This document shows positions 1-64,000 of a stretch of 64,000 nucleotides of DNA, one piece after another. Under the pieces are notes generated by a model, which did not search any database, was not told the origin of the DNA, and saw nothing but the letters and a program-made list of their open reading frames with translations. How positions within the stretch are numbered: position 1 is the first letter of the stretch; each line of letters opens with the position of its first letter. The DNA comes from the human T2T-CHM13v2.0 reference genome, Homo sapiens, in the NCBI RefSeq assembly GCF_009914755.1, contig NC_060945.1; one strand, given 5' to 3'. Both the position numbers and the translations under genes were made by a program.

Positions 1-339
1 GATCTTCTGCTGGATAGCCAAACTCCTCTCTGACTGCCCCCAGCCAAACGCCTCTCAGCGTTCAGACATTCCTTCTCTTCTCTCTTTCTCTGCCATGCCA
101 TTCCCCTGTTCAACTGCTTGTCTTCTCACCTCCTCATCTTCTCATCTGTTTATCTGCTTCTGGAGCCTTTTTATGGGTACAAGATTGCGGGATGTGGAGG
201 GCTAAAGGCAACATTTTGGGCACAAAAACAGGAATGCCTCTCCCAATTTAGGGCCACAGGTCTCCAGGCTTGAGGGTGTGGTCTTTGCTGGGGAACCACC
301 CTCTTCTATCCAGTATTTCCCTGTCTCCTGTCTGTATTA
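1..339 (-). mobile_element. ERV1-class LTR (MER52/LTR27/LTR28-like), truncated by window edge
   Basis: Reverse complement begins TAATACAGACAGGAGACAGGGAAATACTGGATAGAAGAGGG, resembling the MER52-family 5' end as I recall it. Confidence 0.7.
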
Positions 340-349
340 GTTTCATATG

Positions 350-1400
350 CACATTGATTGATTCATTCATTCAAAACAATTTTAACTAAGGGCCCAAGAA
401 ACTTCAGTCTTTCTTCTGAGCACTAACACAGGGCAGTGAGAATGAGAGTCAAGACTTCCATTCTCAGGAAGCTTAGAGGGAGTCAAGGAGAAAAACAATA
501 AATGAGTGAAAAAACAAATGTATATGATAATTTCAAATTGTGATAAAATCTGGAAATAAATAAGGGTTATGAAAGAAAATGGGAGTTGTTCTATTTCATT
601 GTTAGGAAAGTTCTTTCTAAGAAGTTCACAATTTAGATGAAACATGAATTGTATAAAGAAACCAGTGAAGTCCTGAATTGAAGACAAAGCCAAACGAACA
701 AGTAAATTAGAGGTGAATTTAGAATGCTGAAGAAACAGATCTCTTCCTCATCAGGCCTGATCAGCAAGAATTCCCATTCATGATCCTCCATGCTCTGTCT
801 ACATTCAAGCAATGGCAACCTTGAAAGTTATCTGTGGAAGCTGATGGAGGCTTTACTTAAAATGTCTAGACTACTGATTTACCTTTTGAGGAGGGTTACA
901 AAATAATAAGAAAATAATACTTACTGTATGTGAGCAAGAAATAATCATTTACTGTATTGTATCACTGCAATTCTGAGATGTATCTTTTACATTAGCCAGA
1001 ATTGCCTATATTAATACAGTCAAAAATTTGGGTTTTTATTAAGTGTCATGAGAATATGTTAACAGACCTCAAGCAGGGTAAGTAATATGATTTGGTCTTT
1101 GTTGTTATGCTACCACTCTGCTGAGTGGCAACGGTTTGTAGAGGAACAAGGGCAAGAGATTAATTAGGAATAAGATAATCAAAAGCTGACAATAGCATGG
1201 ACTAGGGTAGTTGCTACAGAGATAGAAGGAAATACACATGTTCTGTGTTTTTTTCAAGGTAAGTATAAAAGACCTGAAAGATAGACAGGATGTGGAGGTA
1301 ACTTACAGAGAGTGATAAAGGATGATGTTTTTCTCTAAGTTTCATGTTTTGAGCAATGAGATGAATGTCGGTATTAATTTTTCAATGGGAAGACAGAAGA
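350..1400 (-). mobile_element. L2 LINE remnants (discontinuous)
   Basis: TTCATTCATTCA (reverse complement of the L2 3' tail) at ~362, followed by typical degraded L2 antisense sequence. Confidence 0.55.
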
Positions 1401-2408
1401 ATACAGTAAAAGTGTATTTTTTGATGGGTTTTTGTGACATCCAGGGCCAATATTAGTGTATCTTTGTGTTGTGACCCATCCATAGACATTTCTGTTAATG
1501 CTGGGATTTGGAGGAAGGTGTTAAGGAGAAAATCATTGATAAAGAAACTTCTCAAGTTTAAGTGAAATAAGACCTATTACTTTTCTTACTTCAGTCAATA
1601 TAATTGAACCTAAAAATACCTGCAAAAAATGTCCTTAATAAAGGCAATAGAAAATTAGCAAGTGTAATTATTAAGGAAATGACTGAAGTAGGCACTAATC
1701 AGGACTTAAAGTCAAGACTCGTTGCAAACTTTGCCTATGATCTTCACCAGTTTTCTCACCTTGATTAAGTCTCTTGCCACGTCTGATTAAGTCTCTTTAA
1801 CAATAAATAGAGCAGACTTATTTCTCTGAATAAGCTTCTTATAATCATTAAAAATAAAAAGTCATGAGAAAACATCTCACAAATTACAAAACACTATAAA
1901 ATATAAGTAAAAGTTTCTATTACTTTTAAAATAAATACTAGAATTCAAAGTAACTTCCAGTTTTTTAAATTAACATGTTGTGTTTTTTTGTTGCTAAAAT
2001 GACATTTTTACCATGAATAATTGTGTAGCAAACAGAATACATGAATAATGGGTGGAAAGCATCAATGTAATTTCAGAAAAACAAACAAGCAAACAAATTA
2101 ACTATAGCATTTCCCAGAAGAATTTCCATGGACATAGTGATTTTCAGAGTTAATATCTTTTGGAAGGGTGGGAAAAGCTTCAAGGTGTAATTAATTCTAT
2201 ACCTAAGTCTCAATTTTGCCAAAGAACAATTCATGAATTAACATGAAGAATGTACATAACTGATATTTTAAAAAAATAGGTAGAAATGCATACAATCTAT
2301 TTTATAACTACTGGGGAAAAATACCTTTGATTTAATTTTCAAAAATGGCCTAATACTACAGACATAACAAAGCATTGTGAAGAGATCATACAGTGCATGC
2401 TTGGTGTG

Positions 2409-2549
2409 ATCAATGCAAGTACTAATGTTGCTTCCTGTCTGATAAAGACAGAGGATACACATAGTAAGTAAATGAATGAATCAATGCAAGTACTAGTGTT
2501 GCTTCCTGTCTGATAAAGACAGAGGATACACAGAGTAAGTAAATGAATG
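2409..2549. repeat. 71-bp tandem duplication (2 copies, 2 mismatches)
   Basis: ATCAATGCAAGTACT...GTAAGTAAATGAATG starts at 2409 and again at 2480. Confidence 0.95.
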
Positions 2550-2729
2550 TGGTAATTGTGACAATACAACGGCAGTTCAGAATCCAAAATACATTTCAAA
2601 ATATCAGAAGTTTACAGTTCAATTTTGAGGCATATTTTATATATCTCAAAGTTGAATTGTGGATTTGTGGATTATATACCTAGCAGAGAGTGAAAGAAAA
2701 CCAACAAAAACAAACATGCAAAACAATGG

Positions 2730-3227
2730 ACCTGTCTTAACATCCAAAATAGCTCCCCAAACCCTTTTCTGGTGTTCACACCCTTGACTATGGACTGAAC
2801 TTCATGGTGACTCACTGCTAGCAAATAAAGTGATGAATTCAAAAGTAATAAGATGTCACTTCTGAGACTAAGTTACAAAAATAATTGTGTCTTCTATCTT
2901 CCTAGCTATTTCTTCCCTCCCCTTGGAACCCTGCCTCTGGAAGAAGCCAGCAATTATTTATGAGTGATTCTATGGAGAAACCAGGCAACAGCCACACGAG
3001 TGAGCTCAAAGGGGATCTCACTGGAAATGGTTGCCATCAATACTGGAAATGGCTACTATCTCCACCTATGTACTGATAGCATCCTCAGGACAGATCTTGA
3101 ATTCGAGCCACCCTGTTAAGCTACACCTGAGTTTTTGACCTATAGATGCTGAGATAAAGAATAATTGGTGTTTTAAGCCACTATGTGTTAGGGTAACAAT
3201 TTATTACTTACGATAAATAACAAATAA
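2730..3227 (+). mobile_element. MaLR solo LTR (MLT1F/G/H-like)
   Basis: Internal CTGCCTCTGGAAGAAGCCAGC and 3' TGTTTTAAGCCACTA...ATAAATAACAAATA motifs typical of MLT1. Confidence 0.7.
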
Positions 3228-4189
3228 TGGCCTTTTTAGCTAAAACCATCTAATTTACTGTAAAATTTTGATTTTAAATTATCTTCACAAAATGCTTAAG
3301 AAAGCTATATATATGTGTGTGTGTGTTTATATATGTGTTTATATATTCATATATCTTTATGTATGTATAAACCAATGTTTATATCTTAAGCTTTTTGTGT
3401 TCCTCAAAATCTGAAAACAAAATTAACTGTTTTATGAAAGAGAAAAAAGGCATACTTATTATACAGAAGAAAAATTGGTAGGCAACTGTTGACACTATTA
3501 TGTGAACAACAGTCATCTTTTTAAGACTTTTAAAATTATTTTGAAGAAGATATTTTCCCCTAAACCTTTCAGTTTCAAAAGGTTTTGAATATAAAACAAC
3601 TGCTGAAATAAAGCATTGACATTTAAACATTAACAGAGCTTCAAAACTCTGTTAATGGGGGAAAAGTTGTGCATATAGGCTAATGTCAGGAGTGCAATAT
3701 TCTTGCTAAATTCTAAAAGCAGCTTTCTGGTCTAAATTTAGGGCTACTGGCAGTGGATCCAACGTTAGATGGGGATTTGAGAAAACAGTTGTTTCAGCCA
3801 CACATATAAGCCAGGAGAGTGTTGGCAAGAGTAACTTCCACACAAAACCATGACAGAGAAGGAAACAAAAAGATTCCTGACATTTAGACCAGTTGGAGAT
3901 AATGTGTCACAAACAAGTAACTACAAATACATGTTTCTAAACAAGGCAGTGATAATTTCTCAACCAGTTGGCTGTTAAAACAAACTCTGCTGTTCCTTTC
4001 TATTTTCCTTCACATTCTTTGCGTATTGGTCCTTCCATCTGGCTTACTTTTTTGGACCCAGATCCAGGAGGGCATTTTCCCATAAAGCTTGATAGAGGAT
4101 AAGCTGCAAAAGCAATCTCTGTACATGGTAATTCCAGTAGTCCAATGTGAAACACGGAAGAACAATTATTCAGCCCACATTTGTTTCCC

Positions 4190-4355
4190 TGGCAGCTCTC
4201 TGAGACCTCTTTTTATAAGGTCACTAATTCCATTCATGAGGGCTCCACCCTCATGATCTAACCAACAACCAAAAGCCCACTTTCAACATGTTGTCACGTT
4301 ATTGATTAGATTTTAACATATGAATTTTGAAGAGACACGAACATTTGGATCACAG
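4190..4355 (-). mobile_element. MaLR LTR fragment (MLT1/MST 5' part)
   Basis: TTTTATAAGGTCACTAATTCCATTCATGAGGGCTCCACCCTCATGA...AACATATGAATTTT. Confidence 0.7.
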
Positions 4356-6090
4356 AAGGAAGCTTTATATGGCAGTTCAAATTCAAATTCTGGACTTGGA
4401 CAACCCAAACACGGCCCCAGCATGACTTGGCAATCACTTTCTTTACAAATTGAGGTGTTCTGATTTTTCAGAACATTCTGATTATTCAGAAATAATGAAT
4501 GTGCATTACTGACAGCATCAGAAAGTAGTAATTATAAATGTTAAACTGCGTATATTTGGAACTTATATCTCTGTAAATAATATGTAACCATGGAACATGA
4601 TAGCAGTTCCTAAAGTTTAACTAAACTAGCTTACGATTTATAAAAAAACATCACCCTATCGAATATTTTTTATTTAGAGATTGAGCTTTTGAGTAGCACC
4701 CCCTTACCTCAGCTTTATAAACATGTTCCTGAATATGTTTTGAAAAGTCTTTCTTTAGGTTTTGTCAATACCTACATTTATTATTCTAATTTATCTACTG
4801 GTTCCAGCTCCCAAAATGGACTGAGTTAGTAGTTTGAATTTAAAATTTTAACTTTATCATGATTAAATTATTTAAAATGCAACAATTTCAAGTTTTGGTA
4901 TGTGCAAAATACAGTAATAGAGGTTCAGTGCAAATCCATACAGAGGAAATGAGGATGTTAGCCAGCTTTGTTAAATCTGTAAATGTGTTTAAGAGCTTTC
5001 TTTATGCTATTGTTCCCCCATGCTGTGGAAGTCCATAAGCATTTCATAAACCTTTATCTGGACAAAATAAAAAAGCAGGCCAGTAGTCAGGATCTTGATG
5101 TCATGCTCAATAAGGCAAAGTGTGAGGAAAAAGAAAGAAACTAAAAGCTGCAAGAGATTGTGCTGAGTGGGAAAATACGGCTTTTCTTGTTTTGTTACTC
5201 TTCATTTCAACAAGGCATACTGTGATATAATTTAAAGTGGAAAATCGATGTGGGTAAATAAAACTTTTTAACTTTTATGTTTGGATTTTATATTTGAGAT
5301 TTTTCATTTATTTACTCAGTAAAAATAGTTGAATGTCAACTATACAGTCAATCCAATGCAAAGCTCCTGAAGGATAGTGAATTTCTTTTACTTTTAGGTT
5401 ATAGACAAAAGGGTTGCTTGACTGCAGAGTGTTTTATTCCCCCTAAGAGTACAAGAATTAGAATATGTGTTTTGGAATGTGAACCATGGTGAAGCTAAGA
5501 TGTGTCTTCAATAAGGAGAATATATGGACCTGGTTTTGTGAACAGAATGATGGGTTGGTTTCTGGGTCTTGAGAGTAAAGAGGAAAGAGAAAAAAACAGT
5601 GGTGATATTTCAGGAAACAAGCTACATTCTACTAAAGGCAGAAACTGACTTCCCAGTAATTGCAAGAGCACAGCTTGAGATTCAGAGAGCTTGAACCAAA
5701 GTATTAATCTGAGCACCTGGAAGACCATAGAGCCAATTGAGTTGATACCAAAACCTGCAAACAAGAGTACTGTATAGTCCTTCGGTTAGCATATTCAACA
5801 CAAATTCTTATCCCTATGCCAACTCTTAACCATGGAGGTAGCTATTTAAAATATTTTCCGCCAGGATTTGCAGTTTTAGTATCTAATGTACAATTAAATA
5901 CTTATTAATTTTACTCTAAGTTTCAGTTGAGAGTTTACACAGGTAAGGAGCATTTGGATATTCGATGTATATTTTCTGAGATGTGATTATTGTTACTCTA
6001 GCTAAGGAGAGTGTTTCTCCACAACTTACTGGTGTACTAACAAAGCCATGTTTGGTGCTTCCATTCTTAGTGGTGATAATGACTTTGCAG

Positions 6091-6126
6091 GGTTTCTCCC
6101 TCTTTTTCGGTTTCTCCCTCTTTTTC
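6091..6126. repeat. Perfect 18-bp tandem duplication
   Basis: GGTTTCTCCCTCTTTTTC x2. Confidence 0.9.
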
Positions 6127-7176
6127 AATTTCTCTGAAATCTGGCTCACTTAAAGTTTCATTATAATTATTAGATAAAAAGCAAGGTAGTCACTTTTCAG
6201 GAAATGAAAGATTTCTGGTATTCATAAAATTTAAGTGTCTTGGCAGATATTAAGGTAACATTTCCCTAATTATTATTAAATTGAATTTTTCTAAGCCAAA
6301 ATGACCTTAAAATAAGGAAAACATTTATTTGCTCCAAGTAAACTTTCTATGCCTTATCACAACACTCTTCTCCCTTTAATTATCTCTTGACATGCCCAGT
6401 AAGGTCAAGTTTGTCAGAAAACTTGCACGGATCTTTTTTACATTTACTGATGAAGGCATTGCAAACATTATCCTAGCAGGAATAACAGAAACTCAGGATA
6501 TTTTTATTTACAGGGCCCCCTGTCTTGAATTCCTCCTTCTACGCTGTGCTAAACTGCTAATTTCTCACTTCATTCCATGACTTTATCAAGCCTTAAACTG
6601 AGTAAATTGTGTTCATTGTTTTAGATTCACCTTGATGTGCACAGTTATTCATGCTGGCTCTGGATCCAATAGACCAGCAACTGTGCTCATTTAATCTTGG
6701 CTTAACCATTTCTGGCATCTCGCTTCTGTCACTGGCCAGTATCTCTTACTGGAAAGTCTCCCAGCTAGACATGATCTGCCGATCAGTCTAAAGCTATCAT
6801 CTGATATGTTTCCCAAGTCCTGAAATTTTTGCCTTCTGACTCTGTTGGGCTTTCTTTCAATACTATGCTATGCTTTACTTGTAACAGCCTTTGCTATGAG
6901 CAAATCAAATTATCCTGTTTCTATTTCTCTGTGGTCCTGATGTTACCTAAGAGGTAAAATTTGTAAAGTGCTAATTACTTCATACAGGATCAGAGAGTTA
7001 GAGAGTCCTATGGGAATTTAGAATTCCCCAAGTTCCGTTGTTTCCAGAAAACTGGAGCTATTACTTGTTCCCAGTCACATAATTTATTATGACTAAAGGT
7101 ATGTCTCAAAAACAGGATGCAAGGTTTCAGTCTATTTTTTTCTATAATACTACACTGAAGTAATATAATCACATTA

Positions 7177-7504
<328 letters not shown>

Positions 7505-8666
7505 CTACATACGGAAATTGAGCCACTATTAGAAGGGGTTTCCTGGAGGAGGTTCAGGAAAAGCCAAGAATCTCTTGACAACTTATTTGGTGTCATTTAT
7601 TCAACTGTCAGTAAGCTTGGAAAAATAAAACAAGTATTGCAAAAGAAAAAAAAAGATAATATTGAGAAATGATAAGAAATGCCAAAAACAAGTTGCTAAA
7701 TTAATGTACAAATAAATGTCAAGTATGACATTTGTTTTACTTCTTTCTTCAATAAGTACTACTGTAAGTTGCTGCAATGTCTTCATCCTTCTCAGTAGAG
7801 CTGCCAAAAGTCTGATAGGTCTCCACTCACTTTTACTTATTTCAAGACAGCAGTCATTTGTTTGCTAATTCCTTAATCCCATTGTGATTGAGTATCTCTG
7901 AAATGTACAGGCAATCTTTATTTTGTTTAGTTGCCTCAGAATTAAATTGCCCCAGGTATGAAAATCCATGACACAAATAATCAAAAGTAAGAGAGCAGAG
8001 TGTCCTCAGATGTCACCAATGCAAAAATAGGCAAGTAAAATCTGTGATGGGATTTTAACATTCACAAAGCACTAGAAAACTATATATCAGAATTTGTGTA
8101 ACTATCTCAATGACCTGTCACTAGCTTTTTTTCTGGAGATTTCATTATTCATTCATCCAATTATGGCAAAGGAAGATATTCTACTCTCTCTTAATTAAAA
8201 CTGAAAATGATACATTATATGCAAATATCATTCTACACACAAATATACACATAGACACTCATATATACTCATGCTCACACATACAGTCATCACAAATATT
8301 GTGCTTACAGATGGTGAGAGTACGATTATAAACTAATTGCTTTAGAAAGGAAAAGAAGAATATCAAAGTGTGTGCTGGAGGTTGTGTGATCCAAGAGAGA
8401 AGAGAAATGGAAAGGAAGCTGGGGTGGTAGGAACGTATTTAATGAGTTCTGATGGGGTGGTGGGGATGGGTGATATTGTGCTTGTCACTATATATGAGTT
8501 ATTTCATTCAATTATCAAACGTGTTTATTAAGTAGATGTTATTATTTTTGCTTTAAAAGCTAAATATCAAAGATGTTAAGCAACACAGAGCCAAGGTACC
8601 ACAAATACAAATTACCTGATTCCCAAAAATATTTTTTGTCACCATGTTGGTTCTAAAGCCTACTAG

Positions 8667-9025
<359 letters not shown>

Positions 9026-9865
9026 TAATTTTAAATTTTCAAATTTGCAGTTTGTTAAAAGATCTATTGATAGTATCTCACCCCTACATTAGCTCAATTT
9101 CGTCTTCTTATGTGTGGCAACTTTCTCTGACCTTCCCTTAAAAACCTTCCCTAGAAGTTTTGACTGTAACCCTCTTCTATTTGCTTTTATTCACTCTCCT
9201 TCAAAGCGTTCATATCCATGTAGCTAGTTGTCTCTTAAATCATGAATTCAAATTCTTTCAAAATTATTACTCTGAGTTACTGTCTAACATGTTTCTTGCA
9301 AATAACTCAAATTTTATTTGTCCAGGTTTTGCTCACAAACACTCCAATGAAGCCTAATTATATCTTTAGACAGTTGATCTTAAAAATGCATTTAAAATAT
9401 TATTTAGATTTTTCCCTTTATTTTCATTTCTGCAAGCATCATCAAGGTCAAGCCGTTATCATAGCTTGAGTTGATTGAAATAAATCTCTTTTTTCTAGTC
9501 ATTCTTTAGCTAATTTCTTCTACTCAACATGATTCAGTTGGTCTGTCAAAATATATCACACATAAGTACAATATTTCTTTTCAAAACTTTCTGGGATTCC
9601 TTCTTGCTTAATGTTAATTCCAAATCTCCTATCCTGGCATTAAAGGCCTTCTAGTCTTATTCACAGTATTTCTTCACCCAGAATACTGTGCCTCTTTCAT
9701 TATAAATCAATGTTTTCCATTTGTACATGTCCAACTGAAACCCCATCTCCTCCCTGTCTCGCCCAGCCAAAACCAATTTGCTCCTCTGCTCTCACACAGA
9801 ACTTTGTTTATACCTGTCTTATGTAGTCATTAAATGCTTTCTTAGCGAATGGATGTTGGATTCTC

Positions 9866-10222
9866 TCTCAGTTTGTTTGGGTTGTCATAACAAAATATCA
9901 TAAACCAAGTGACTTATAAAGAATAGAAATTTATTTTTCACAGTTCTGAAAGATAGGAGGCTCAAGATCAAGGAACTGGCAGATTTGGTGTCTGGGGAAG
10001 ACCTGCTTCCTGCTTCAAAAATGGCAGTCTGCTCTGTGTCCTCACATGGTAGAGAGAGTAACCAAGTTCTGTGGGGATTTTTATAAAGACATTAACCCAT
10101 ACATGATGCTTCTGTCTCATGACCTCAGTGAACCCTGATTATCTCCCAAAGACCCCACGCCTTAATACCATCACATTAGGTGGCAGGGTTTCAACATATG
10201 AACTTCGGAAGAACTCAGCATT
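9866..10222 (-). mobile_element. MaLR solo LTR (MLT1A-like)
   Basis: ATAACAAAATATCATAAAC...GAAATTTATTTTTCACAGTTCTG...TCAAGATCAAGG...GGTTTCAACATATGAA. Confidence 0.85.
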
Positions 10223-10309
10223 TGTAATGCAAGAGCTTCTACTCTGCAACATACTTAAGGGAAGCCTCTCTCAGATGGATTTTCCCTACATCTTGTCATT
10301 AACATTAAT

Positions 10310-11330
10310 TGCCCTGTTTAGGTTGGGTTCACCAGACAGCCTGAGAAAAGTGATGTACTGAGGGAGTACTTTCAGGTAAAGGATGTGTGATCAAGGGGAT
10401 ACAATACTAAGCACACATGTTGTTTTAACTGAAGATTAGATTCTATTTGATCCCACGAAGAGCTCTGGAGTACAAATCACACTATCAAGTTCCTGACCAG
10501 GGGTCCCCTCCTACTCTTGGAGGCAGGGGTATAACCTCTTCCAGAATGAGGCAGTTCCCTTTGGGCTGTAGGTAGGCTCCAAAGAAGATGGCAGCTATGT
10601 GTTATTAGCGTAGCTAAAGGGTGTATGCATAAACCTGGCAAGGTGATCTGGCCAGGACACCAATAATATCTATAACAATGTATCTTTTGCACATTCAGAT
10701 CAACTTCCTTTTATTAATTTCAACTTATTTATTTCATTAAGTTTACTTCATAAAGACACTATTTTTTCTGGATTTTAGTTAATTACAGTTTCTAGGAAAA
10801 CTCGCAAAAGTAGAGTTCATGGGTCAAAGAAAGTTCCCTGTTGCCACATTTGATCTTGAGGTTAAAAATATCATCTCCCTCCTCCATGTCTCATTCTAGG
10901 TTCCCCTTCTCTTGGCTAACGTTTCTGGTCTTCTGGTGTTCTGGCATGAGGGCTTCTACCATAGCTTTAAGTTTAACGGAAATCTTACTATGCCCCCTGA
11001 TGGAAGGGTTGCTTTATGACAACCAAGACCTGGAGCTGTACAGAGCTTAAAATTCCTGGGACTGGATGCTCAGACAGGTGAAATGGATCATTGAGATCAC
11101 TGAGAGTGACGCTGAATCAAACACTTCCACTCCTACCCCTTGGTTTCCAGAGCTGTGTATTCTTCCTCTTGGGGAAAGATCATGACACAACGATTGCTTC
11201 GAAGGTGTTAGCTTCAAGTGAGCAGCACGTATGTTCCTTTAAGATGTCATTTCACTTTTATGGCAGGCTAGCAGCTTTTAGGTAAATACAGGAAAGGTAA
11301 GTCTATGCTTCCAGTAGCTCAGGCCAAATA
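10310..11330 (-). mobile_element. Old ERVL element (LTR16-like LTR plus internal remnant)
   Basis: TTAGGTTGGGTTC...AGCCTGAGA start resembles LTR16 antisense; downstream sequence resembles 37420-38260. Confidence 0.45.
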
Positions 11331-13887
11331 CAAACCATAATCTTTGACTCCTGAATTTCTTTCACATACTCTACCACATTCTATTGGTTATGCATTCAAA
11401 ATATATGTAGAGTCTGATTTTCTCAGTGACTCCATTGTTAACACTATATTTTAAACCATAGTAATCTCCTACTTCTAGGCCATTAAACTGGATCTTGTTT
11501 ATTTTGTCTTTGCCCCACCACAAAACTACACTCCCGTGAATAGGTTTTGTTAAGAATGACTCTTTTTAAAACATGCCTGTCTATATCACTCTTCCGCTCA
11601 CACCCTGCCAATGACTTTTCCATCTTTCTCAGAAAAAAATCTAAATATTTTCATAAAAGTTTGCAAGGCATACCTGCAATCAAACATCTTATATTTAAAT
11701 CCACCTCTTACTATTTGTGTGAAACAGACAGGCTAATGGAATTATTTGTGTCTCAGTACAGTATTGAGAGAATTATGTGAGTTGGTGTATAGCAATATAC
11801 TTATAATAGTTCCTGGCACTGAAACAACACTACATAAATGTTAGCTAATATTTTCATTGTTTCAGTTCTTATTATTGCAGGTGTATTTTGTGCTTGTATT
11901 TTTATGAATTACTTAAACATAAATATTTTTCATGTCACATGATAATTCTCAGATACATGATATCTAATGGCTATGTAATATTCTATCCTATATTATGCCA
12001 TTTTTATTTCTTTCATCTATTCATTCATTTATTCATTGAATCATGCTTTCTAATCGAGGTATTACAGAAACTGCTTGAACTCACTTTGAGGAAAGTAAGT
12101 CTATATGAGATAGAAAGCAATAACGCAAGCCAACACATGCATAAAATGTATGATTGAATATGTTCATTATTTTATTTGGCAATTCCACCAAAGAATATAC
12201 TTTTTCTTCCTCACATGTTTAAATATTTAATGCTATAGCAAAAACATTATCTCAAGAAACTTTCTGTGCATATAGGGAAGAACACAGAGGGATCCTTATC
12301 CATCCCTTTCTTCTATGGAAAATGCTGGGCATAAAGAGAGAATAGAGTCCAAGTAGAGGTTAAATTTGAGTTCTGTCTATGTAACCTTTACTTGTGTCAA
12401 GGGTGCAATGTGTAGAAATAATGCTGCCATTTGTAGAGTCCAGTCACTTCTCAACTACCAGTAGTCATGACTAAACAGTAAATTGCATAAACCTCAAAAG
12501 ACATCAGAGACTAATATATATGAAGGATATCAGTACCGTATGTTCCACTGGTCACTTGGTAACATGGAAACAGAAAGAGTAAATATTTCACAGATGGAAC
12601 ATTCAGCAAATCCTATGAAAAAAATTCATATTTATTTTTAATCCTCAAATATACGGTCATTTTAAACAATTTTATTTATTTTAATGGCTACCTAATTTCC
12701 TTTAATATCAGAGAAAAATTAAATTAAATTCTATTTTCATCGCCACCCTCTCACCCCTGCTGTGGTTTACCTCTTTGGCATTTTATTATTGAAAAATGCC
12801 TACCCACCATATGAAATTATTTATCCAGGACTATAGCCGAAGAACAATAATTTTAAAAGCTACAAAACATTATAATACTAAAAACACACGAAATAGATTG
12901 TCCTCCTTTTTAATCTCATAGTGTTATCAAAAAAGTATTAATTTTCACTGAGACTCAGGCAAAAAATATTTTTTACTTTTGCAAGAGCATATTGTATTTA
13001 TTGTCCATATAATACTGTCTTAAACACGTTAGATTTGTTTACTATTTATTCCCGTAAAAGCAGGGAATTGGAAACCAAAGGAAATCAGACCTTTAAATCC
13101 TCTCACCTAATGTGAGCCGTTTTTTTTTCTGAGCTGAGGGAAAGAACCATCATATAATAAATCGAATCAGCTGAAAGATCTCTCTTCAGCAAGTAAGCTG
13201 TATATAGTTGGAGTGTAAAAGACAAGTGGCCACAGAACAGTCCCTACGCCTGGAAACTTAATTAACTTATATTTTACCATCATAAGAAACAAGGTTAGGG
13301 TCTCTACCAAGCTCTGCTATACACACACAACCCCTTTTACCAAAACCTCTGAGACTTGATCTCTGGCAAACCTGGTTTCAGAGTAACACCTCCCGTCGTA
13401 TCTTTACCAACATGCATATAAAACATTTTCTCATTATATTTTACTCTCATAATGCAATAAAATCTTTTATTAACCTTTACTTAGGATATAAGATTATTTG
13501 AGCACCCACCGACAACAAACTGAGTGTAGCATCTCTATTTTATTACCACCTAACCACTCGTCATTGTGGAGAAGACCAACGTTTTCAGAACCCCTCCCAA
13601 CTCACCATCATGGTTTGTGGAAAGTAAATCTCTTTCCACTCAGGTGTTGTGATATGAAAAGGAATTAAAGAGAGAGAAATACAGCGCTGGGATAAACAGC
13701 AAAAATGAGAACAATTTTAATCTGTTGTGTGTGAAATTAAATATCATGTATCATTTCCCCATTAGACAAACTATGTCCAGAGTAACTAAATATAGTTTTC
13801 CTGATTGTTTCTGCTTGGAATCTTACCCATTCAGCGCTTTTTTCTTTTACATTTGAGGAATTAATTTCAAACTTTAAGTTTCAGCTT

Positions 13888-13970
13888 ACCAACATGGCAC
13901 ATGTATACATATGTAACAAACCTGCACGTTGCGCATATGTACCCTAAAACTTCAAGTATAATAAAAAAAA
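13888..13970 (+). mobile_element. Extremely 5'-truncated L1PA (terminal ~80 bp)
   Basis: ACCAACATGGCACATGTATACATATGTAACAAACCTGCAC...TATAATAAAAAAAA; TSD AAGTTTCAGCT at 13876 and 13969. Confidence 0.95.
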
Positions 13971-15147
13971 GTTTCAGCTGATATATTGTGTAATAAGTTA
14001 TTTTAATAGACTTTAAAAAGCTCAATTTTCATTCAGGGGAAAAATTGCATAAGAGTACTGAAGATATCTTGAATGCCAAGAAGCTCTTGGAAAACTAACT
14101 TTTTTTAAGTAAAATGCAGAAAAACAGAGAAAACTCGAAGCCAATAAATTGGGCACGGATTTTAAAATTAGAAGCCACCACACTTGCAGAAGCAGTATAA
14201 AGTTTTTAAAATCTGGGATGTATTTAATAGACTCAATTATTTTCCATTTAAAATTTTAATATTTTAATAAAGCTAAATTCATAGGTAGAGAAATATTATT
14301 GGCATTGGTATATGGAAAAAATTATTGTATGTACTTGTATGTTGCAGCCAAGTACATTGGTATATATCACAACTTTAAAGGAGTGGAGGGAGCTCAGAAA
14401 ATACCCCTGTTTTGTCATCCAAATTAAAAGTGCCAATAATAAGCACAGAAACTCACATCCCCTTACTAATTTGTTGGCAGTTTTCCCAGAAACATATTTT
14501 ATGTAGATAAGTCTTCACTTTGCTCATACATTTCATTATATAAATTATTTTTACAAATTAATTTTTCATTAGGCACAAGAATATGGTTCACTAAATATGC
14601 TGAAATTTACTACATTATTTGCATCTGAGGAATATATGACATGCCACTGACTTTTACTAAGACGGTCTAAGCATTAGAGTGTGTTATGGTCCCCCGTGTG
14701 AATACATTTCTGAAATGTTTCCAACACTTATAGCCTGGCATTCAGCCCCCATGATGATCTAGCTCAAAGACATTTGTAGTCTTATCCTGTGCTATTCCTC
14801 TTTACATAGTAGATCCTGCAAACCAGTGGAACCATTGCTATTCACTAACATGCCTTTTGCACTTTCTATTCTTCTTTTATTTGCATCTGTCATTTTCAAT
14901 AATTTTGACCTCATGACCAAAAATTATCTTTAAATTATTGAGGAGGATCCCCCCCAAAAATTTATGTAGGCTGAATCTGTTAATACCAGGCTAAAAGTTA
15001 AATGTTTTACAAAATAGTATTTTAATTAATACTTCAAAACATAATCATGATAGATCTATTAAAGTTTTACATAATATATATATATGTGTAGTTTCTAAAA
15101 CAAAATAAAATAGTGAGCAGAAGAGAATTATTTTACATTTTAGCTAC

Positions 15148-15311
15148 TTTTATTTTTTTATTTTTTATTTTTTATTTTTTATTTTTCAGACGGAGTCTCA
15201 CACAGTTGCCAGGCTGGAATGAAATGGCATGATCTCGGCTCACTGCAACCTCCGCCTCCCAGGTTGCTCCCAAAGTGCTGGGATTACAGGTGTGAGACAC
15301 CACACCCAGCC
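15148..15311 (-). mobile_element. Internally deleted AluS
   Basis: Right-arm ...CCTCCCAGGTT is joined at 15266 to left-arm CTCCCAAAGTGCTGGG. Confidence 0.9.
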
Positions 15312-15932
15312 TTTTTTTTTTTTTTTTTTTTTGCAGGTTTCTTTACAATCTGGTTTAATAGTTTGGTTTAACAGAAGACAGTTAAATACTAATAACTGCT
15401 TTTGCATTCAGTCTGTTGTAATATATTGTTTTGGTAGAAGTGTATGCTGAACATTGAGCATCACACAGAGAAGTATTAGAAAAGGCAAAAGTATTTTAAA
15501 TGTCTTTTCAGGTAATTGTGCATATTTTTCTTCAACATTACACCAAACTCTACAATATACAATGTGAATTTTTTTCCCTCTGGCACATTAAAATCCTCTG
15601 GTTTGTGTTGTACTTTGAATAGGTTTATATCCATTCATGATTTTGTGCCATAAGGAATTAATTATTTGGAAAATATTGCTTTATTAAACTATGCTGATCT
15701 GACAAATGTTGGAATATTTCATTATAAACATCTTTTAAAATCATCTTTTTAATGACCTCACCAATTTTGTCAAAATTATCTTTAAGTATTTGGAAGCTGT
15801 AAACCTCCTGGTAGCAGATACAAGTTTCATAAAATTCTATTTTTTTAAATATGAGTTTTATTATTGTCAACATATTTGGCTAGTTTTCTTTGAAGTGACA
15901 GTAAGTATTCAATTTTTAAAAGTCTCCGAATT

Positions 15933-15998
15933 GATCGTGCCACTGCACCCCAGCCTGGACGACAGAGCGAGACTCTGTCTCAAAAAATAAAAAAAAAA
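15933..15998 (+). mobile_element. Severely 5'-truncated Alu (last ~50 bp plus tail)
   Basis: GATCGTGCCACTGCACCCCAGCCTGG...CTCAAAAA; TSD core TCCGAATT at 15925 and 16002. Confidence 0.9.
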
Positions 15999-16103
15999 TT
16001 ATCCGAATTTAGTTTTTGACTCCTTTTCTTCTGTATCCATTCGCACTCTTGAAAAGACATTACTCTTACAGTTTTAAAAATCATCTATATGCTTATAACT
16101 TTA

Positions 16104-16620
<517 letters not shown>

Positions 16621-19129
16621 TAGCAGGACTTTCTGTTTTGTCACAAAATATTAAAAAGACATACACTCAAGTGTAGAGATTTAATGGTATGGATAATTTT
16701 ATTTTTTACTGTTTTATTCAGATGATCTTAAGCTCTTGTCTTATTTTAACTTTGGTGGTGAAGAATAAAACATCAATGAGTACATCTTGATACCACTGTC
16801 TATTTGACTGTAGCATGAGCTGCTTTATTCACCATTGTTTTTGCATGATCATGTCAAATGCCAACACATTAAAAAGGGCACAAAACCATTTAGTATTATT
16901 GTGAATTAATTCTTACTTTGCAAACTCCCTGAAAGAATCTTGTCGACCACTGGGGTCCATGGAACATACTTTAAGAACCACCGACTTAACTATTTTCTCT
17001 CCCTAGAATACACATCATGACAGTTTTTTGAGGGGAACTGTCATGGAAATTAATCTGTGGAACTGAGGTCATATCACATCGGGTTAGTTAATAAAAGCTT
17101 AGCCCACTTGAGGACACAAGAACTGCCATTATGGTTTAAGTAAACTCATATTGCAAGTGATCATTTAATAAAACAATATTAGTGAGTGTATTCAGTTTTG
17201 GAAAAGAAATAGATGCGTAACGCATGAAGTAGCCACTTTCAAGAGTGCAATCTAAATTCCCCTCAACAATACTTGCTCTTTCATTATTTTTAAGACAAAT
17301 TGCAACATTCAGTTTACTGAAACTTCATCATTTTGTTCATAATTTAATTCAGGAAACATTTATAAGCAGTAAGTAGTTTCACCAGACACTTTGCTAGGAC
17401 CTCAGGACACAGAGTTTATGCACTGTTCATTTTTATCAACGTTATAAAGCTGGTCTTGGGTTGCTCTATGTGATGACACTCCCATTGCAGTGAATCTGTC
17501 ATCTTCTGCCAAAATCAGTTTTTGCTGAAAGACTCACTGTATAGTATAGTAGCCAAGTAGAAGATTTATACATATATTTCATTTATCAAAAAGTAGTGAA
17601 TATATTCAATATATGTAGACACAGTCTAGGAGAAAAAAAGTCTGTAGTGTATATGTCTTCCTTTTTTATTTTATTTCCAAGTAAGTAGTATATTCATAAA
17701 AATGCCAATTTGACATTCCAAATTTGACATTTACTACAGACTTCACATAGCTTTTCTCTTTTCTGCATGATTCCAGTATATATCAGATCTATCAGAATGA
17801 ACATTTCTAAACTCAGAGCACAGCATCATCAGTATTTTCCCAGTTCTCAGGTGCACAGCTGGATAAATCACTCATTTTTCTGTTTCAAAAATCACTTCTT
17901 TTAACCTGGTTGTTTCAATGTATCAACATCAGTCATCCTTAATCCCCCAAAGATAACATTAGGAAGAATGAAATAAAAAGGAGACTGTAATCCCTCTCTT
18001 TCATATCTCTATTTTGAGAATAGGGAAATCACTCGATACCACAAGTTCTATTTGGAATGTCACAAAGTAGATGTAGCACAAAAATATATGCTTCTGATCT
18101 GTAAACAGTACCAGCTAAATCCATATTCCCATTAATCTCCTGCCACAGCACTGCATGTTCTCTTCATCATGCAGCCAGGTTATTCTAAGTCTCTTAGCAT
18201 AGCTTCCAAGAATGTACATCTGTCATTTGGAGCTGAGCAACATGTAGATTCACCATCATTCTGGGCAGTTGGATCTTGGTAACATTACTGCATTTCTTGA
18301 GTTGGATGCCAATAAATTATCTTTAAATGACTTTCAATTATCTGATTAGGTTTAGTTCCCTTAAAGGTATGCCTTTCTGCTATGAGTGAGTACTGCCCTT
18401 AAGCTTTAAGTGACCAGCCTGAGTACATGCATTTGGTACGGATAATGCACTTGATCTTTAGAGTTGGCTTTGTGGCTTTTGGCAATATTTCACTATTATG
18501 CCTAAGTGTAAGCAGAATAACATTAGATAGATTTATTCATTTTTGAAATTGCTATATTCTTTGGTAGGTAAAGAAATAATCCTCTTCCATATTCATTCAT
18601 TCATTCATATACATAACCTGATTGTGTTCCAAGTAAGAAAATTTCACTTAATGCTATCATTTCAGTCTAATTATATCAGTCTGAATTCTGTATATACAGA
18701 TGTCTACTGTATCAGTTCATTTCACTGGCCAAGTATCTTTGAAAGATAAATGTTTCATTATCACATCCAAATTAGGAAAATTATTCCTTTACATACTTGA
18801 ATTCATACATGCAGTATAAAATATTTATCAATCATTGTTCTATATCAGAAACTGTGCTTCTTATCTACTAGGTATTCAAAGATGAATCAAATGACTTTCC
18901 AGTCATCCAGCAAGTTGCAGTTTATTGGACAAGATAGATATATAAACCAATACACCTAAGGAATATGCTATAAAATAGAAGAATGAATTAAGAGTACTGT
19001 GAAATACTAAAGGAAAGTACTCCTTCTACTTAGAAGACATGAAGTCTTTCCCAGGGGAGGTGCCACAAGCTCCTAATCTCATTATTTATTTATTCATTCA
19101 TTTGTATTGAATAAATAGCTTCAGTTTCC

Positions 19130-19448
19130 TCTTTAATTATATTTCATATATAATAGTACAATTATATTTTATATATAATTGTACAATTATATATTATATA
19201 TAATTGTACAATTATATATAATTGTAAAATATAATTTTACAATTATATATAATTGTACAATTATATATATAATTTTACAATTATATATAATTTCACAATT
19301 ATATATATAATTTTACAATTATATATAATTTCACAATTATATATATAATTTTACAATTATATTTTATATATAATTTTACAATTATATTTTATATATAATT
19401 TTATAATTATGTTTTATATATAATTTTATGTCTTCTTTAATTATATTT
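19130..19448. repeat. AT-rich minisatellite of palindromic ~18-26-bp units
   Basis: Repeats of TATAATTGTACAATTATA / TATAATTTTACAATTATA. Confidence 0.9.
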
Positions 19449-19781
19449 ATGGGGATGCCCCATATTCAAAGCTGAAGGTTGAGGTTTATTTATCCTCAGG
19501 TGAGAGGCCAAAAGTCAGACTTAAAAATTATCTGTCATTCTTCAGTTTTGAATTTCAAAGAATACAACTGACCATGTTAGCAAGATTGCAGTAATAAAAA
19601 TCAAGACTAGTGGAAGAAGGGGTGTTACTTAAGGTGATAATGCAAGCTCAAGATCTAAGTAATGACGTCACTACATATCCAGACTAGAAAGAGAAAGAAG
19701 AACAATGATAGAAAGAAGGTGAAACAGCATGAGACCCCTCCACTCAGCACACCTGGAGTCGAGTTTCAAGAGGGGAGTCAT

Positions 19782-20102
<321 letters not shown>

Positions 20103-21083
20103 TCAGTTAGGTATGTGTGAAGGGTTGGGTACAAGATATTAGAGATGGAATAGCCGGAGTCATTCCTCATGGAGATTAAAAGAAAATGCTGCCAGACGCT
20201 TACATGCCAATAAGGCACAATATAATGGTAGAGCAGAAGTTGTTGGAGGCAGATAGATAGATGAACCTCAGAAGTACCCTGGATTCCTTAGGATTTTCAG
20301 AAAACCTAACGGAATCTGAATATCTAACTGAAGGGATGCAGGTTTCCAGGAAGTCTGGTAGATTCTCAAAGACTGGGGTCGTGACAAAGAGAACATCATC
20401 AGCAGGGTGTTTGCAACCAAGAATAAATAGCTGAGACCACAGGCTCCTGCCATGGGTGCAAGCATATCAGCTCCTAAGGCTATTTAGGACAAACCCTGGG
20501 TCAGCCCACATAGGAAAAGCATCAGATTAACCACCCCCCTGAGACCAATGAGAATGAGAGGTCCCTTTATGGACTAGAAGACCACTTTTTCCCAAATGCC
20601 AATCAGGACTCAAATTCTTTACACGCATAGCCACCGTTATGGGGAGGAGATGATAAAATGTGATGTGCATGGCATAAAGACAATTAGTTATTTGAAGATG
20701 GTATTAAAGCCAGCCCTGGTAGGGCACTAAGCAGACTGAGGAATTATACTTAAAAATGAATGAGGAATTCTTAAAATGCAGGCTTAAATCTGGCTATTAA
20801 CCACTGGAATGACAACTCTTAAGAAAGATCAAATTAGTCATAAAGAATAAAGAAGCTGCACTTTATTTTATTGATCTGAAGGTAGAAATGAATCTGTGAT
20901 ATCACTTTGCTTTTATTGAACACACAGTTTGAGCAGCTGGAGATACAATCAATGGGCAAGATATTTCTTGTGGATCGCAGATTGAAGTGGGAAATGTAGA
21001 CAAAACAAATACAATAAGGAAATAAGCCTGAGACTTCAGGGTATCTTATGTGAGCATATATGAGGCATCTAATCAAATTTTAT

Positions 21084-21376
21084 TATTTTATTTTTTGAGA
21101 CGGCCTCTCACTCTGGCCCCCAGGCTGGAGTGCAGTGGCACAATCTTGGCTCACTGCAGCCTACTCCTCCTGGGTTCAAGTGATTCTCCTGCCTCAGCCT
21201 CCTGAGTAGCTGGGGTGATAGGTGCCCATCATCACGCCCAGCTAATTTTTGCACTTTTAGTAGAGACAGGGTTTCACCATGTTTGCCAGGCTGGTACCGA
21301 ACTCCTGACCTCATGATCCGCCTTCCTTGGCCTCCCAAACTGCTAGGAATAGAGGCATGAGCCACTGCGCCCAGCC
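21084..21376 (-). mobile_element. Alu (AluSg-like)
   Basis: Full dimer; TSD CTAATCAAAT at 21069 and 21377. Confidence 0.95.
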
Positions 21377-21689
21377 CTAATCAAATATTATGAGTAGGAG
21401 GTGGCCAGGAGATACTTTTAGAAAGTTATTTCTGAGAGGAGACATGCAGGAGACATGAGAGTAGACGTGGAGACCTGGCGCCATCAGACTGGTCTCAGAA
21501 CTGTGAGTACGTAGACTGCTCTGTCTCGTGTGTAGTCACTTCATTAACCCCATCTAGAAACTCACTAGAATGCATCAGTTCTTGAGCCAGCTCTCAAGAT
21601 TATCCAGTTTTCCTCATTTATCTAAACAGTGTCAACATGAAAGCAAATCAGACATATTGATTGAACTGTCTAATTTATTATTCTATCAC

Positions 21690-22200
21690 AGAGAAAGATG
21701 TCAACCAGCTGGAGGTCTTGCCTGTGAGGACACAGCGTTCTCTCCTTGGACCTGCCCAGTTCAACATGTTCATCAATAATCACAATGAAGATACAAAGGG
21801 CGTGATACTCGACTCATGACAAGCACAAGGTGGAGGGATAGTGAATACAATAAAAGACAGACACAAGATCCAAGGACTTGTAACAACCTGGAGCCATTTC
21901 ACAGCCAGAAATAATTCCTCAACTTTGATTCTAAAACACACAACTATACAAGTCAAAATATCACAAGATAAATCTTAGCAGGATCATATGAAGGATAAGA
22001 ATAATAACAAAAATATGTTAAGGATGTATTCAATAGTATATGCAATGAAAGCCGACAGTGTGACTCCTGTCAGATTCATTTCATGTAAACTTGTGACTAT
22101 AAGTGTGATATCAGCAAGGAAGAAACCAAGCCCTTTTATCCATTCTGTTTCTTATGTTACATTTGGATGTTATGCACTTCTGGGCTCTAAAGTTACAGAA
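21690..22200 (+). mobile_element. L3/CR1 LINE fossil (reverse-transcriptase region)
   Basis: Frame from 21733 reads QRSLLGPAQFNMFINN...GGIVNTIKDRHKIQ, versus CR1 RT QGSVLGPVLFNIFINDL...GG.ANT..DR..IQ. Confidence 0.75.
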
Positions 22201-25200
22201 ATTGTAATATCTATTCTGTTAATAAATGTTTCATAGGTGCTTTCTATGTATAAGTAATTGTGTCATTAATTTGGGATAAACAGTTTCTTGGTCTTCAGGA
22301 GACGGAGTTAATAGTCTTTATCAGTATGTATCCAGGGGAAGTTAACTATACTGGACAGGTAGAGGAAGAAGAGTTCAGTACAGTTCAAATGCCTGTGAAA
22401 TACCCGAGTTAAGATGGGAGTTAGTGGCAATTTGGAAATAAGTTTGCAGGTGAAGTTAAATAACCAAAGATCACTATAGTGCTGAAGGGCTTAAACACTG
22501 AACTAGTATAATATTATTTTAAAAAATTATTCTGTTTATAGCTGTAATATTTTTCTTTCATTTATGTACAAAGTTATTTTAATAGAACCATGTTATTTGA
22601 CAATGGAAAATCGATTCATAATATCAGTAAACATACTTTTAAGATTTGCTCTCAGTTTCCCATCAGTTAGTGGGTTATGATTTTAATGCTGTGCAGTGGG
22701 GGAACAAAGCAAATCTATTAACGAAGACAATTTGTGAATTACAAGAAGTATAAAAACCTGACAAATTTCTCCGTTTCAGTCTACTTCCATCAATCACCAT
22801 TAAGTCAGGAAAATATACTCAAAGACTTTTACATCCTGGGTGAAATTTCCCCAGTACCACTTAGTAAAGCAAAACTTCACAATTTAAAAGATGCTATATT
22901 GTTTTCCTCTAATATAGGAGCTTCTTTTGAACATTTGTGATATTATTATTGTAACATTATTTTAACAAATACGCATTCAGCATTGTTAAATGCTAGTAAC
23001 TTTGTGAGTTACTGTGGATACAAAAAAAAATCAATCTGCCCTTGAAGAGATCACATCTTGGTGTCAAAAAAACCCTTATGATCTCAAATGATTGCAATAT
23101 AACATAATAAACTTTATCGATTTATTTACATTCCTAACACTGTATCTCAAATGTGGTAAGCAATAAATAATTGATTGTTTAATTGGACTGAATATAAAGT
23201 CCCTTTGATTGGAATTCAAAGTGTGTGCTATGGATCCTGGATTGAAAACCTGCTGTAGACATGCTCTTGGTGTCTTTCCAGAGGCTTTCTCTTCTCATAT
23301 TTATCTGTGAACCTCTCCCTTCTTTGTGACGCCTCCCCAAATCTTTTATGCAGAATGAGTAATTGATCATTTCTTGTATAGTTATGCGCTTTAGAATCGA
23401 TTGCTACTATCAACTAAACATGTTCTAGGCACTTCACATGTATGACACATTTAATCTCTACAGGAATGGATTGAAAATGGAGACTTTCTTCAGCTGATGG
23501 ACCATGGAGTCTATTGATGGAAGGAAGGCATTTAAAAAGATAAGTCAAATAAAAAATCTTTGAAGCAGAAGAAATATAGCATAGTGATCCCTGATTAACC
23601 TCCCTCAGATCTTTCCATGCCCTTCTTCAGGAGTCATGTGGCCAGAGAAACACAAGCTCAGAGGGACCTTAAAATTCGGGAGGGTGTTGTCTATTCCCCA
23701 TAGTCCTTTACTAAACCTGCAGGGAATTTCATCAACTATGTATTTATTATTTCAGCAAATATCTGTAAGTTTCTCTGATGTGCTAATACTTACCAAGGTA
23801 TGGATTCAACAAGGAAGAGTTAAATGGCGTTTGCCTTTAAATATTTCACAGACTGCTATTCAGGCAACTAAATAATTATTCTTTAAATTCCATACCACAG
23901 GGATGTTCAGGAGGATAGGAGATAAAACATTTTAGAAGGAAACCTAACTCATTCTGAAAGACAATTGAAGACTATTTCCTAGAGGATCTGACAAGATCTG
24001 AATATTGAAACATAGATGGTATCTACAAAGAACTAGCGAAGGAAGTCACTAAACAAACAAACACAAAAACAGAATTTGCAGTCACAGATGGATATGAGGT
24101 GGCTGAATACTCAGTCTCAGAGTAATGTCTCTGGATTAACACAATTCACCTCAAATCAAATCATGACTGAATGTAGACAATAAAATATGACTGATGGTAC
24201 ATGTGAAATGCAAATGGCAGAGTTGTAAGAACAGGAAGGATGCAGATATTGGAGACTAGGCAGAGACTGAAGTTGTCACTTCTACCATCATTGGTGGATT
24301 TTTTGCTTTTTTAAATATTTTTACATAATTTTAATACTCCAGAGCAGATTTTCAAAATGGTAGGGATTAGTGAAAGAAGGGTGATCTACATGCTTTATAT
24401 AAAACTGCTAAAAATTTCCATAATGCAAAATAATTGAACATAATGAAGGAATTTACTCCCCCATAAAAGAGCAGTATTGCACTTAACCAATTTCCCATTT
24501 TTCAACTACCAGGGTTGTTTCTGCCTTTTCCCATTTATTTATGTAAAAAGAAATGCAAAGTCTGCAGAAGAAGAGTAAGAAAACCTTGTTAAACTTTTTC
24601 AATAATCCCTGTTACAATGTTCAAAGCAATTACTTTTGCTGTCAACAGGAATAAAATGTACTACCATCAGAGAGTGCAAAGAGTCAAATGTATTACTAAA
24701 AATTACAACATAAGCTGCATGCAAATAACCCCACTAGCTCTAAGGGCTTGTCATCCCGTATTTGTAGAGCTGAGGCTTCAGTCATGTGTTATTAAGGCTT
24801 TTTTAAAAAAAAAAATTCCTAGACACTGCCCATCAATTTCAGTGAAAGCCAAAAATGTACAAATGCTTGCTCTCTTGAGGAGCACTATTATTAGTGTGCT
24901 TTTAAAAAATAAGTACTTCTTTATAAACAAACCATATAATATGAACATTATGCAATGAAAAGTAATGAAAGCTACATAAACAATATTTTTTCAGATAAAT
25001 ATTTGAACTTTGCTCACACAGGCAGACTTTTGCATAATGATAATTATCTATTGTACTCGAAGGACATATAAGCCTTTCCGTATACATTGTATACATTTCA
25101 CTTCTCTATGAGAGTATTATATAATGCTGAAAACATAGGCTTGCCTTCCTGACATTACCATTTTCTCAACTGTAACCACTTCATCCCCCAAACCCCAAAA

Positions 25201-26692
25201 TCTTACCAAAGTCAGAGCTCAGCCAGTCTTTAAGGTCAATACTGGTAAAAAAAAAAAAATAATAACACGTGCACATAGCATAAGAAGCAAAGTAATTATT
25301 CGATAGTTATTAAACAAAATACAGCAATCCTTTATTTTGTCTTTCTCCTCCTATCAGTTTCATCTATATTTATGTTTGCATTTTGTATTTCATATATCTT
25401 GCATTTGTCACATGATCAGGAAAACAAAATCCGTCTACAGCCCACATGTTCCACATGAATAGATTAATACAGGGAATTAGAGGCTTGCATAATCGTTAGC
25501 TTAGGGAATAATTCGGGAAGTGGCCCCAAATATCTTACCCTGCAACATAGAAGTGAGTGGTTTTTCAAGGGTTCTCCCTAAAGCCACTGGAATTCTCAAA
25601 CACCTCTGGAAAACTCCCATCAGACAGCCTCAGTCTACAGTACTAGGACAGAGGATTCTCTCATATTTCACTGGAAAGCTAGTAATCTTCAATTGTGTCC
25701 TGGTAATGAGGCCTGGTAAGGAGATTCTAGAAACTATAAATTTAGACCTTTCTGCAAAATGGATCTTAGAAATCATTTACAGGTACATATAAGTAAACTG
25801 CTTATGAATACATTTTTATTTTTTATAACTTTTTTCCAAAGTTAATAAGTGCTTCTTTTTTGCCCCAGAAGCTTAAGTTTCTATAGTGATCACATCTGGA
25901 GTTCTGAAACACTTTGCAATACTGTTTTGTACATATTCAATTGCATCAGATAACATCACTTCCACCCCTTATTCCTGGAAAGATATACCGGCGCCCTCTT
26001 TCTTCAAGCTGGAATAATGGCTCTCCCGGTCACTGTCAAGCTTTCCTGTTCTCTTCTCCCATCCTGGATTCCTGTTTCCTTTTAGGGCTTGACTTTTATC
26101 TTTCTTCTTTGCTCTCTCATTTTGACGAAGCAGATTCTCTAGTAGCTTCCTAAGCAAGCGTGCAGGAGAGGTTAGCTTTCTACTACTTCCCTATCTGAAA
26201 ATACTTTTAATCTCCATGATCTTTGATTAATATGTGGCTTCATATAGACTTCTAGGCTGGACATAATTTCCCTCAGCATTCAGAACACATTATTTAATTT
26301 CAGCGGTAAACATTCATCTTTAGAAGTCATAGAAATTTTTTTCTTGATTATTTTGTTTGATCTTTTAGTCATTATTGTTATTGTGTTTAATTTTTTTCCT
26401 CTATGTAAGAATTTGGGGTTTCCTCCCTATCGCTGGTGTTTTATAATTTCACAGAGGCACACGTTGTTGTCTGTGTATTTATCAATGTTTGGCAAAAAGT
26501 GGTGATGAGGGTAAACTGCTTTTCCTGACTACCTGCTCAACCATTGCAATCTGGAGACCGTGTCCTTTTTGTTCAAGGCAATGTTCTTGCTCAACTTGAT
26601 GATTTTCTCTACTTCAGGTTTATTTCCTTCTGGAACTCGCTATTTTCTAATGGTAATTTTGCGAATTAGTTACATTGTTTTAGCCTTTTCTT

Positions 26693-27015
26693 CCTTTTGT
26701 TTTCTTTTTCTTTTTTCTTTTTTTTTTTTTTTTGACAGAGTCTCCCTCTGTCGCCTAGGCTGGTGTGTGCAGTGGCGCGATCTCGACTCACTGCAAACTC
26801 CGCCTCCCGAGTTCAAGTTATTCTCCTGCCTCGGCCTCCCGAGTAGCTGAGATTTTAGGCACACACCACCACGTTCGACTAATTTTTGTATTTTTAGTAG
26901 AGATAGGGTTTTGCCATGTTGTCCAGGCTGGTCTCAAACTCCTGACTTCAAGTAATCCTCCCGCCTTGGCTTCCCAAAGTGCTGAAATTACAGGCGTGAG
27001 CTAGCGCTCCTGGCC
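26693..27015 (-). mobile_element. Alu (AluSx/Sz-like)
   Basis: Full dimer; TSD AGCCTTTTCTT at 26682 and 27016. Confidence 0.95.
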
Positions 27016-27076
27016 AGCCTTTTCTTTTTTAAACCTGCCTTTTCACATTTTATAAATATATTTTACAAATATTTTA

Positions 27077-27369
<293 letters not shown>

Positions 27370-27530
27370 AATATTTTATTGTTAACTAAAATAAAATTAT
27401 TAACTATTATGATACGGGTATATATTATATTTATACATATTTTATATATTATGTTAAATATAAATATTTACATATTATAATATTTATATGTGTATGTTAT
27501 AGTATATTTGTTCTTATTTCTGGTAGATTT

Positions 27531-28133
27531 TTATAGTGACAGGAGACAGATGAATTCCTAGCAGACAGGGACAGGTCCTGGTGAAACTTAACCTTCAGGC
27601 CAAGGAGAGTCTGAAGCCTGAAAACCGAGCTGCCAGTTCCAGATAGAGTCCAGGACCAGAGTGAGAACTTCCATTGCCATCCTACCCTCTCTCTGACAAC
27701 TGGTTCCTTCTGAATGATGCCATTTAACCAATCGAATGGTGCCTTTCCCAAGCCCACCCATGGACCGATTTGCATGTATTCCGTTATTCTAAGCCCTTAA
27801 AAATCCTGGACTTAGCCTCGCAGACGGCAACCTGCTTTCAGGACCTCTCTTGCTGCTGAGACCTTTCTGCCACTCAATACAATTCTACTCTGTCTTACTC
27901 ACTCTCCTGTGTACACGTACCTTATTCCTCTTGGTTGCAGAACAAGAACCTGGAACGTGCTGAATTGAGGAAGCAAAAGAACTGTAATGCTCCTGCTCGC
28001 CAAGCTGCAGGCGGCTGGAGTAAAAGAGCTGTAATAACACTCCTTCCTGCTTGCCAGTCTAAAGGAGTGAAAAGGCCGCTGGGTGCTACTCCCTCCTGCT
28101 CGCCAAACTACTGGACTAAAAAAAGCTACAACA
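27531..28133 (+). mobile_element. ERV1-class solo LTR (MER61-like)
   Basis: Starts TTATAGTGACAGGAGACAG, ends CTACAACA; 4-bp TSD ATTT; internal CTCCTGCTCGCCAA repeats. Confidence 0.8.
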
Positions 28134-28607
28134 ATTTCAGCAATAATATCAATTAATTTATTATATTTTAGTGTTAAAAGTATTATATTCTATTATATAT
28201 TTTTTAGATTATGCTGTTTTGTTTTTCATGTGTGCAATAGCAATCTGCTTTTAGTGGAGAATATTAATTTCTTTTATTGATTTGAATCTTTTTCTGTTCC
28301 CTGCATTATCTCTACTGTCTCCAGTTTTGTCACTGTATTTGTGTGCTGTTTGTGTTTCTATTTTATGTGTTAATTGGTTATTTCATATCTGGAGAACCCA
28401 GGCTGTATATTCATGGAGAATGAACTGATTGGAAACTTTCTGGACATTGATAGAAAATGTCAGTAGTGTATTTAGATGAATGGGAATCAGAATCAAATGT
28501 GTTTCACTCATGAACTCCCAAATGCTGGTATCGTGTATATATTGTTACTAAGACCAGTTTTTGTACTAAAAAATCCTCTAATTTCCTTCTAGAAGTGATG
28601 TAAGTGG

Positions 28608-28981
<374 letters not shown>

Positions 28982-29609
28982 CTAAGGGCTTTCTCTCCAG
29001 TGGAAAGGCTTTTAGTTGAATGTTTTAGTTTTTCAGTTCTCAGTCACATCTTCTGTTTTTATGGTATCTGAGCTCACCACTGGAATCACTGCTTCAGTTT
29101 CCGCTGAACAGTGGCCTTTGGTCTGAAGGTAGAGGAAAGCATACAAGAAGGAACAGTGGTTTTGCTGCATGGGATGGAGGAGGTCTAACTGCTTTGAATA
29201 GACTTTTACTATCTTTCTCCTTTAAGCTCCACAATTCAGTGCTCTCATATCCAACTTCTGTGTATTGTATTATCCCAGTCTTGAGCCTGTGCATTCTCTT
29301 GCAGCAAATTAAATTGTTCCTCCTGTTTCCCTTGGAGCCCCACCTTTTCTGCCAGTCTGTGTGTTGCATAATCCCTCCTGTGCTGGTTACTAGTTACATA
29401 ACTCATGTGACTCAACTCGCAGCCAATTAGCATAAACCTAGGTCTTATGTTCAAATTGATAGTCAAATTCAAGGGACACATAAGCTTTATTTGGTATGAC
29501 ATTTGTTCAGCTTTAAGGAAAATATAATAGAAGCGATAGAACATAATGGAGACTTCATGACACCTAGGTGGAACTGCTAATTTCCAAAATTACTCTGAAC
29601 TTTGATGTA

Positions 29610-30053
<444 letters not shown>

Positions 30054-30357
30054 TGTGTGGTTACAAGAGTTGAGCGTGCTTGGAATAGACTAACTCAATT
30101 TAGGAAAACTATAAATTCTCGGGTCTCTTCAGCTTGTATTCCATATTTTCATGGTGTATCCATGTATCCCCTTCAGGCTTGTGTGAATTGTTATGATTTT
30201 CTGGTGCAACTACACTCATAAGTTATTCATCAATTACAGGTTACTCAGTTAAAAAAGTCAGCCAAATACAGATGCTTTGTTTCAAACATAACAACTGCAG
30301 CAGAACTCTCATTTATTTTGGTTTGCTACCCCTAAAATTCCTTAAATTAGAGTTTCT

Positions 30358-30654
<297 letters not shown>

Positions 30655-30808
30655 TAGAGTTTCTAACTTAGGCAACCAATCCTCCTCAGCCCTCTTTAAG
30701 GTAAGAAAAATAATATGGAGTGGCTAAAATGCTTTTATTGACATCCATCCATTTTCTTATCACAACAAAGTTTTTGACATATTTGCCTCCTTTTCTCTCT
30801 TGTCCTAG

Positions 30809-33030
30809 TGTATCAGTCTGTTCTCAAGCTGCTAAGAGATACCTGAGACCAAGTAATTTATAAAGGAAAGAGGTTTAATTGATACACAGTTCCACATGGC
30901 TGGGGAGACCTCACAATCATGACTGAAGGCAAATGAGGAGCAAAGTCATGTCTTACATGGTGGCAGACAAGACAATCTGTGCAGGAGAACTCCCATTTAC
31001 AAAACCATCAGATCTCATGAGACTTATTCATTACCATGAGAGCAGTATGGGAGAAGCCACCCCCATGATTCAATTATTTCCACCTGTCCCTGCCATTGAC
31101 ACATGGTGATTATTACAATTCAAGGTGAGATTTGAGTAGGAACACAGTCAAACCATTTTATTCTGCCCCTGGCCCCTCCCAAATCTCATGTCATCACCTG
31201 TCAAAACTAATCATGCCTTCCCAACAGTTCTCCAACGTCTTAACTCATTTCATCATTAACTCAAAAGTCCACAGTCCAAAGTCTTATCTGAGACAAGCCA
31301 AGTCCTTTCCACCTATGAACCTGTAAAATAAAAGACAAGTTAGTTACTTCCTGGATACAATGGTGATATAGGCATTTTACGTCCATTCCAAATGGAAGAC
31401 ATTTGCCAAAATGTGGGGGCTACAGGCCCCATACAAGTCTGAAATCCAGTGGGGCAGTTAAATCTTAAAGCTCCAAAATGATATCCTTTGACTCCATGTC
31501 TCACATCCAAGTCACACTGTTGCAAGTGGTGTGTTTCTACATCCTTGAGTAGCTCCATCACTGTGGCCTTTCAGGGTACAGCCCCCACTCCTGGATGCTT
31601 TCATTTCATGGCGTTGAGTGTCTGCAGCTTTTTCAGGCACATGGTGCAAGCTGTCAGTGGACCTAACATTCTGCATTTTGAAGGACTGTGACTCTCTTCT
31701 CATAGCTCCACTAGGCAGTGTCTCTGTGGGGACTATGTGTGGGCACTCTCACTCCACATCTCTGTTCCACATTGCCCTAGCAGGGGTTCCCCATGAAGGA
31801 TCTGCCCCTGCAGCACACCTCTGCCTGGACATCCAAGCAGTTGCATACAACCTATGAAATCTATACAGAGGTTCCCAAATCTCAATTCTTGACTTCTGTG
31901 CACCTGTAGGGTCAACACAATGTGGATGCCACCAAGGCTTAGGGCTTGCAGCCACCAAAGACATGGCCTGAGCTGTACCTTGGTCCCTTTAAGCCATGGC
32001 TGGACCAAGTCCCTAGGCTGCACACAGCACCAGGGCCCTGGGCCCAGCATAGAAAAGCATTTTTTCCTCCTAGGCCTCTGGGCCTGTGAAGGGAGGGGTT
32101 GCTGAAAAAGTTTCTGACATGCCCTGGAGACATTTTCCTCATTGCCTTGGTGGTTAACATTCTGCTCCTTGTTACTTAGGCAAATTTCTGCAGCCAGCTT
32201 GAATTTCTCCCCAGAAAAATGGGTTTTCATTTTCTATTGCATTGTCAGGATGCAAATTTTCCAAAGGTTGATGCTCTGCTACCTCTTGAACACTTTGCCA
32301 CTTAGCGATTTCTTTTGACACATGCCCTATATCATCTCTCTCAAGTTCAAGGTTCCACAAATCTCAAGGGCAGGGGCAATATGCCACCAGTATCTTTGCT
32401 AAAACATAGTAAGAGTAATGTTTGCTTTGGTTCCCAACAAGTTCCTCATCTTCATCTGACACCACCTCAGCCTGAATTTATTATCCAAATCACTATCAGC
32501 ATTTTGGTCAAAGGCATTCAACAAGTCTCTAAAAAGTTCTAAACTTCCCACATCATCTTGTTTTCTTCTGAGTCCTCCAAACTGTTCCAACCTCTGCCTG
32601 TTACTCAGTTCCAAAGTTGCTTCCACATTTTTGGGTATCTTTACAGCAGCACCTCACTCTGCCAGTACCAATTTACTGTATGAGTCTGTTTTCATGCTGG
32701 TAAGAAAGAGATACCCAAGACTGGGTAATTCATAAAGAAAAGAGATTTAATGGACTCACAGCTCCACATGGCAGGGGAGGCCTCACAATCATGGCTGAAG
32801 GTGAATGAAGAACAAAGTCATGTCTTACATGGCAGCACGTAGGAGAGCTTGTGCAGGGACCTCTCAACTATAAAACCATCATATTTCATGAGACTTCTTC
32901 ACTACCACAAGAACCATATGGGGGAAATTTCACCATGATTCAATTATCTCCACCTGGCCCCACCCTTGACATGTGGGAATTATTACAATTCAAGGTGAGA
33001 TGTGGGTGGGAATACAGCCAAACCTTATCA
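30809..33030 (-). mobile_element. Full-length THE1 (THE1B/C-like) MaLR provirus: LTR 30809-31160, internal 31161-32676, LTR 32677-33030
   Basis: Two ~350-bp direct LTRs, TG...CA termini, ~1.5-kb THE1 internal region, 5-bp TSD CCTAG at 30804 and 33031. Confidence 0.95.
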
Positions 33031-33203
33031 CCTAGACTGTTTGATCTAAATTTATAGCTTTATTTTTTTCCCTTTCTTATTATTTGAACATATTTATTGA
33101 ACTTGTACATGTGTTTAATTTACTCAGAAATTCCTAAGATTCAACAACCTTTGATTAATTTCATAGGCAGAAAAATAACATTAAAGAAAGGAAGGCTGTT
33201 CTC

Positions 33204-33546
<343 letters not shown>

Positions 33547-34964
33547 TTAACACCTGCTCAACTCTACTAAACAAATCATAAGTGGAAAGCCAACAATCCA
33601 ATAAGAATTGTGTGTAAATCCATCCAATATCTCTGTGCCAACACTCACAATGAAGTGAATCAAATGGACCACAGAATTTCTGGTACTTAATGTTATTTTT
33701 CTTTTACAGACATCTTAAAAAGATATAGGACAATGGCAAGTTTTCTGTTCACAAATAAATGAAAAATAATACCCATAATAATTAAGACTTAATTAAGGAC
33801 ATTGCCACAAATTAAGTATTATCCTTGATTATTTTTCTAAAATATCCAGTTGCGTGTTACAGTTTTAAGAAAATTCTAAAGTTTCCATTTGCTAAAAATC
33901 ATATTTCAAGGAACAGTGGTTTTGGAAAAAGATCACTAAAGCAGAATGAACAAAATTGCTTTTCTCTTTCATTTTGGATGCTGGGCAGAAGACATACAAA
34001 AGCCTTTGATAGCCAAAACACATTACTTAACAATTAACATTATGTTTTTAAAACTTGTAATATAAATGTAGAAAATAAATATTTCTAATGTTACAACTGG
34101 ATCATAGCAAATGAAACTAATCGGTTGAAGTAATTGATCAAAATTTTCTGTTTAAGAAAAAGTAAAATTCTTGCCCAAGTATCAAAACTGGCAAGTTAAT
34201 GAGTATGACATAAATGACCAATACTCAGTCTCCAAATGCGATTTGAACAGTCGAACTCTGTAGTCAAACTTTACCTTGAAGCAAAACACATTCTCACAAA
34301 AAGTCACATTTGGAGAGTCTGTATTTAACAAGAACATTAAAATTTAAATATCCCTGATGATGATTCAAATCATTAAGTTTTAGAAAACTCCAAGCCCCGT
34401 GATTGCAAATTTCTCAAGGCAATTTAGCAAAACACACCAGAAACCTGTTAAATAGATTATTTTATTGTGCCAATGTTTTATTAGCTTAACAGATCTATTT
34501 ATTTAAGAGGACCCTGCAGCCTTATAAAATACATTTTATTTGGTATGCATGACGCAGCTATTTAAGAGAATTTGCATACTGGCGTCAACTTCCACCAGGC
34601 ACCTTAGGAATTAGTATTTTCCTTCATATACAACTTCTGTGAATTATTTAGTATAGTACTAGGTAGGCAGGTAAAATTGAATTTGTGGACCATTAAATGG
34701 AATTAGCCAAACTATAAGGCTAAGGGAATAGTCTTCCAGGCTGCCAAGTGTGTCAGGAATGCTTAGATTTTAAAATTTTACTAAATACAGAATCTTTAAA
34801 TGTGAATTATTGACAGAATGGTTTATGCTTTAAGGTAAAATTAGTTTTTTAATCCACATGCTATTTTTCCAAATTCCATTAGTTAGAATTCTCCCTACTA
34901 ATTTGTATCAAAGCTTTTGGCACTTCTTATCAGAGTATATATATATACTTGATCATATATATAT

Positions 34965-35170
34965 ATGATCTTTATTGTCTATACATCTAGAGCTTATATT
35001 TTTTATTTTTATTTTTTATCTTATTTTCTTTCATATGGAGTCTCACTCTGTCACCCAGGCTGGAGTGCAGAAGTACAATCATAACTCAAGGCAGCCTTAA
35101 ACTCCTGGACTCAGGAGATCTTCTCACCTAAGCCTCCAAAGTAGCTGAGACTACAGTTGTATGCCACCAT
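34965..35170 (-). repeat. Inverted duplicate of 36720-36924 (AluJ right arm, tail and unique flank)
   Basis: Reverse complement matches 36720-36924 with about 5 substitutions and 1 indel. Confidence 0.95.
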
Positions 35171-35523
35171 GATGATTACTTGAGGAAGAGAATGAAATTG
35201 TGGGCGTTGGTCAAAGAAGAATTTACCTTAATTTTTAATGTTTTAATATGTAAAAGGCACTATGTTATTCTATTAACCTTAAGTGTTGAATTGTAGAAGT
35301 TAGAACAAAATCTGAATTTGAGTGGGGCCCTAAACAGAATTAAGATTGATAGATGTGTAGGTCAGCCCTGGGACATCACGACTCAGCTGATCAGATGATA
35401 ATAGAAATATCTACAAAAGAGATAGGAACCTGATTTTTTGGCAGAAAGCAAATTTCATGACTCAGGAGGGCCTCTTGGGTTTTGAACCTAAAAACTCTTG
35501 AGGCAGCTGTCCATTAAAACCTA

Positions 35524-35777
<254 letters not shown>

Positions 35778-35907
35778 TTACTGGCAGTTCTTTTTTCAAA
35801 ATTGTCCCAACTCCCAACTACCATAAGATAACAGAAGATTCTGAAGCCACTAATATTAATCACATCTTCTGTGTATGCCCAAAAAAAGACATTCAAAAGA
35901 AGGGGAT

Positions 35908-36202
<295 letters not shown>

Positions 36203-36573
36203 AAAAGAAGGGGACAACAGAAACACGGTAGATTACTCATAAATTTGGAAAGGTTATCCCATGAGATAACAACATGGCTTCCATTGGTGTTATGTAAGCA
36301 CTAGAATTCCCTCTCAGGAAAGGTTAAGCAGGTTGACTGGATTACTGATAGGAATGTAGGCCATGTTGCTATTTGGAAATCAACTGCAATTCACCTTGCA
36401 GACAGTAAAACCTTAAAGGAAGAAGGTAAGGACAAATTTACCTATAGGCAGTTAAAAACTATAAACTGGGCAGAAGAAGACATGAGTTCCAGACTTCATG
36501 AGGTGACATTTGGAAATTTACAGATTTTGGGGCTATCGCCAGGGTCTTTGCTCTATGGTCAAGAAAATAAACC

Positions 36574-36891
36574 TTCCAGGCACGGTTGCTCATGTCCGTT
36601 ATCCCACCTCTTTGGGAGGCCAAAGTGGGATGATTTCTTGAGCCTAGGAGTTCAAGGACAGCCTGGCCAACATAGCAAGACCCTGTCTCTATAAAATAAT
36701 AATAATAAATTAGCCAAGTATGGTGGCATACAACTGTAGTCTCAGCTACTTTGGAGGCTTAGGTGAGAAGATCTCTTGAGTCCAGGAGTTTAAGTCTGCC
36801 TTGAGTTATGAATGTACTTCTGCACTCCAGCCTGGGTGACAGAGTGAGACTCCATCTGAAAGAAAATAAGATAAAAAATAAAAAGAAAAAA
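36574..36891 (+). mobile_element. AluJ-like, diverged
   Basis: CTTGAGCCTAGGAGTTC and CAACATAGCAAGACCCTG J-type diagnostics. Confidence 0.9.
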
Positions 36892-37039
36892 TTAAGCTCT
36901 AGATGTATAGACAATAAAGATCATCCCTGTATAAAGTAATCAGTTATGAAAATCTCTGTGGGAATTAAAGGAAGAATTAAAGTGGGCTATGTGGATCCAC
37001 ACCAAAAAAAATAAAACACAGTTCCCTGCTTAGTGGGTA

Positions 37040-38260
37040 TAGCAGGTTGGAGTCTCTGTGAGTCAGATCCTGAGATACAATTGGATGTTCAAAAGGTTTA
37101 TTGGGGAATAATATCAAATAATGAAAGTAGAAGAGGAGGAAAGCAGGACTGGCTGGGGAACCATCAGATCACAGTGGAGATCTGACAATGTTCCTGCCAT
37201 TCCAATGGTTCTCTGAAGTGACACACCTTGTCATAGTCCCATGTTGAGTGGCAATGGTCATGCTCTGTCAGTGTGTGACAGGAATTGCCTTGAGAAAAAC
37301 ACGACCTTGGCTCAAAATCTGACAGGGGTGATGAAGGAACAAAAGCAGGAGACTGTCAGAGAGAAAGTAAATAGTTACTTAAAGGAAGATCTCAGTGACC
37401 TATTGTCATATCTACCACAATTTACTCCTTTTACTGAATGTAGCCACTTTTCCTTACACATGTGGGAGCAACTTTGCCAGGGTTCTAGAGAGCTTCTCTT
37501 CCTGCGAAGGAACATTGAAGAGAAAGATGAGATGAAATATAGCCCACCTTACTGCGGTTAGTCTCGAGGCTGCAGTGGGATTCATCTTCTTCCTTATGCA
37601 CTATTCAATACAAACCCACTTCTCCTCAGCTACAACCTCCATTGCTCTGGGTGGCTTACTCCATGGTGAGTGGGGGAATGAGTGACTTAAAATCTCACTC
37701 CTGAGCTGACAGGTCATCCAATAACTAAGATCTTTTCAGGCTAGTTTTGTTGAACTTATACTTCACAGTCACCAAGAGACACTCAAGAAGATCACCTTAC
37801 TTCCATATGTAGTCCTACTGCCCCCATTATATAATAGCAGCCCTAGTTTCTTCCCCCAATCAGGGTCAGTTGCCCATGAGAAGATTGAACAGTATTTTTT
37901 TTGCTTACTGATTCCTAGAAAAAGGAGCCCAAAGTGTCAGGCAGTAACTTGTAGTTCAATCACAATTTCCTGTTTTCATGGATGAGAATACACCCCTTTG
38001 AGTACTAGGAAGTCTCATCCTGAAGAATACATTAGTGAGAAACAGTAAGAGAAATACTCCAGTGGGCCTCTAGGAATGATGGTGCAAGGGGCAACTCCTG
38101 TTTCTTCTCTTTGTTCTTGGACCCACGCATTCTTCCACTTGGAGCACCATGTTGTGTTAAGGTCTTTGAATTAACGCTTACACTATAGCCTAGAGTTTGG
38201 TGCGTTTTGATGACAGAGTGTTGCAGAAGGAGCGCTGATGTTTTCCCATCAGTTTTCTCA
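37040..38260 (-). mobile_element. LTR16-like LTR (~37040-37420) plus ERVL internal remnant
   Basis: CAGATCCTGAGATA...AGGTTTATTGGGGAATA...AAGCAGGACTGG...ATCAGATC typical of antisense LTR16. Confidence 0.6.
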
Positions 38261-38759
38261 GGTTCAGGAAAAAAATAGACAAGGGGAAAGATGGGGCTAC
38301 ACAGCTGTCAAACATCAAAAACAGGGTCAAATTCTTTATTACATTCACAAAGCAGATGGAACCCGGTTTACTGGACAGCAGCCTATAATTACCATCCTAA
38401 TCATCGAGTTCTATGTAGAACATGAGGAAATGTAATTCCTTTCAGGATTTTAGTGTAATTTAAATTGATGTATGTTATACACACATTATTTTAATATTTT
38501 TAAAAGAGCTCTATGTACAACAAAGCATATGTCAGCTCCTTTACTGTAAGCAATAATTTTCCAGTATGAGAACAATTTGGAGATACTGAGTTGAAGTCTC
38601 CAAAACTAATTGGCCAGGGAAAAAATTGAATTTAGCCTTAGAAAAAAATTATGTATCTAATGAAATGTCTTTATCAAGACTAATAAAATAGTTCAAATAA
38701 TTGTGGATGGTAAAGAAAAAGGAGCAATTGAGCCAGCAAAAATATATATATGTGTATAA

Positions 38760-39048
<289 letters not shown>

Positions 39049-40202
39049 TGAGCCACTAAAAGAATTTAGATAAGGGAAAAGATACAGTCATGGCCAAATG
39101 CTTTGTAGAGGGAATATCTCTTCCTCCAATGGATGTTTCGAAGACGGTGGTTGTTGGGGTATTCGGTGGCTAATTCTTCAGTGTGAATTATTGCAGAAAA
39201 TGACCTAAGTCAAATGTTGAAAGAAAATATGGGCAACAAGTTACTGACAAATCTGAGAGAGTGAACTGAAAAGGAAGGAATTAAAACAACTGGGCTATAA
39301 TTCATTTCTCCCCCAGTTACTATGGATTGGATGCTCTGGGCAAAGAAGGCAAGTTCTAGTCTTCTAGTCTTGCAAAAATGATAGCTGAACCTCTAGACAA
39401 GCAGTCTAACAAAGTTGGTTAGGAGAAAATTCCTCATCTGTTGAATGCTTTGAGCACTGATTTTCCTATTTTAGAATTGTCTGCGATAAACAAACTTATA
39501 CTATGTGAATTTATGGGACATGGTTCCTTAAGGAATGTTACATAAGTAAACAACTATCTGGGGAAAAAAAAAAAGGAAAATATGAAATAACTTAAGAAGC
39601 CTGTCCTGTTGGGTGACCTATAATCCTCATTTAAAGATCTCTTTTATTTGAGTCTGATAGCATGTGTTCCAATGGGAACACAGCATGTGTCCAATGTGAG
39701 AAGGAACAGCTTGTGGAGTCAGGAGGATGTGCAAAGCCTCTCTCTGAATTTTGTTTGTTTGCATCCGTGTAATTGTCAGTAAAGCTCACTACTGTGAAAG
39801 TCTCTGATTTGTGTGTTTCCTATTAGACAATCAGATCTCTGTGTTAGATTAGTTTTCTGTTTTTTTATGCACTTAACTACAAATGATTTTTGTAATCTTT
39901 GAATGAAAACTTTTTCATCTCAATTCATTGTTAAATTGGTTTATAGTTTTAACTTCTACACCAGCTTTTAAAATTTGGCAATGAATTTGCATCATACTCA
40001 TAAAAGGAATTGAGAAACACTTTCTATTTTTCTTTAGGTTTAAGTATGTTTAAAATAACATAAGTTAGATAAGAACTTTAGCATATATCCATTATGTTTT
40101 CTTATCACTCACTTAGTATGTAAAATAATACAAATAATTTGCAATTTTGGAACATCAATAACTATAGGTGCCCCAGGGATATTGATCTAGATTTCAGGTA
40201 TA

Positions 40203-40545
40203 CTCACCCCTGGGTATACTCAGGGGATTATTTCCCACAGTATCTCCTTAGGATACCAAAATCCACTGATATTTAGTTCTTGCTGTAAAATGGTGTAGCA
40301 TTTGCATATAACCTATGCGCATCCTCTTTATATTTTAAATCATCTATAGATTACTTATAATACCTTGTATAATGTAAGTGTTATGTAAATGGTTGTTATA
40401 TTGCATTGTTTAGGGAATAACGACAAGAACAAAGGTCTGTACATGTTCAGTACAGATGCAATCATTCATTATTTTTCTAAATATTTTCAATCTGCAGTTG
40501 GTTGAATCCACAGATGTGGAAACCACAGATGCAGAGGGCTGCCTC
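40203..40545 (+). mobile_element. MER2 (Tigger-family non-autonomous DNA transposon)
   Basis: GGATACCAAAATCCAC...ATTTGCATATAACCTA...GTTGGTTGAATCCACAGATGTGGAA; ~345 bp. Confidence 0.9.
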
Positions 40546-41349
40546 TATAACAGTGTTTTTTTTTTTTTTTTTTTTTTTGGTAGCACGTCAAGCCTACATG
40601 ACAGTGTAGATTTGCTTCCATTTAAGTCCTGGAGCAAAGCCTAACATTTTACTATTTTTCAGGAATTCAGCAGACAGAGGCCTGAGAGTTTGCTTAATGA
40701 GGAGCTGTAACACCTGAGATCTATGACTGCTGAATTCCGTTCACCGTAGTGAACATAAAATCAAACTGGACTTGAAGGATAATGTGCTTCCACGGCTGTG
40801 CGACTGAGTGAGAACTGAACCCTTGGGTAGTCGAGGATAGGAGCATGAGCAGGTAACTGAGAACGAGGGGAGGAGAGGCTAGAGCATGGAATTTCGGTGT
40901 TTTGGGTTAACATTTCAACACAGAAATCAAGGTTTTGCTTCCTTTTACTCAAGTAGACCCCACTAGCTGAAACTAGTATTTTGTCACCTTTACTAGATTT
41001 TCCATTCTTTGGCAGTCCCACATTACTTGAAAACCACTGGGATGTACAATTATGAGCCGAAAAAGAAATTTACCACTCATTTGAGGAGACTCAGAAAACT
41101 GAAAGAAGAAGATTAAGCTAAATGCTTGGAACAGGTCACTTCCATCATTAGAAGAAACGACAAATGAAACAGACTTTAAATAATGCCAGTCTTGGTTAGA
41201 TTGCTTATAGAGTTAAGATTGGGGTATGAAAAAGACTTTCTCACATTTTTAAACAATGATTTTAAAATTTAAAACTACAGTAGACTAATTGAAAACAGGA
41301 TACTTACTTTTGTGAAATTTGAATCATATGATTAGATTAGTGGCCTTAA

Positions 41350-41352
<3 letters not shown>

Positions 41353-41395
<43 letters not shown>

Positions 41396-41681
41396 GACGC
41401 AGTTTCACTCTTCTTGCCCAGTATGGAATGCAATGCGCAGTCTCGGCTCACTGCAACCTCCACCTCCCGGGTCCAAGTGATTCTCTTGCCTCAGCCTCCT
41501 GAGTAGCTGGGATTACAGGCGCCTGACACAATGCCTGGCTATTTTTTTTTTTTTAATTTTTAGTAGAGACAGGATTTTACCATATTGGCCAGGCTGGTCT
41601 TGAACTCCTGAGCTCAAGTGATCTGTCTGCCTCAGCCTCCCAAAGTGCTGGGATTACAGGCATGAGCCACCGTACCCGGCC
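41353..41681 (-). mobile_element. Alu (AluSq/Sp-like) with T42 tail
   Basis: Full dimer; uninterrupted T run 41353-41394. Confidence 0.95.
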
Positions 41682-41940
41682 AAGATTTCATAATCACATA
41701 TCCACATAAAATATTTTAAAGCTGTGTGCCTTCCTTCACATTTTTATGGTTTCTCTCTAAAATGAACTGTTCTAAGCTTAAGAAATTAAATATTGTACAA
41801 TTTTCACATAATTGTAAATATTATAAAATAATATATTCATGTAATCATTAATATTAAAAATTTGCTATTGTATATCAAAACACCACAAAAATTAATTTTA
41901 ATTTAAAAAGTATTTTTCTTTTTTTTAGTTGGAAATTTTA

Positions 41941-42204
41941 TTTTATTTTATTATTTTGTTTTATTATTATTATACTTTAAGTTTTAGGGTACATGTGCAC
42001 AATGTGCAGGTTAGTTACATATGTATACATGTGCCATGCTGGTGTGCTGCACCCATTAACTCGTCATTTAGCATTAGGTATATCTCCTAATGCTATCCCT
42101 CCCCCTCCCCCCACCCCACAACAGTCCCCAGAGTGTGATGTTCCCCTTCCTGTGTCCATGTGTTCTCATTGTTCAATTCCCACCTATGAGTGAGAACATG
42201 CGGT
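41941..42204 (-). mobile_element. 5'-truncated L1PA (L1PA2/3-like) 3' UTR
   Basis: TTATACTTTAAGTTTTAGGGTACATGTGCAC...; TSD AGTTGGAAATTTTA / AGTTAGAAATTTTA. Confidence 0.95.
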
Positions 42205-42578
42205 TCTTTAACAGTTAGAAATTTTATAATGACCCTTTTTCTTCTTGAGCTCACAATTTCATTCTACTTCTTTCAGAGAATTCTATACCACAGTAAAATA
42301 TTAGATAATTGTAATTATTTTCGATGACAATTTTAAATATTTTTTGCTACCAGATACGTAAAATATGAATGTGAAGTGAAAAAAATTTTTTTTAAATTCT
42401 TGCCCCATAAGACATTTAGTATTATGAAACCAAACATTATTTTGGTTTGAGGTGTCATTTTAGTTATTAATGTAGACTGCTGATCATAACATAAATATAT
42501 TACGTAACTTTATATATGATTATAGATTATCAATGCCTAAACATTTTAGAACTGCACACCACTTACAAAGGTAAATGA

Positions 42579-42895
<317 letters not shown>

Positions 42896-43277
42896 TCAAT
42901 AGTTCATTTGGTCCTATATGGCTATCAATTCCTGTTAGCGTGACACAGGCTTCAGAACTAAGTATCTCCATAATTTCAGTTTTTACTAATGTAACATTGA
43001 GAAATTTTGTTTCATATACCTAAGCGCATATGAATGGGAGGTACCTCACTGTACAATGTCACTCAACAAAATGTCAAAGAGAATACAGTGCTCTATTATA
43101 CGATTTGTCCAAAATGATTATTCAACTGACAAATCAATTCACTCTTCCTCCTATTATGTTGAAAACGACATACTGGAAATATATGATAAACAAAACAATT
43201 TATTTCTCAGTCACTAGATGTAACCATTGGACAACATCGTTTAGGAATAAACAATGATATTGAAAATAAAAACAAGA

Positions 43278-43739
<462 letters not shown>

Positions 43740-44244
43740 TCAAGTTATATTTATCCTTTAAGATTTTGTATAAGGCATGTATCTATGTCTATGCATGTAT
43801 GTGTCTATGCATACATATATAATATACAGTATTTTATGTATATGATTGTGTGTGTATATATATAATATTAAAACAAAATAAAAGCCAATACATTTTAAAA
43901 AAACATAATTATACAGTCTAACATTAGTACTAAGAAGACTTAGATAAAGCAATTAATCTAAAATATACAAGGGGGCAAGTCAGAAGGCACACATATTTGG
44001 TCTTCAAAGATTATAAAATTTTGCAGACTTTTCCATATTGAATATTTAAAAAATCAAATAATATTAGAGCTAAACACAATGCATTCCAGTTACTGCCAAA
44101 ATAGAGCAAAATTTCTACTGAAGAAACCTGTTTGTATTTGTGCAAATTGAGGGCATGACATCAGACAAATTAGATATGGTAAGTTCTAAAGGACACTGTT
44201 ACAAAACTATACTTTATGCAAATGTGCTTGCATAAAAACAATTT

Positions 44245-44880
44245 CCTGCACCCATCAACTCGTCATTTAACATTACGTATATCTCCTAATGCTATCCCTC
44301 CCCCCTCCCCCCACCCCACAACAGGCCCCGGTGTGTGATGTTCCCCTTCCTGTGTCCATGTGTTCTCATTGTTCAATTCCCACCTATGAGTGAGAGCATG
44401 CGGTGTTTGGTTTTTTGTCCTTGAGATAGTTTGCTGAGAATGATGGTTTCCAGCTTCATCCATGTCCCTACAAAGGACATGAACTCATCATTTTTTATGG
44501 CTGCATAGTATTCCATGGTGTATATATGCCACATTTTCTTAATCCAGTCTATCATTGTTGGACATTTGGCTTGGTTCCAAGTCTTTGCTATTGTGAATAG
44601 TGCTGCAATAAACATACATGTGCATGTGTGTTTATAGCAGCATGATTTATAATCCTTTGGGTATATACCCAGTGATGGGATGGCTGGGTCAAATGGTATT
44701 TCTAGTTCAAGATCCCTGAGGAATTGCCACACTGACTTCCACGATGGTTGAACTAGTTTACAGTCCCACCAACAGTGTAAAAGTGTTCCTATTGCACACC
44801 AACATGGCACATGTATACATATGTAACTAACCTGCACATTGTTCACATGTACCCGAAAATTTAAAATATAATAAAAAAAA
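44245..44880 (+). mobile_element. L1PA with 5' inversion (antisense 44245-44793, sense 44794-44880)
   Basis: Antisense part encodes the ORF2 C-terminus (GTLLHCWWDCKLVQP...SLIGGN in ORF 44373..44846); sense part ends in the poly-A; imperfect TSD. Confidence 0.95.
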
Positions 44881-45487
44881 TTCCTTATAAAATGTAAAAT
44901 TATCTTTTTGTCAGCAGAACCATCAGTTTTTTTGTTTTGCTTTTATGCCTCCTATATTAAGAAGATCATCTCACATAGCAAAGCTATCTGCTAAAAAGCT
45001 TTCTCTTTCACCGACCCCATGTGAAACATTGTACACCTTTTTCTGGGCCAAAGTACTTAATGTGAATGTTATACAGGAAAGTGTAAAATAATACACCATT
45101 AATTTTACACTACATTTTGATATCAGAGCTACCCTGGCTCCCAGAGAATGAACAACTGTCAGGAAAGTTTCTTTCAGGAGGAAGGGCAGAGAAAGATCAT
45201 AAGCCAGGGAGACAGAGGAAGCTAGATCCTTATCCAGGAGCTAACTCCAACACAAACCAGTTCTGACACCCTGAGACACCCGTAACCTTCCTAAGTCTCA
45301 GTCTCTTTATCTACAAAGTGTGTTTTGTTAGCTTTAAAAGATTCAATACAGGCAAAGTGTCACAAGTAAATGTAAGTTATAAACTTTATTTCAGAGACCT
45401 GGAAGGCATACCAAGGCAAACAGAAGAGCTGCAGCAAATGAAGACAGTGTGGTATTGGCAAAATAAGAGGCAAACAGATCAAATATT

Positions 45488-45532
45488 CAGTAGTCACATG
45501 TGGCTAGTGGCTACTGTATTGGACAGTACAGC
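45488..45532. mobile_element. MER3/MER33-like hAT terminus
   Basis: AGTCACATGTGGCTAGTGGCTACTGTATTGGACAG. Confidence 0.7.
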
Positions 45533-45784
45533 TGTTTAGTATTTATTTATTCATTCTACTGTTATTATGTGAGTTCTTTCTACTTTGGAGATATTACTAT
45601 TAATGTTCCTAGGAACATTCTAATACTTGTTTTTAGTGTTTATTTGTATGTGTCTCTGTTGCATATGTATGCAGAAGTGGAATTGCTGGCTTATAGATTA
45701 TCATATGTTCAACTTCATAAGTTACAGGCAAACAATATTCCAAAGTGGTTGTATCAATTTCCCTCCTACCAGCAGTGTGCAAAT

Positions 45785-46465
45785 TAATTTAAAAATTATG
45801 TCTACACAAAAACCTGCACACAGATATTTATAAATGCCTTATCATAACTGCTAAAACTTGGAAGCAACCAGCATGCCCTTCAATAGGTGAATGGATACAT
45901 AACTCATGGTATAGCCAAAAATGAAGGATTTAGTTATGTATTCAAGATTCATAATAAATGAGCTGTCAAGCCATGAACAGACATGGAGGAAACTTAAATG
46001 CATATTACTAAGTGATAGAAGCCAATCTGAACAGTCTATCTCCTGTATACTTTTAACTATTTGACATTCTGGAAAAGGCAAGACTAAGGAGATATTCAAA
46101 AGATCACAGTTTCCAGAGGGAAACCATGGGGAAGGCAGGGGATGAATAGCTGGAGCACAGAAGATTATTAGGACAGTGAAATTATTCTGTATGATACTAC
46201 TATGGTGGACACATACAGAGTACAATGGTCTAGACTCATACATGGTACAATACCAAGAGTAAACCCTAACATCAGTTATGAACTCTGGGGATAATGAAGT
46301 GTCAGGTTGGGTTCATTGATTGTAACAAATGTCCCACTCGGGTGCTGTGGGATGTTGATAATGGAAGAGGCTGCATATTTGTGGGGACACAGTAAATGAG
46401 AATCTCTGCATTTTTGCTCAATTGCTGTGACGCTAAAGCTTCTCAAAAATAAGCTATTAAAAAAC
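45785..46465 (+). mobile_element. L1MC1/2-like 3' end
   Basis: AAAACTTGGAAGCAACCA...AAACTTAAATGCATATTACTAAGTGA...TGTAACAAATGT...A-rich end. Confidence 0.85.
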
Positions 46466-47959
46466 TAAATAAATCCTTTAAATGGTAATATAGTGGAATA
46501 ATGACATTTTATAGGCAAAATGACATAAAGAAAATATTGATATATCTGATATCAACATTTCCATTTTCACAGATTTACTTATATATGGGATTATGGTTAA
46601 TTGATGGTAAAATGTTATTTGCAAATTATAAGAATTTTTTAACCTATTGTTAATAGGTAATAAGGCCTGATGCTACAACAGGCAAAAGATTTAAAAGAGT
46701 ATAAAGTGAAAAGCTTGATGATAACTGTGGCTCGCTTTATCATCAAACTTTTGTTACCTCATCAACGATTCAGTGAACATATGCTATTTGCTAGCATTGT
46801 CAAAGTACATGAAGAAAATGAATCTCCTAGTATATCAAAACATTACAGCGAATGTTATAGACAAAATTGGAGACTTACGCTACATGATTGTACTTGCTTC
46901 AGAAGAGAATATGAATAAATGAAAAGAAAATTTGTTAGTTTTTTTTTTCAAGAGATTCTCCAGAGAGGAAGAAAAAACAGTTTGCACCATAAAAAATAAG
47001 CAAGAATAATTTTAGCTGAAGACTAGAACAGGATAACTAGATGAGCTAACCCAAAAGAGGGGCTACTCAAAATTTAGTTAGTTGTGAATTTCATCCAAAC
47101 ATTTATTTGTCAACTATGATTTACTAGTTGTTGTATTAGACATTGAAGATACAAAAGTCAGTAATTACAGAGGAGCCTACTGCATAGTGAGATAGTAACA
47201 CAAACACATGATTGTAATACAATTGTAATATTATTTAAGCATAAAGCCCAGTGCATCCTGATAACTTTTAGTAGTTGCTGTTAAATACTAAATGCCAGAC
47301 ATATTAAGTATTTACTTTTAAGATCTCCTGTGTCTGTGGCCTCCTATTCTTATTACTCCTCTGGTGGTAGTTTTATTACTAGCTCAGGGGCCTAGCTGAT
47401 CCATATAGCAGTGCATGAATTTCTGTAAAGCTATTTGTATAAAGAATCTCAAAGCCCATCATCTGGGTTTAGGGAATTGAGCCATTACAAGATTGCAAGA
47501 TCACCTAGTTTTGTTCCCCCGGATATTTCTTTAATAACTCTTTACTATGCTCACTTTAGGAGTAGAGACGCCAAAGTTGCAACTGAATCTGTCATGCTCT
47601 GCTTTACTTTGAGGTAGAGAAAAGGTCTATTGACTCTTAATAGGTGCAAAAATTCTGTATATATGTTGGAGAATTTTGAGCAGACATCTCACATCTAAGT
47701 GAAAGAGTTGAAACTGAAGTAACAGGAGAATTTTGCAAAAACACTTAATTCATCTGCATAAGTCACTCTGCTAGAATATAAAAGGGACACCTGTACACAT
47801 AGGACACATGAGACCTGATAAGAAGACAAAAATCTGTGACTTTCAGTTATGTAATTCAGGGTAACGATATGAAGCTTGTTTAATAAAATGATCTGGAGAC
47901 TAGAATGAAATGCAACTGAGATAAAGATCCCAACTTAACTTTTAAAACTTACACTCTTT

Positions 47960-48614
47960 TTGTTTGTTTGTTTGTTTGTTTTTATTATACTTTAAGTTTT
48001 AGGGTACATGTGCACAACATGCAGGTTAGTTACATGTGTATACATGTGCCATGCTGGTGTGCTGCACCCATTAACTCGTCATTTAACATTAGGTACTAAA
48101 GGTCATTATTTTTGAGTCTGTCTTTATCTCTAAGCGCTGACTATTCACAGATATTTAAAGTTCTGAAAGCCTTTTTCCCTCTTTCTCTCTCTCTCTCACT
48201 CTTGAATGTGTCCTTTTGAGCTTTGACTATAAATGTAAAAAGAAAGAATAGCAGCTTTTATGTATTTAAATACAGTCCAAGGTAGTCAGTCATCTCCTGG
48301 TTCTAATTTCATACGATGATCTGAGCTTAGATCACTCTTCAATCTTTAGATAAGTTTTTAAAAACAGAGGCAAAATTAACACATTTTAGATAAACCTATG
48401 TACAGTTTTAATTTTTGAGAAGAGGAGGGAAAGGAACTTAACTACTTAGTGCATCTGTGGTAAGACAAGTTGTCATCCTTGTTGGTATCCATTACAAAAA
48501 AGTCAATTGCAAATGGTTTTGTATTTCTTAGTTGTACAAAAATCTGGGTCTGTGTTTCTACATGTTTTTCAACTAATAAAAAGCTTGTAAAACTAAAAAA
48601 ATAAAAATAAAAAT
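47960..48614 (+). mobile_element. Composite L1-mediated insertion: inverted L1PA 3' end (47960-48095) plus polyadenylated non-L1 segment (48096-48614)
   Basis: Perfect 16-bp TSD AAAACTTACACTCTTT at 47944 and 48615; AATAAA at 48575; A-rich tail from 48595. Confidence 0.9.
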
Positions 48615-49501
48615 AAAACTTACACTCTTTGAAGGAAAGTTTTCCCTCCTATAAAAAGAGCTTATGAGGTAAATTTAGAGGACTTTAGGAATAAATACTA
48701 TAACATCTGTTGTTTAATATATATGACAGTATTTGTTTAATATATATCACAGGTTTACTTCGAATGCTTCTGGATAAATTAGGAAAAAAAATGGCTATGA
48801 TGGACAGTGGAAGGTTTGAATTTAGTTACATTTCAGTGATGGAATTATCAATCCAAAAGACATGTAAAATCATGTAACGTACAAATTAAGTAAACTGGGT
48901 GGGGGAGAAAGCAAAAAATGAAAAACTATAGCAAAAAATGGAAGAGTAAAATATTTTCAGAAAACACATACTAGATAAAAAGAAGACAATGGAGAGAGAA
49001 CCTATACAACGGAGGTGCGACATAATTAATATCCTGGACAGAAGGAAACGGCTGTGTCAGGGTCACCTGCATACTGGGACAGGCAGAGTGAAGAAAACAG
49101 TGGAAGCTTTTTCTTCTTTCATTTGTTAAAGTTAGCTGTTTAGCTTTATAAAGATATCCCTAGGAATATGACATTGTAACTTTTCTCTGGCTTTGTGCTT
49201 TCTTAGATACTAAATTCTGCCTTGTGGTGACGAAAATTAATGGCATAAATGCATTCATAAAGGAAGTTATTAAAGAGTTATGTGACTGAATTACAAGTAA
49301 GGATTATTATACTTGCAAGTTCATAATGTAAATTTTTAAAAAAAAAACATAATACAGAAAGGGCGTGGCTTCTAAAAACACAGTCCCGAGAAGAGTTGTA
49401 CAATTCATAAGGATATCTAAGCTGTGTATAAGTAGTTTGTGTAAGTGCTTGACTTTCCATAATTTTGATCCTGTAGTAATTTTTTTAAAAAATTAAAGGC
49501 C

Positions 49502-49807
49502 GTAGGGACATGGATGAAGCTGGAAACCCATCATTTTGAGCAAACTATCGCAAGGACAGAAAACCAAACACCGCATGTTCTCACTCATAGGTGGGAATTG
49601 AACAATGAGGACACTTGGACACATGGTGAGGACTATCACACACTGGGGCCTGTCGTGGGGTGGGGGGAATGGGGAGGGATAGCATTAGGAGATATACCTA
49701 ATGTAAATGGTGAGTTAATGGGTGCAGCACACCAACATGGCACATGTATACATATGTAACAAACCTGCACGTTGTGCACATGTACCCTAGAACTTAGAGT
49801 ATAATAA
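49502..49807 (+). mobile_element. 5'-truncated L1PA (L1PA5/6-like)
   Basis: ORF2 tail plus 3' UTR; TSD AAAAAATTAAAGGCC at 49487 and 49808. Confidence 0.95.
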
Positions 49808-51979
49808 AAAAAATTAAAGGCCATATATTTACTTTAGAATGTAATGAATTCTTGAAAACAGAAAGACTAAGAGTTGATCAATCTGGTGAAGGCATCATCC
49901 TTTATTGTGTATAAAGTTTGTTTAGGGGAAGCACTGTTCCTTGAGGAGCTGATAGAGTCAATGTTTAACAGTAGGGATTCTATCCCCATGTTTTCTTATC
50001 TTGGAGATTGAGGGGGTGAAAGTGTCACTGTGTCTGCTGGAGAGCTCAGATTTAAATTAAATATTAGACCACAATAATTTTATGATCATAGGTTTCTAGG
50101 TGTTTGGTATTTTTATTACTCTATTTCTACAGGGTTTGTTTGTTTTGATAGCTGTCATTTTAATTGTTTGGCTTTATCATACATTATCTCCACTCCCCTT
50201 TAGAATTGTGCCAGACTAGAGGAAATGAGGATAAATCTGGAAGAGAGAGAAGAAGAGAGAGGTAGAGGAAATAAAATTATTGACTTTGGATCATTTTTGA
50301 TACAAATAGTAACAGAAAGATATTTTTATTAAACATTCCTGGTACACGTGAACTTAAAATGTGGCATATATATATGCTGACATCCTATTAGGTATTTTTC
50401 ATATCATTCATGTGCTAGATGAAATAGAATGAGAATTAGAATGAAGCAAAACATACCAGATTATGTAAATAACAGTGAGAAAGATTGTGGAGTGAGTGAG
50501 TTAATAAAAAATCCCTGAGCACCAAATCTGCTTCTGAGCCTTAGGTTAAGCATTGGAATGATTTCATCCAGAGTTAAAAATTTATCTTTGAATTAAATAT
50601 CTAAAGGGATACCTCAGAAGACTAAAATTAGAACCCTAGTTTCCTTCCAAGGGAAAAGATCAAATACATGTACAAACTTACATGTCCTTGTAATTGAGTA
50701 ACCTTCAGTTTGATTGAGAATTTAACACTGTAAATAAAAGGTAAGTTTTAATTTACCAGCTCCGTATGGGTTGTTGGAGAATTAAATCATTTTGGGGAGC
50801 CCATATTTGCATAACACAATTTATTATTTGTAATTAACTAACCTTTACAAAGTTCCATTTTTAATTTCCTCCTGTCAAGATATCTGGAAAATGCAAAGTT
50901 AATAAGCATTGCATATAAGGGACTGCGTTATTGTAGAAGCTTTGGTAAGCATTGGATGGATGAAACAGGCAAATCCCAAGTTAATTAAAGAGTTGTCAAC
51001 CCATCACATTGTTCACTTGAAAACATGTGGAGAAATATTTTATATTATTTCTAAGTAACAACATACATAAGTTATCATTTCGTAGAGTAATAAGCTAAAG
51101 TAACATTGACCAGCACTGTTTGATCAGCATTGTTTTCTTCTAGTCCTTCCTATTTTGTGAGCACCAAACATTCATAGCCGAGCAAAACCTAAATTAAAAT
51201 CAGATTATTAGATATAGTATATATATAATGATAAAATCCAATTAGGATATTATATTCTATCATTGGTATATATACATATATATTTTTGGACAATATTTTC
51301 AATAGGATGGGAAACAGTTAATCTCTACAGCACAAAAATTGATTACAGTGTTTTGACAATGATGGTTTCCATCACAATAGGATTATTATACTTTGTGTTT
51401 TGAGCAGAGAGAATTATAAATTATTATAAGTGATTAAAAACCAGTCAAAGTCGTGCAATGCTATGGAATCCATCAAACTAGAGGGTCCTTTACACCATGC
51501 CAGCACTCCACCAAAAGGATACCTAGAAATTTATTTTGCCTACTTCCAAGTCTAATAAAAATAATTAAAATTGACATTCTCACATTTGTTTTTTTCCTCC
51601 TTTTAATATTCTCGGCTAATAAGAAATATTGATGCTTCTTGGGATTTAATGGGTTTATTTTTAATAAGAAAAAAAAACAAAAGCAATTACAAAGAAAACA
51701 TCCATCCCCTACCCCCGACCTCAGAGTGTTATCAAGCTCTGCTTGATGCTTTATCTAACCATTATAGTACATAGAAACAAAAACAGTAGTAGTAGTTGGC
51801 CATATGAATCTAAATTAGATCCAATGCTTTGTGGGACTGTAGGAGGTCTTCTATGTCAGTTTCTTGAATGTACATATGAGACACCCACAAGATCAAGTGC
51901 GCAAGCTAGTGTAGCCATTCATGTCTTTCTATTTTACTAGGTTACTAACTTTTCTCAATATTTTAGTCTTTTTACTCGC

Positions 51980-52380
51980 TGATTTGGTCTAGTTCTGTGT
52001 CCCCACCCAAATCTCATGTGGAATTGTCATTCTCAATTTTGGAGATGGGGCCTGGTGGGAAGTGATTGGATCATGGGGGTGGTTACTAAAGGTTTGGCAT
52101 CATTCCCTTAGTGCTGTCTCATGATAGAGTTCTCAGGAGATCTGGTCGCTTGAAAGTGTGTAGCACTCCTGTCTCTCTCTCTCTCCTGATGGCCATGTGA
52201 AGACAGTGAAGACATGCTTGCTTCCCCTTCACCTTCCACCATGATTGCAAGTTTCCTGAGGCCTCCTCAGCCATGCTTCCTGTAGGGTCTGTGGAACTGT
52301 GAGTCATTTAAGCCTCTTTTCTTTAGAAATTACCCAGTTTCAGGTACGTCTTTATAGCAATCTGAGAACAGACTAATACA
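51980..52380 (+). mobile_element. MSTA-like solo LTR
   Basis: TGAT...TGTGTCCCCACCCAAATCTCATG...GACTAATACA; ~400 bp. Confidence 0.9.
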
Positions 52381-52504
52381 CTTATCAAAATGTCTTATGA
52401 TAGGACTGACTAAGTAAATTTAGAATAGTTGTTCAGGAAGATGATAAGTACAAAACAAAACAGCTTGATTCTCAAGCCATTTCTATAATCACATGCATTT
52501 TTGC

Positions 52505-52508
<4 letters not shown>

Positions 52509-52540
<32 letters not shown>
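52509..52540. repeat. (AC)16 microsatellite
   Basis: Uninterrupted AC repeat. Confidence 0.95.
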
Positions 52541-52541
<1 letters not shown>

Positions 52542-52857
52542 ACTCATACAAATGTAATCTGACTTCGTAGTGACCATTGTAATTTTCTTACACAATTTCC
52601 TTAAAATTAAAATTTCTTACACAATTTTCTTAAAATGGTGTCAACTAGAAACATGAATTATTTGCCAGGTTCTTAAAATTTGAAATTTGCTTTGGAATAT
52701 TTAAAAGGGCAAAGCTCACTAATTTTTTTCACAGCCTGGCTCTTCAATAATTTCCTATTACATGATTGTCACCACCATCCATCATGTTATTTCAAAAAGA
52801 AATTTGGGAATTCTTTTCTAACCATAGTAAATCATCAGACATTAAGAAAAAAATGCA

Positions 52858-53557
<700 letters not shown>

Positions 53558-54159
53558 TTAAAGTTTTTAAAAAGTATTTTTAAAGTTCTTTTTAAAATTT
53601 TTTTTCTTCTAATCTTTTACAGAACCACTAAATTGACTGTGGAAAATGGGCAAGTACAAAAAAGTTCACACATAAACGAATAATAATTGTTTTAATTGTA
53701 TAAACCAGAAGTTTTTCTAATAATAATTAATGAAAGGTAAATTATATATAGCAGATTATAGTAACAATGTTATATAATTTTTATCCACCCAATTGTAAGG
53801 GTTAATCAAAAATAAAACTAAGCTGTTATAAGCAGAGAATAGGAATGATATTCTCCATTAGAGAAAATATTGGCTGAATCTTTAAAAAAAAACAGATACT
53901 CTAGTAAAATCTACCAAGAAACTTAAAAATCTCACTTGATTATTTATTCAGTTTTTTTCTATTCTGAAGAAAGAACAGTATTCTAGAAAAAAAATCAATC
54001 TATAAAAGTAGTAATAATTATTTGGCCAAAATTATAGAAATATTTTTCTATGCATAAATATATATATATATAATTTATACATTTTTCTATGTATAAATAT
54101 GTATAAAATTTATAAATGTATTTTAATATTAAGCTCAAAAATGGAAACCTGTGTTATTG

Positions 54160-54790
54160 CTCCTAATCATGATTCCCCTTTTCCAGTAGAAGGTTTTATA
54201 TTTATCATTGTCCTTTGTCATGTGACTTGCACTACCGTAATATAGGGAGGATGTTATTCTCCACCTCCTTGTCAGGTTGATCATGTGATTTGCTTTGTCA
54301 ACAGAATGTGTGTGAAAGTGATGTACACGAGGCTGGGCGCAGTGGTTCACGCCTGTAATCCCAGTACTTTGGGAGGCCGAGGCGGGTGGATCACGAGGTC
54401 AGGAGATCGAGACCATCCTGGCTAACACGGTGAAACCCCGTCTCTACTAAAAATACAAAAAAATAGCCAGGCATGGTGGCGGGCGCCTGTAGTGCCAAAT
54501 ACTCTGGAGGCTGAGGCAGGAGAATGGCGTGAACCCGGGAGGCGGAGGTTGCAGTGAGCCGAGAGATCGCGCCACTGCACTCCAGCCTGGGCAACACAGT
54601 GAGACTCTGCCTCAAAAAAAAAAAAAAAAAGTGGTAAGAAAGTGATGTACACGAGTTGTCACTGGAGGTTTAAGAGCCATTCCATGTTTCCAATGCTCTC
54701 CTATTTCTCTTCTGTCAAGAGAAGCACATTGCCTGAATAGGGGTCTGCTCCTTGGGATTGGAGCTCAGCATAGAGAATAGAGCTTGATTA
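54160..54790 (+). mobile_element. MLT1J-like LTR split by an Alu
   Basis: CATGTGATTTGCTTTGTCAACAGAATGTG...TTTAAGAGCCA. Confidence 0.65.
54331..54630 (+). mobile_element. AluY-like
   Basis: GAGATCGAGACCATCCTGGCTAACACGG and GAATGGCGTGAACCCGGG; TSD GAAAGTGATGTACACGA at 54314 and 54638. Confidence 0.95.
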
Positions 54791-54889
54791 GGTGTAAAGT
54801 TTCATAAAGGATTTTGAAAATTTTTGAAACTGCACAATTTGTACAGTTTTTCAACCTCATATACTATATATGGATACACCACACACGTA

Positions 54890-55170
54890 TGCAAATATAT
54901 GTAAATTAATATATTAAATTAAATTATATAATAGTAAATTGTTAAATTAATAATATAATTTAATAGCTTTTCCTTTGAAGGCATATATGAGAGATTATTT
55001 ATAAAATATTTTAAATAGATAATACAGAAATTTAAAAAATATATAATGTTATATAAAAATATTATATATATATAATGTTATATAAAAATATTATTTTACA
55101 TAATTACATATTATTTATGTATATAGTTTATATAATTTAAATAATATATTATATAAAATCATATTTACTA
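54890..55170. repeat. AT-rich low-complexity tract
   Basis: Near-pure A/T, including ATATAATGTTATATAAAAATATTA twice at 29-bp spacing. Confidence 0.8.
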
Positions 55171-56023
55171 ATTGTTTATTAGTATAGATGAGTATACTTT
55201 TTTATTGTTGTATTCATGAAAAGTAGCTTGATAGGCATTTACATTGTTACTGGATCTTTTCATAATCTCAAATATGACTTGAACATTTTAACATCTAGAT
55301 TCATGTTCTGTATCTTAAAACGTTTAATGTTTGATTAAACTAATTTGTTAAACTCATAAGAAAGGAGTGAATTTCCATTTCAGATTTATGTCATTTGCAG
55401 TGTGTACCTACGTAATGTCATGATAGGCATTTTACATTTTTAACTATATATTTTTGAGGAATCCTAAAGGTGCAGTGGATGGTGTCTGCAGTATGCAAGC
55501 CTGGTGGCTGTGGGACCAGCTAAAGTCTGTATTCCAAATTTTATGGAGAAGATCAGGAGAATTATATTCTATGATATATTTAAAAATGTACAAATATGCT
55601 TCAAAAGATTAAAAGTAGTTTGTAACCTACGCAATATTTGAAGAGTAGCTAGCGTATTGATATCTACTTCCTGCATTGTAGCTTTATGTATCTGGTGATG
55701 AAACACCTTTACATGCATCCTGTTCAGAAACCTGGAGCCAAGTAACACTTCATAAAAGTGCTGAAATGGCTACCATTCAACAATATTTCATCATATAGTC
55801 TGTTTTCTATTCATTTCACATTTATTCTCTCATCTTTCATCTATGGACTTCTTTTCTATATTTTCACTAGATAAATTTTTATTATAAAGAGACAACTTTA
55901 GAAGGGGAACTCTGCCAGAGACTCGGTGATTTATTAACAATACAGAGTCTGATTCTTATTAAGTACAGAGGTATAATTTTCATCTCCTCTCCATCCTTTC
56001 CCATTTTCAATTTCTGCTTCTAA

Positions 56024-56074
56024 TTTATGCCCCCAATTCACCTTCTGGTTTATGCCCCCAATTCACCTTCTGGT
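56024..56074. repeat. Perfect 25-bp tandem duplication
   Basis: TTTATGCCCCCAATTCACCTTCTGG x2. Confidence 0.95.
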
Positions 56075-56642
56075 CTCCACACAATGACCTTCTTCAGCCC
56101 TCACTATCATAATATAGAATCCCCAGCATGAACAGGCAGACTCGCCCTTCTGCAAATAGTGACTCAAGGTCACCTGTCTCTTTCCATTGGGGAATCCAGC
56201 ATCTTTCATCCATAGCTTCCAAGCATGAGACAATGAGATGATGGAGCATAAAAAGTGATGTTTTAAGGGAAAGGCAAAGATACTCTACAGATCACTTTTG
56301 TTATCATTCTTATAAATTCTGCTTCACATAGCCCCAACCTAATGGGGAGAAACTTAGAGTGGCATTCCCTTTTGTGCATAGGAAGTATAAACAGAGCTGA
56401 TGATCACATAACTAATTTCTTCCATATGATCTTCTACCTAAAATACATGAATATATTCAAAGGTAAATTTAAATATTAAGCTACATTTATTAATTCCACA
56501 AATATATCATATGTGCACTGTATGACAAGCACTATGGGATGCACTATATATATAAGTGTTATAAGTGCTAACAAAATCCAGACCCTACTTTTGAGTAATA
56601 CAAATAATGACGCGATATTGTTGTATTTCTTTTTGTCTTCTT

Positions 56643-56936
56643 TTTTTTTTTCTTTTTGAGATGGAGTCTCACTTTGTCGCCCAGGCTGGGATGCAATGGC
56701 GATCTTGGCTCAATGCAACCTCCACCTGCCAAGTTCAAGTGATTCTCCTGCCTCAGCCTCCCTAGTATTTGGAACTACAGGCATGTGCCACTATCCCCTG
56801 CTAATTTTTTGTATTTTTAGTAGAGAAGGGGTTTCACTGTGTTAGCAAAGATGGTCTCGATCTCCTGACCTCTTGACCTACCCGCCTCGGCCTCCCAAAA
56901 TGCTGGGATTACAGGTGTGAGCCATGGCACCTGGCC
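56643..56936 (-). mobile_element. Alu (Sc8/Y-like)
   Basis: Full dimer; TSD TCTTTTTGTCTTCTT at 56628 and 56937. Confidence 0.95.
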
Positions 56937-57363
56937 TCTTTTTGTCTTCTTAATACTATTTTATCTAATGGCTTTTGTCAGCCATGGTGGTCAGTGAAAA
57001 AATATATGATAAAACTTACTGAACTGAATACAGCTACTAAATCATATTTTTTCACTTCAGCATAATTGTTTGTGTTTGAAACACCATAACTGCAAAACAT
57101 GAAGGATATAAAAGATGGGCAAAACACAGCAAATAAAAGGAAAGCATAATAGTGACATGACTTTGATGAAATTAATTTCTTATTTAAAATATTTTTATAC
57201 CCCTAACAAATAAAAGATCTTAAGATATCGTACCTAACATCTTTACTGACTTTTTAATGAGAAATGTAGTTTTACAGTGATTTAGTAATTTTTTGCATAA
57301 AGTTTACTGAAAATAAAAGAATATTTCTAATGTATGTGGGGTTTTTTTAGCACCTTCTGAACA

Positions 57364-57677
<314 letters not shown>

Positions 57678-58059
57678 CTACGCTTTGGGGAAAAAAAATT
57701 AGATAGAGCTCAGATGTTTAGAGCTTGCAGTCTGGGTCAATGGTTAGACATCTAAACAGATATGATATCATAATGAGGTAAGTACAAAGAGAGTTAGACA
57801 CTAAGTTACTTCCCTATGTCAGTGACTCAAATTGCTTTGAGTACACAGATCCTTCCCAGCAGCTAATTATGGTACAATTTGATGAAATGTGTGTAGAGTG
57901 TCACCAGTACACAAATCATGGTTTGTTCCAAATTACTGCTGAATACCTCCTTTTAGGTGTCCACTCTTCTATCCCATCAAATTCTCTATTTATATAACTC
58001 ATTTACACACCAGAACTAGATCAAGCCGTAGTGTGCAGCACTTTCCCCTTTACTACAGT

Positions 58060-58290
58060 GCAGAAGAGTGCAGTGTTCATGAACTCAGGCTTAAAGTAGG
58101 GGCTCAAAACCATGACTTTGCTACCTACCAGGCTGGAAAGGATATTTCACTTATCATGCTTAAAAGTGTTTTTTTTTCCCTTCCTGAGAAAAGTTGGAAA
58201 AAGAATACTACTTATCTTAGCAAGTGTTACAATGTAAGCAGAGGCTTAGCATAGAATTAAATGTATGGTGCTCATTAAATGACAATATAT
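58060..58290 (+). mobile_element. MIR remnant
   Basis: ACTTTGCTACCTACC...AATACTACTTATCTT...GCTTAGCATAG...GTGCTCATTAAAT. Confidence 0.55.
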
Positions 58291-58444
58291 AAACTGTAGT
58301 AGTTGCTGTCAACATTGATATTATCATTATTACATCATTTTGTGTGAATCTGTATAATAACTTTTGTAATTTTGTAATTAATAAAGGGATGGAAATTGCA
58401 AAAAGAGAAATGATTGCTTTGTTAATTGATTAATATGTGGCATT

Positions 58445-59210
58445 ATACGCACAGTGGTTAAAAGCATGGCCTTTGAATGAAAATTGCCTTGGTTTAAATC
58501 TCACGTTACCTTCTAACTTATGGTCTAAACTTGGTAAAAATACGTATTTTTTCCTACTTCAGTTTCCCCAGCAAATAAATTGAGAAAATAATAGTTCCTT
58601 TATATTTGTCAGGGTTTTCCAGAGAAACAGGACCAATAAAATGCATATATATACATGTATGTGTGTGTATTTATTATTAAATATGAGGAATTGACTCACA
58701 TAATTATGGAGGCTGCGAAGCCTCATAATCTCCTTTCTCACAGCTGTAGACCCAGGAAAGCTGGTGGTGCAATTCAGTCTAAGTGTGAAGGCCTGAGAAC
58801 CAGAGGAACCAATGATGTAAATGCCAGTTCCAGAATGAGAGAAGATGAGATGTCCAGTCAAGCAGTGGGGCAGAAAAGAAAATGAGAGATGAGGGGCAGA
58901 TTACTCTTTCCTCTACCTTTTGTTCTATTGAGGGCCTTAAGAGATTGGACAATGATACCCACCACACTGAGAAGGCAATCTACTGTACTGAATTATCCAA
59001 TTCCAATGCTAATCCCTTCCACAAACACCCTCTCAGAAACAGCCGAAATAATGATTGGTCTGGGCACACCAAGGCCCAGTCAAGTTGACACATGAGATTA
59101 ACTATCATACCCTCTGTCCTGAATTTACCATGAAATTGTATGAAGTGAAATATGTAAAGTGCTTAGCATGATACCTTGCACATAATAAGTACTATGTAAG
59201 TGAATGCTTT
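58445..59210 (+). mobile_element. MIR split by an MLT2 LTR
   Basis: CAGTGGTTAAAAGCATGG...GGTTTAAATC...CAGTTTCCCCA before the LTR; TATGTAAAGTGCTTAGCA...CATAATAAGTAC after it. Confidence 0.7.
58601..59109 (-). mobile_element. MLT2 (MLT2D-like) solo LTR
   Basis: GTCAGGGTTTTCCAGAGAAACAG...GGAATTGACTCACA...CCCAGTCAAGTTGACACA. Confidence 0.9.
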
Positions 59211-59619
59211 GTCACTAATACTACTGTTTTAATTATAGTATTCATGATACTATTAATATCCTCTTGGAAAGCATATGAAGTATATGGGATTCCTCTGATC
59301 TCTTATATTCCCAATATTGAGATCACTTATTCCCTGCCTCTTTGTAAGGTCTCCTTCTTTTTTTGGCTGTTACCACATTAAGGGTAAAATGCTGTCTCAG
59401 GGATTCAAAATTCTTTTTCTGAAACCTGGCAAATTGTCTCCCTAACCACTTCTTCATGACATAGATCATGCCTAATGCATTGAAGACATACAGCATTCTT
59501 ATTCCTTCAACAAAATTGTGGTGGAGCACCTGCCAGGTGTTGCTATCACAGCAGCTATGCATTTTCCTCACACTCATCTGGGGCTTTTCCATCACGTGCT
59601 CGGCCCTTCATCTCATCAC

Positions 59620-60670
59620 TTGTAGACATAAAACTGTTCCTAGTGTTCTCTCCTTGAAACTTTTCCTTCCCTTATCTGTATTTTTTCCCTAAAAGAGTTC
59701 CTTCAAATCTACAATTTTAAACGCCAACTATCTCACTATGCTTAGTCTTTCTCCTAAACTAGCTCAAAACTCTGGTTATCAAAGGCATGATAACATCTCT
59801 CCCCCACCACAACTGGTAGCCCATTGGCATTGAAGATTCACCTCGTACAAAACTGAACACCTCTCTTCATCCACCTTACTTCCTAAAAAGGGTATCTTTT
59901 GTCATTGGTGTCACCATTTATTCAACTTTCCGTCATGACTTATAAAGATATCATGGATTCCTCCCTATCTGTTACTCCCCATGACCCCAGTCAATTATCA
60001 AATCTTGCTAATCCAAAGGTGACATGTCTCCCCACCGCTACTGCTGTCTCAGTCTAAACTTCATCATTTCTTAAGTTAATTACTGAAATAGCCCCTTGAC
60101 TATCCTGTAATATTTCATCACTTATAGATCAGAATATCATTATGTCATTTTCCTATTTAAGAGCATTAAGTAATTTGCAATGTCCTTGAATAAAGTTCAC
60201 AGTCCTGAGCATGGGTTATAAATCCATGCATGATATGATCCTTGTATATCTTCTAACCTCATCCATCTTATTTGCTTTGGTTCCCAATTCAGATCTACTT
60301 AAGAAGGCATTTATTTCTTCTCCTATGATAGCCCCTCTGTTTAAAATTTCCTTTCCTCCTTCATTTCAAAATGAAAAGAAATCATTTTCTCTTATTAAAG
60401 CTGCTTTTAATCACTTCTGTATAAATGTAGGAGTCTATCAATATGACATTCTTATTATCCCTCAACATTCTTACATGCTTTTTTTCAAACTGTCTCAAAA
60501 TCATTTACATTTTTGCCTAATTTCCCTGCTGGTCTGTGAATCCCTTGTAGTCTGATTCTGAGACACAGTCTTAGTTCTAATATAAGCAGGCACAGCAGGT
60601 CTTGACATATTGTAGATTCTCAGATTTTTTTTTTTGAAATGATGAACAATGGAATAAATAAATCAATGAA
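59620..60670 (+). mobile_element. L2 3' remnant
   Basis: C/T-rich degraded L2 text ending AATGATGAACAATGGAATAAATAAATCAATGAA. Confidence 0.6.
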
Positions 60671-60862
60671 GCATGTTGATTGGGAGAATTTTTTTAGAAG
60701 ATGGTTGATGTGATTATACTCAGATATGTTGCATTGGGTAAGACTTTTAGGAAACTGGTAAATTCATAGTTTAATATTTATAAAATCAACAATCAAAAAC
60801 AAAATTTTGAGACAGTGTGTTCTCACATATTAGAAACCATTTACTTATAAAAAAATGACTTC

Positions 60863-61198
<336 letters not shown>

Positions 61199-61239
61199 TT
61201 AATGGTTCATTCAATTTTTGATTAACTTAGGCAGACTTT

Positions 61240-61769
<530 letters not shown>

Positions 61770-63622
61770 ACTTTATTATGACACCAGTGGAATTCTTAGT
61801 ACATGGGATCTCAGCAGTTAAAACGGCTGAAGAGATTACCGTGGCCGATCTTCTATGAGTGCAAGAACCACCTTTCTAACAATTCTGAAGTGTTATTATT
61901 TAAATGTCAGTGGAAAAATGTACTGTGAAATGGAATCAATTTGGTATTGCCAGTTATTAATTCTATTGCTAATTAATATTAATATTTTCCTCCAGAAAAA
62001 AAATATATCTATTTCTGTACTTAGAAGAAGATTAAGAAATGTAAAAGTATGTACTATTATTATCTATGGGTGTTGAGATTACAAGAGTTTCTTAATTTTT
62101 TCTGTATATTTTAAATATTTTTCAAATTTTCTAAAATGTTTTTCTAAAAATTAACTGAGGAAAAAATAAAATTAGACAAAGAGAAAAAGAATGAAAGAAA
62201 TATAGAGAGAGGCTATTTCTGTGCTGAAGTAAAAGATCCCTCCTGTTTACTACTCTTAAACAAAAAAAAATTGTCTTTAATGAATATGATGCTTCTACAA
62301 GTATCTAGCTATGATAGTCATTATCACTCCCTTTAGATTTCTCTTTTTAAAGTTAATAATAATCTTATTTCTTCTGCATGTATCCCTGCATTTATTTCAG
62401 AAAAGCTCCCTGAGGTGATGGCAAAATGTTTGGGATTATTAATTGAATTATTTTTCTGCTGTGTTATTTTTCAAAAAAAAAAAACTCAAGTGTATTTTTA
62501 AAAAATATATGGGTTACAGTACATGAACCCAAATTTTGACTATATTTCTTAAAATATATATTATTCTATCTTAACGACATGGTTTTACCTATGACATTTA
62601 ATCCCGTATTTAATTGTTCTCATCTCAATATTTTATATTGGAGGTGATAGAGATAATTATTTCTGTACAATTAATGCTTATATATTATACATGAAAGAAA
62701 AATACATGTAAAAGAATAATTAGCAAAATAATCTAAAAATTTTCTGTTTTGTTGACTTCAGTGAAGAGAAAATACATTAGGTCAACTAAAGATTTATGCA
62801 TTTATTTTAAGTTATGTGAAAATATTGAGTTCATCTGAGTTTTAACTATAAGAGATAATGACACACGTCACATATTCATGTGACACTCAATCATAATTTT
62901 ATTAGGAAAGGAACCAAAGCAGTTATAAACTAAGAAGACTTTGGTTCAATTAAAAATATTAATACTATTGAAAACATACAAGAAATAATGATGGTATTTA
63001 ATTAATGCATTAGTAACCCTTTATAGATTATAACATATCACTGGTTGATTTTGCCACCATGCTGGGTATTAATGACATTACTTATCAATCTATAAATCTA
63101 ACTAATGTAGCGTATATATGAATGGCAACTAAATTTTAGATATTATATTTCATTTGTGTGGCCCATTTTATAAATGTATACTTTTTTGTACTTATTTATC
63201 TATTTACTTATCTCATATGACAGAGTTGATTTACAGTATTTTTCTTGTCATTAAATTAAATCTCCCCATCTGAGACAGAATCATTAAGAGCAGCCACACC
63301 TAAAGAATAGCTACTGCTATTTAACATACAGTTACCTTGCCTAGAATAACAGGAATTAGATACAGGCATTTATAGGATAGTTTATTGAATATTATCACCC
63401 CCTTTTAAGAGTGTTACCTTAAATCATATAAAATACATTTTGACAGAAATTTGGTATCTATTTATCCTACAAAAAACTTCTTTTAAAAATTTATGTTCTT
63501 TAAACTTTTCTACATTTTTTCCCATTTGCTGCTCTTCATATTTTTATTCTATCTGGAAAAATCATAGAGCATCATGAAATTTAATTTTGGGAAAATTACT
63601 GGCTTAAGGAGAATATGGTCAC

Positions 63623-64000
63623 TGATATGGTTTGGCTGTATCCTCACCCAAATCTCATCTTGAATTCCTACGTGTTATGGGAGTAACCTGGTGGGAGGTA
63701 ATTGAATCATGGGGACAGGTCTTTCCTGTACTGTTCTGTCACTGATATGCTTTGGCTGTGTCTCTACCCAAATCTCATCTTAAATTCCCATTTGTTGTGG
63801 GAGGAATCTGGTGGGAGGTAACTGAAATCTTGGAGGCAGGTCTTTCCTGTACTGTTCTGGTGGTAGTGATGGTTTTGAAACTGGGAGTTTCCCTACACAA
63901 GTTCTCTTTGCTTACTGCCATTCATGTAAGACGTGACTTGCTCTTCCTTGCCTTCCACCATGATTGTGAGGCTTCCCCAGCCACGTGGAACTGTAAGTCC
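63623..64000 (+). mobile_element. THE1 LTR with duplicated 5' 120 bp, running off the window edge
   Basis: TGATATGGTTTGGCTGT...CCCAAATCTCATCTT at 63623 and again at 63743. Confidence 0.9.

What the first reader, a model, noticed from the sequence alone, without database searches (positions are those of the whole stretch)
47944..48630. TSD-bounded insertion with an inverted L1 end and ~500 bp of polyadenylated foreign DNA (3' transduction plus twin priming)
Seen: a perfect 16-bp direct repeat AAAACTTACACTCTTT (47944, 48615) preceded by TTTT, giving TTTT/AAAA. Inside lie an antisense L1PA terminus with its own (AAAC)n-type tail (47960-48095), then ~500 bp with no repeat similarity I recognise, AATAAA at 48575, and an A-rich tail 14 nt later. 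Established: TTTT/AA is the L1 endonuclease site; L1 read-through mobilises 3' flanks; twin priming inverts the 5' part of an insert. Inference: one event in which a source L1 transcript ran into its flank, and the T-ending second strand primed on the internal L1 A-tail. The cargo would then be a copy of another locus and would tag the parent L1. A repeat masker would label only the ~135-bp L1 piece.
Basis: partly seen in the sequence, partly recalled or inferred. Interest (0 to 1): 0.8.

Follow-up and report, generated by a model that had tools for sequence, protein, structure and literature searches.

The report
Two-part L1-driven insertion, inverted L1 end
An old, neutral jumping-gene insertion on human chromosome 21 joins a flipped tail-end of an L1 element to a polyadenylated copy of a unique chromosome 3 sequence in a single event, a known kind of retrotransposition by-product whose parent L1 cannot be found.

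Summary
A perfect 16-17-bp target-site duplication at a TTTT/AAAA site brackets 655 bp. The insert holds an inverted 136-bp LINE-1 3' end with its own (TTTG)n tail against the left repeat. It also holds about 500 bp of single-copy DNA with AATAAA and an A-rich tail against the right repeat.

The cargo has one paralogue in the genome, chr3:22,016,070-22,016,575 (+), 95.8% identical. That copy has no tail and no duplication, so it is the donor. The two parts overlap by a 6-nt TAGGTA microhomology.

One L1 endonuclease event therefore primed reverse transcription from both nicks, and the two cDNAs were joined.

No L1PA lies next to the donor, and none within 200 kb upstream is a credible parent. 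Two readings remain:
- One read-through L1 RNA from a parent L1 that never fixed, with twin priming.
- Two separate RNAs, "dual priming", about 0.3.

A spliced transcript, template switching and sequential insertions are unlikely. Divergence dates the event to about 17-22 Myr. No gene is affected. Both mechanisms are already in print, so this is an ordinary but tidy new member of a known kind.

The parts
47940..47947 (-). L1 endonuclease-type target: the bottom strand reads 5'-TTTT/AAAA-3' (palindromic TTTTAAAA). The nick leaves a T4 3' end that primes on a poly(A).
   Evidence: Read directly. The TSD starts at 47944.
47944..47959 (+). Left target-site duplication, AAAACTTACACTCTTT.
   Evidence: Perfect 16-nt repeat (17 with the T at 47943). 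0 of 100 shuffles gave 2 copies.
47960..47980 (-). Inverted L1 tail, (CAAA)5-type on the minus strand, abutting the left TSD.
   Evidence: These are the 21 nt downstream of the L1's own AATAAA (minus strand, 47981-47986).
47981..48095 (-). Inverted LINE-1 (L1PA-type) 3' UTR terminus, 115 nt.
   Evidence: 40 of 40 scored genome matches were 93-100% identical; 4 of 9 fetched copies share a body that differs from it at 2 positions. ORF2p match upstream of copy L007.
48090..48095 (.). TAGGTA, a 6-nt microhomology shared by the L1 end and the chr3 donor (the internal junction).
   Evidence: The chance of an overlap of 6 nt or more is 1.3e-3.
48096..48595 (+). 5'-truncated retrocopy of a unique chr3 sequence (G000:C3:22016076-22016575, + strand).
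   Evidence: the only paralogue in the genome; 481 of 502 aligned positions identical, 2 indels, K2P 0.043.
48575..48580 (+). AATAAA poly(A) signal, also present at the donor.
48596..48614 (+). A-rich tail, (A5T)n-like, absent from the chr3 donor.
   Evidence: homology ends 15-19 nt after the hexamer.
48615..48630 (+). Right target-site duplication. The top-strand nick fell after ...CTCTTT (47959 in the unduplicated site), giving a T-ending primer.

Best explanation
Shown: one L1 endonuclease / target-primed reverse-transcription event, about 17-22 Myr ago, put a bipartite cDNA into a TTTT/AAAA site on chr21. The right part (48090/96-48614) is a 5'-truncated, polyadenylated copy of an RNA that ended at the AATAAA site at chr3:22,016,55x-57x. 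The left part (47960-48095) is an inverted L1PA 3' end. Each part has its A-tail against one copy of the 16-bp duplication.

Inferred: the bottom-strand T4 end primed on the terminal poly(A). After the top strand was cut 16 nt away, its ...CTCTTT end primed on the A-rich tail of the L1 3' end. The two growing cDNAs annealed through TAGGTA/TACCTA and were sealed.

My commitment on the templates (inference from base rates, not shown): both cDNAs were copied from ONE read-through transcript of an active L1PA. That L1 sat a short distance upstream of the chr3 donor, possibly at the TT/AAAA site 15 nt before the junction. It was polymorphic and never fixed, so no trace is left in CHM13. The insertion has no evident function.
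For: Single event:
- A perfect 16-17-nt TSD brackets both parts, and no other flanking repeat fits either part alone.
- The target is TTTT/AAAA.
- Both tails face outwards.
- The internal microhomology is 6 nt; P(6 nt or more by chance) is 1.3e-3.
- The ages of the two parts agree. The cargo has K2P 0.043 to its donor, about 2% per lineage. The L1 piece has 2 differences in about 112 nt from the body shared by 4 of the 9 best copies fetched; those 9 were picked as best matches, so this is biased low.

Direction chr3 to chr21: only the chr21 copy has a tail and a TSD.

For one RNA:
- The perfect endonuclease site sits at the terminal-poly(A) end, as expected for cis-preferred priming of an L1-encoded RNA.
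- A TTT-ending second primer fits an internal A-rich L1 tail.
- In passages I read of PMC13009371, about 25% of L1 insertions carry a transduction and 30% of partnered transductions carry a 5' inversion.
- By contrast, L1 chimeras with an antisense unique RNA are rare in hg38: 2 of 17 mRNA/lncRNA chimeras (PMC13174262, section 13).
- TTAAAA lies 15 nt upstream of the donor junction, but there are 7 such sites in 3496 nt, so this is weak.
Against: - The direct prediction failed. The donor is not preceded by an L1PA.
- In the 200 kb upstream, the sense L1PA-type pieces are 116-, 170- and 437-bp fragments plus one copy of at least 1.6 kb that is 187 kb away. These are 86-93% identical to the fragment.
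- The nearest piece (8.4 kb upstream, 92%) is 5'-truncated to about 435 bp. It shares its differences from the fragment with other older copies and has a plain A tail.
- No sibling insertion carries the same cargo; there are only 2 copies genome-wide.
- A lost parent is an unobserved entity. My preference rests on base rates taken from tumour and long-read studies and on my own population-genetic estimate that roughly half of parents are never fixed.
- The (CAAA)n tail could equally have evolved from a pure poly(A), as the cargo's (A5T)n tail evidently did.
Confidence: 0.5

Rival explanations
1. Dual priming with two separate RNAs. One staggered break was primed at both ends on the poly(A) tails of two different molecules: an ordinary polyadenylated chr3 transcript (mobilised in trans) and an L1 mRNA. 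The two cDNAs were joined at the TAGGTA microhomology. No parent L1 ever sat at the donor.
For: - It takes the genome at face value. The donor has no adjacent L1PA, and no credible parent lies within 200 kb upstream.
- Both tails abut a TSD copy, and both nick-side 3' ends are T-rich (TTTT and CTCTTT).
- The internal microhomology is what Meyer et al. 2010 said dual priming should show (PMC2837659, 'Dual priming' passages).
- Law & Burns 2026 attribute antisense RNA/L1 chimeras to twin priming on a second RNA (PMC13174262, passages).
- They report 452 TSD-bounded Alu/L1 chimeras, of which 11.5-16.8% are antisense (section 12).
Against: - It needs a rare trans-mobilised unique RNA and a second template in the same event.
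- Only 2 antisense mRNA/lncRNA-L1 chimeras were catalogued in hg38.
- No evidence was available that the chr3 donor is an independent transcription unit.
- The 245 bp upstream of the donor has no other copy, so no second retrocopy of such a transcript exists.
Confidence: 0.3
2. Template switch. Reverse transcription of the chr3 RNA jumped, at TAGGTA, onto another RNA that contained an antisense L1 3' end. It then stopped inside that RNA's U-rich stretch, which joined the T-ending target overhang.
For: The 6-nt overlap would serve a template jump equally well. Nuclear RNAs rich in antisense L1 are common (my knowledge).
Against: It requires the jump to land in the last 115 nt of an antisense L1, and the cDNA to end exactly within its 21-24-nt tail. 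The tail-against-TSD arrangement then has to be a coincidence. Classical template-switch chimeras have both parts in one orientation with a single tail (PMC13174262, Figure 7 legend).
Confidence: 0.06
3. Plain retrocopy of a spliced transcript. An upstream exon lying in an antisense L1 (donor ...TTAG|GTA) was spliced to a chr3 terminal exon starting at GTACTAAAGG (acceptor ...tatAG|), and the copy was 5'-truncated in the L1 tail.
For: The junction can be read as AG|GT on the L1 side and AG| on the chr3 side.
Against: - Only 4 of the 20 nt before the chr3 AG are pyrimidines, so there is no polypyrimidine tract.
- The four antisense L1PA-type 3' ends in the 200 kb upstream are 80-93% identical to the fragment. 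The two best (91% and 93%) have plain T or (TTTTA)n tails; the tails of the other two were not read.
- Truncation exactly at the tail would be a coincidence.
Confidence: 0.04
4. Two independent insertions, one placed exactly at the boundary between the other and its TSD, with no duplication of its own.
For: None specific. The ...CTCTTT/ boundary is T-rich.
Against: No second pair of flanking repeats exists for either part. The hit would have to be at single-base precision. The 6-nt overlap is left unexplained.
Confidence: 0.03

Closest known systems
L1 3' transduction with 5' inversion by twin priming (Ostertag & Kazazian 2001, recalled and seen only as a cited reference; frequencies from passages of PMC13009371)
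   Same: TSD, TTTT/AA site and terminal poly(A) after a downstream AATAAA. An inverted 5' segment is joined to a direct 3' segment through microhomology. The inverted segment is an L1 3' end and the direct segment is unique flanking DNA.
   Different: The donor locus carries no L1PA in this genome, so the defining link between parent L1 and cargo is missing. The internal priming site would be the L1's own tail, which leaves the tail against the TSD.
Dual priming (Meyer, Srikanta, Conlin, Batzer 2010, Mob DNA 1:7, PMC2837659; abstract and 'dual priming' passages read)
   Same: Two cDNAs primed at the two nicks on poly(A) tails, tails outwards, within one TSD pair. Microhomology at the internal junction, as that paper expected.
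   Different: Their 39 loci had only a 5' poly(T) with no identifiable second template, so the mechanism stayed speculative. Here both halves can be identified and map to different genomic sources. A single chimeric RNA still cannot be excluded.
Antisense RNA/LINE-1 chimeric insertions (Law & Burns 2026, Cell Genomics, PMC13174262; sections 12 and 13, passages, Table S5 part 1 and chr21 rows of Table S4 read)
   Same: An L1 3' end and a non-L1 RNA copy in opposite orientation, arriving together inside one TSD with an endonuclease motif. That paper attributes this to twin priming on a second RNA.
   Different: This locus is not in their tables as far as I could see. Table S5 has no 'chr21' string, and the first 4 chr21 rows of Table S4 are Alu chimeras elsewhere; the remaining chr21 rows of Table S4 and those of files 2-3 were not read. 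Here the partner is the 3' end, with poly(A), of a unique and possibly unannotated transcript.
Template-switch chimeric retrogenes (U6/L1 type; recalled, and Figure 7 legend of PMC13174262)
   Same: Two unrelated RNA copies inside one TSD pair.
   Different: Those chimeras are co-oriented and share one poly(A). Here the orientations are opposite and there are two tails.

Membership tests
L1 endonuclease-dependent TPRT insertion | Target-site duplication of about 7-20 bp flanking the whole insert | tested here: met
   Perfect 16-nt (17-nt) repeat at 47944 and 48615. 0 of 100 shuffles gave 2 copies.
L1 endonuclease-dependent TPRT insertion | Nick at a TTTT/AA-like site | tested here: met
   Bottom strand 5'-TTTT/AAAA-3' at 47940-47947. 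The motif itself is recalled knowledge and also appears in PMC13174262.
L1 endonuclease-dependent TPRT insertion | 3' poly(A) tail not encoded at the source | tested here: met
   The A-rich stretch 48596-48614 is absent from the chr3 donor.
L1 3' transduction | The cargo's source locus lies directly 3' of a (full-length) source L1 in the same orientation | tested here: not met
   No L1PA is adjacent. In the 200 kb upstream there are only truncated sense pieces and one distant copy, at 86-93% identity. An unfixed parent cannot be excluded.
L1 3' transduction | The cargo ends at a downstream poly(A) signal of the source locus | tested here: met
   AATAAA is present in both copies. Homology ends 15-19 nt after it.
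Twin priming (single RNA) | An inverted 5' segment and a direct 3' segment joined with microhomology | tested here: met
   Inverted L1 end, direct cargo, and a 6-nt TAGGTA overlap.
Twin priming (single RNA) | Both segments map to neighbouring parts of one template | tested here: inconclusive
   They are not neighbours in CHM13. They would be if the parent L1 was lost.
Dual priming (two RNAs) | Each segment carries its own A-tail against a TSD copy | tested here: met
   The (TTTG)n tail lies at 47960 next to the left TSD. The A-rich tail at 48596-48614 lies next to the right TSD.
Dual priming (two RNAs) | The two segments derive from separate RNA molecules | not testable with these tools
   They have different genomic origins in the reference, but a chimeric read-through RNA from an unfixed L1 would look the same.
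Template-switch chimeric retrogene | Parts co-oriented, with a single 3' poly(A) | tested here: not met
   Opposite orientations and two tails.
Processed pseudogene (spliced mRNA retrocopy) | Loss of introns relative to the parent gene | tested here: not met
   The cargo is colinear with one continuous 506-bp chr3 stretch. The AG|GT reading of the junction lacks a polypyrimidine tract.

The most novel reading that the evidence does not exclude
The locus is a sequence-resolved case of 'dual priming'. Two unrelated polyadenylated RNAs, an L1 mRNA and an ordinary chr3 transcript, were each reverse-transcribed from one of the two staggered nicks of a single L1 endonuclease break, and the cDNAs were joined by a 6-nt microhomology. 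Meyer et al. 2010 postulated this mechanism but could not separate it from twin priming, because the second template in their loci was never identifiable.
Probability: 0.3. Interest if true: 0.45.

Novelty: new member of a known kind. Interest (0 to 1): 0.3.

Why it matters
It matters little for the genome. The insert is about 20 Myr old and lies in a gene-free stretch, with no gene annotated in the window. Its value is as a clean textbook specimen: both TSD copies are perfect, both tails are present, the internal microhomology is visible and the donor is unique. If the donor proves to be an L1-independent transcript, the locus would document second-strand priming on a different RNA. That bears on how L1 builds chimeric insertions and rearrangement bridges. 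If a parent L1 is found in another primate, it becomes a dated parent-offspring pair for an extinct L1PA lineage. It also shows that a repeat masker will label only about 135 bp of a 655-bp retrotransposition product.

Tried and rejected
- Parent L1 on chr3. I fetched the 200 kb upstream of the donor and searched it with the 136-nt fragment (8 hits at 80-93%) and with 1.6 kb of an L1 3' end (17 hits). None is a credible parent; I read the tails of the four best hits and none was an AAAC-type tail.
- Spliced-exon reading. Rejected as unlikely on the purine-rich sequence before the chr3 AG and the lack of a matching antisense L1 upstream.
- Surrogate 'empty site' from paralogues of the chr21 flanks. 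Both flanks are single-copy (one search had failed on the machine side), so this was not possible.
- A second retrocopy of a longer chr3 transcript. The 245 bp upstream of the donor matches only itself.
- Pfam on three ORFs upstream of L1 copy L007 gave 0 families. The PDB sequence search then identified ORF2p.
- The bacterial promoter/terminator scan is irrelevant to a human locus and was ignored.
- Mononucleotide shuffles of 47500-49100 for the longest exact repeat are uninformative, because the observed maximum (19) comes from the (TTTG)n microsatellite.
Ostertag & Kazazian 2001 is not held.
- Phrase searches for coordinates in the supplements of PMC13174262 do not work across the colon, so absence from those tables rests on the 'chr21' string counts and the rows I read.
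Full report
**1. What is in the sequence**

The window reads as follows:
- ...AACTTAAC TTTT, then the left repeat AAAACTTACACTCTTT (47944-47959).
- TTG(TTTG)4TTTTT and the reverse complement of an L1 3' end, together 47960-48095.
- About 500 bp of non-repetitive DNA with AATAAA at 48575-48580.
- AAGCTTGTAAAACTA, then AAAAAATAAAAATAAAAAT (48596-48614).
- The right repeat AAAACTTACACTCTTT (48615-48630), then GAAGG...

The repeat finder reports the flanking repeat as 17 nt at 100% identity, and no other repeat that could flank either half alone. The 16-mer occurs twice in 64 kb even with one mismatch allowed, and 0 of 100 dinucleotide shuffles reached two copies.

**2. The left part is a LINE-1 3' end**

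A genome search with 47960-48095 found 1043 candidates. All 40 that were scored were 93-100% identical. The nine best loci fetched all end in A-rich tails. Four of these nine share an identical body that differs from the insert at two positions; these copies were chosen as best matches, so the figure is biased low.

An ORF upstream of one such copy (L007) matches human LINE-1 ORF2p residues 877-1105 at E 1e-116 in the PDB. Pfam found nothing in that region. The subfamily name 'L1PA' is my recollection of the 3' UTR type and was not tested against a library.

**3. The right part is a retrocopy of a unique chr3 sequence**

48096-48594 has exactly two matches in the 3.1-Gb assembly: itself and G000:C3:22016076-22016571 (+) at 95%.

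In the alignment:
- Homology starts six bases earlier, at TAGGTA. The chr3 donor reads ...AAAATA TAGGTA CTAAAGG and the window reads ...AACAT TAGGTA CTAAAGG.
- Homology ends 15-19 nt after the shared AATAAA.
- The chr3 copy runs on into unrelated sequence, with no A-tail and no duplication. It is therefore the donor, and the chr21 copy is the polyadenylated product.

Over 502 aligned positions, 481 are identical, with 16 transitions, 5 transversions and 2 indels. K2P is 0.043. With 1.0-1.25e-9 substitutions per site per year (my own figure) this gives about 17-22 Myr. The L1 piece differs at about 2% from its nearest family type, which is the same order as the roughly 2% per lineage of the cargo. 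The two halves are compatible with arriving together.

**4. The junction**

Other L1 copies continue ...TAGGTA TATCTCC, and the donor is preceded by ...AAATA. The overlap is therefore exactly 6 nt. The chance of an overlap of 6 nt or more at a random junction is 1.3e-3. This points to annealing of two cDNA 3' ends (TAGGTA with TACCTA) or to an annealing-guided template jump.

The same letters can also be read as a splice junction (AG|GT). However, only 4 of the 20 nt before the chr3 AG are pyrimidines, so a functional acceptor is unlikely.

**5.

It does not. The nearest L1 sequence is an ancient element, only 67-75% identical to an L1PA 3' region, that ends about 240 bp upstream.

I fetched the 200 kb upstream and searched it with the L1 fragment and with 1.6 kb of an L1 3' end. 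Eight L1PA-type 3' termini are present, at 80-93% identity to the fragment, against 97-98% for the best copies genome-wide.
- Four are in sense orientation. Three are fragments of 116, 170 and 437 bp, and one is a copy of at least 1.6 kb that lies 187 kb away and is 88% identical to the fragment.
- The nearest (8.4 kb upstream, 92%) is truncated. It has a plain A tail and differs from the fragment at positions where other older copies in the region agree with it, so it belongs to another subfamily.
- The two best antisense copies (93% and 91%) have plain T or (TTTTA)n tails. I did not read the tails of the other four hits.

So CHM13 holds no parent L1 for a read-through transcript, and no antisense-L1 exon for a spliced transcript. 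No sibling copy of the cargo exists. The 245 bp upstream of the donor is also single-copy.

**6. Mechanism**

The core is well supported. Each half has its A-tail against one copy of the duplication. The bottom strand offers a perfect 5'-TTTT/AAAA-3' nick, and the top strand ends in ...CTCTTT at the other edge of the duplication. Reverse transcription therefore started at both nicks, and the two cDNAs met in the middle.

What cannot be read from this genome is whether the two tails belonged to one RNA or to two.

*(a) One RNA.* An L1 read-through transcript has an internal, genome-encoded L1 tail and a terminal poly(A) after the chr3 AATAAA. The T-ending second primer anneals to the internal tail. 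It needs a parent L1 upstream of the donor that never reached fixation.
- In colorectal-cancer and germline long-read data, about a quarter of L1 insertions carry transductions, and 30% of partnered transductions have 5' inversions (passages of PMC13009371).
- My own population-genetic estimate is that roughly half of parent elements are never fixed.
- A TT/AAAA site lies 15 nt upstream of the donor junction. That would give the small junction deletion typical of twin priming, but such sites occur 7 times in 3.5 kb, so this is weak.

*(b) Two RNAs, 'dual priming'.* Meyer et al. 2010 proposed that a second mRNA can anneal by its poly(A) to the second nick. They could not distinguish this from twin priming in their 39 loci and expected microhomology at the internal junction (PMC2837659). 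Law & Burns 2026 attribute antisense RNA/L1 chimeras to twin priming on another RNA. They list 452 TSD-bounded Alu/L1 chimeras (11.5-16.8% antisense) but only 2 antisense cases among 17 mRNA/lncRNA chimeras (PMC13174262). This reading takes the missing L1 at face value, but it needs a rare trans event.

Weighing the failed prediction (a likelihood ratio of about 0.5 against a) against these base rates, I put (a) at about 0.5 and (b) at about 0.3. Template switching onto an RNA containing antisense L1, a spliced transcript, and two precise sequential insertions share the rest. Each of these needs the tail-against-TSD arrangement to be a coincidence.

**7. Comparison with what is known, and novelty**

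Every element of the structure belongs to described L1 biology. The locus does not appear in the Law & Burns tables as far as I could check:
- Table S5 contains no 'chr21' string.
- The first four chr21 rows of Table S4 are Alu chimeras at other places.
- The remaining chr21 rows of Table S4 and those of files 2-3 were not read.
- Their phrase search cannot handle coordinates.

I found no paper that describes this particular insertion, but I ran only three literature searches, all aimed at mechanisms and none at the locus. I therefore rate it a new member of a known kind. It is an unusually clean specimen of modest interest. It would be of more interest if the donor proves to be an L1-independent transcript.

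**8. Limits**

No primate genomes, no chr3 annotation and no RNA data were available. The empty-site test, the dating by presence or absence, and the question of whether the donor is a known transcript's 3' end therefore remain open. Substitution rates, the endonuclease consensus and subfamily names are recalled knowledge.

Noticed in passing
L002:175-697 (G000:C3:22014750-22015272): A roughly 520-bp element that ends in a pure 30-nt poly(A) (L002:668-697) sits inside the ancient sense-oriented L1 upstream of the chr3 donor. It splits the L1 matches at chr3:22014093-22014744 and 22015292-22015575. Its family was not identified.
   Followed up: no
L002:1475-1480 (G000:C3:22016050-22016055): A TTAAAA (L1 endonuclease-type) site lies 15 nt upstream of the point where homology to the chr21 copy begins. 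It is a possible landing site for a lost parent L1, but there are 7 such sites in 3496 nt.
   Followed up: partly
G000:C3:21993364-21995000 (in L014/L015): An antisense L1 of at least 1.6 kb with a (TTTTA)n tail lies 22.6 kb upstream of the donor. Several 3'-terminal positions differ from both the insert's L1 and the older neighbouring copies, so it is a different L1PA subfamily and unrelated to the insert.
   Followed up: partly
window 48596-48614 and 47960-47980: The two tails of one insertion have taken on different periodic patterns, (A5T)n and (CAAA)n. The first tail is absent from the donor, so it was added after transcription and was presumably pure poly(A) when inserted. Its present pattern shows how fast tails become microsatellite-like.
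   Followed up: no
window 48699-48744: An imperfect 23-nt tandem duplication (78% identity) lies about 70 bp downstream of the insertion. It is probably trivial.
   Followed up: no
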